Notes under the pieces: generated by a model
What the model was told of the DNA's origin: nothing
Seen by the model: only the letters and a program-made list of their open reading frames with translations
Database searches by the model: none
Program-made: the position numbers and the translations under genes
Source of the DNA: Octopus vulgaris
Taxonomy: Eukaryota
DNA: 64,000 nt
Direction: 5' to 3'
NCBI GenBank assembly: GCA_951406725.2
Contig: OX597815.1
Coordinates: forward strand, 101,680,001 to 101,744,000
Shown: piece after piece, positions 1 to 64,000 of the stretch
How positions within the stretch are numbered: the stretch's first letter is position 1
Layout: each line of letters begins with the position of its first letter

Positions 1-255
1 GCGCATAGCCTAGTGGTTAGAGTGTTGCACTCACGAACTTGCGATCGTGATTTCGATTCTTTGACAGGATGCTGCGTTGCGTTCTTAAGCAAAACGCTAT
101 CATGTTGCTCTACGATCACTTTGACACCTGTCGTATGGTACACCATGCACCTGTTCATTTGATGGGGTGGGGAGTGAGTTAATGTGCAGCACATTTTTGA
201 TTACTGTAAAAAAAATCCTCTGTACAGCTTGTTCAGTAAGAAATTGCAGAGCCGT
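1..255 (+). mobile_element. Degenerate tRNA-derived SINE
   Basis: A-box-like TAGCCTAGTGGTTAGAG and B-box-like TTTCGATTC at the start; head resembles the SINE at 18270-18570. Confidence 0.55.
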
Positions 256-321
<66 letters not shown>

Positions 322-698
322 TGTGTGTGTGTGTATGTGTGGAGTTGGTTGGAAGAATATCTTTTATCCATGCCATTAGCAAGTATTCCAAAACAGGTTT
401 GATGCAGTCAATTTAGTGTTGAATAAGAATTATTGCAGTTTATCAAGTTATAACTGCAATTTGATGGGTGACAAAGGTTAAAAAAAATGAAAGAGGACGG
501 TTGGGAGAGAATATCTGATGGTTTTATGATCTAGGGAGGAAAGATAGTACGTAGTAGTTAAGGAAAATCTTGGAGATAGATAAAATACGGGTAACGAGAG
601 GAAGCGAGACATGTGATCAAGAAGTGCCTACGTCCAGCCACCTCCAAAGAGCAGATGCCACATCTAGAGCAGGGGCTAGAGAATGTCGGTTGGTGAGC

Positions 699-734
<36 letters not shown>

Positions 735-914
735 GCATGCCTACATACACGCATACTGCATTCACATACTGCAGCTCTCGTAGTGCATGCAAAGGCATAT
801 CTCGCTCTGTGAAGCTTGGCCACGAAACGAGAAATGTGCAAACATCATAGTCTCCACTCGCTCTATCTTCCCAGTGATGTCTGCCTGTACAATATGTTTT
901 GCTTTATCTGTTAT

Positions 915-1280
915 TCCTTTGCTTGTTTCAGTCATTTGACTGCAGCCACGCTGGAGCACCGCCTTTAGTCGATCAAATCGATCCCAAGACTTAATCTTTG
1001 TAAGCCTGGTACTTATTCTATCGGTCTCTTTTGCTGAATCGCTAAGTTACAGGGACAAACACACCAATATCAGTTGTCAAGCGATGGTAGAGGACTAACA
1101 CAGACACACACATATATATACACGACAGGCTTCTTTCACTTTCCGTCTACCAAATCCACTCACAAGGCTTTGGTCGGCCCGAGGCTTCAGTAGAAGACAC
1201 TTGGCCAAGGTACCACGCAGTGGTACTGAACCCGGAATTATGCGGTTGGGAAGCAAGATTCTTACTACACAGCCACGACT
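915..1280 (-). mobile_element. SINE family A (tRNA head, CORE-like segment, internal microsatellite)
   Basis: Reverse complement matches 37437-37828, including tail GGCGGTGCTCCAGC...GACTGAAACAAG. Confidence 0.85.
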
Positions 1281-1920
1281 GCCAACATTGGTTAAAATAT
1301 AAAGATCTGTGTTGAGATACACACATATTCACACATATGCATGAGTATGTACATTTAATGATAATGTTCCAAATTTTGGCACAAGGCCAGCAGTTTCAGG
1401 AGATTGGTGATATTTGTTTTTATCGATTCCACTGGTATTTATCTTATTGACTCCGAAAGAATGACAAGCAAAGTTGGCCTCAGCGAGATTTGATTTCAGA
1501 AGACAAAGAATCGGAATGCCGCAAAACGGTTTTTCCGACGCTCTAACTATTCTGTTCATCTGTCATCTTAAACTTCGATCCATCACTAGAATAATAAATA
1601 ATAGATGTTGTAATCTACGATGATGACATCTTTATTAACCACAAGGATTACTCGTTGAACTTCTTAATACAGTGGTCTTGTGGGTAGAGGACATATGCAG
1701 ACAACGACATTGAACATTCTGGACAAGGTTCAATCTCACCCAGGGCCTGCAATCAAGGGGGTCTTACTAAAATTTTTAAAGGCAGTGCTCCAGCATTGCC
1801 ACAGTCAAACGACTGAAACAAATAAAAGAAAAAAAATAGCAAATTAAACAAAAAAGCATTTTTGGAGAAAATATGAGTTAATTCGATTAGTATTTTGCTT
1901 CTTTGATCAGCAGAACGATA

Positions 1921-2467
<547 letters not shown>

Positions 2468-2694
2468 CAGTGAGGTTGAGAAGTTAAGTACAGGAAACGG
2501 CGTTACTTCAGCTCGTCCTTAGCTGTGACGGCTAAAACAAACTAAAGAACAGCTGTTTTAGTTGTAGCTGTTGTCACTGCAGCTGCTGCTTCTTGCTGCC
2601 GCCGCCGCCGCCACATCCATCACCACCGCTACAGCAACAGTCGCAGCAGCAGCAGCATTAGTAACAAGAACCAAAATCAACAAAATATATATAT

Positions 2695-2736
<42 letters not shown>

Positions 2737-3024
2737 GTTCCACCAGTATCCCGCACCATCTCCCATCATTCCCAAACAGTCCCACGACATGGCTGAAATA
2801 ATAATAATATAGAAGTTCTGTGAACGGTAGTTGCTGTGATGACAGCAGTGGTTGTTTGGTGGTGGTGGTGGTGCTTGCTGATGGTAGCAATGGCAGTGAT
2901 GTCAGTCGTGTTACTGGTGGCGGCGTGGGTGATGGAGACGATAATGCGAGTGCAGATGGAAGTGACAATGGCATTCTCAATCGGCAACTTCAAAACTCTG
3001 TATTCGACCGTTGTATTCTCCGTG

Positions 3025-3252
3025 TGATATTGGCAGAAACGTTAGCACGCCGGGCGAAATGCGTAGCCGTATTTCGTCTGCCGTTACGTTCTGAGTTCAA
3101 ATTCCGCCGAGGTCGACTTTGCCTTTCATCCTTTCGGGGTCGATTAAATAAGTACCAGTTACGCACTGGGGTCGATATAATCGACTTAATCCGTTTGTCT
3201 GTCCTTGTTTGTCCCCTCTGTGTGTAGCCCCTTGTGGGTAGTAAAGAAATAG
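3025..3252 (+). mobile_element. SINE family B (tRNA head plus Nin-domain-like core)
   Basis: TGGCAGAAACGTTAG (A box), GAGTTCAAATTCC (B box), GCCTTTCATCCTTTCGGGGTCGATTAAATAAGTACCAG core; many copies in the window. Confidence 0.85.
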
Positions 3253-4191
3253 ATATACGTTGCACTCTGCAATTCGTTGCTAACATATTGAGCTAATGCT
3301 TCTGTTACTAATGCTTTTTAACTTTCCAAAGTTGTAAGGATCAATTACTGAACACCCCCCCCCCCCCCCCCACTTTTTTTTTGAATCTCAGGAGTTGCTT
3401 TTAGTTAGTCTTAATCGACACATGCATGATAAAAGCATTCTAACTACAACCATCCCGCCTGCTTCTTTCTTATTTTTTATTTTATTTTATTTTATTTATT
3501 TATTATTTTTTTTGTCATTCAGGCATATTTAGGATGTATCCATTTTTGGTTTTTAGAAAATAAGGTGTTCTTTGAGGAGATTTAGCTGTTACCTTAAAAG
3601 GTAGGGTATCTGGTAGAATTGCAGATTTTGTAAGAGACACTTTTTACGTTCTGTGACCAACTAAATCTTGTACTGAATTTGACAGAAATCAAGGGGAAAA
3701 AACAGAAGATATAAAGGGGGTTGGAGAGAAAGAAGGAGAGAGAGAGAGAGGGGGGGGGGGTGAATCAAGGTTGTAAAATTGATCAAAGGTTCATACTTCG
3801 GTTTTTTCACTCTCCTTCAAATCCAAATACTTTTCTGTTAAATACTTTTCTGTCAAAACACACACACACACACACACACATTAGTATACATACATGCATA
3901 AACATGCATACAATGAAATATATATACTTTCTAATATGCATGCACATACAGATGCATTGAATCACATACACTTATATTTACATACACTGGTATATTTATG
4001 TACATACATTCACGTGCAGTCAATGCATAAACATATCCTTATGCATAGACAGAAATACATCCAAACCCATATGCATATGCAAATACACAAGAGGATGCAT
4101 CCAAAGACATACATATGCAAATGCATTCATAGATAGAGGCACACACATATACAGATAGACTGAAAGAGTGCATTTACACAGATGTATTCGA

Positions 4192-4222
<31 letters not shown>

Positions 4223-4639
4223 TATACAAAGATACATTCAAACACACACACACAGATACATACACACAAACAAACACACACACATATATATTTATGTATG
4301 TATTTATGTATGTATGTATGTATGTATGTATGTATGTATGTATGTATGTATGTATGTATGTATGTATGTATGTATGTATGTATGCATGTATGTATGTATG
4401 GATGGATGGATGGATGGATGTATAGAACCCATTCAGATAAATACATATATAGACACTTGTTACTGTCTGGGCATGTCTGGTATAAGAATTGAGACACGCA
4501 CAAAAAAGTTCCAGTTAACTTCACATGTGATCTATTGATCAAAAAAAGAAAAAGAATAAGAATAAAAGAACGTCTATTCAATCACATTTGATTAATATAA
4601 ATCTATTACATCCGCATAGCAGTGAAGCGTTTGTAAAGA

Positions 4640-4815
4640 AACATTAAAGACCACTGAATCGACCGAAGTGTATCACCGGTATTCATATTATCCGCTCATC
4701 ACCTATTATACTGTCTTGCAACCCACACCTAATCTCCACACCATCGCATGAACCATCATACCCAATCCTTCTTCTATACTACGCAAACCATCTGGAACAC
4801 CTTCCCGCCTTGCGC
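4640..4815 (+). mobile_element. Old LINE 3' remnant (CR1/L2/Jockey group)
   Basis: Translates NHHTQSFFYTTQTIWNTFP, resembling the SFF..r....WN.LP ORF2 C-terminus. Confidence 0.4.
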
Positions 4816-5360
4816 ATGGTTTATCTGTAATCGTCTCGTCGCAGTTGTTTGTCAAAAACAGAACAAAGAGGCACAACATCGATCTTGGCCTGAGAAGTCA
4901 ATGGGGATGGTCACACCCCTTCTAGATCTACTGCACACGATTTATATACAAGTCACTAGTTTATTCACAATTGCCTAATATATACATACGCACATATACG
5001 CAAACACGCCAGAGAGAACATAACAGTTGTTTATTTACAACCATAAACAAGTGTACAGACAGGGAGACCAAACAGAATTTGACGCATATGTTTGCATTAG
5101 GCCGACCGTTCATGTAATAAGATCGCGTTCGGCCACAGTAGCGTGATATTTTGCAGTTCGAGGGGTGATGGGGGTGGCTAGGCACTCCAGTGGCGCAAGC
5201 CTGCATACCTTTTTACACACACACACACGAACATTATTCGAACAAGCCTCAATTGGCTGATTTAGAACATCTATTTTTATATATTGATCGACTATTATTC
5301 ACAATCTATTACTTTGCCTATAGTAAGAATAGAAATGTATTTCAAAACCAGTCTCTCTCT

Positions 5361-5422
<62 letters not shown>

Positions 5423-6258
5423 ACTAACTCTTTTTCTCGCTTCTTCTTCTTCTGTCCATCTGTTTCAGTCTCCGTCTCTCCACGATGTTTTTGAAGAAAA
5501 AGACATTTTCTAATTGGATATTTTTGACGAATGGAAAAAACAAAATTAAACTTGCATAAATATTAATTAATCACTAATTAATTACTATCGCAACAATCAG
5601 CAAACAGCAGAATTAAAAAAAAAACAATTAAAAAAAAGCATAACTAAACATTTACAGTAAAAGAAAACAAAAGTATTACCGAACAAAAATTTTAATTGAT
5701 TTATAATAAAGCTAATAAAATTTTTTTTTTTTTAAAGAAATCAAAAAAAGGTGGAGAGGAGAGGGAATTGTTGAAATTAATGGTAACCAGCCGAAGTTGT
5801 TATTTATCGAACAATCATTGACCGGCTGACCGGCGTGTTGGAGGGTGACATAAAAGTTAAGCTAACGGCACACACAGCCATGTTGTTAGTAAAACATATG
5901 GAACGTTATATCCACCGTTGTTATTAATTATATAAATGACGTATGCCACCGACAGGGTTTTTTCCCCCTACCCAATGTACTGCTAGCAAGTCAGCGTGCA
6001 GTTTCGCTCGCAAGGTTTGGATCGGCTCGAGGTTAGGTTAAAGTCTATATATAAAGATTGAAAAAAAAATATATAATAAAGCGAGATCGAACACGGGACT
6101 TTATGATTGCGAGGCGAACTTAAACACTCGACTAAGACTATGTTTATATATACGCTTACATATGTTCACTGTTCACGGTACACATGCGCATAAATATACA
6201 CAGACCCAACAACACACACATGCATATATGAATATGCGTATATATTTGTGTGTGCGTG

Positions 6259-6317
<59 letters not shown>

Positions 6318-6454
6318 GGATAGAGAGAGAGGGAAGGAGAGAGAAAGAGAGAGGGAAGGAGAGAGAGAAAGAGCGTTATTCACAATGTACTTTCTATATT
6401 TGAAGACTTCGTAAAACGTTCGTTGTCAGCTAGCAAACATATTGTTGATGTTGC

Positions 6455-6670
6455 TGTTTAGCACCAGGCCGGGCTTTTTTCAAGCCGATCGACATCAAAA
6501 GCATTCGAGCCGGGCTCATCATCTTTTTTCTCTCCTATATGCATGGAGCAACCCACTGCCATATAACCCAAAGTGTTCCTTTCTACGACGGTAGAGAAGA
6601 GGAAGGAGTGAAAATAGGCTATTTGACTGCTATTTCTAGCGATCTGAGCCACTATGTAGACACCCCATCA
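6455..6670. repeat. Old dispersed repeat family
   Basis: GTTGTTTAGC..CAGG...CAAAAGCATTC...TTTGACTGCTATTTCTAGC pattern; related copies near 3395-3600, 13540-13860, 38940-39030, 63700-63880. Confidence 0.5.
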
Positions 6671-6829
6671 CTGATTCGTCGATCAAACATATTGTTGATT
6701 TAAGAACGTACTAGCAGTTTTGTGCAGCTAAAACTTGAGACACAAACGGAGTCAATTATAATTTTCATTTCTATTAAAAAGAAAAATCTAAAAAATAAAT
6801 TGATAGAATTGAGATGTATTTGCAAAATA

Positions 6830-7023
6830 TCCTTTCTCCTATTGGCTCAAGGTCTGAAAGCTTTGGGGAGGGTGCTTGTCGATTAACAGGTACTTATTGA
6901 TTCCGAGAGGATAAAAAGCTAAGTCGACCTCGGCGGAATATGAACTCAGAACGTAAAAACGGACGAATGCCGCTAAGCATTTTGCCCAACGCGCTAATGA
7001 TTCTGCAAGAACACAGCCTTATA

Positions 7024-7067
<44 letters not shown>

Positions 7068-8200
7068 TAATATTTTCTTCTAAAGACACAAGGCTTGAAA
7101 TTTGGGGGAGAGGGATAGTCGATTACATCGACCCCCAGTACTCAACTGGTACTTATTTCATCGACCCTGAAAGATGAAAGTCACAGTCGACCTCAGCGTA
7201 GTTTGAACTCAATGTAGCGACAGACGAAATACCGCTAAGCAATTCGGCCCGCATGCTAACGATTCTATGTGTTTTTAACATAAGCATATGGCCTGAAACA
7301 GTGAGTGCTGCGAGGTTATAGCCAATTGTATAGACCTCAGTATATTACTGTAAGTACTTTTTGCCTCGATGCCATGTCCGCCCTGCTGGAATGATGAAAA
7401 CATGTTCGACCCTAGAATATTTTGAACAAAAGATTTTTAAAATTATAAACCACGAGAAAGTTAGAAGATCATACCACCCTCAACAAGATTCAAACTCAAG
7501 AAGCAGAGAAATATAATTAAATATTACATGACATTTTGTCAGATTTTGCTCCCCACCAGCTTTAATGAATAATAATTGTTTCTAATATTGGCACAAAACC
7601 AGGAATTAGGGGTTGGTCGATTAAGTGGGTCCTCAGTAATTTGATTGGTACTTGATTTTATAGGCAACGGAGGGATGAAAGGAAAATTTGGCCTCGAAGT
7701 CATTTGAACTCAGCAACAGTTGTAACCATATCACTTGTAATAAATAATCCTTTCTCCTATAGTCACAAGGCCTGAAATTTTGATAGATGGGGGTTAGTAG
7801 ATTACATCGACTCCAATTCTCAGTTGGTACTTAATTTGTCGACCCCGAAAGGATGAAAGAAAAAGTCGGCCTCGGCGGAATTTGAATTCAGAACGTAAAG
7901 ACGGACGAAGTGCCAATAAGCATTTTCACCGGTGCGCGAACCCGGTTCAACCATCTCGCAGTCTCTACCACCTTTAATTATGCTAGTTTCAAATTTAGGC
8001 ACAAGGCCAGCAATTTCGGTGGAGTGGGGCTAATCGATTATATCGACCCCAGTACTCAACTAGTACTTATTTTATCGACCGCAAAAGGATGAACGGCAAA
8101 GTCAACCTCGACGGAATAATGAACTCACGTAAAGACGGACGAAATGCCGCTAAGCATTTTGTTGCCGGCGTGCTAACGTTTCTGCCTGTTCGTCGCCTTT
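6830..8200 (-). mobile_element. Cluster of SINE family B copies (about 6830-7020, 7075-7265, 7750-7960, 7990-8200 plus fragments)
   Basis: Repeated CGACCCCGAAAGGATGAAAG..AAAGTCGACCTCGGCGGAATTTGAACTC motif, all on the minus strand. Confidence 0.8.
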
Positions 8201-8565
8201 ACTACCTTTAAAAGCATAAGTTACTTAATAACACTGTCACAGATCCACACACCTTCGCAAGGAGATGTTTGTTAGATGATGAAAGTAAGCAAACACTACT
8301 TTGGTACTTTATTTTACCGATCTCAGAGATATAGAAGAAGATAAAGTTGATCTAGACAGGATTTGAAAATTAAAAGAAAGGTTTAAAAAAAAATAAAGAA
8401 AAGTTAAGTTTAAAAGACTCATAAAAGCTTATCTAATCATTCATCTCTGTGTCGATCAGAATAGTTGACAAGTTGTTGACTGAAGTAAAATCAAAAAGAG
8501 AATTGACAGAAGGGAGAGAGAGGGGTGGTAGGCGAGAAGAAGGAAAAGTGGAAATAAATAGACAA

Positions 8566-9350
<785 letters not shown>

Positions 9351-9647
9351 TAAAATACGTTTATAATATGTTAATGTATACTCGTACATGTTATTTATAT
9401 CAAGGTTCGCCAGATAATGTGACGAAAAATCGAAACAGATGGGAAAGTTAGCGCCGTACACTAATCATCCATATGTGTGAGTTTGTCTTTGTGAACACAG
9501 CATTTTGGTCACCCCAGAACCGAACGTCACACCGTACATATTTCAACATGTTCAAGTCAGGCGAAAAGAATGGAATCCAAGTGTTGGTAAACTATGGACC
9601 ACCGGGCGGAAATCAGTCCCGATTTTCACCGTCGCCTTTATACAGTG

Positions 9648-9692
<45 letters not shown>

Positions 9693-10202
9693 TGGTGAGG
9701 TAGGATGCGGGTCAAGTTGGGTCAGCTAACTTCCGTATATTTTGTACACTGCGTGTGATTGTGTATGTGCGTATCTGTGTTCTTTGTGCATGTACGAAAG
9801 ATTACATATGGATGTTTATATGCATGTATGAATGCATATGTATGTGTGTGTGTGTGTGTGTGCATATATAAATATATATGCCTGTGTGCGTGTGTGTATG
9901 CATATATTTTTTAGATACAGACGAATAAGCTTTATACGCACATTTAATGTTCACAGAAAATAAACATTTGAACGTGAGCAAAAGTCGCTCTCTATATTGT
10001 GTGCACATGAAGTTGTGCATATATATATATATATATATATATGCGCAAAAATGCAATTGTATATGCACACGCAAACACACATACATTTGCAATACAAACA
10101 CAGTTCATAGCATCATACTTATCCATATTTTTATGCAGAATCATTCACATATGTTAAATGTTCAGATAAACATATGGACTTTCACCCTATATCTATATAC
10201 AT

Positions 10203-10300
<98 letters not shown>

Positions 10301-10778
10301 GGAGAGATAGACAGACAGGCAGACAGATACATAGACAAACAGCTAGAGAAATAAACACGCAGTGAGATATGCCGAGATAGGAACAAACACAGTTACATAT
10401 TATAGAAGCAAAAAATTCTAACCATCTGGTTGATATATTTCGTTTTTTTCAAAAGACGAACTTGCTTCAAAAAGATGAGAGCGTCTTTGTTAGCTTTTGC
10501 TATGTGTGTATGTGTGTGTATATATGTGTCTGTGCGTGCGTGTGTGCGCGCACGCGCATTTATGTGCACATGCATTTGTATGCATATATTTGTAAAACAT
10601 ATAGCCATATGTTTATGTTTACATGCATACACATATATATACTGGATGGCATGTTGTAGCTGTGGGCATATATCTGTGTTTATATGTGAATCTCAATATG
10701 CATATACACTCATTTTTTTTTTAATCAACAGAAAATGGAAGAATTGCAAATAAATAATTATTTTTCTTTTTTACTTAC

Positions 10779-11090
10779 CTGAGCCGACTTTACAAAACCA
10801 CGTGATGCTGACTATATATATATATATACACATATATATAAATATAGCTATGTAATAAATATGTGTGTATATATATAAATATATATATATAGGTGTGTGT
10901 AAGTATCAGTATGCTAATGTTACTTATAGTTAGTTGAATATTGGTAGTTTTACAGTATATTTATAACTAGTTATGTTTGTGCTTAAAAGATATATAACAT
11001 ACACTCGTTGTATACAACATCTGTTCCGGAGACTTGAAGACTCGCCTCTCATTTAGATGCAGAACGACTTTATATACTAACTGACGCAGT
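10779..11090 (-). promoter_or_regulatory. Candidate Pol II promoter and non-coding first exon
   Basis: On minus strand: TGCGTCA (CRE/AP-1-like, 11088-11082), TATATAAA (11076-11069), and a strong donor CAG|GTAAGTA at 10779/10778. Confidence 0.35.
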
Positions 11091-11574
11091 ACCGTCCATA
11101 TCATATTTGTAACCTTCCGCAAAATACATCAAAGAAAAGCATGAGTATTTCAATTAAGACAAAAATAAAAAAAATAATTATGGGCAAAGTTGTTGCAATT
11201 TTTAAAGTTATTTACACACATTTATTATTTAGTTTGCATAGTGTAATTACTTTTTGCATTAGCAACGCTGCTTTATGAAAATAAACGGATTACAAATGCC
11301 GATTTCATAGACCTATTTCTTTTAACCCAATTCATGTCAGACTCAGTTAAACATAAGCTTATGTCATTTCTATCAACTAAATATCCATTAATGCGCGAAG
11401 TGAAAAGGTGACCGCTAGCCAATCAGATTAGTGAATGGACTTGGCTTACACATGATTTTTGTATCGTCCGTCGAAACGCTTTTTCCTTCGGTCTATCTTT
11501 CGATTTCGTCTAACTGATATGTGTGTATGGATATATATGCTAGCTTCGCAGTATATATCTGTTATATTTTGCTT

Positions 11575-12110
11575 GCTTCAGTCACAGGACTGCGGTCATG
11601 CCGGTCTAGCACCTTGAAGGATCTAACCGAATAAACCGACCCTAGTATTTATTTCTATGTCTGCTATTTGCTCTATGGGAGTCTTTTGTCAAACTGCTAA
11701 GATACGGGAGTGTAAACAAACCCACACCGTTTGTCAAGCGGTGGTGACACACACGCACACAAACACACTGACACGCACACGCGCGCGAGCGCACACACAG
11801 ATGTATACAACGAATACTTCAATAGAAGCCTAAGTTGCCGTGTAGTGGGACCGAACCAGAAACCACATGAGTGTAAAGGGAGTTTCTTAACCACACACAC
11901 ACATACACACACACACACACTCACATACACACACACACATACACGGACAGTCGTACACAATATACACATATATATATAAGTTGCCTAAGTTGCCGTGTAG
12001 TGGGACTGAACCAGAAACCACGTGATTGTAAAGGGGGTTTCGTAACCACACACACACACACACACGGACAGTCGTACACAATATGCACACATATATATAT
12101 ACATATATAT
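11575..12110 (-). mobile_element. Degenerate SINE family A with tandem duplication of its head
   Basis: GCCTAAGTTGCCGTGTAGTGGGAC...ACGGACAGTCGTACACAATAT occurs at about 11828-11977 and again at 11983-12110. Confidence 0.7.
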
Positions 12111-12311
12111 ATATTTTGTCTCTTTGTCGTTTCTCTTGGTACTGTATGAACATTTAAAGTGGTTCTAGAGTCAAGTTTTGGCTGCTATTTCCAGCGTGGT
12201 GGTATCTCTTATATACCCTAAATTATAATTTTAATAATAATTATTACCTTTGAAGGTTTTTATTCTCATGCTGGCCACCTGATAAGATCGGTATTTAAAT
12301 AACGATCTTAT

Positions 12312-12393
<82 letters not shown>

Positions 12394-12437
12394 TATATAT
12401 ATACATATATATGTACATATACATATATATTTACATT

Positions 12438-12491
<54 letters not shown>

Positions 12492-12540
12492 CACAAATAA
12501 ATACACACACAAACACACACATATACACATATATATTTGT

Positions 12541-12589
<49 letters not shown>

Positions 12590-13722
12590 CGTGTATGTGT
12601 GATTGTGTGTAATAGCATCCAAATGTCCCTTACATCACAACTCTTGTCATCTTAGGAAAAAAAAGTGGAGAAACACAGTCGAAAGAAACACATATGTTCA
12701 ACACAGAATAGAAAAACACAGATGACTCTTAGATATCAGACCTGGGCTTAAATAACCCACTCCCAAACGACGACGATAACAACAACAACAACAACAACAA
12801 CAATAAAAAGCAAGCGAACAACACCGTCAGTATAAATCCTACATAAATATGAGAGAAGAGAGGAAACGTTCCCATATGAACTTGTTGATATCTAAAGTTA
12901 TAATAGCTGAGAGGCAAGTACCAGGGAAATGCTTCTATTGTGTGTTTCATTTAAACTCTAGCTATCCTTATCAATGGGTGGTGATAAGAAAGAGCATTAA
13001 AGAGATAACAACTCAGAAGAGATGAGATTATAAAGGAGGCATTTACATCAGAGGTTCTCTGACAAATACCCGCTCCAGAGAAAAATATAATTGAATTTTT
13101 ATTTATTTATTTTTTTGTTGCACCACTTTATCAATGAGAAGACAAAACAATTTTGTTATATCTCGGGTGGGTCATTTTGCCAATAATAAACACATGCACT
13201 GGTTCAGTTTCACGTCTTTATTATTGATGATATAGCTGGTTAGCTATATCATCAAATTACTAATCGGTTGTTAAATTAATTTGATTAATCAATCAATCAG
13301 TTGTATTATTCAAATTCTTTTCGTCGTTATTCGCGATCTCTTGAATGACACGTCTTCTCTACTCCGGATCAGCTTCAGGTCTGCTTCAAAACAACACAGA
13401 ATAGTTTGTATCCCTATAATTCTTCTTTCTTCGCCATCGGGCAGGGCAGGTTTAAAAAGTTTAAAGTCACTTTAATTTTATTAAACCTTGAAATTTGTCC
13501 TCCCCTTCGCAATCTTTGCTGTCCTTCCTTTCTCCCGTAGAAACACAGCTTTACTTGATCTCTGAGCCCACTAGAAACAGCAGCTAAATCTCACTTAAAT
13601 CACATTAATACCGTTTATAAGAAACAAAGACTTAGTTTTAGTTAAATGAAACTGGTCTGGAAAGACTGGATGGTAACAGTCGGAACGTTTTTGACCATAG
13701 GTCAATTGGATCGAATATAACG

Positions 13723-13801
<79 letters not shown>

Positions 13802-14027
13802 GTTGTTGCCTAGCTCCAGGTTGGGTCTGATTGAACTCAACTGTAATGAAAAGCATTATTTTAAGTTTTCTTGTGTATGTGAGTGGAAAGATGAGCAGAT
13901 GAGCATTAGATATTTTGGACCACATTAACCAATGTTTATATATATATATATATGCACAGTTTAACATAATGCACATCAATTACTTAAAGATAGTCACACA
14001 TAGCTACAAGCATATAATCCTATACAA

Positions 14028-14059
<32 letters not shown>

Positions 14060-16420
14060 TGGTGCAATGAACGAATAATTCAGTTCCTATCTTCTATGGT
14101 TTTTGAAACTGTATTACTTTGAAGGGGAAGTTTGAACGAAAGCATTCCAATTATATACTGCCCATATATTTTGCATGAAATAAGATTTTCTCCGGTTATT
14201 GTTACAGATACTGGCAGAACATGTTAAATAAACAATCTAATATCAAACTTTGAATGTGAAGCAAAATATTTTCTACCTTCCACGGTATTTGAAGCTGCAC
14301 GCTCACGTTTTGAAGATGTGATTGTTTAAAAAAAAAACAATAAGGAATTTTGAAAACAATGTATTTAAACCTCAGATGACTTTTACCCGATATTCATGGT
14401 TCAGCCTCATTTCAGTACCGTGAAACAGTCTTTTGATATGTCAGAGCAACAAACCATGAAGCTAGTCAGAGAAGATGTCCCTTGGAAAATGATTTAGACA
14501 AAAACAAAACTTCAGGAGAGTCTGCATTTTCAGTGCCGGTTTACTATCTAATCCTCACTAACTTTGACATAATCATCAGGATTGTATGTGGGACGAGCAC
14601 AACAAGTGTGAAAGAAAAACCCACACTTAGAGTTTGATTCTACTATGTACAACCAAGCACTGATCCTTCTTGAAAATACTAAACAGACTATGACTGGCAA
14701 GAAGCGAAAACAGGGTGATTTACCACCTCCTGCACAATTTACTACTGCAACTCTCGGCTGAGAGCTTCTTTAGACAACTAAGAATAGCATCCAACAAATA
14801 GAACAATATGTCCGCTAAAGTGACTCATTCTTAGTTTCAGATAAAGGAAAATGTTACGCAAGGAGGAAACACTAAGTAACATTTGACTCGAAATAAGAAA
14901 TAGTTTTCATTGATGGTTTTAGAACAAGAACCAAAGGTATTTGAGCACAACAATTTTATTAAAAAATGGGTTGAGGCCGTCTGTTCTCAATGAAAGTTGT
15001 TGCATTTTGTTTTCAGGTGGTTGGTTTCTTTATTTTGTTTTTAAGCTGCCAGATAACTTTTTTTTAATAGAACGAGAATCCTGTGTGCAATATAGGCGAA
15101 ATATCTGGATAAGGAGAGTTCTCGAAGAAGGTCAAACTGAAAATATGAGATGATGGCACAATGTCCCATAAATTGGCATTTGCGACCCTCGATTTCAGCC
15201 TATATGTTCTCAGAGGTAAGAGTAACAGGCTGGTGGAGTCTCAGTCTTGTTTATGTCATTCTAATGATTTGCAGGTGGTGATGACTTGAGAATATCACTC
15301 AAAGAAACTTTTGCTTGGAGACGAGAGAGAAAAATCTCATTTTTCTACCAACTTGCATTGCTTAGTCGCAGCAGTTCGGTTTGAAAAAATTTTACTTTCA
15401 TTGGAGGAAATGGGCAGCTACCAGTTAGCAATGAGAGTGGGGATGACAAAATTCAAAAAAAAAAAAAGAAAAAACAGAAATTGTGAAAGGATTAAGCAGC
15501 TACGAAGAGATAAGATTAGCAATGAGAAAACCTTTATGTCAGATGTTCTCAAACTTACTCTCATCACCATTATTAATGTCTGGTGATTTGTATGAGCTTT
15601 CTCTCCTGGGTAACATCTTAGACAGATTTCGATCTCTCGTACAAAGACATTCTGGTGTTATGATAACTCGTTTGCATAGCCATTCGGAAAGACCTTGTCA
15701 GTTGTGAATGCTTGAAGGGTGCGGGCAAGCAATTATGTTTGAATAATGCAGACAAAGGAAAATTTAATTTGGTCATTGGAGTCCTTTCAATGTACATGTT
15801 TCCTTCTTGTTAAGCAAATTCACCAATATCATCTTCGTTATTCAAGTGCACACACAGGTTGGAGGTAAAGCTCAGTTACTGAATGTATGATCAAATATTG
15901 GATCTTTTCAGATCAGCATTGATTCGATCAGTTTGGGAATTACAGAGTTACTAATAAGTCACAATACAAGAAACATGGTAACTTCTCTTATATGTGTGTG
16001 TGTGTGTTGTCTTTGAGACCAGTATTGTCCAGTCTGATGCTCGTTTGTGGTTCATGGTTACTTTAGCTCAAATGATTAGTGGACAACAGATCAACGATAT
16101 ATAGAATCCACCCCACCACCTAATGGCACAAAGGTTACAATAATCGCACTCACCTTATAAACAAAATAAACATTTGACTAATGATGCATAAATCTAACGT
16201 TCAATATATTTCAGCGGTAATTTCTAAAAAACAATCAGGCGATAAAGTCTACAGAAATCCTATTTACCTGATATAAAAGAGCCAGTTATACAGACTACAA
16301 ACGTTGATGATAGATTTAGGAGCATTACTCTCTGCAAAGGAGTGCCAGGGACTCATAAAGAAACAACTTAATGAAAAATAAAGGAGATTATCTTTGCATG
16401 TTTCACAAATTTGAAATACC

Positions 16421-16652
16421 TATTTCTTTATTGTCCACAAGGGGCTAAACATAGAGGGGACAAACAAGGACAGACATAGGTATTAAGTCGATTACATCGA
16501 CCCCAGTGCGTAACTGGTACTTAATTTATCGACCCCGAAAGGATGAAAGGCAAAGTCAACCTCGGTGTAATTTGAACTCACAACGTAAAGGCAGACGAAA
16601 TACCGCTAAGCATTTCGCCCGGCGTGTTAACGTTTCAGCCAGCTCGCCGCCT
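16421..16652 (-). mobile_element. SINE family B, near full length
   Basis: Reverse complement of 3025-3252 with the GGCGGCGAGCTGGC head intact. Confidence 0.85.
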
Positions 16653-17294
16653 TTTGAAATACCCTGTCTGTTTGCACACCGAAAACTGAGCGAATGACTT
16701 TACTTAATGTTTTATAGCTAGCAAGAGGATTTACTGAATAAATGTTAAATATTAAAACTGTACTGTATCAGCTTGTTGCACATGAAAGAAGTCTATTAAC
16801 AGTGGGGATGCTTCATAAAAATGCTTTCTATTTTTATGGCTATTGGAATCGTGGTTTGAGCCAACAATGTTTACGTGGTCGCTATAGCTGGTAGATCTGG
16901 TACAAATAGCAGCTGCATCAATCTCAAAGAAAAAATCCCAGGAAAGATAGATTAGATAATGTATTACTATAATGCCTTTATGACTTAGTCATAAGAGGAA
17001 TGGTAGCAATCTCGACCTTTTTATCAAAGGCTCTGGTGGGAGAAATAGAATAATAGACCAGGCACTAAGCCGCAACAATCTTGCAACAAAGCAGTTTCCG
17101 ATAAAAGTACCCAATGACAACGAATCAAGAATAACAAGTGTGGGGGAAAATTGGTATGGTCGTGTTTGATTAAATGTCTGCTTGATCAAGGCTGACTTGG
17201 GATTAGAAATCAGAAACAACAGCCGCTGTCTGAAAATGCTATCAAAGCAGAAGTTTCTACGAGATATGACGGTTTGCCAAAATCAAGTCAACAA

Positions 17295-17577
17295 TAAGCG
17301 CAGGCGTGGCACGTTGGGACCAAAGCCCTGTCAGTGGATTTCATAGACGGAAACTAAAAAAAGCTCTTTACTCTTTACTTGTTTCAGTCATTTGACTGCG
17401 GCCATGCTGGAGCACCGCCTTTAGTCAAGCAAATCGACCCCTGACTTATTCATTGTAAGTCTAGTAGTACTTATTCTATCGGGCTCCTTTTACCGAACCG
17501 CTAGGTTACGGGGACGTAAACACATCAGCATCGGTTATCAAGCGATGTTGGGGGGGGGGGCAAACACAGACACGCAA

Positions 17578-17662
<85 letters not shown>

Positions 17663-17905
17663 TACGACGGGCTGAGCGTGTGTGTGCGCGTCTTTTTGCT
17701 TGTGTGTGTCACACTACCACTTAACCGGTATTGGTGTTCTTTCATTCCCGTAACTTAGCCGTTCAGTAAAGGGGGTCGATAGAATAAGTACCAGGCTAAA
17801 AAATATATATATATATAAAAAGCACTGGGTTTGATTCATTCGGTTAAAAGTTCTTCAAGGTGCTGTCCAGCATGGCTGCAGTCTAATAACTGAGATAAGT
17901 AAAAT
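17295..17905. mobile_element. SINE family A pieces in both orientations
   Basis: 3' half on minus at 17365-17672, 3' half on plus at 17690-17905, head remnant at 17295-17365. Confidence 0.75.
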
Positions 17906-18269
17906 AAAGAACTAAATATAAAGAATTAAACTGACTGAAGAGTGAACATACCACTGAACCAGAATAAAATATCTCCACTAACAAAACAAAGAATATCTCA
18001 TGAATATTCTACCGAAAAATAAATCATACTCTTCATTTAGATGATGTATGAAATAATAAATATCCTGGGACCATTTATAAAATGTTCGGAAATTCTTCAT
18101 ATTGCCAACTAACAATTATAGTTAATGATGCTTTTGTTTATCCCCAGGTCAGACGTATAGGGGAGATCTCTGGCGAGTAATATAGTCAGCGTCAGCAAAA
18201 CAAATAAGCGCTTTTCACAGATCCATATCTATGACAATTGTGAGAACAACGGTGATTGAGACATATACA

Positions 18270-18570
18270 CACATATGTTTGTTCCTTCTCGAGCCATCCC
18301 TGGCTCATGGAGCCGGTTTCCCGCTTTCCTTGGCGTATAGGTTCCCCACCTAGATGGGACGCCGGCCCGTCGCAAGTGAGTTGCAAGATGCAAGAGTGAG
18401 AGAAAGTAGTGGCGAAAGAGTCAACAGAAGTTCGCCATTACCTTCTGCCGGAGCTGCGTGGGGCTTAAGTGTTTCGCTTATAAACACACACATCGCCCGG
18501 TCTGAGATTCGAACCCGCGATCCCTCGACCGCAAGTCCGCTGCTCTAACCACTAGGCCATGTGCCTCCAC
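18270..18570 (-). mobile_element. SINE family C (tRNA head, Meta-domain-like core)
   Basis: Minus strand: TGGCCTAGTGGTTAGAG...GGGTTCGAATCTC and CTTGCGACGGGCCGGCGTCCCATCTAGGTGGGGA, similar to the MetaSINE central motif. Confidence 0.7.
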
Positions 18571-18571
18571 A

Positions 18572-18644
<73 letters not shown>

Positions 18645-19283
18645 ACATATATGTACAGACAATCAATCACATATGTATGTAGTAAGAAATAGGAAAAGTA
18701 TGTATGTGTACGCGAATGTACGTATTGCACATAAGTATGCATATATGAATGTGTCTATACGTATATGAAAGAAAGAGCGAGTTCTCAATATATTACGGAC
18801 TTCTATTCATATTCTCCCTTATGTAGGATTTCATTTTCATAAGTCGGAGAAATGAATTTCGTTTGCAATTCTAAAGGTAGCATGGATGAAACAAAATAGT
18901 CCGAGAGCAGTGTGTAGGTATATAGAGAATACATAGAGACGGAAGAACACTTCTACCTCACTGCTTATACATGATTATATTTTTAAATAGATTTGCTTCC
19001 CTACCAGTCGATTCATTTAAAATATATTATTCTGCTAGCATTCTTCGTATCCTTTCATATTTTCAGGTTTCGCCGTGTTCATTGTTATATGTACAGAACT
19101 GTAGTAATACACTTTACTTCAACACTTTATACACACACACACACACACACACACAAATATATATATATATACACACACACACGTAAAAACAGATAGAGGG
19201 AGAGCGAATATTTATAGTGTGTAAGTATATATAAATATATATGAATATTTATAGTGCATATATATATATATATTTATATATAT

Positions 19284-19365
<82 letters not shown>

Positions 19366-19380
19366 ATGTATGTATGTATG

Positions 19381-19444
<64 letters not shown>

Positions 19445-19474
19445 TGTATGTATGTATGTATGTATGTATGTATG

Positions 19475-19511
<37 letters not shown>

Positions 19512-19548
19512 GGCGGTGCATCAGCATGGCCGCAGCTCTGAGCTGAAA

Positions 19549-19596
<48 letters not shown>

Positions 19597-19650
19597 GAAC
19601 AATCTTACTTAGAAATGGATGCGTGCGTTCAGTCATATATATATAAATAA

Positions 19651-19783
19651 ATAAAACATATGCATATATACATACATATATGTACGTACCTACCTCTACA
19701 TGTATATACACATGCATATATGGGTATGCATGTATATATACATGTAGAGGTAGGTACGTACATATATGTATGTATATATGCAT

Positions 19784-19792
<9 letters not shown>
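19651..19792. repeat. Near-perfect palindrome, 68-bp arms with 6-nt spacer
   Basis: Arm 19651-19718 is the reverse complement of 19725-19792 with one mismatch. Confidence 0.9.
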
Positions 19793-19828
<36 letters not shown>

Positions 19829-20594
19829 CCGTAATAGATATATAATACCGAGCAGGGAGAGAGGGAGAGATAGATAAATACATAGATAGATATGTAGATG
19901 ATAAATAGTTAGAGAGAAGCGAGAGAGAGAGAGAGAGAGAGAGGCTAAGAGAGAGAGAGAGAGAGAGAGAGAGCAAGCCCACCTGATTGACAAGTCTCTA
20001 CGTGATACAAGTAAACTTGTAACCATGTGTAATTTTTAGGCTTTTGATTCAACTTTTCTACCATTTATATATGTTCTCATTGTTCTTCTCTCATATTCCA
20101 TATTCTGAGATCCATATTTTCTTGCAGCTGGTTTAAGTTTTCTTCACGTAGTATATTTCACTTTCGTAGTTTATTGTACTTAAGCTTCCTGTACTCCTCT
20201 CTTGAAAGGAACCGCCACGTTTTCTAAATTTTCCATTAGTACTGACATGCTTGTAATAACCTACAGCTCACTTTGACTCAAAATCTTTTTATTTCTATTT
20301 TAGTTCCAGAAATACCATTTACAGTTTGAGAAATCTTAATCTCCAGGATTTGCATATTCACTTCTCGGTTCTTTGTCGTTCTTTTATCTTCTTACGTCTT
20401 CTCTCCTGTTGTTAGCTTTCATCCATTGAAAGGTTAGTTAAAATACCACGAGGTACTTCGATGTGTGAATGCAGCACTAAGTGAACTTGTAAATTTAAGG
20501 TCAAATTTGGCAAAATTCTCCTTGAGATGAGAGTTTTGTTTTTTGTTTCTGCTTCACCTGTTAAATGAAGCCAGTGAAAGTTGCGTACGAAATT

Positions 20595-20657
20595 GCAACT
20601 ACCACAACTACAACTACTACAATTACTACTACTACAACAACAACAGCGACAGCAGCA

Positions 20658-20710
<53 letters not shown>

Positions 20711-20843
20711 AATAACAGCAACTACTACTATTACTACAATACAAGCAGCAGCAGCAGCAGCGGCAACAACAGTAACAACGACAACAACAACAACAACAGC
20801 AGCAGCAGTAGCAACAACAGTAACAACGACAACAACAACAACA

Positions 20844-20887
<44 letters not shown>

Positions 20888-20942
20888 AACTACTACCACC
20901 ACTACTACTACTGCTGCTGCTGCTACTACTACTGCTACTACT
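20595..20942. repeat. Compound trinucleotide repeat (ACT/ACA/GCA)n
   Basis: Direct inspection. Confidence 0.95.
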
Positions 20943-20987
20943 GTGAGAAAGGTAAGCGATCCTTTCTCGCCGTTCCCTATCTTTCTA

Positions 20988-23900
20988 AAATGGTCTTACT
21001 CATAAAAGGCAGTTTTAATGCTTGTGGTCTGGGATCATCTTGGAAGCACGCCCACCTACTTAGCGACCTCAGATCACTAAATAGAGCCATGAAAATCACC
21101 AGCGAGACTAAAGTGCCCGATCCACATGCCTTCATATCTATTTATCTTTATGTCGACCGGAATTAAGAGGCGGATCTGCTGTGTTGTTTCAAAAGGGTCT
21201 TGATCTCACGATGCAGATCATCTTTCTGGGCCCAGAAGGTAAGCTGGTGGTTCTGGATGTGAGCAGTAGCGACGGGAGTTCTATTAGTAGTTGTTTATGC
21301 TACGACTGCTGTTGAACAGCTGGATTTCTTCAGGGGTTTGGAGGCTTTCACATAAATGTCCCACTCTTTGGTGCTAGTGGGCAACTATAATGTCATCTTG
21401 GATGCACGCCTAGATTGTGTAGGGCTGTCTGAAAACCTGCTCAAATGCTTTCAGCTGCCTCATAAGTACCGACTAGCTTTTCCGAATGTAGCAATAGGAC
21501 CATTGACGAGCCACATCGGGTCATCTAGATCGTATCTATTATGGATAAAGTATTCTATTGGCCAATAGTTAAGGATAGCATAGGTTATTCTCATTTCAAA
21601 ATCATCGGTTTCACAAACCACAAATTCAGGATCTGTACGGTCAAGCTAGGCTTCCTAGGCAGGGATCCAGTTACGAGAAGCTGAACGCGTCGTATCCGTT
21701 GAGCCAAGCTTGCAAGGACCGCATTAGTGAATTAGTTAAACGGATGTTGACGGGGCAGTCATCAGCAACAAAAGTTGTTTGACCCAGAAAGTGGCGATTA
21801 GAGTAGAATCAACAAGGTGTAGTAAGGTCGTTGTGATAGATCAAAATAAAAGGAGGAATTAGAAACTCAGAAGAGGTGCTTCGGAAAGACATCATAACTG
21901 ACATGCTCGCAGCGAGATTGGCCCATGACCAATCCTCAACTCGAACCACAAAGATTTCGTTGTCAAAGCCATTGTCGAAAGCCAGTTGATGGACCTGAGT
22001 AGCAGAGGCACTCCTGAGTACGTAGCCAGTTACAAAGTCTTTGCTGAACCATAACAGGTGCAAGTTACTGGACCCTAAATAGATGAGTACAGCTTTTCAG
22101 CTCACATCGGTCGCCTATTTGGGAGGAAATGAGATCCGGAACGTGGGATAGATCTCAATAATATCTCGACGGCCTACCACGGCAAGTGAGCCGCAAAAGC
22201 TTCATAACAGCAGTATAAATTTAAGAAAAGGGGGTTCCCTGCGTTGGGGAATGATCTGGCTTGGATCATCTGCTCTATTAGCTTTATTTTAAAATGTCAG
22301 ATAATTTGGAGACCTCTTGATAGATATCTACCGCAAGTAGCAGAAAAGCGGGAGAATTCCCTGTTCTATGAGCCTAGGAGCTGAGAAAGGGTTTAAACAA
22401 GAAGTATTACATCTATAATTTTCAGTCTATAACTGTCTTCAATGCAGGTTTCAAAATTTTTGCTAAGATATTAGTAAAGAGGTTAGCTCTTGTCATCGAC
22501 GGTCAAGTTTGCGATGCCCTAACATGCACCATCCCGAGAAAATCTATCCACTATAACCTTCATCTCACGCAGGAAGGGTGGAAAAAACCTGCCATGGTGG
22601 GGTCCTGATCAAGTTAAATCAAAAATCTTCGATACTGTCAGCTATCAATACTTAGTGGCTAGTTCATGGTGACCGTTTAGGTCCTGTCTTCCGCTCGGTG
22701 GTTAGAATGAAAGTCCACCAAACGAAACCATTCAGTATCATACGCTCGTTCGTCATTGCTGTTTCCTCCTGTTTCTTTTAGTATTGACTTTTTAGTCACT
22801 ATTGTGGAAACCAGAGACGTTGAAGGGCGTTCTACGCAAACTAGGATGTGGAAGAACAATACCGGCATGCGGGGACGATGTCACTGTTGTAGTGTCGGAC
22901 ACCAAGCATATCAAGGTGATCAGCATTGCTCTAAGGGACAACGAAACGCTTGCAAGAGCCAAAATCAACCAAGAAAAGCCAGTGGGCTGATAGCACAGCA
23001 CCTAGAGACATAGGTCTATACCGTCTAACAGAGTCGTAAGTTGATGGATGGAGGGACGGGTTAAAATGCTCAGGGTCTGGTTTGACTCACATTTCCAAAT
23101 GGAGAAGAACTGAAATGAGGTGACAAGCAGGTTGGCCAAAATCACCCATAAATTAGACGAGAGTAAGTTATTTTTGAAAGGTCGGACAGACTTGGAGAAC
23201 GCTTACATCGACTGATTTCGTCATATATTACTTCCTGATCGTCGTGTTTTGCCACTTTTCAAGTCTCACTGGACTGGAGCGCTTGCTTTTCAGCTTTCTA
23301 TGGAAAGAACGTGTTCCCCTTGTCAGGCATTCATTTGGTGTCAACACCTTCTGAGGTGAGAATGGCCATGCCCTAGCTTAAAATGCACAGGCACGCACTA
23401 CTGCTACAACATCTTCACCTTTTCTTTTACGGTGAGCAGGTGTGATCAGATTCACTTTCTCACAGCTCGTCTCTTTTACTGAGCTGTAGTCTTGGATCAA
23501 GCGGCGAACGAGGCAGAACGCTATTAGTAGAAGTCTTACTTTGGTGATATGTAGAAAGTTGGGAACGGGTAAGAGCAACGAGGTTTTTGGATAGATCCTA
23601 ACCATCGATGAGAATTAATTGACTGGTCAGTTTCGGTGGTCATTAAGGGTGGGGCTTGTAGACAATGTCCTGAAGTCTCTGACTTGTCAATACTAGTGGA
23701 GTCATTGCCGGTTAGAGATAAATCTTATAAGCATGGAGATAACGTTAGCCGGCTCTGCCCGAGATGTAGGCTGAAAATCGAAGAAGTTCTGCACTCACTA
23801 GTCCATTATCCGAGCATTGTTAGCTTGTTGAGATATGTCGAACACCACTGTCGCATGTAGAATGCATCCAGCATTGAGTCCATTTTGAAATCGTTCCATC

Positions 23901-24340
23901 GCCTTCTTTCCGCCGGGAGGTACAGGCAGCAATTATCTCTTTAGGAGGCCTTAGTGAAAGAGGTTTTGTGGTGAACCCGACAGAAAGAGTTGAAGAGAGC
24001 TACCTTTATCTGTAGCCATCATCATCATCTTTAAGTTCCACTTGCAGCAAACTTGTTGAAAGGTAGATGAAAGTGACAAAGATGTGCCGAGTGAATGGGT
24101 CTGTTCTGAGCATGCGCTCAAGTGGTAAAGGTGACTGTGGCCATTTTGGGTTTCCACGAGCAGACCTCGGAAGCTTTCTTCTAGTTAAAGAATTATTTCT
24201 TGCTTAAATTTTTGGTCTTTTTGTTTTTGTTATTTTACTGTTTGAAAGATTTTATATTTTAATTTATTTTATTGTATCAATCGGTGCTGTCCTCGGTATT
24301 TTTGTAAACCCTTTACAGTTAATAAAGAAAACATTATTAC
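20988..24340 (+). mobile_element. Decayed Tx1/L1-clade LINE ORF2 (APE endonuclease, RT, C-terminal Cys domain)
   Basis: SFNACGL..SETK and GNYNVILD (APE-like), GDDVTVVV..INQEK (YADD region), LPVRDK..CPRC..LH; many stops and frameshifts; 3' end AATAAAGAAAACATTATT. Confidence 0.8.
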
Positions 24341-24717
24341 GATTATGGTTATCATTTTTATTAGACCATGATACATAAAAATTGTGACGTAGATTTTCGC
24401 TAGTAAAGTTTAAACAAAATGTGGAAAAATAAAAAAACATGAATGATATACATATCTCTGAAAATAGCATGAAAGAAATTTTATTCAAGATAGGAGGAGC
24501 TAGCGTTTTAAAGAATCATTTTGAAGCTGTGAAAATTTCTGCAACAGTGACGAAAGTTCTGACAGAAGTTAAATTAAATGGAACATTGTAAGGAGGAATT
24601 ACAGCACACATGCATATATGCATATACATATATATGAGCACGTGCTTATATACAATCCCATACTCATACGCATTTGTATGCGCGCAAACACACATATGTT
24701 TATGTGTGTTTGTACAC

Positions 24718-24760
<43 letters not shown>

Positions 24761-24762
<2 letters not shown>

Positions 24763-25362
24763 CTAAGCAATTAAGGGTTTAGCAACGAATTGCCTTACCA
24801 CACACCGAATTTAGAAATAGCAGTCAAAGAGATTATAGCTATTTCTTCTACTAAAAGGGAGATCACAGTAAAGGCACAGCATTTGATACTAGCTATGGCT
24901 TCTAGCTCGCTCTGATACTGAGTTGAGTTGGTGCCTTCTAGTATCTCAAAATTCAATATTCAATCATTCATGATTGTTAGTATCCTGCGCTGATGAAAGA
25001 AGAAGTCTGGGTAAAGTAGAGTTATCTAATTCTTATGCTTTCCTAAGACTTGATCTCGAAACGTACGTCCGTAGGTGACTTAAAACTGTATGATAGATTG
25101 CTGTTAATTCATTCTCTTTTACCTGTTTGTGTTTGCCTTTCAAATGCTGTGCCTTTACTGTGATCTCCTTTTAGTAGAAGAAATAGCTATAATCTCTTTG
25201 ACTGCTATTTCTAAATTCGGTGTGTGGTAAGGCAATTCGTTGCTAAACCCTTAATTGCTTAGTATTACTTAAATTTTCCTCGAATGAGGCTTTTACATGC
25301 CGAAGACTACTTGGTGTAATTGATAATTGTTCCAAATTAATTAATTTCACCCTTCATTGTTA

Positions 25363-25365
<3 letters not shown>
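24761..25365 (+). mobile_element. Non-coding fold-back element in (TA)n, PLE pseudo-LTR-like
   Basis: About 125-bp near-perfect inverted repeat (24761-24886 / 25140-25264) around a hammerhead motif; (TA)n on both sides. Confidence 0.75.
24984..25075 (+). ncRNA. Type I hammerhead ribozyme motif
   Basis: Stem I CCTGCG/CGTAGG, core CTGATGA (24990-96), long stem II, GAAA (25058-61), palindromic ACGTACGT stem III, GTC cleavage triplet ending 25069. Confidence 0.8.
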
Positions 25366-25427
<62 letters not shown>

Positions 25428-25899
25428 GTATACATATATATACATATATATACACATACATATACAAGTGTGTATACATACTTGCACACATAAGCGCACA
25501 CACACACGCATACATATATACGTGAACAAATGCTTAAATATGACTGTGTATGTGTGTGTGAATGTATGTGTGTGAATGTGTGTGTTTGTGTGTGTATTCC
25601 AGTACCTTTTTGAGGATTAGCACCTGTATACATGCGTGTGTCTCCATATAAGAGGATATAGACATATACATTTGTCCGCATTCACTTATATACATATTCC
25701 TACGCAAAAGTTTTCCAAACGTAATTCCCTTCAGCTACTTCATTCCGTGAGATTGGATTCGCTCTTATTTACTTATTTATATGACTTCTATATTCTTCTA
25801 TAATTCTCAAGCATCATCCATTTTCAATAAACCTTAAAACTACAAATCTTTGAAGTTGCAATCTCTGTGTGGGTTTGTCAAATAGAATATTTAGACACT

Positions 25900-26630
25900 A
25901 AAGCGGTGACCTGGCAGAAACGTTAGCACGCCAGGCGAAACGCCTAGCGGTATTTCGTCAGCCGCTACGTTCTGAGTTCAAATTCCGCCGAGGTCGACTT
26001 TGCCTTTCATCCTTTCGGGGTCGTTTAAATAAGTACCAGTTATGCACTGAGGTCGATATAATCGCCTTCATCCGTTTGTCTGTCCTTGTTTGTCCCCTCT
26101 GTGTTTAGCCCCTTGTAGGTAGTAAAGAAATAGGTATTTCGTCAGCCGCTACGTTCTGAGTTCAAATTCCACCGAGGTCGACTTTGCCTTTCATCCTTTC
26201 GGAGTCGATTAAATAAATACCAGTTACGCACTGGGGTCGATATAATCGACTTAATCCATGTGTCTATCCTTGTTTTTCCTCTCTGTGTAGTCCTTGTGAG
26301 CAGTAAAGAAACAAGAAACTTTAGCACGCCGGGCGAATTGCTTAGTGGTATTTCGTCTGTGTTTACGTTCCGAATTCAAATTCCGTTGATATTGCAGCAG
26401 TAGTGCGTGCCTGTGTATTTTAAGCTAGGGCATGGCCATTCTCACCTCAGAAGGTGTTGACACCAAATGAAGGCCTGACAAGGGGAACACGTTTTGCCTT
26501 TCATTCTTTCGGGGTCGATAAATTAAGTACCAGTTGCGTACTGGGGTCGATCTAATCGACTGGACTCTTCCCAAAAAAGTTTGGGCCTTGCACTTAGAGT
26601 AGAAAAGAATATTTAGACACTACTTTGTTA
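25900..26630 (+). mobile_element. Head-to-tail array of three SINE family B units
   Basis: Units at about 25900-26131, 26132-26312, 26318-26630; the third is interrupted by a LINE-derived insert. Confidence 0.85.
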
Positions 26631-26789
26631 CTTAGACATATTTCCTTTGTTTGGTAAATACTGAAACCATACAAGAATACGTGTGCGAGTGTATGTACAC
26701 AAAGACACACACACGCACGCGCATACACATACACATACTTACAAACGCACGCATACACCCACACATAGCTCTCCAAAATACACACCCTC

Positions 26790-28880
26790 GACCGCCTTCT
26801 CCGTCATGCTTATTTCACCTTTTTTCACCGCTGTTCACTATCCGTTGCACATTCCACCTTACGCTTCATCTTCCACCTAAACCACCTTTTCCATGACTCT
26901 CTCGTTCGCACTAAACAACATAAACTCCACTCACTCTTTCATCCTGTCCCACCTGATGCCACTACACGTCCCCCTCCTTCCCCGATCCACTCCAGCTCAT
27001 CCATTACTCCAGCCCTACCACACACCATTTCCTCCTCTCTCGCCTCCCAGCCTACCACCGCCTCTCCATTGCCTCCCCACCTAATCCCCCCTCATGCCAC
27101 TTCTGTGGTTACTATTCTTGTAGTTACCATTCCTCCTGATCTCCCGCTCTCTGAAGCAGAGCGCTCTCTTCTCAGTAAGGGTATGCGCTTCATACCCCTC
27201 ACAGTAACGAGTTTCAGACCCATGCTGATATCCAGTACTTTGTACGCCGCGTCAGGCTACGTGTACTATTCCACAACACCCCACATGCATCTAATGAAGA
27301 AAACTGCTTCACTGATCTGGGCCGCCGACCATCCCATTGGACGCCAGCTCCTGACAAGTTCCAAGCAACTGCCAACGTTTTATGGACCGGTTTAACTTTC
27401 ATAGGCGTCCCCGATAGTTCAGCAACTCCCCAGCCGAACTCTCGGCCCTTCGATGTCGCCGACGGCGGAAAGATATCTTCATTAAACCGGCCGATAAGGG
27501 TGAAGTTGTAGTGGTGTGACGCGCAGACATTACAAGGCCGAAGCTCTCCGTCACCTTCAAGACACCTCCTTCTGTTGCCCACTGCCCTCCAACACCACGC
27601 CTAATTACCAAAAGACTGTGATCTTTGCTATTCATGACCTCATTTCCTCCTCCCGTCTCCCTCCCACTGCCTCCAACATCATTGTCTGTACCCCCACGCA
27701 CTCCCAGAATTTACTTCCTTCCCAAAATTCACAACCCCAACAACCCTGGCCACCCCATCGTCTCCGCCTGCAACTGCCACACGGAAATGATCTCTAAATA
27801 CCTCGACCGCGTCCTTTCCTTCTAGTGGCTTCCCTCCCCTCACACATCCACGATACCAATCATGCTCTCCGTCTGTTTAACACATGGGGGTGTTGGAGAA
27901 GTAGGAGCAGGTACGACAGCGTGGGCGGGAGAAGGGAAGGAGCTAGGCATGAAGGCGGGGGGTAGGGAAAAATATGGACCAGGAAGTCACGCATGTCATG
28001 AGCCTCCTGGCCCCTCTCAACTTCTGTTCACTTTTGACATTAAAAGTTTGTATACGGTGATCCCAGGCAACGAGGGACCTCTTGCGCTTAAAACTTCCTT
28101 GACCTTCGGCCTGACCCTCAACCTGACAACCTGGCGAACGTGTCCTCTCCCTCATCTACCTCTCGTTCGCAGGGTGGACATGAGAACGAAAATGAGCCCA
28201 ACTATGCAAACCTGTTCGTCGGCTACGTTGAGACCCAAATATTCACACAATTTACTGGTCCCACTCTCGAGCTGTACGGTCGTTATACCAATGACTGTAT
28301 CGGGGCGACCTCACTCTCCCGCGAATAACTGGAGCCCTTCCTCTCTTTTCTCCAATCCTTCCATCCTTCCCTCGGATTCTCCTTCACTATCTCTAATACT
28401 TCTGTCGAATTTCTTGGCTTTTCTGTCAGCATACAGCACTCAGCTCTCACTACCTCCATCCACTACAAACACATTGTCTCACACTCCTACTTTAACTTCT
28501 CCTTTTCCCACTCTACCCACACTAAGCGCTTCATCCTCTATTCCCAGTTCCTTCGTCTACGCATTATTATCTCCCTTCCTTTCAACCACTTTTTAAAATT
28601 ATTATCTTCCTTTCATTCAACCACTTTTTAAAATTATTATCTTCCTTTCATTCAACCTCTTCTTTTCTAGTCAACCCGCTATGGTAGAGAGCTGAACTCA
28701 ACACAGTTTCTCGCTTTCGGTTTTTTTTTCTTTTTTTCGCTATCTCTCCATTTTCGTCTTATTCCTTTCTGTCGAAAAGCGTAGGCTCGAAACGTAGAAG
28801 ACTGTTCAATTTTCCCGAGCGTTAAACTAATACACCTGCTTGTTCCTACACCTATTTTCGTCTTTCGTTCTGTTGTAAAT
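26790..28880 (+). mobile_element. Decayed Penelope-like element (Neptune-type) RT plus pseudo-LTR
   Basis: IFIKPADKG, PRIYFLPKIHNPNNPGHPIVS, LFTFDIKSLYT, PNYANLFVG, RYTNDC; GIY-YIG region missing; hammerhead-like CTGTCGAAAAGCGTAGGCTCGAAACGT at about 28769; ends at (TATG)n. Confidence 0.85.
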
Positions 28881-28954
28881 TTGATCTATGTATGTATGTA
28901 TGTATGTATGTATGTATGTATGTATGTATGTATGTATGTATGTATGTATGTATG

Positions 28955-29007
<53 letters not shown>

Positions 29008-29154
29008 TTATTTATTTATTTATATTTATACCAAGGACCTATAATCCTTTAAGGGACGTTTGCATCCTAGTTCTCTAGTTTATACCAGTGTTCAGTGAAA
29101 AACTAAATATATTAGTTTTGCATAGATTGATATGGGTATTTGAATTATTTATGA

Positions 29155-30158
<1,004 letters not shown>

Positions 30159-30237
30159 TTTATATATGTATATGTGTGTGTGTGTGTGTGTATGTGTGTG
30201 CGCATATATAATAATAATAACAATAACAATAATAATG

Positions 30238-30307
<70 letters not shown>

Positions 30308-30500
30308 TAATAATGATAATAATAATAATAATTTATATACGCAGCAGTAAGCAAACAAGAACTATAACCGTCATTAAATATGACTGAGGGTGTTGTAAAC
30401 AATTATGTGCTTTGACTGCAACATTAAAGCGTTTAGCTCTTATTTCTAGAAACGTAGATGTTCATAACTCAGTCACACACACACTCATACACACACACAG

Positions 30501-30569
<69 letters not shown>

Positions 30570-30570
30570 T

Positions 30571-30807
30571 GAACTTTTTGTTAGTTAAAATATATTTGTG
30601 ACATATCTTAGCTTCTAAAGGCCAATTCAATGCAGTTATCGTGGAGAAAAATTCTGATTTATAGCAAAAGGTGTAAAAACACCACGCCTGCCCGGTGCTA
30701 CCCCTTCAGATATTTTAAACTTTTAAAGGCAAATTCAATGCAGTTAACGTGAAGAACAAGATTCTATCTTAATATGTCACAAACATATTTTAATTAACCC
30801 TAAGTTC
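30571..30807. mobile_element. Small MITE-like element
   Basis: Imperfect ~36-bp TIRs (GAACTT..GTTA.TTAAAATAT.TTTGTGACATAT) and an internal direct repeat AAAGGC.AATTCAATGCAGTTA. Confidence 0.55.
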
Positions 30808-31339
30808 GTTTATTCCTGATCACTGATAACACTGATGCTGCTATATTTATCCCAATCAGGCGGTCGAATAGCGAAGGCCAGCGACTAAGTCGGCAGACGA
30901 GAGGGGCAGCGGCAATTGGCCCGCTGCAGCTTTTTAGTTAAAGATACGGCTTTGAATCTTCTTAGGATTATCTCTCTTCAATGGTTAAAAAATCAGAAAC
31001 AGGCGTATGGGGATCCTATAGGGGGAAGCACTGGGAAAATAGGCTGTTTTACAACTTTTAGCAGAGGAGAGATTGTTTCCCGACGGTAAATGCAGTGAAT
31101 TTGCCTTTAGAATTTAAAATATTATCTGTTCCAGTCATTAGTCTGCGGCCATACTGGGGTTCACCTCATACATATAACGTAATATTTAATATTGTAGAAG
31201 TAGAAACAAACTGAATCGCGAAATAATACAAGAGTCAATTGCTTCTCTTGTATAGTATTTGAAACCGCGTACTAACTTTTCCAATATATTATTTTAAAAT
31301 AAGGAATTTTAAAATGCTGTTGAAAAAATCACAATCAGT

Positions 31340-33135
31340 TCCTTGCTAACATTTATGGCTCAATATCATCCCCGGGCCCCAAACCAAATATTTTGATAAG
31401 TAAATGCAAATTTCTGAAAAAGTGGACCGAGAAGATGCTTCTTGGAAGATAATGAAAACTGGAACTGCATTTTTCGGCAAGACAAAGAAAGACCTTGTAG
31501 TACTTATTCACAGTCCAGTTTTCAACAATTTTGGCATTACTTCTAGAAAAAGGGTAAAAAGAACTCACTCCTAGAGTTTACCTTTGCCAAGTAGTAATCC
31601 GATATTTAAAATATTTTACAGTTCCTGACTGGCAAGGATCTTGAACTGATGACTACCAGCTCCAGCACGAACTATAGCTGCAGTCCTCAATTGAAGGGTT
31701 CTGTAGGCACCTAGAGGTCGTATTCAATAACTGGAATAATATATTCACCAAATTAAGCGCTCTTGGTTCCAAATAAACAAAACTTATACAAGTCTCTAAC
31801 AATTAGAAACAACTGACTCGAGATAAATACTTTTCCTATTTCTTTTGGTGGAATAAGTAAAATGGGAGTTTGTCAAAAAGTTCGTTCCTTCAAGCAGATT
31901 AATAATGAGGTCTCATCTGAAATTGCAGCAAATTTGCTTACAGGTAGCAAGATTGCTCATTCTGCTTCTATGCTCTCATTCATCTTTGTATACAATGACA
32001 ATCCTGTGTTCAATATTCGCAAAGGATTTTGGTTGGTTGAAATCGGAAGCAGACCGAACTCTGTGTATGGGGTTGAATACGTACTGACTCACAGACTTGT
32101 ATTTTACCTTACAGCATCTCAGAGTTAGCATGAACATCATGGTTGGAGTCACAATCTTGCAATCTTGGGATTTCTGGCAAACTGCTAGTCATACCAAAAG
32201 TCACATCTGCTGATGATTTGAGAGCATGCCTCGAAGAAGCAGACAAAAGGAAAAGGTCAATATTTTTATTAGATCAAAGTAGAGATGTCCAAGCAGCCCA
32301 AATAGCTAACGTTTAACAGTAATTAGGGGCAATGTTAAGTTATTCATTGACGCTATGAGTGCAGATGTCAAAATAAAAAACAAAACATGAATCTTTAATG
32401 AAAAGTGTATCCTAGACTCACACAGAATTACAAAAACAACCAGGTGCTTTCTAAGCTAAAAAGAAATGATACTGAGTAGGGTGTTTAATGCACAGAGTGC
32501 ACACTGTAGTTCACATTAACGATACTGCAGACTATACAACTGGGTTTCTTAATCAACTTCAATCCAATGCAGCCTCTTGTAACAATTTGTACTTGAAAAT
32601 AGGAGCAAAAGTTATGTTGGCGCAGAATTTGGATGGACGAAAATTCTCCTTATTCTGAGTGAAACCAACATTATTACTACTTGTGCTAATAGAGATGTTT
32701 TCATTCTATGCATTCCCTTCATCCCACCACGTACATTTTTTTTTATCTGAGTAACAAGAAGCAGAGCAAGAAGTATTGTCTATTTCAAGAGTTCTTCCTG
32801 AAAAAAAAAACGCGCTTCAGTGAGGAATGTTTTTCATTTATGTGTTGCATATAATTTGGAATCAAATAGATAAATAAATAAATAAATAAAATCATAACTA
32901 TAATATTTTCTTAAGCCACGAAGTTAAACGTATCAATAAATACAGTATCAAAAACTTCACATATCACAGAAATCTAGAAAAATTCAATTTTAGACCTGTG
33001 GGCAATAAAACATACGCAAATATAATTACGTACAGACGATTACATAAAAATTGCTAGAAGTTAAGTTATTAAAATTTAATAAAAAATTCTACACTTCAAC
33101 ACCCGAGCAACATCAGGTACATCTGCCGGTACGTC
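31340..33135 (+). mobile_element. Heavily decayed Helitron (PIF1-like helicase remnant)
   Basis: LLEDNENW, SSEIAANLLTGSKIAHS, GVTILQSWDFWQT, VIPKVTSADDLRAC, LKIGAKVML.QNLD, DVFILCIPFIP match the 60-62 kb helicase in order; degenerate 3' end ACCCGAGCAACATCAGGTACATCTGCCGGT. Confidence 0.75.
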
Positions 33136-33186
33136 TTTGTTTGTGTGTGTGTGTGCGTGCGCGCGCGCGTGCATACGCGTGCAATG

Positions 33187-33928
33187 TATTCGAGGTGGTT
33201 TCTTGGACTTGCTCTGTAGCATGCCAACAGATGGCAGTACACGGCTGCATGCATGAGGTAGTGTACCGAGTGACATCGCTGTGTTTACTTCGCAAATTGT
33301 GAAATTTGTGGGTTTTTCTTTTTTTTTTTTTTGAAAACGGGTATGCTGTAAAGGCATTTCAAAAACGGAAGAACGTCCCCGGAAGACGATGAGTGATCTG
33401 GAAGAGCTTCCACGAGTGTCACCCCCGGAAATGCATTGCGCATCGAGAATTCATCCCCCAGGAGCAAACCGTCAATCGAGAGTTCTACTGCGACGTTTTG
33501 AAGCCGTTTAGGAAGGACATTCAACGTAAGCGACCGGTTCTGTGGGGCTGGATTATTTACGACGACCATGCACCCTGTCACTGAGCTCTCCTCACTCGTG
33601 AGTTTCTCGCCCAAAACAACGAGTTATCTCTTCTGGACTCGCCCTATTCACTAGATTTAGCACCTCCGGACTTTACCAAGATGAAAAAGCAGTTCAAAGG
33701 TCACCGTTTTAACATCGTTGTCGAGATCCAGAGCGAATCACAGCAGGTCCTCAACTCGCTTACGGAAAACGACTTTCAGGCCGGATTCCAAAAGTGGCAG
33801 GAACGCTGGGACCGGTGTAATGCTGCGCAAGGTGACTATTTTGAAAGAGATGATGCTAAAACTTAGGTAAATAAGTTGTTTTTTTTATTAAACATAACTA
33901 ATCCGAGAACTTTTGATACTACCTCGTA
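33187..33928 (+). mobile_element. Internally deleted mariner transposon
   Basis: EFIPQEQTVNREFYC, YDDHAPCH, PYSLDLAPPDF, WQERWDRC..QGDYFE; right TIR ...GAACTTTTGATACTACCTCGTA. Confidence 0.85.
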
Positions 33929-34009
33929 TGTATACATATAGCTGATTAATGTGTGAGTTTCTGTTTGTCTGATGGTGTTCAAGTCTTTGTATGTATATGT
34001 GTGCGAGTT

Positions 34010-34043
<34 letters not shown>

Positions 34044-34779
34044 CGTTTAGTCTTTTTGTTCATATGTTGATATGCAACCTACTGTAGCGAATGAAGCCGG
34101 TCACGATGCTTAGTATATTAAAAGATGATGTAAGTCTTAACACTGCGATGGTTGATGCAATTACATGATTAATGATTCACCAGACTGATATCTCAGATCC
34201 GTCTGTCTTTACTACGTTCTTTTGAATGAAATCTGAGAAATATAAACGATGACAGCTGGACTGGGTAGTGTGTTGGCCTGCTTAATTGAAAAACACGTAT
34301 AGATTTGAGCGGTACCAGGACAGCTGAAATATTCTGAATATTGTATAGTGTAGTGGTGTGGTGTGTGTGTGTGTGTGGCTGTGTGCGCGTGTGCTGCGCG
34401 TATGTGCGTGCAAGTAGTTGGTTTCAGAGTGTGCTATAGGAATTGCATTAAATCAGTTGAACTGTTGGTCTCATAGCAATGGCTCTGTCACCCCAGACCT
34501 TATTGTGTTCAGTATGTTTGAGTGTGTGAGCCGATTTACGTGTGAAACAATCGGCTTTTCACTACACTCTTCTTCCCCTGTTTAATTGAAAGTTCAAACT
34601 GGATGAAATATTTCAAACATAATCTAGTCCTATTTCCGTCAAGAAGATCCTTTTTTACTGTAACGATCAACTTATTTGTAGAAGTGTTCGTTTACTCTTT
34701 TATTCTTTTATATGTTTTATCACTAAGACCGTAGCCACGCTGGAGCACTGCCAGTATAATCACCTTTTCAATAACCAAT

Positions 34780-35125
34780 CTTGTGTGATTGACTTTTAGT
34801 GAAGGAAGGGTGTTCGACACCGCTACCATCTCTGAGTTGCCTCCCTTGCCTCCCATTGCTATAGATTCACATGAGACCTAGGATAGCAGGAAGTCAAGTT
34901 GTTTCTCGAAAACATCTATCCCTTCTCCAGATGCTTTGGTATAGCATCAAATAGTTGTGAGCCCTTGAATCCCAAGCTATTGTAGTACATGAACTTCACT
35001 CAATACAGGATAGCTGGGATTTTTGGAGCAGTGCAGTGACATCCAGTTCGGGGGCTGTTATAGCTCTCGATATCAAAGTTTGGTGTCAGCCCTTCCAGGA
35101 TCTCCCATATGGATACCATTGCATA
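34780..35125 (-). mobile_element. CR1-like LINE 3' fragment
   Basis: RERYAMVSIWEILEGLTPNFDI...GFKGSQLF, homologous to 44490-44750. Confidence 0.65.
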
Positions 35126-35609
35126 CCTCTCTCGTCTTCGTCTATGTATGCTTTATAGAAGTCTTTCTGCTTATAGAAGACAAGCTTGTTTGTAAAAGCC
35201 TGTGTCTAGCGAAGTCTTTGTGTTTATAAAAATCTATGAATTGGCAAGTGCGTGTTTGTGGTAGTGTTCTGGTTTGTAGAAGTATGTGCGTTCTTAGAAA
35301 TGTGCTTGTAGAAAGTGTGTATGTTTCTAGAAGCATGTCTACGTTTTCCTTTATAGATAAACTATTAATATCTTTTACAAAGGTTAATATAACTTTATGC
35401 AAAGTCTACAAAGTATATCCAGTCAACTGACATAATGTGAAGCGTTGATGTGATCAGTATGAAATATATAGGTATCTATGGGACGCAGCGTTCCTTGAGT
35501 GATGCCCTTTGCCGCCTGCTCTCTTTTTCAGGTATCACTCAGCATAGTCTAAAGTGAATGACAATGCCTTAGTGGAAATCCTCAAGGGTATAGTAGTTTG
35601 ACACCTAGT

Positions 35610-35935
35610 TTGAATGAATAAATGAATGATTGAATAAAAGAATAAAGGAAGAAAGAACAATTGTATGAATAAAGGAAGAAGGAATGAATAAATGAATAAA
35701 TGACAGAATAAACGAATAACTAAATGAGTGGCTGGATGTATAAATGGATGAATGCAGGAATAAATGAAGAAAAAACATTAAGAAATGAATTAACTCAGGA
35801 ATAAAGAATGAATGAATGAATATTTGAATGATTAAACAAGTAAAGGAATAAAGAAAAATAAAGAAAGAAAGAGTGAATTAATGAACGAGAATAAAGTAAT
35901 GAATAAAGGAATAATGGAGAGGATAAAAGTAATAA
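35610..35935. repeat. Degenerate (GAAT/GAATAAA)n tract
   Basis: Direct inspection. Confidence 0.8.
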
Positions 35936-37436
35936 TATTGTAAGGGCTACTGTAATATAATCCACCGAATAAAGTGAATGAAGACTTTTGAAATGACTTC
36001 AGTATATTTGGTATATTGATGTATATCGGGTATTTATTTCAGTTACTCACAGATTATACTTAGCTCTTAGCAGATAATATTAGATACTAGAACAGCTGCT
36101 ATCAATCTTTTTCGGATCATCTCTTTGTTTGGCTCCAGAAAATCTTCACCAGTTTGCTCTTTCGACACAAGTTAAAAGCATTGTTGCAAATAGCTTTTTA
36201 CTATGGAAACTAATAATGCAATAAATTACTAGTCTTTAGTTTAATTTGACAAAATCAATAATCTTTATCTAGTCTGGTAGATATTTACCAACATTCTCAG
36301 ATGCCATTTTTAGCAACTGCTTCGCAGTGCAGTAAAATTATCAATGTAATGGGCCAGTTTAGTGAAATGGTACCGTCTACCATAAAACAGTTTTCAAGTC
36401 AATTAGTGTTAGTCTTAAATTGATTGGCATAAAGCCACATATTTCGAAGGAAACACTGGACAAGAATATTTAAATTGAATCAAGTTGAGTTTGAGAGACA
36501 GTTAAATGTTTTTAAATTAAAATTTTTTTTTCTACATTCAATAATCTATAGTTCTTAAACTATTAGTAGCAACAAATAAACAGATGTGTGCGATAGATCA
36601 TATAAACCAGACAAAGAAATGTTCTAAAGGTTCGAAGGTTTTGTTATATCTCAATAAATATATTATTATTCAAAGCTAATACAAAATTCTCACAAGTTCA
36701 TGCTAAAGTCAACTGAAATTATACAGAACTACTTCTAAAATAAACTGAAACCTGTCACAGATATTTATTGAACTATCATACTAAAATTTTGATTATTATT
36801 TTCTTTTATGTTCAAACTTCCTTGTAGAAAAGAAATTAAAAAGAAAGTTGAATTTAGAAAGCGCCTAAGAGAAAAGAAATATATATGAACAACATATTAT
36901 AAACAAAAACGAACGAAAAGAAAGCATATCCATTCTAATTTGCATAGGGTTTCTAAGAGATACATTATGAACATTTTTTTAAAAGCTATCCCAGGAAAAC
37001 AAAGATTGAATCAATACAAATATTTGAAAATTGAAATCAGAAAAAATCTGAGTAACGAAGATTGTTGTAATTGATGCTTTCAGTATTTTATGGAAATAAA
37101 TAAAGAAAAAAATGTTTGTTTCAACAAATCAGAAAGTAAATACTTTGTGAATCTCTAACCCATGGGAGGAAATCATTAATATCGTATGAAGTAAATTTCA
37201 TACAAACAAGGATCAGATAAACAACGTTAGAATCGTTAAAATGTTTTCCTATATTTGTTTTGGATCTTCACGTTTTGATTTCCAATCCCGCCGAGCTCAT
37301 TCATTACTTCTTATTCTTTCAGGGTCGATAAAATAAAGTAAAATTCAGTACTGAGATCAACGACATCAACTAATCCCCTCCTTAAAAAAAAAATTGAAGT
37401 TTTATGTCTTTAATAAAAGTAAATATTGTTATAGCA

Positions 37437-37828
37437 GGCGCAGGAGTGGCTGTGTGGTAAGTAGTTTGCTAACCAACCACATGGTTCCGGGTTCAGTCCC
37501 ACTGCGTGACATCTTGGGCAAGTGTCTTCTGCTATAGCCCCGGGCCGACCAATGCCTTGTGAGTGGATTTGGTAGACGGAAACTGAAAGAAGCCTGTCGT
37601 ATATATGTATATATATGTATGTATGTGTGTGTATTTGTGTGTCTGTGTTTGTCCCCCTAGCATTGCTTGACAACCGATGCTGGTGTGTTTACGTCCCCGT
37701 CACTTAGCGGTTCGGCAAAAGAGACCGATAGAATAAGTACTGGGCTTACAAAGAATAAGTCCCGGGGTCGATTTGCTCGACTAAAGGCGGTGCTCCAGCA
37801 TGGCCGCAGTCAAATGACTGAAACAAGT
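37437..37828 (+). mobile_element. Full-length young SINE family A
   Basis: GGCGCAGGAGTGGCTGTGTGGTAAG (A box), GGTTCAGTCCC (B box), CORE-like CTTGGGCAAGTG, internal microsatellite, conserved tail. Confidence 0.9.
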
Positions 37829-37832
37829 ATAT

Positions 37833-37882
<50 letters not shown>

Positions 37883-38714
37883 GCCATATTTTTTAGCCAG
37901 TTTCATACAAGTTTCTACTACGCCACCAGATATACCTTCATTTCCGTGGTGCTTCTTATACATCTTTGTATTTGGAGGGTGTAGGATAGGATTTGTATGT
38001 TACATCAATGTTACTGATTCTGATAGTACTTTTATCTTCGTCTGTTTGTTGAGTACAATGTGAGTGTAACACTAGTATGTAGTAATGTTGGAGCAATGTA
38101 ATGAGATGAAGTGAACCTCTGCATATTTTTGTGTCATTGACTCGACTCAAAGTTTATTGTTTTGAACCCCTTGATAAAGGTTTTTCAGATCCGTAATCTT
38201 CCGTATTTTTAGAATCTAAGATATCCAGGATGACATTGTCCAGGGTTTCTTTATTTTAAGATAGGATATGATTTGATGAAGTGGGGCTGTTAATTCTAGC
38301 TGATCATGCTATAGTGCAGAATCTTCCTCGTCAGTTAGAAAGTTTTACAATTCTAGTGTATTTTCTTTTTTTTTTTCTATCTTTCGTTTTTGCTTTACGG
38401 TTAACTATATTCGTATGTTGTTGGGTTTGTTGTCAATATTGTTGTTTTGTGAGTAGTAGTACAGAAATATTGTGAAACATTATCACATTTCCGTCGTTGC
38501 CTTTCTAACTTTTACTTGAGTTCGTTGCTCTCACTGTTATATTTTGGTAAAGAAAAACAATTTCAGATATCTACTTTATATTATTAGCTTCACATTTTTT
38601 CGAACCAACGTGTCAGTCGCTTCGTCGTTGCTAGATCTATTAGAAATAACAGTCAATATTTTTCCTCAAATCGTATTCTAAAGCTTTAGAACATAATGAG
38701 AGTATCAAATATTG

Positions 38715-38905
38715 ATTTCAAATGTTGGCACAATTTCGAGGGAGGAGATAAGTCAATTACGTCAACCCTAGTGCTCAACTGGTACTTATTTTATCGATTC
38801 CGACGGGATCAAAGGCAAATCGAACTCGCCGGCATTTGAGCTCAGAACGGAAAGTCAGGCAAAATGCCGCTAAGCGTTATAACGATCCTGTTAGCTCGTC
38901 GCCTG
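38715..38905 (-). mobile_element. Degenerate SINE family B
   Basis: CAACTGGTACTTATTTTATCGA...AAAGGCAAA...GAGCTCAGAACG. Confidence 0.7.
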
Positions 38906-39898
38906 GTGAGTGCATTAAATAATGTAGTTTGAGACAGATATACTTTTGGACAAAAGATGAAGTAGTTATGGATAGGTCAGTCATCAGCTTGTTCAATCAG
39001 ATGTGACCTGAAGTTAAATATCAACAATATCACTCTTCCTCCATCTTGAGTCGTGTCCAGGATAGAGCTTTATGTTTCAGACTGTGAGAGAGGGAAACAA
39101 AAAGAAAGAGAGATGGAAAAACAAAGAGAGAGAGAGAGCAAAGTCTACCGACCTTGGGCAATTTCTCTTTGATGTGTGTGCGCGCGCGCGCGTGAGGAGG
39201 CCCTGATATATAACTCACTAACTCCCATCTAACACCTCACACCCCTTCACACGTTTAGTGATGAGGAGTGTCACAAAGTTTTCTGAACTCTGTTCCACTT
39301 GAATTACGTTATTAATGCTGTGTAGAAATATCTGAATGTGTCAAGAAACAATATTCATTCTCTTCAAGTCAATTCAGCTAATCGCTTGTTGGCTACAAAA
39401 GATCAAGCAGAGAATGAGGTTACTTGATGTTTCAATCTTGTTTATTACACATCTCTGATCCAAATAAACCAATAGCAATTTCTTTTCTCTATGCACACAT
39501 CAGATTTATAACAATAACAACAGCAACAAAATATAGATAAAAATAAAAATGAAAATAAAAGCAGAGGGAGTGAGAAATAGGACATGTGACATTCTTATGT
39601 TCCTGAAGAACGTTAGCTACTGTGTAAGTGAAGCGAAATGATTACAAGTAAATATTGAAACCGTGTCGTTGACTCATATTACCTTAACTTGAAGCTTTCA
39701 AAAAATAACATACGTAATTTGTCAGCAGAACTGAGTAGAGGTAAAATTGATACTTAAGATATCAGTTTCTGATCTGTTAATGTATTTTGTTTTAACAATC
39801 TCTGTCAAAATCTGATTCAATAACATTCTTGATTCTCTCAACAGTAATGGAATTTCACATCAAAAATAAATAAATGAATATATAGCTGAATAAATAGA

Positions 39899-39937
<39 letters not shown>

Positions 39938-40456
39938 CTGTAACAGCAGCAACATTCATTATTTATTTTATTTTCTGGAATATGTGATTCTTAATGATTT
40001 CGTAGATATATTGTTTCACTAAAATTTTGAAATACAATAACTTACTTGACAATGGAAGCATACGTAGCAGGGTAAAGATATGTTCGCAAGAAATGAATTA
40101 TGACAGCTTCATCAGATGAAGAAGAGCAGCATCTACGATATTCATAGAGTTTAGTGGACAGGTATGAGAAAAAAGCATAAGAAATCTCGACACGTGGATG
40201 AGTCATTAGGACACGAGATATGAAGATAGTGATGCGTTTTCAGATCAGAGACGTGGGTTGAATGTCTGCAATAGATTGGACAGAGTTTCAGGCACCCAAA
40301 GGTAAGATGGGGATGTGAAACCAGATAACAAACTAGGTCGAAGGGAAAGATAAGTTACTAAAGAAATGATAACATGATCCTATTTCAAATTGCAATTGTA
40401 CCCGTTCATTTCAGATTGCTTTCTTACACACACACGCGCACCACACACACACACAC

Positions 40457-40516
<60 letters not shown>

Positions 40517-40629
40517 ACACACACACACGTTAGTAAGAAATAGTAATATTTTTACACAAAGCTTAGGTAATATATCTAACATGTATCGACGAATTACATC
40601 AGGCACTTTTAAACACACACACACATGCA

Positions 40630-40650
<21 letters not shown>

Positions 40651-40662
<12 letters not shown>

Positions 40663-40934
40663 GAAGAAAATTGCGCACAGTTTACATAGTTCTAATATAT
40701 TTTAAACGAAAGAGTATTGTAGTTGATGTGATCAGTTTCGCTTTCGCTAATCATGACATTGAAATTATTGTAATTTTGTATTTTCTTAAGAAAATAAGAA
40801 AATGCGAAATTACTATAATTTCAATGTCATGATGAGCGAAAGTGAGACCGGTCGACAACTACAATACACTTTCCTTTAAAATATATTAAAATAATTTAAA
40901 ATGTGTATATTTTCCTTCTTTTATTTTATATATA
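40651..40934. repeat. Fold-back element with a degenerate hammerhead motif in each arm
   Basis: Arms pair about a 6-nt centre (40789-94); right arm TGTC-ATGATGA-GCGAAAGT-GAGA-CCGGTC-GACA; starts at a (TA)n run. Confidence 0.75.
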
Positions 40935-40998
40935 ACTTTTTTGCATTACAACTCACCAAGTGGGGATAGTCGAAATTCTCTTCCTCCTTTTTTCTTGC

Positions 40999-41034
<36 letters not shown>

Positions 41035-41041
41035 CGCACGC

Positions 41042-41073
<32 letters not shown>

Positions 41074-41074
41074 G

Positions 41075-41231
41075 GGGCTGAGGGGTAAGCTTGGTTCTGA
41101 ATCACATGGTCTCGAGTTAAGACCCACTTCGTAGGACCTAGAGTAGATGTTTTCTACTATAGCCTCGGGCCGACGGAAGCTTTGCGAAAGGATTTGGTAG
41201 AAGGAAAGTGAAAGAAGGCCGTCGTGTATAC

Positions 41232-41298
<67 letters not shown>

Positions 41299-41520
41299 CG
41301 TGTGTGGTTGTGTGTGTTTGTGTGCGCGTGTATGTGTATGTGTGTGCATGTGTGTGTGTTGGTTTTTGAGTTTTGTGTTTACGTCCTCGCCATCTAGCGG
41401 TTCGGCAAAAAGTACCGGTAGAATAAGTACCAAGCTTTAAAATAAGGACTGGGGCCGACTCATTCGACTCAATTCTTCAAAGCGGCGTTCCAGAACGGAG
41501 AATGACTGAAAGAATTAACA
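41075..41520 (+). mobile_element. Older SINE family A copy
   Basis: Colinear with 37437-37828 including internal (TG)n. Confidence 0.8.
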
Positions 41521-41532
41521 GATAAAATATAC

Positions 41533-42353
41533 ATACGTGGTCTGATCAATAAGTCTGATCAATAAGACTGTTGTTATAGTAATGAAGCTAAAGCACGGAG
41601 ATTAAAGCTGCTCGGCACAGATTGACCTTGAACAGTGCTGTACATGCGCACAAAGTTTTAACGTTCTAGCCAACTTCCGCTGTTTACAGAAGGAAGAAAG
41701 TAGAAGGAAGGTGTGTAGCGTGTGATCGTCGCATTAAAGATGACGGAGAAAATTGAGCAGAGAATCTGAATCAAATTTTGACAAAAGCTTGGCGATACCT
41801 GCTCAGATGCCTACACAAAGTTTAAAAAAAAATGTTCATCGTTCTTAACTCAATCAATGAGATCTTGTGCAACTGAAACCCGAGTGTCTTTTTGGTCAGC
41901 TGAAAGTAGTTTGGGCACAAACTTGGCAGACACGCGTCTCATATCCAAATCTTCAGTGATAATGGACTGAACTGAACCGTAACTAATCTGCACATCTTCT
42001 AATAACTTACGGATGGTGATTCGAAGATTTCCCCTCACAGCTGTACGCATATCAATGTTTTCCTCAGTTCTGCTGGTTGCGGTTTTCCCAGAACGCTCGT
42101 CAATATCGACATCTTTTCCGGCCATCTTGGAAACGCCTGAGCCACTCGTACACTTATATGCAGCTCATATACTATTCTCCATACACTTTCTGCAATTTTG
42201 CGTAAGCCTCTGAGCATGTACCGCCTTTCTCTGTCATGGTCAATGCAACCATCACACGCTACACACCTTCTTTCCAAGCACTGCTGTAAAGAACGGAAGT
42301 GAGCTGGAACGTTAAGAATTAGTGCGCATGTACAGCATAGTTCAAGGTCAATC
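41533..42353. mobile_element. Mariner remnant made of two 5' halves in inverted orientation
   Basis: Plus: TIR-like TACGTGGTCTGATCAATAAG and MTEKIEQRI*IKF; minus: DIDERSG..ISYGSVQSIITEDLDMRRVSAKFVPKLL; 41620-41822 inverted versus 42200-42353. Confidence 0.8.
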
Positions 42354-43169
42354 AAGAGCAAACAAGCGCAAAATGTGGAAAACAACATACAAGTAGAATG
42401 GAAAATTATGGTTAGAAACAAGTCAGTAACAGAATATCTACGCGCTCGCTGACACGTACGCACACGCTGACACGCGCGCGCGCGCACATACATGTTTGTA
42501 TATATGCAAGAGTAAATAGACAAGTGAGTGTTAGCCTTGCAGCGTGTGCAGAGGGGAACAATATTGATGAAGTAGTAGCACAACCGAAAAGAAAGGGGAC
42601 ATTAGATTCCCATTAATAAGAGACAAAAAGAAAGAGCGTTTTTTGTCTTATTAAAAAATTCAAGCGAAAAGACAGAGGCATAATCGCCAGAGAATCAGAA
42701 AAAATCCTTTGGAGACTTGTTCTGGCTCTATTTACATTCTGGGATCAACTCACACCCTACTTCTCATCAGTCGGTGGTTAACAGAATGAAGTACATGTCT
42801 ATTCCTGTATCTAAGGTTTTGACTAATCCTTGTACTCTAAAACTTCCGCATTTGTGCCTAAATCAAAGACTGTATGCATGTGTGTGAGTGTATGTATATA
42901 TAACGTTTATATTATATACATTTATAATACAGGCATATTACATATATATATATTCATATGATATAATACATACATATATATATAGGTTTTATAATACACA
43001 CACATATGTATATGCGTGCGCGCGTGTGTGTGCGTGTGTGTGTATGTGCGTGTGTATCTGTATGAATGTACACGCATATATAAGCATCACTGTATACTAA
43101 ACCTGATTGCAATAGTACGGAATATATATTTGTAATCTTTTAACCAACTCTGACTGAGGACACGAAAAA

Positions 43170-44880
43170 AACAAGTGAAGGGCTCACTGAACAATTTAAA
43201 AATATCTTCACCTCCCTCTGGGACACATGCAGATAAAACCCTGGCTAAATTCTTTAACAGCCATCGACTAAATCGACATTGCGGAAGTAGATGTAACAGC
43301 ATCTATGAACGAAATGAGTTTAAGCTCAGCAACTGGTCCCGATGGCTTTCCAGCTATTCTTCTGAAGTCATGTAAACAGGCTTTCGCAAAGCCACTTCAG
43401 ATACTTTTTCAGAGTTTCCTTGCAAGTAGTAAACTTCCTTAAAGCTCAAAGAAGGCGTTATATGCCCTATCCACAAAGGTGGGAGTAGAGCAAAGGCTAA
43501 AAACTTCAGGCTAACCTCTTTAACGTCACCTGTCAGTAGAGCCATTGAAAGAAACGTCAGAAAGAAACTAATAATGTTCCTAGAAGAAAAGGACTTACTG
43601 AACGATATACCGTATGGCTTCGGTCCTGAAAGAAGCTGCTTCATACAGCTCTTACAGTACTATAATTGGGTTTTGAAGCAACTGCTGGATCATTTAGAAG
43701 TCAATGTGATGTATCTTGACTTTGCAAAGTCCTTTGATAAGCTAGACTATGACATGATATGCCACAAAATGCGAAACCTTGATATAGTTGGCAAACTGGG
43801 AGAGTGGTTGCATGACTTCCTAAACGTCAGACAGTTGCATCCAATGGTATCCTCTCTAATTCTAAGTGGTGTCCCCCCAGGAAACTGTTTTGGGGTCATT
43901 ACTGTTTAAAATAGCTCTCTTAGATATGCCAATGGCTACTCAGTCAGCCACAGTGACAAGCTACGCCGATGATACAAAATTATCACAGGCAATAAAGAAC
44001 CCAGACAATGTCTCAAGACTACAAAGGGACCTAAATGTAATATACAAGTGGGCTGAAGTAAACAACATGCAGTTTAATGTTGGAAAATTTCAAGCACTGC
44101 GCTATCAGCTCACAAATGCATCGTAGTCTGCATATACTGGAACCGAAGGCACGGCAATTCCAAAGTGACCGATAGTAAGAGACTTGGGGACTAATATGTG
44201 TAATGATGTATCATTTCATATGCACATTACTAAGATGGTAACAAAGTGAAGACAACAGGCAGATTGGATACTAAGGTTCTTCAAGACAAGAAGTCATATT
44301 GACATTGTGAAGGATATTTGTTACCAGCCGTCCGGACTACTGTTCACAATTATGGTCACCACATAGATCCATAATAACAGCGGAGCTTAAAGCAGTCCAA
44401 CGTCACTACACTAAAAAGATTCTGACAGCGCAGCAGATGAACTATGAAGAAACTGAAAAACTACGTCTTTACTGCCTGGCGTGAAGATGTGACAGATATG
44501 TAATAATCTACATATGGAAAATTCTGGAAAGGCTACTGCATAATTTCGGCATCGAGTGTTAAACAAGTGCCTGAACTGGACGTCATTCTATTGTAACAAA
44601 TGTACCGTTCACCACATTTAAAGTTAGGATCAGGTACTGCAATTACTTGGGGTTCCAAGGCCCACAGCTCTTCAATACCCTGCAAAAAAAAAAAAAAAAG
44701 AAACCTACGTAATGTGGATGTGGATGTCTTCAAAAAGGAGCTGGATATTCTTCAGGTACAGATGAGGGCAACAGTATCAAAATCTCTCATACACCAAATG
44801 GTCCAACAGTCAAGGGTAAAAGCACATGGAGGAATAGTGATATGAAATCCCACCGGCTTGAGAAAATCAGCCAAAAAAAG
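43170..44880 (+). mobile_element. Decayed CR1-like LINE RT
   Basis: GPDGFPAILLK, ICPIHKGG, YGF..ERSC, YLDFAKSFDK, SGV/PQETVLG, YADDTKL. Confidence 0.9.
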
Positions 44881-45492
44881 AATGAAACTCATTGAAATTT
44901 CTGTGAATATTTGCTCGTTTAAACGCTTTTCCGAATTTTCCATTGTAATTTTATAGCCGGTCACTTTTTATAGCTGGTCACCAATTTTTATAGCCGTGTT
45001 TTGTTACCGTTTGTGCAACACTATTTTTATATGTCTCCTATTTGGAAATAGATAATAAATATATTTTACTTTTGAAGTAAGAATATATATTGATAAACCC
45101 ATCACTTACAATTACTTATAAGTGTTATCATTATACATATGTCCTGACGCCAGTTACATAAACGCCATAGCGAGAAATATATACTCTGAAACGCTATCGG
45201 ACATTTTATGCGTGCATGTATGTTAAAGATAAACAAATTCGTGTTCTTTTAACCGCTATAAAAAGTACAGTTTCATAACAAAAGAAATAAATTTCATTAA
45301 CAGGTTGAAGAACGTGAAAAAGAGAAAATAATTACTACATTATTTTATTTATGTGCCTTTAGCATTTATAGTACAATTGGAAAGTAAAGTCATTTTGTCG
45401 TAGAGAATTACGGCTTAAAATTCACACTAGCTAATCTTTCATACTAACTACTATCATAGACATGACATAAAAAGTAGCCAATATCTCAATGA

Positions 45493-45660
45493 GTGAGTGT
45501 CGTAGAGTTTAGTAACAATCCAACGAACACTATCGGGAGTGTCGTGGAGTTTAGTAACAATCCAACGAACACTATCGTGAGTGTCGTGGAGTTTAGTAAC
45601 AATCCAACGAACACTATCGTGAGTGTCGTGGAGTTTAGTAACAATCCAACGAACACTAAG
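45493..45660. repeat. Minisatellite, 4 x 42 bp, each unit an imperfect hairpin
   Basis: Unit GTGAGTGTCGTGGAGTTTAGTAACAATCCAACGAACACTATC. Confidence 0.95.
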
Positions 45661-46261
45661 GAATTTCCCAAAAATCAGGGGTTTTATAACTGCTCATATC
45701 TGAATTCTAAGAGCCGTATTTCGTGAAACATTTCTTTGACGAAACTTTAGAATTCGTATATGGGCAGTAATTTTAACCGATGGAATACCAACAATTGTGC
45801 TTGTTCGGGTAAACGACCATTATGCCTTTTATGACTTGCTGCAGTGACTTTAAACCTACTCGTCCAAACCCTTTTCTTCTTTTCTTTTGCTTTTTTCCAT
45901 TCATAAACAAAATATCTGCCAAAACAGGTTTGACATTTGAAGAAATCTATTAAAAAACTTAAAAACGACTACACGATTTGAGATTCAAGTGCATTTGCAA
46001 ATCCCCAAACAAGTTCTCCTATATTCTTTCCTGTGTGAAAATACACTTCTCTGTCTCTCTTATTCTGCAACAAGATGCTATGTAATGTACTTAATTTGCT
46101 TACAACAGTTTCTCCTATAACGTAGAGAAGTTCATTACATAATTTCTTGTTCCATGTCACCTATTTAATATTTTTATTACGCTCTCTACTCAACTACCGT
46201 TTCTTTCTAAAGCAAATGTATATTGGGTTCTAACTCAATATTTGCCTAAGTGAAATATTAA

Positions 46262-46353
<92 letters not shown>

Positions 46354-46669
46354 CACACACACACAGTTAATTCCCAATAAACGGTTTTGTCTGAATCACT
46401 TGAATTTCGATAATAACAACAGTGGGGGGTTACGCATTCAATATAAGAAAAATCTACGTGTACATACACGCACACACACACACGCACACACATACACACA
46501 CACACACATACGCACGCATATGTGTGGTGTATATCTATTTATGTATAAGTGGCATTCCAGAAATGTTGAGATTTTGTTTTTAGGAGAGGCAATTAATTAG
46601 TAGCACTTTTACAAGGATATGATAATTTTTGTATACTATTACTTTGCATTTAATAAGCTGACCTGCCAC

Positions 46670-47505
46670 TTTTGTTATTACAGATTGAAAAAGACGGCAG
46701 AGCATTTTATACACATTCTACAAAACACTTTGCCACAGATGATTAGTTTGCAGAATGCAGTCGGGACGTATGGAAGCTCACTATGCAATAAAGTTTTGTG
46801 TTAAACTAGGCAAAAATAGAAACTTATGATTGCTTATGGATTAACTTTTAAGCTGGCTCAAGATGTTCAAGGACATTAGAGAGGAGGTAAGAATTGATTA
46901 GAGGTGCGAGAGGATTAAGAACGTCAAAATACTAGAGGTGGTTGAGAAAATTCGTAATTTTCTGGATGAAGACCGTCGTGTGTCTATAAAGACAATAAGC
47001 ATTGTTTGGATTTGGTGTGTTAACTGTACACAGTATTATTCACGAAAATCTGAATATGCGAAAAATTTGTGCAAAGTTTGTTCCTAGGGGGCTCAGTGAC
47101 CAGTATCATGCTAAGCAACTGTTTAACAGAGATGGGCATCAAAACTACCCCTCGTCCTTCCTACAGCCCAAACCTTACTCCTTGTAACTCTTGGTTGTTC
47201 TCCAAGCTGAACCTCTAATCAACTCTAACCTCCTCTTTAATGTCCTTGAACATCTTGTGCCAGCTTAAAAGTTGATCCATAAGCAGTGATAAGTTTCTAT
47301 TTTTGCTTTGTCTAACACAAAGCTTTATTGCATAGTGAGCTTCCATACATCCCGACTGCGTTCTGCAACCTAGTCAGCTGCGACAAGTAGTGTTTGGTAG
47401 AATGTGTATAAAGTGCTGCGCCGTCCTTTTTTCAATCTGTAATAACAGGAGCAGTCGTTTTTGAATATGAATGAGTCTGTGACTTTTATGCGGACTTCAC
47501 GGAGT
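46670..47505. mobile_element. Mariner remnant with ~235-bp inverted duplication of its 5' part
   Basis: YAIKFCVKLGK, SIIHENLNMRKICAKFVPR, PSYSP; 46673-46905 inverted at 47211-47445. Confidence 0.8.
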
Positions 47506-47811
47506 AGCTGGAGCGCTAACAACAAATACATTGAAATCAGAGATCCTGCTTTGAAGGAGATTAGAGTTTTGTTCTTATTTGAAATTAACGTTTCTCCTGA
47601 AAAAGTCCCAAAACGTATGGATTATGTGTCTGTAAACGCATATGATTTTGCGTAATCTTGTATATGTGTATGTATGTGTATATGTATGGTTATACGTATG
47701 TATGCATGTGTTGTGTATATATGAATGTATGTATCACTGTATGTATATTTATTTTCCTACATTTATATTTTTACAGAAAATTTTAAAAATTATTTTAACA
47801 CTTAAAACCTG

Positions 47812-47957
<146 letters not shown>

Positions 47958-48199
47958 CATATTTATATACATACATAGATAGACACATATACATACATGT
48001 GTATATGTTGGTATTTGTGCGTATATGTGAGCATGTGTGTGTGTGTGTGTGTTATTTTTATTAAGATACATTTGGAGTGATTATTTAGTAACTTCAAACT
48101 TTTCATTACCTGGATATTTTCGCTGCTGAGCGTTTTCTAATCAATTTCTACCTTTGATTAACATCTACACGCACCCTACTACTCCTACATAGCTTATTT

Positions 48200-49200
48200 T
48201 TCATTGCCCACAACATTATTCCCGTTAAGAAATATCCTGTTTCCTCCTGCCTAACGAAAAGTCGACAATAGGCTTTAAAACTTTCAAAATTCTTCTGACG
48301 CTCTTTGAAGGAGGAAATGCGGTAGTTGATAAAAAACTAAAGCTACAACAATTTAAGAACATTGAAGGACTACGCTAAACTTAATCACATTGTGATTTAA
48401 CATTTAGATAAGAAGGTTTTGACGACAACCAGCTTCTTCCAAGATTGATTTATAAATATTTTATGCCAGTGGAAATATTTCCAACAAAGCGTTACTAAGC
48501 ATTGCCATTTTAGACAAAGAACTAAGTTTCCCAGAGAAATTAAATTAACTTTTTGATATCATGATGGGTGCGGTTTAGAATAAATTATTTGTTCCAGTCA
48601 ACTGCTCAAGTAACTTCACGGCATATTATGTGTACACTGTGATACGACTTTTAAGAGCACTTGATGGGGAGATTCAGCCTACAGTTAGAGACAACTGGAC
48701 AGCAATCAACATTATGGATGCTCTGGATATCATGGCAGAGACATGAGATGGAAGAAAGCCCTCGGCTGTGAATGATATCTGGAATATCATATGATCACCC
48801 TGCGTACAGATTTTCTTACGGCGGAAATTCTACGTCAAGTTTAGCAAGGCATTGAGATTGCAACAAATATTGTAATGTTTGAAGAAGTAGAAGATTATGA
48901 ATTTAAGTTGTTGGAGTTCCATAAAGGACGTTTGTCTCCCGAGGAGCTGACGATGTTACAACAAGAGCGAACAGCAGGTCAAGAAGAGGATAGTAATACA
49001 TCATCCACTCCACTTCAGTTGATTGTAAGTATAAGGCTTCGGTTGATTGTAAGTATAAGACTTCTAGTCTTCGCGAACGTAACATAAAAATTATAAGAGG
49101 AGGTCATAATGAATTTAGTTCCTACAGTAAGCAATTCATATAGATGGAGCATCGAAAACGTCAAATAACTTTGGATAAGTGCTTCGCCCCTGCAGCATAT
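48200..49200 (+). mobile_element. Decayed Tigger/pogo DNA transposon
   Basis: GGNAVVDKKLK, FFQD*FINIF, TVRDNWTAINIMDALD, FEEVEDYEF..LSPEEL, C-terminal KRQITLDKCF. Confidence 0.65.
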
Positions 49201-49638
49201 ATTGATGTTAAACTACAGTGCAGAAGATGGTGCCTCCACTTTCTTCCTGTAACACCCATTACATCACCACTCATCGCGCAGCTGTCTAGATATTTTGATA
49301 TGAACTTACTCTACAATGATATTACTGTATTGTTCATTCTTTTATTTTTAGATATACGTACTGCACAGCTTGTGTTTAAATTTGTTGTTTCCAAGCATGA
49401 ATGTGATTGTAGTTTTTCTTTTCCTTCCGAAAATTGTTTCCATCGAATTGCATTTCAATTTCTTACATGAGAATGAATGGGAAAATAAGTTTTGCATTTC
49501 AAAATACCACATTACAGCAACATTTTCGGGAATGTACGCACATGCTCTCACACACAGCCATACCGTATCACAAACTCTGCGCGCACACAGACACATGCCT
49601 GTTTATCTGTACATATGTGCGTACATGCCTGTGTGTGT

Positions 49639-49718
<80 letters not shown>

Positions 49719-49799
49719 GAACGAATGTATGTATGTATGTATTTGTGTGAGCACATGCGTTCGTGCCTGTATATGTGTCAATCTGCTTTTATGTACGTA

Positions 49800-51090
49800 T
49801 AATAATCTTGAACCAGATGCGTTTGGGTTGCTCATGTTGTCAAGATGAAAGATGGAAAATAGCCCAAGCCGATATTTTACGGGTAGCTGACCAAAGGGAA
49901 AAGGCTTCAGCATAAATCTAGGAAGCAGTGTAAGAGAGTCATGAAAAGTAAGCTGAAAGCTTTGGAGATTGATGCGGATGCCTAGAAGACATTGACTGAA
50001 AACCGTTCATCAAAGAAAGAGCCTATCAAGTCATGAAAAGTAAAATAAGTGCTATGTTTGTGAATGTTCCTGTAAAACGAAAACTGAACTGAAAAGCCAC
50101 CTGCATGCACATGATCATGCAATAATCGATGAAGAGATGGCACTCTTCTAACAAGAAGTAGCAATCAGCATGTATATATGTATGTATGTCATTTTTCAGT
50201 TTATTTCAATATTTCTTGCCAATAGAGAAAGAACCGATTTCTAACCTGTATCCAAGGCTCCTTCATTAGAATTTCAGCATCAACAACACAGTATTTTTGT
50301 ATGTATGTATGTATGTATGTATGTATGTATGTATGTATGTATGTATGTATGTATGTATGTGCAGATTTGTATGTTTTATGTATGTATTCTCATGCGTATA
50401 GTTGCATATCTACACATGTTCATATATATTTAAATGATAAACTTCTGGAAAGTTTTACAGATTTTTACAGTTCCAGTGATGGATAGGACCTGTAGTCTTC
50501 GAATTAACTTCCTCCTTTCTGGTTTTGAGAAGTCTAATTTCTCAAGATTGGTATTTAGGCAGTGTTACATATCCCAGGGCCCCAATAATTACAGGTATAA
50601 ACCTGAACTTGTAATCTGGATAGAGTAGCTGCAGGTTTCTCAGTAGTTCAGCATAGATGTTATCTTTTTCACTGATCTTCAGCTTTATGTTAACATCTGC
50701 TGGGCAACTAATTTCCACATGTATGTATGCATGCATTTATGTATGTATGTATGTATGTATGTATCTTTGCGCAAAATGAATGGAGTATGCTGTTTTGAAA
50801 TGTTCACTCCGTAAGCGGGACCCAAGTGCAATGTCTATGAAAACCCAGCAGAAATTGAAGTGCAATGTCTGCGGACGATTTCTTCTCTCAAGAGCCGGGT
50901 TTGTTAGTTATCTAAAGTCATACAAGTCAAGAAAAAATCGAGCTGCTAGTGAGATGATTCTCCTGCCATGCGCACCGCAGTACATTTGTCATGAAAAGTA
51001 AAATAAGTGCTATGTTTGTGAATGTTCCTGTAAAACGAAAACTGAACTGAAAAGCCACCTGCATGCACATGATCATGCAATAATCGATGA
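49800..51090 (+). mobile_element. RTE-clade LINE 3' fragment, interrupted at 50030-50764
   Basis: AHVVKMKDG..PKPIFYG, MKSKLKALEID, then C2H2-like CNVCGR..RAG and CYVCECSCKTKTELKSHLHAH. Confidence 0.7.
50190..50718 (-). mobile_element. 5'-truncated R4/Dong-like (RLE) non-LTR element in (CATA)n, copy 1
   Basis: VEISCPADVNI..EKDNIYAEL..IPVIIGALG, typical of the restriction-like endonuclease C-terminus; both ends abut (CATA)n. Confidence 0.8.
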
Positions 51091-51147
51091 AGAGATGGCA
51101 CTCTTCTAACAAGAAGTAGCAATCAGCATGTATATACGTATGTATGT

Positions 51148-51696
51148 CATTTTTCAGTTTATTTCAATATTTCTTGCCAATAGAGAAAGAACCGATTTCT
51201 AACCTGTATCCAAGGCTCCTTCATTAGAATTTCAGCATCAACAACACAGTATTTTTGTATGTATGTATGTATGTATGTATGTATGTATGTATGTATGTAT
51301 GTATGTATGTATGTATGTATGTATGTATGTATGTATGTGCAGATTTGTATGTTTTATGTATGTATTCTCATGCGTATAGTTGCATATCTACACATGTTCA
51401 TATATATTTAAATGATAAACTTCTGGAAAGTTTTACAGATTTTTACAGTTCCAGTGATGGATAGGACCTGTAGTCTTCGAATTAACTTCCTCCTTTCTGG
51501 TTTTGAGAAGTCTAATTTCTCAAGATTGGTATTTAGGCAGTGTTACATATCCCAGGGCCCCAATAATTACAGGTATAAACCTGAACTTGTAATCTGGATA
51601 GAGTAGCTGCAGGTTTCTCAGTAGTTCAGCATAGATGTTATCTTTTTCACTGATCTTCAGCTTTATGTTAACATCTGCTGGGCAACTAATTTCCAC
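51148..51696 (-). mobile_element. R4/Dong-like element, copy 2
   Basis: Identical to copy 1 except microsatellite length. Confidence 0.8.
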
Positions 51697-52157
51697 ATGT
51701 ATGTATGCATGCATTTATGTATGTATGTATGTATGTATGTATGTATGTATGTATGTATGTATGTATGTATGTATGTATGTATGTATGGAGGCATAGAATA
51801 GCTGATGGGTTTAGAAGTTCCTTCGCAACCACAAGGTATCAGGTTTGATCTACTGTGCGGCGTCTTGGACAAATATTGACAATAGCCCTAATTCTATAAT
51901 ACCTTGTGAGTGGAATTGGGTCGACGGAAACTGTACAGAAACTCGTCGAATGGGTTGTACTTGTAATTCGAAGGTACGGCCCCGTAACACACTGTGTCAG
52001 GCCGATTCTACTTAAGAATTATGTTAAGGGTATCTATGTCTGTGGATACTCAGCCTCTAATACGTTAGTCAGGGGAGCAGGTAATTCATTTGATCGATCA
52101 TTTGAATCTTTATAGTCGAAAGCAGCGAGAATCTGCCTTTCATTCATCCATGCATGC

Positions 52158-52190
<33 letters not shown>

Positions 52191-53078
52191 TGTATGTATG
52201 TATGTATGTATGTATGTATGTATGTATGTATGCGTAATTGTGTTTGTTTTAACCATCATGATTAAGACCACTCTGGAGCACAGGCTTTGTGTATAAATCG
52301 ATATTTTAATAGAAGATATTAACTCCGACATAATAGAAGCCATGATTTCTGATTATTTTACGAAGAGCTTGTTGAAAGTTGTTGATGTTAGTCATTCTCT
52401 ACGGAATGGCGAATATAATGAGATGTGTCTTCAGATTGATCTATCGAACGAGGCATTATGTAATAAAATGAAATGTTTGATGATTGGGTAACATGTTAAC
52501 TTTGAGAGAAAGATATATTAATGATGTCTAGATTGGCCTTTCTCTGCACATTATATAGTATACTAAGTTCTGACTTTCAGATTATGTTCATAGCATGAAT
52601 ATAATTATCTGTATTTTCGTTGATTAACAAGCCTAGATCAAAGCAAGTATTTTGGCTATTTCCTTTATATTTCTCGCTGTAATATTTCTTATTAAGGTTT
52701 CTTTGAAGTATAATGTTTTATTTCGCCTGACTTCGTAATTTGGTAGAGGAGATGGCGACTGCAGTTTGGTTGCACACTTGGATACAGACACAGAGTCTTT
52801 GTATTAAATGCACAATATTGATTACATTATGTAATTCATTTTTATGCCTTGTAATAGAAGTTTCTCTATTATCATTTAGGTAAATCAGCCGCAATAGGAA
52901 GTCGCACGGGCACACACTCATACACATACACACATAAAGTGTATGTATGGAAACAATACATGTTAGACAAAAGAAATGAACGACTTAACAAGGAAACTAC
53001 TACACGATTTATTGATATACCAGAAATAGCAGTCAACCGCTTTGAAAAGGAAGAGATATTTTGGATGATAATAATAAC

Positions 53079-53201
<123 letters not shown>

Positions 53202-53229
53202 GATAATAATAATAATAACTTTTTCAAAT

Positions 53230-53752
53230 TCTGTCGCACGGGCAGCAATTTTTTTGGGGGGAGGATTACATCGCTCCTAGTGTGTCACTGGTATTTAATT
53301 TATCGACCCCGAAATGATGAAAGGCAAAGTCGACCTCGGCGGAATTTGAACTCAGAATTCAGCGGCAGACGGAATACCTATTTCTTTACTACCCACAAGG
53401 GGCTAAGCACAGAAGGGACAAACAAGGACAGACACACGGATTAAGTCGGTTACATCGACCCCAGTATATAACTGGTACTTATTTAATCGACCCCGAAAGG
53501 ATGAAAGGCAAAGTCGACCTCGGCGGAATTTGAAATCAGAACGTAATGGCAGACGACATACCTATTTCTTTACTTCCCACAAGGGACTAAACACAGAGAG
53601 GACAAACAAGGACAGACAGACGGATTAAGTCGATTATATCGACCCCAGTGCGTAACTGGTACTTAATTTATCGACCCCGAAAGGATGAACGGCAGACGAA
53701 ATACGGCTACGCATTTCGCCCGTCGTGCTAACGTTTCTGCCAGCGCGCTGCC
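53230..53752 (-). mobile_element. Head-to-tail array of SINE family B units between (AAT)n tracts
   Basis: Three units joined at ...ACCTATTTCTTTACT. Confidence 0.85.
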
Positions 53753-53785
53753 TTAATAATAATGATGATGATGATGATGATGATG

Positions 53786-53842
<57 letters not shown>

Positions 53843-53844
<2 letters not shown>

Positions 53845-55310
53845 CTTTTCTTTATCAGCCACAAGGGCCGAACACAAAAACAATTAAGAACAATTAAGGA
53901 CAATTAAGTACCCCACACATCCTGATCATCCCGACTGCCAAGGGTACACCAGGCAGGAAACCCTCTTCCACCTCAACTGCTCCGGCTTACAGACGAATAT
54001 ATTCACACGAGCCATTTTCGCAACAGTCACCCATCTTTCAACAAACTTACTGGGGTGGGGACAGTATTTTCCTCTCTACCCTCACTTTCCTTGTCAAGTG
54101 GAACTCATAAAAGTCAATGAGGGCTCGACTGGAGAAAGTGTCTCTCTTTAGTCCTTTCAACTTCGTCCACCATTCTACCTCTTTCGCTATAACCATCAGG
54201 CAGAGAAAAACTGCCTTTCCCTCCCGGCCAAAAGAAGGCAGCGGGGCGATCCTCACAATGGATTCGGCTGATATCCGGATCTGTCCTACACGTAACAACA
54301 ACATTTCGACAAAGCTCCACAGGTTAGTAATGCACGGACACTGGACGAGTGCATGCAGAACGGTTTCATCACCCTGCGCACATCTCAGACAGGTCTATTT
54401 GATAGCACTTCTGTGCCTGTAGTGCTTGTCTCGAACCGGCAGAGCTCCCCGGTAGCACTGTGAGGCCAGGAATTTCTGGAAGTTATCCATTGACCCTTGC
54501 CCGAAAGTTCTCTGGAAAAGACCAGCTAGTTGATCCCTCTCGACACCCAGAGTTGCTCCGAGTACGTCTTCGCTTTTTCCCTCCACTAATCCCGACTGGC
54601 AGAAGGCTGTGAGCGCTTGCCGATACTCCAGGTGCCAAGCGCTTTTCTTGGTCTGCGGTTGACCCAGGATTGTAGCTCCATCAATGAGACGAGCTGCAGA
54701 AAATCCTTTTTGACGAACGGCGACCACACCTGTTCACCGTTAAGGAAACGCTGGAGATATCGCAGCCTCAGCTCATGTCTGCGTATCATTAGCCACGGCA
54801 TGTCCAGTCCTCCACTCACCGGCTGTTGACAGTAGATGGACCGTCTGATGGGCGGAACACGTCCCTTTCATAGGAAGTGGAAGAGCAAGCGCTCCAACTT
54901 TATGAGGTACGAAGTGGGTGGGGTAAGTAGATGACGGAAGCGATGTATGTATTCGTCACCTCCGCTCGACCCTTCAGGAACAGCCTCCTCTGTCTGTTTC
55001 TGGGTGAGATTGGCTAGCTTGTTCGTCGCCTCCTCCCAGTTCTTGTCCACCTGGAGGTCTGGACCGGTCTTTCCGTCCAGCTTCCTACAATGTTGTGGGT
55101 TGGCATGGACTTGCCTCTCCATATGCCGCGATGCAGGCCCATTGATTTCTCCTGGTTGATATTTGCTACTGTTACTGCTTTGTATACCCTTAGAGCAGTG
55201 CCGACTACCTCGATTTTCGAGATGTTCGAGGCTATTACGGTGTCATCGTCCGCGTAATCCGACACGAACCTTCCGCATCCTAGATCACGCGGAATGGCCC
55301 TGAAACATCT
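53843..55310 (-). mobile_element. 5'-truncated Tx1/L1-clade LINE with (TTA)n tail
   Basis: DYADDDTV..NINQEKS, GGLDMP, YRGALPVRDK..CLRC..ETVLHAL, FVERW; homologous to 22800-24100. Confidence 0.85.
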
Positions 55311-55979
55311 AGCTTCCGCAACAATGACTCGAAAAACAGTACATACAGAAGAGGCGAGAGTGGGGATCCTTATACATATTACTAACATTGAATCATGAGG
55401 AAAACTTTCTCGTTGTCACAGTAGCATTCCTTACATGTTCCTTTGAAGGAACCTTCTGAACTAGGTTCCTCAAACAAGTTGGAATTGCTGTCTGAATTTT
55501 TTTTCAACTAACAGTTACAAGTTCTTTCATTCACGGCATTTTGATCTTAAGTATTTTACAAATTTTTGGTGGCTTCACTTGCATTACAACCTCGGCACGA
55601 CATGTAAAGCATAAGATAATAAAAATGCTCTTTGCTTGGTTCAATGATGGTTTCTTCATATAGAAAATTAATGTACTAAATAATGCTATTGCTCTATTGA
55701 ATCTCTTCATGAAATATGCTTCAGTGAATACCACCAATATTAACATACAAACTGATTTCAAAGGGCACGAAATCGTAATCGGAAGACCTTTCTAGACAAC
55801 CTGAGATATATTATTTATGAAAGAAATGGCTGACAGTTACTTCGAAGTTTCGGTTTGATGAGAGTTTGATGCACGCTTGATAGCAAAACAGCAATTGTCA
55901 GACATTTTGCATGTAAAAATGAAATTATGTTACTCTCCTAAAGCGTATTGAATGATCCCTCCATTTAAAATTACATATA

Positions 55980-56122
55980 GGCGTAGCCGTGTGGCAAGAG
56001 ATCTTTTTCCCAACCATATGCTTCCGGGTTCAGTCCCTTTGGCAGATGTCTTCAACTATAGTTTTGGTCTGACTAAAGCCTTGTTAGCGGATTTTGTAGA
56101 CAGAAACTGAAAGAAGCTTGTC

Positions 56123-56159
<37 letters not shown>

Positions 56160-56405
56160 TGTATGTATTATGTATGTATATGTGTGTGTGTTTTTCTGTC
56201 TGTGTTTGTCCTCCACCACCGCTTCACAACCGGCGTTGGTGTGTTTATGTCCTTGTAGCTTAGCGTTTCTGAAAAAAAGTCTGGTGAAATAAGTACCAGG
56301 CATTAAAAAAAAAGTACTGGAGTCGGTTCATTTGACTAAAAATTATTCAAGGCAGTGCCCCAGCATGGCCTCAGTCTAATGACTGAAACAAATAAAGGTA
56401 AGAGA
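55980..56405 (+). mobile_element. Older SINE family A copy
   Basis: Colinear with 37437-37828. Confidence 0.8.
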
Positions 56406-56973
56406 TAAAAGATATATATACATATGTACTTGCGTACGTGTGAGTGTACACACTCACATATAGACATACAGAAACATATAGCAACTCGTTTTCACTCAGA
56501 ACACCTCTCCTGTTTGTTTTGTGAGTGAACTATGCTTCTCTGCAGCATGTTTGTATGATGTGTACACGTAGAAATGCATGCAAGTAATCAAAGTGCTTAA
56601 TCCCCAATTTCAGGTTGTTTACAGAGTCTTGTTAACATAGAATACAACCGACTTCTAAATAACTAACAAAAGGTTGCAATTTGAACATCACCTTCCTCCT
56701 TTCATTTTCGCCTCCTGCACCAGACGGTCATATTGTATCGCTGTATCTATATGTATCTTCCAGTTTATTTCTTTGCATGTGCCTGTGTGTGTATACGTGT
56801 GCATGTTCAGGTGTATGTGAATACATACACACACATACACACACGCATACACACACACATAATATATATATGTATGTATGTATGTCTTCATATTGCAGTT
56901 ATGTGTGTCTGTGTAAATTTATTATTCTTTAGCAAGTATAGTATTCACACTGATTTCGAAGTTTCGGCTTTCG

Positions 56974-57020
56974 GACAGTCCGATGATGGCTTAGCTGAAT
57001 AATACTTCGAAGTCACTGTC
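56974..57020 (+). ncRNA. Degenerate type I hammerhead ribozyme motif
   Basis: Stem I GACAGT/ACTGTC, CCGATGA, GGC-TTA-GCT, GAA(TAAT), palindromic ACTTCGAAGT then C; inverted partial copy at 56947-56969. Confidence 0.6.
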
Positions 57021-57216
57021 AATGATTTTCTTGTTAAAGAGTAATAAATTTGTTCTCTACCCTTCATCTAATCCATCCATCCATCCATCTATTCATACAT
57101 ACATACATACATACATACATACATACATACATACATACATACATACATAAATGCATTCATATATATGTATGTGTGTATGTGTGTGAGTGTGAGTGTATGT
57201 GCGTGAGTGTGTATAC

Positions 57217-57264
<48 letters not shown>

Positions 57265-58114
57265 GCATGTATGTATGCATGTATGTATGCATGTATGTAT
57301 ATATATATATATATATATTTATTTATTTATTTATATATATATGTATGTATATGTATATCTGTATGTATCACGTAACCAACATTCAAACCCGCGAATATCT
57401 CAATTAGTTATAGAGTACTTCTTAGTCAAATTAAGTTGTTTTTCGTATAGGCCATAACTGTCAAATTTATCCCCACTGTTTCTCAGTGTGTGCCTGTGTG
57501 TATATATACACACGCACACACACACACACACTCCTATATATGTATATCAGTTACCCTCCTACCTATTTGTTATTATTTATCTATATATCAAAGTGCTTTC
57601 CCACCTACTTCTCCCACTCACCCCTTTCACCACTCATCAACCCACGCACCTACGACTAAACTCACCCACCACCTTGACCCATCTACCCTATCTACCTATC
57701 TTTGTGATGTTTGTGTTCATCTCTTTTGTCAGATTTTAGTACCTCTATGTGAGTAATTTTAGTGTTTGTGCAGCTAGAATACGTATGCCATGCACGTGTG
57801 CACCAATAGCTTTGCACACTTTCAACCCGTAGCCCCTACTGCGCTCTCTCTTTCTCTCTCTTTCGCTGGCTGCCCGTTTCTTTATGTTTATTTTAACAGC
57901 TTTCAGATACAATAAATACAGACGTATCTCGATTTCTGTGTATGCACTTGTTTATGCATTCATGAATGTATTTAGCTATGAAGCTAGTTGAATGAACAGA
58001 ATTTGCTTATTGTATAGCAATAAGTATATACTCGTGTGCGTGCGTCTGTATGTATATGTATGCATGTATGCATGTTTTTCTGTACGTACACACACACGCA
58101 CAAACATACACACA

Positions 58115-58153
<39 letters not shown>

Positions 58154-58264
58154 TTATACATATATTTATGTATATGTATGTATATATAAATATATATATT
58201 TATATGCATATCTATATATAAACACACATACACACATATATAATATATATATATATATATATGC

Positions 58265-58316
<52 letters not shown>

Positions 58317-59366
58317 TGAGAATGTGTCTGTCTGTCTGTCTGTGTGTTTCCCTAAAACTTGAGAACTACACAACCAATTTCATTCAAATTTTACACATGC
58401 CTTAATTAAGGTCCGGGGAGTGTCATCGGCAAAAGATCTTAACTTTTTCCCTTGGGCGACCCCACAGCAATATCATATCTTCTCCACTATTTCAGTATTA
58501 CGTGTTAAAAGTGAAACAAAAACATTCTCTCTTTTGTAATGCAGACACTTTCATTTTAATACTGAAACTATTAAAGTGAAAGTATTATATAACAGGGATG
58601 AACCATTAATAATGGTCATCCTTTTTGCTAGAAGATCCGCTATGGTCTTATATGCTACACCACTGGTTTTCAATTCATATTAATCAAAGTAATATTCAAT
58701 TTTTCACCCTTATTATGTTTGTGTGTGTGTGTATTAGCAATTCGTATAAAATTGCATCAATGACTTCAACTTGAATAAGTGGTTTCACATAAATGGGGAT
58801 AAATTAAAAAGGTTTGTTGTTATTATTATTACTGTTTGACTATTGTAATCACGTTTATTGGTTCCTCGTCAGGGAAACGTTGTTGTGTTGCATTTGTTAA
58901 ATAATTGTAAACCGTAACCCTCCCCCTTTCGGAGAAGGGCCTTTGGATATTGTTTAAAAAATGAATTTTGTCCCTGTTTGGGGAAATTGACAATATTTTC
59001 ACCGTCTTTACGGAAGCATTTTTGTTAAAATGCCTTCGATAGAAGAAAGTCCAAAAATGAATTTCGCTGCAGCCGTACACTTCTATACAAGAGGGAGGAC
59101 AAGATCCAATTGATCGAAATTGCAAGAGACGGGCCTACAATTCCAGTCTGTTATATATTTTGAGTATTGTTACCACTAGCGATATCAAGATATAACTTTG
59201 TATTTTGTATTTTTTGTGTAGATGTATATATATAGATGTACATGTAATATGTACACATATATATATACACATATATACATGCATAATATATCTACCCATA
59301 CACACATACGCACACACACACACATACGCACACACACACACATACGCACACACACACACATACATA

Positions 59367-59500
59367 GGGGCAGGTGTGGCTGTCTGGTAACAAACTACGT
59401 TCCAAACACATGGTCCTGGGTTCAGTCCCACTATGTGGTGACTTGGCATGTGTCTTCTGCTGTAGCCTCAGACCAACAAAAGCTTCTCATTGGATTTTGT
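59367..59500 (+). mobile_element. SINE family A head inside the Helitron
   Basis: GGGGCAGGTGTGGCTGTCTGGTAA...GGGTTCAGTCCCACT. Confidence 0.7.
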
Positions 59501-59629
59501 ACATATATACAGGCATACATACATATATATACTTGCATACGTACATATTCGCCATAAACACTCTACCACTACAACTAATAACTGTTGGGAACACTTTCAA
59601 ACCTGCCTTACATTCAAACCGGAATCTCA

Positions 59630-62494
59630 ACGCCCGAGTTTTCCATCTGAAGTTAATCTCTCTCATGGAGCTCATACAAAAAGGGCAAGTCTTTGGGTCC
59701 ATACAATGGGACATGTACACAATCGTGTGGCAAAAAAGGGGCCTTCCACATGCTCATATCCTGCTTTGGCTCTCAGCGAAGATCAATTCCAATGACGTCG
59801 ACAACATAATCTCTGCAGAGCTTCCTGATCCAGCTTTAGACAAAGAACTATACTAAATAGGTAAAGCAAACATGGTACATGGTCCATGTGGGTGTGGATT
59901 CAACATAAACACACCATACTTGAAGGACAGCATATGTTCAAAAAGATTTCCAAGGAGGTTCCTACAAGAAACTCAGACAGGTGCTGATGGTTATCCATCA
60001 TACAGACGCAGAAAACCAGAAGACGGAGGTTTCACAGCAACTATCGGACAGCACGATATTGATAATAGATGGATTGTTCCATACTGCCCACTCCTGTCAA
60101 AGACTTTCAATGCCCACATCAACGTTGAGTTTTGCAACTCCGTTAAATTCATCAAGTACTTTTTGCAAATATGTAAACAAGGGTTCTGACGCTGCAATGT
60201 TTGGATTTCAACAAGAATACTACCAGGATGAGGTGACGCATTATCAGGTGGGACGGTACATAAGTAGCAACGAGGCATTCTGGCGCATCTTTGGCTTTCC
60301 AATTCACCAATGACACCCCGCCATTCAACAGCTTGCAGTGCACCTGGAAAATGGTCAAAGAGTGTACTTCACCAATGCTAATGCTTCTCTGTTGGCAGAG
60401 GAACCAACGGATAGCACACTCACTGCATTCTTCAAGCTTTGTCAAGTGGATCCATTCGCTCAAACCTTGCTGTATCCACATTCACAGATTCCATCGTACT
60501 ACATTTGGAATGGAAAAAAAATGGGCTCCAAGGAAAGCAGGTCAAAATGTTCGTGGATACCCTGGCATTAAGTTTCACACTTGCCTTGGGCGAGTATACA
60601 CAGTGCATCCCACTCAACAAGAGTGCTTCTACCTTCGTCTACTACTGCATGAGGTCAGAGGGCCAACTTCTTTCCAGGCCCTAAAAACCGTTCATGGACA
60701 TGTCTGCACAACATACAGAGAAGCCCGCTATCGACAAGGTCTGTTAGAAGATGGTGCACAATGGGATGCAACTTTAGAAGAGGCTGCTTTATCACAATCA
60801 CCTAAAAGTCTCAGGGCACTATGTGCAGTATTACTACAGGCATGCGAACTGTGTGATCCGGCCACTCTATGGCTCAAATATAGAGACAACCTGGCTGGAG
60901 ACTTTCAGCGCCAAGCTCAACTGCTCTATCCTGACATGAAGGGTATCAGCAATGAAATCTATAACAAAACACTCATTGACATTGAAGACAGAATTGCTAA
61001 ACTGGGTGGAAATGAATTGTCGACGTATGGCCTGCCACAAGCATTCAGGTCAGGGTCAAATAGCCATCCCACTGCTGTCATTCGTGAAACAACCTACGAC
61101 ACTCAAGAGCTTTCAAAGTACATTGTTGAAAATGAGCCTACATTACTTCCGGACCAGCTGCAGACCTACAGAACTATTCTTAACAGCGTACGCCAACGCG
61201 AGGGACGAATCTTCTTCCTCGATGCTCCTGGAGGGACAGGAAAAACATTTATTACAAAGCTTCTCCTTGCAGAAGTTAGGCAGCATCAAGACATTGCAGT
61301 AGCTGTAGACTCCTCTGGCATTGCAGCTACTTTGTTACCCGGTGGCAGGACAGCACACTCAACTTTCAAACTCCCTCTCAATTTAGCAGCATCCGAAATG
61401 CCTTCATGCAACATCAACAAAAGCTCAGATCAGGGACAAGTACTTAAAATGTGTCATCTAATTGTCTGGGATGAGTGCACTATGGCTCACAAGGGAGCTT
61501 TGGAAGCATTAGATAGAGCCCTGAAAGACATCCGAGACTGTCAGGCTCCAATGGGAGGTGTAACGCTTCTGTTGTCAGGTGATTTCAGGCAAACTCTTCC
61601 TGTCATTCCGAAAGGCACTAGAGCAGATGAAGTCCAAGCATGCTCAAAACCCGCCAGCCTGTGGCATCATGTTACAATCCTCAGTCTCACCACTAACATG
61701 AGAGCTCAGCTACACGGCGACAACATGTCCACAAAGTTTGCACAGGACATTTTGACACTTGGTGAAGGCAAGATGCCTCTCGATGCTGCAGGACAAATAG
61801 AAGTGTGGTCATTTTCCTCTGTTGTTAATTCTGTAGATGACCTCAAAAACAAAGTCTTTCCCAACTTCGCACAAAACTGCCAAAATCACAATTGGCTGTG
61901 TGAAAGAGCAATATTAGCTCAAAAAAACGTCGTTGTTAACAAAATTAATCAACAGCTAATGCATTCTCTTCCCGGCATTATACACACTTACAAGTCTGTT
62001 GATACAATTCCAGATATAAATGAAGTTGTGAACTATCCTCCTGAATTTCTCAATTCACTGGAGCCTCCTGGACTACCTCCACACATATTAGCACTTAAAG
62101 TTGGAACTCCTGTACTGCTACTCCGCAACCTGGAACCACCAAGACTTTGCAATGGAACACGACTGGTGATAAAGAAAATGATGTCACACGTTATCGAGGC
62201 GATCATTCTTTCTGGATGTGGAAAAGGTGATGACGTCTTTATTCCAAGAATTCCTCTTACTCCATCAGGAGCAGAAATTCCATTTACATTCAGAAGACTG
62301 CAAATCCCCCTTCGTGTCAGCTCTGCCATGTCCATTAACAAATCTCAGGGTCAAACCCTCTCTGTAGCTGGTCTTCTCTTGGAAGAGCCCTGCTTCTCGC
62401 ATGGGCAACTGTATGCTGGCTGCTCAAGAGTAGGAACCAAAAGAAACCTCCACAAGGAAAAACAAGGAACATTGTTTACAACGAGGTGTTATAA
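59630..62494 (+). pseudogene. Helitron RepHel (HUH Rep plus PIF1-like SF1 helicase), frameshifted
   Basis: QKRGLPHAHILLW (HUH), MVHGPCG, DNRWIVPY, KYVNKG, DAPGGTGKT, IVWDECTM, GDFRQTLPV, INKSQGQT, HGQLY..CSRV; long open stretch about 60520-62450, likely true end GKTRNIVYNEVL*. Confidence 0.92.
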
Positions 62495-62580
62495 TCTCAA
62501 CAGCCAGGAGGTATATAAGTGATCCCCTTTTTTTTTTTTTAACAAACTTCATGTACTTTCATGTATTTATATTAATATAC

Positions 62581-62634
<54 letters not shown>

Positions 62635-62714
62635 CCATATATATATAACAGAAAAGTCTAATTCTTCAATTGAATGTAACCGGGCAACGCCGGGTATCTC
62701 TGCTAGTATATATA

Positions 62715-63213
62715 CATGGAAAAATGCAAGCATGAAAAGTAATATTCTTAAGATTATAAACCTGGAAAAGTACGGGACAAGTTATTACACCTGTAAACGT
62801 ATAGGACAAACTACTACTTCAAGTAAAATAAAGAATAAGAAACTTTTTACTTAAAATATTGCACCAAAGAATGCCACTTCTAATTTATCACTCTTTAGAG
62901 TTCTCATCTTTTATTGCGCAAAACAGTTCAGCTAATTTGCAAGTTTTTCTAATTAGTCACTATTTTCTGTATTTAAAGTAGTAAAGTAGCCAAATTGTAC
63001 TTAAATATGTATAGTGTTATTTGAAAACTATAATAAAATAATTTTTAATATTCAAATTTTAATTTTAGCTGCAATATTTTAAGTAAAAAGTTTCTTATTC
63101 TTTACTTGAAGTAATAGCTTGTCCTATACTCTTACAGGTGTAATAACTTGTCCTGTACTTTTCCAGGTTTATAATCTTAAGAATCTTACTTTTCATGCTT
63201 GCATTTTCCCATG
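62715..63213. mobile_element. MITE with ~150-bp TIRs
   Basis: 62715-62863 (CATGGAAAAATGCAAGCATG...) is the inverted copy of 63070-63213. Confidence 0.8.
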
Positions 63214-64000
63214 CAATCCATGATTTTTCCAGACATTGCTGTTATAAGATAAGTAATAATGTGTCAATAATTTAAGATTTTACCTTATACAATACTGAAA
63301 AATAATATTTCAATTTATCCATGTTGAATTTAAATATATGTTGTGATTGAATTATTTGATATTACCCATTTACACCAAATTTATGGCAGGGATTTTTACC
63401 ATGTTGTTCGTTGCACCATGGATCACCAAAAATTACAAACAACAAGATCTCAAAACGATCAGTTACCAGGCTCACCTTAAGTAACCAAATTTTGCAATAT
63501 TAGGTCACAGGAAATCATTCAACGAAAAAATATTTCCATCGATTCCGGGATTGGGAGAGTGAACCCCACCTAATTTTTTCCAAACCAAAATAAGGAATTT
63601 GCAGCACATTAGGAGGTCAAGGTCTTGATACCACGCAAAAAAAAAATTTTTTTTTTCTTAGTGAAAATCGTGCGGGTGTTAATATAGAAATTGACTATAA
63701 TGTTATTTAGCCTCAAATCAACCCTGATACTGAAAACGTATCATCAAAGACATTCCAACCTTCAGCAAACCGTCTTTTTAGGGATAATCTAGGACATTAC
63801 ATACAATGGGCGTGTGGTTTAGGTAGGGGGCTACTTTGTCTGCTATTTTTAACGTGTGGAGCGACCAGGTAGAGGCTCCTTCATTGTTGCGTGATAAGAT
63901 TTTTTTTTACACATTTATGTAATATGTATATATATCAGCGGCAGAAGTTAGAGAGTAAGTCAAAAACTGAGAGTTTCGTGTACTGGTACTTATCAAACAC

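Follow-up and report, generated by a model that had tools for sequence, protein, structure and literature searches.

The window copy and its hammerhead

The window is a 64-kb stretch of Octopus vulgaris DNA and contains a short non-coding element inserted into a (TA)n repeat. The element is composed of two arms arranged head to head, and its direct arm harbors a type I hammerhead ribozyme. Positions within the element are given as m1–m587, the coordinates of a natural monomer of the family (L017:1501–2087).

24737–24762, no strand: left-hand (TA)13 target repeat; the inverted arm includes its final 3 nt
24760–24886, minus strand: inverted 5′-truncated second arm, m257–m383, ending at the "short" 3′ end
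24884–24886, no strand: 3-nt microhomology at the head-to-head arm junction, found by arm comparison
24884–25368, plus strand: direct arm, m1–m486 of the 587-nt monomer, ending at the "long" 3′ end
24984–25075, plus strand: type I hammerhead with 6-bp stem I, CUGAUGA core and 61-nt stem II, matched by the descriptor
25172–25368, plus strand: 3′ module, about m290–m486, the best-conserved part in sister families A and B
25266–25368, plus strand: ~103-nt tail of the type seen in Penelope-like elements (PLEs), between the short and long ends, from end mapping
25366–25424, no strand: (TA)n target repeat on the right, from the window sequence

The two copies of the inverted repeat (24760–24886 and 25140–25265) are identical in 126 of 127 alignment columns. 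This comparison is in line with the sequence-only reading, which had described near-perfect inverted repeats around a hammerhead, (TA)n on both sides, and a PLE-type inverted partial copy; the last corresponds to the 5′-truncated arm m257–m383. The ~600-bp stretch that it took as the element unit is, however, a composite. The monomer is really ~586 bp, and the copy consists of m1–m486, without m487–m587, plus the inverted duplicate of m257–m383. The short end lies at m383 (with a variant at m392) and the long end at m486, and no target site duplication is readable within the flanking TA repeats. The direct arm is up to 99.4% identical over its full length to other copies. In the predicted RNA fold the two arms form a ~126-bp duplex that encloses the ribozyme. 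With only one hammerhead and falling short of a full monomer, the copy is probably an inert dead end. By analogy with the anole PLE (PMC11167929), its 3′ module (about m290–m486) is the predicted region of protein binding and reverse transcriptase (RT) initiation.

Stem I of the hammerhead is formed by CCTGCG (24984–24989) and CGTAGG (25070–25075). CTGATGA starts at 24990, followed by stem II (24997–25057, 61 nt, about 24 predicted pairs) and by GAAA from 25058. Stem III is the palindrome ACGTACGT, written ACGUACGU in the feature list, with C17 at 25069. The core CUGANGA...GAAA...UH is present at the three-way junction, and a motif-based descriptor matched nowhere else in the 64-kb window and not once in 200 dinucleotide shuffles. 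Stems, core and descriptor together uphold the initial assignment of a type I hammerhead with predicted cleavage after C25069. The Rfam scan suggested by the same reading returned no hammerhead family among 49 matches at E≤10, probably on account of the long stem II. The miRNA-type Rfam matches are microsatellite artefacts. Stem II opens with A10.1·C11.1, as had been noticed, and the expected G10.1–C11.1 pair is absent. A second hammerhead remnant had been proposed at 25281–25305. This candidate is rejected, since a CUGANGA or CCGANGA core occurs in 0 of 147 homologous copies; the segment sits in the PLE-type tail.

Other repeats are present elsewhere in the window. Two or three partial copies of a repeat (D3–D5), which we take to be SINE-like, lie at 25916–26561. 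A Helitron occupies 59368–62522; it matches Helitron_like_N and PIF1 helicase and includes an open frame of 752 aa.

Tandem arrays and insertion ends of the family

A search of the 2.8-Gb genome (227 contigs) with the element identified dispersed copies with up to 99% identity among the best 40 of 1,903 candidates. An 18-mer that covers stem III together with the cleavage site has 1,102 exact genomic matches, and its reversed control has 0. By these exact matches the family has no fewer than 1,102 hammerheads in the genome. Other copies conserving core and stems, whose absence would have counted against the sequence-only reading, do occur, and the stems covary. The family forms dispersed head-to-tail arrays of non-coding monomers of 582–593 bp (~586 bp), one type I hammerhead per tandem unit, the window copy itself being of sub-monomer length. 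Short arrays are located at hundreds of sites, and the longest contain about eight monomers. The longest ATG-started ORF of the element is only 32 aa, no ORF combining PLE RT and GIY-YIG domains is present in it, and none of 79 insertions has an LTR-flanked interior. Contigs from sequencing runs (three presumed RNA, one untyped) span the monomer and the tandem junction, and are uninformative on transcription, ends and circles. One old family copy carries in its stem II an inserted ~1.3-kb element with terminal inverted repeats (L041:665–1965), which presumably resembles a mariner transposon.

Insertion ends were mapped in these 79 insertions, comprising 60 of the 61 loci with the 18-mer on contig C1 and 19 non-overlapping best-match loci; 10 overlapping loci and one running off its edge were left out. 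The hammerhead-sense 3′ ends in the C1 sample (n=84) fall into two windows ~100 nt apart, which together take 75 of them: 48 at m376–395 and 27 at m472–499, with 9 elsewhere. TA repeats adjoin 75 of the 84 ends, compared with background frequencies of 6% (the window) and 12% (distant flanking sequence). Free 5′ ends number 36 in the same sample; they are scattered, and 19 of them adjoin TA.

A head-to-head inversion is present in 40 of the 79 insertions and absent from the other 39. Short and long ends are paired in 31 of the 40, and neither a short-short nor a long-long pair was found. The remaining nine have one unclassified end, including L024, a false inversion caused by a sister-family neighbor. 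Single-armed copies end short in 29 cases, long in 8 and elsewhere in 2, and arm lengths vary between copies from about 30 to 3,500 bp. The pairing is a countable rule, short plus long in 31 of 31 classifiable inverted insertions, and the junctions can be read as carrying a PLE priming signature. Just one unconstrained arm 5′ end out of 95 falls in the cleavage-site interval m180–195, where about 2.6 would be expected if they were uniform, which indicates that copying passes through that site. The family displays the insertion anatomy of PLEs, namely tandem copies, 5′ truncation, an inverted copy and a one-sided tail. The paired short and long ends suggest that insertion at TA by the enzyme of a coding PLE is likely.

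Coding PLEs and evolution of the hammerhead

The genome contains thousands of PLE ORF candidates, belonging to at least four PLE families according to protein and family searches and 12 longer regions. Intact 717-aa ORFs (L181–L185) are near-identical and arranged in 2.59-kb tandems and also in inverted arrays; this PLE is apparently active. Its protein has a weak GIY-YIG match only and a CxC...CP linker, which we assume to be Neptune-like. The hammerhead of this family has a CCGAAGA core (U4C). In one inverted array the two ends lie 105 and 38 nt past the hammerhead, both in TA repeats, which corresponds to a 67-nt tail. The intact 781-aa PLE (L186–L190) has a GIY-YIG match above the cut-off and an RVT_1 match just below it. 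An ORF lies upstream of it, the 3′ region is repetitive and the ends abut TA; a pattern search between its ORF end and the TA repeat found no hammerhead. The third coding PLE (L091–L120, L191, L192) is very abundant (14,961 first-look candidates) and has an asparagine-rich linker. Its stem II measures 52–54 nt, its stem III is nearly palindromic, and its two ends, which adjoin TA repeats, are separated by about 160 nt. Because coding PLEs here have them, a long stem II and a long tail are traits of PLEs across this genome, and the stem II of the window copy loses the unusual status first given to it. A weak tblastn match to the 781-aa protein (E 2e-9) marks a decayed RT-type fragment at window positions 28197–28655.

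Neither BLAST nor nhmmer revealed pseudo-LTR homology to the monomer in 101 PLE-bearing loci, a small share of the thousands of candidates. The matches obtained at these loci were considered as links to a parent and rejected, as all are neighboring insertions of this or the sister families. In addition, tblastn of three PLE proteins against the monomer gave nothing under E=1. PLE ORF fragments beside copies L031 and L089 belong to other families and have their own 3′ ends, with TA repeats in between. Of the linkage that the sequence-only reading proposed to look for, the TA flanks are therefore present (at 75 of 84 3′ ends), but none of the 101 PLE loci links the element to an RT/GIY-YIG ORF.

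Covariation of the stems was assessed in 26 hand-picked, related rows, their 3′ side fixed by the sampling 18-mer. The 14 core pairs are paired in 97% of cells and contain five two-sided changes, compared with 18–42% and 0–1 pairs in slid controls. The count of two-sided pairs is not significant in a shuffle control (146/500), and three of the five depend on the split from sister family B. The distal part of stem II is less supported, with 80–83% paired. The stems still covary, which argues that hammerhead cleavage was under past selection.

Exact 23-mer searches, all lower bounds, gave 71 genomic matches for A10.1, 48 for its G sister and 376 for the U4C variant. A 96-row tree groups the 37 A10.1 rows into a single clade and the 22 U4C rows into another, both nested among G/U copies. 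The bootstrap is not settled, the A branch being essentially the site itself; a 35-row A subclade has support of 99/94. The G10.1–C11.1 pair is kept in older clades, and A·C is found in the expanded A10.1 clade. A10.1, with 71 copies, marks a single expanded clade, and U4C, with 376, marks another. The A·C opening pair, initially read as a possible impairment of this single copy, is accordingly a subfamily character. An ADAR switch, by which inosine at A10.1 would restore the pair, was considered and found unsupported: 0 of 37 A-clade rows have G, in a clade sampled by query similarity, and G at 10.1 in the run contigs is accounted for by G-bearing subfamilies. In published hammerheads, U4C lowers activity yet suffices in a viroid, and 10.1–11.1 belongs to the most strongly conserved pairs, U·U being the best-tolerated mismatch there (PMC3088659). 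A literature search on the G10.1/C11.1 mismatch returned nothing.

Two sister non-coding families complete the picture. Family B (L223–L252) has a compensated stem I (CCCAUG/CAUGGG) and a GUA cleavage triplet, and its stem II opens with A·C in 6 of 7 cases and with A–U in 1 of 7. Stem III changes from ACGUACGU to ACGCGCGU and is still palindromic. The palindrome in the present family and in family B fits dimer folding as described in PMC4209133, and agrees with the earlier suggestion of a stem III suited to dimers. Family A (L193–L222, for example L212:945–1500) is built of tandem monomers of 556 bp; its 3′ module is the same and its ends likewise lie at TA. Its core is degenerate, with CCGAUGU in 12 of 12 complete matches and a stem II region of ~100 nt. 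The m290–480 module is common to both sister families at about 75%, and for that reason is likely a cis signal.

Mobilization and relation to known systems

The window copy is, in our assessment, very probably a truncated two-armed copy of a non-LTR retrozyme whose family is likely copied in trans by the RT-endonuclease of a coding PLE. The family is a non-LTR retrozyme, or non-autonomous PLE, a class already known. PLE insertions have been described as partial tandems with an inverted 5′-truncated copy, a 30–40-bp tail that is often one-ended and a bias for (TA)n (PMC8557442; PMC3846280). In vitro work on the anole PLE showed both strands of AT-rich DNA being cut and then extended by its protein. 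Reverse transcription began at two positions inside the RNA, the distance between them being equal to the tail, and RNA was inserted just as well when its hammerhead was dead (PMC11167929, Frangieh et al. 2024).

By analogy with the anole PLE, a helper PLE protein would attach to the 3′ module of an RNA in tandem (or circular) form, nicking both strands at a (TA)n site. One of the cDNAs would start from the long site and the other from the short site, and the two truncated cDNAs would be joined via microhomology to give the apparent inverted repeat. The hammerhead is predicted to cleave weakly, likely best as a dimer, and this insertion step would probably do without its cleavage; insertion of the family without cutting by its own ribozyme is thus a possibility. 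Circles and uncut multimers both fit as template, and L017 needs a mixed one. Several observations stand against the PLE-helper model: no coding parent with pseudo-LTR homology occurs in the 101 loci sampled, the ~103-nt tail exceeds the reported 30–40 bp, and the homogeneity within arrays also fits a single circular template. The covarying stems, which point to past selection on cleavage, speak against a dispensable ribozyme.

A more far-reaching proposal has two parts, and their joint truth is offered tentatively, as something we would sooner doubt than expect. The first holds that the junctions are a direct record of mobilization in trans, in which a PLE primes at two internal sites, the two cDNA arms strictly combine one short with one long end, and a ~200-nt module acts in cis. 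The second holds that the successful young lineages repeatedly weakened their own ribozyme (in two families by A10.1·C11.1; also by U4C and A9U), since the template of transposition would be uncut tandem RNA and not the circle.

The strongest rival, to which we give substantial though minority weight, retains the same family and helper and makes a hammerhead-cleaved, religated circular monomer the obligatory template, copied by rolling circle with cleavage essential. Monomers of the same array differ at 0–5 sites in 8 of 9 arrays, below typical between-locus distances, and the circular monomer has a stable predicted fold (−159 kcal/mol, z about −4.9 versus 30 shuffles). The covarying hammerhead stems favor this rival as well, RNA circles are known for coral, mussel and axolotl retrozymes (PMC7229834), and read-through of the cleavage site is compatible with circles no less than with uncut multimers. 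Array L017, however, cannot come from one circle, because its monomers differ at 10–14 sites. The expanded clades with A10.1·C11.1 or U4C and the CCGAUGU core of family A (12 of 12) also weigh against essential cleavage, as does the insertion of anole PLE hammerhead mutants all the same (PMC11167929).

A further rival, in which an autonomous PLE with an unsampled ORF sheds the copies as solo or tandem pseudo-LTRs, is improbable. The coding PLEs here do share the hammerhead architecture and paired TA-abutting ends, and homology between retrozymes and pseudo-LTRs is reported in Xenopus (Li, Clavereau & Pollet, bioRxiv 10.64898/2026.07.22.740005), but the arrays run from monomer to monomer with no ORF, the fragments at L031 and L089 come from other families, and the tblastn comparison was negative. 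Of the two options left by the sequence-only reading, the young non-autonomous, retrozyme-like and PLE-related element in TA is hence retained, and the solo pseudo-LTR is disfavored in view of the ORF-less head-to-tail arrays and the lack of a coding parent among the 101 loci sampled. Less probable still is a satellite that would spread at the DNA level through unequal exchange or fold-back repair, carrying the hammerhead along as a passenger: within-array homogeneity and the satellite-birth model discussed in the same preprint would suit it, but short arrays at hundreds of dispersed sites, the short-long pairing rule, and fixed 3′ with scattered 5′ ends point to RNA-templated insertion. A MITE or other DNA transposon inserted at TA, suggested by the near-perfect ~126-bp inverted repeats and TA flanks, has next to no probability and was rejected, as the right repeat is internal and followed by a 103-nt tail, arms range from about 30 to 3,500 bp, 39 of 79 insertions have no inversion, tandem arrays occur, and fixed terminal inverted repeats at both ends are absent from the 79 insertions.

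With copying in trans by a coding PLE as the preferred reading, the family bears on how animal retrozymes move. The 2026 preprint (bioRxiv 10.64898/2026.07.22.740005) argues for a PLE origin of retrozymes from co-occurrence and pseudo-LTR homology, describes their mobilization mechanism as still to be worked out, and in its main text covers no mollusc. Here, the junctions of the non-coding family themselves bear the PLE priming signature. A genome with both the retrozyme and intact PLE ORFs makes it testable in vitro which PLE mobilizes a retrozyme in trans, and also whether mobilization is aided or impeded by cleavage of the hammerhead. A search of openly accessible literature, its scope not extending to Repbase, Dfam and supplements, found no account of the family or of paired PLE ends in retrozymes, and a term look-up in the main texts of PMC7229834 and the preprint found no inverted arms, paired ends or TA targeting.

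Like metazoan non-LTR retrozymes (PMC7229834; bioRxiv 10.64898/2026.07.22.740005), the family consists of non-coding tandem monomers with one type I hammerhead each, has low GC, no LTR-flanked interior in the 79 insertions and a well-folded predicted circle, and shares its genome with PLEs. Its monomer of ~586 bp is longer than the 170–400 nt of Cervera & de la Peña 2020 (PMC7229834) and falls within the 51–972 bp of Li, Clavereau & Pollet 2026. Stem II is ~60 nt here in contrast to the canonical 4 bp. Compared with the minimal and dimeric type I hammerheads of PLEs (PMC4209133; PMC3088659), the short palindromic stem III permitting a dimer is common to both, and the natural core variants, U4C and a mismatched 10.1–11.1, have precedents there. 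Differences are the 6-bp stem I and a much longer stem II, with about 24 predicted pairs compared with 7–8 bp in those ribozymes, and A10.1·C11.1 is fixed in a subfamily here whereas the published tolerated mismatch is U·U (PMC3088659). The closest structural counterparts of the insertions are EN+ PLEs such as Poseidon_Ac (PMC11167929) and Neptune/Naiad (PMC8557442; PMC3846280). Features in common are partial tandems, 5′ truncation, an inverted 5′ copy, a one-ended tail, AT-rich or (TA)n targets and a hammerhead upstream of the RT start sites; the octopus element differs from them by having neither an RT nor a GIY-YIG ORF and by a tail of ~103 nt rather than 30–40 bp.
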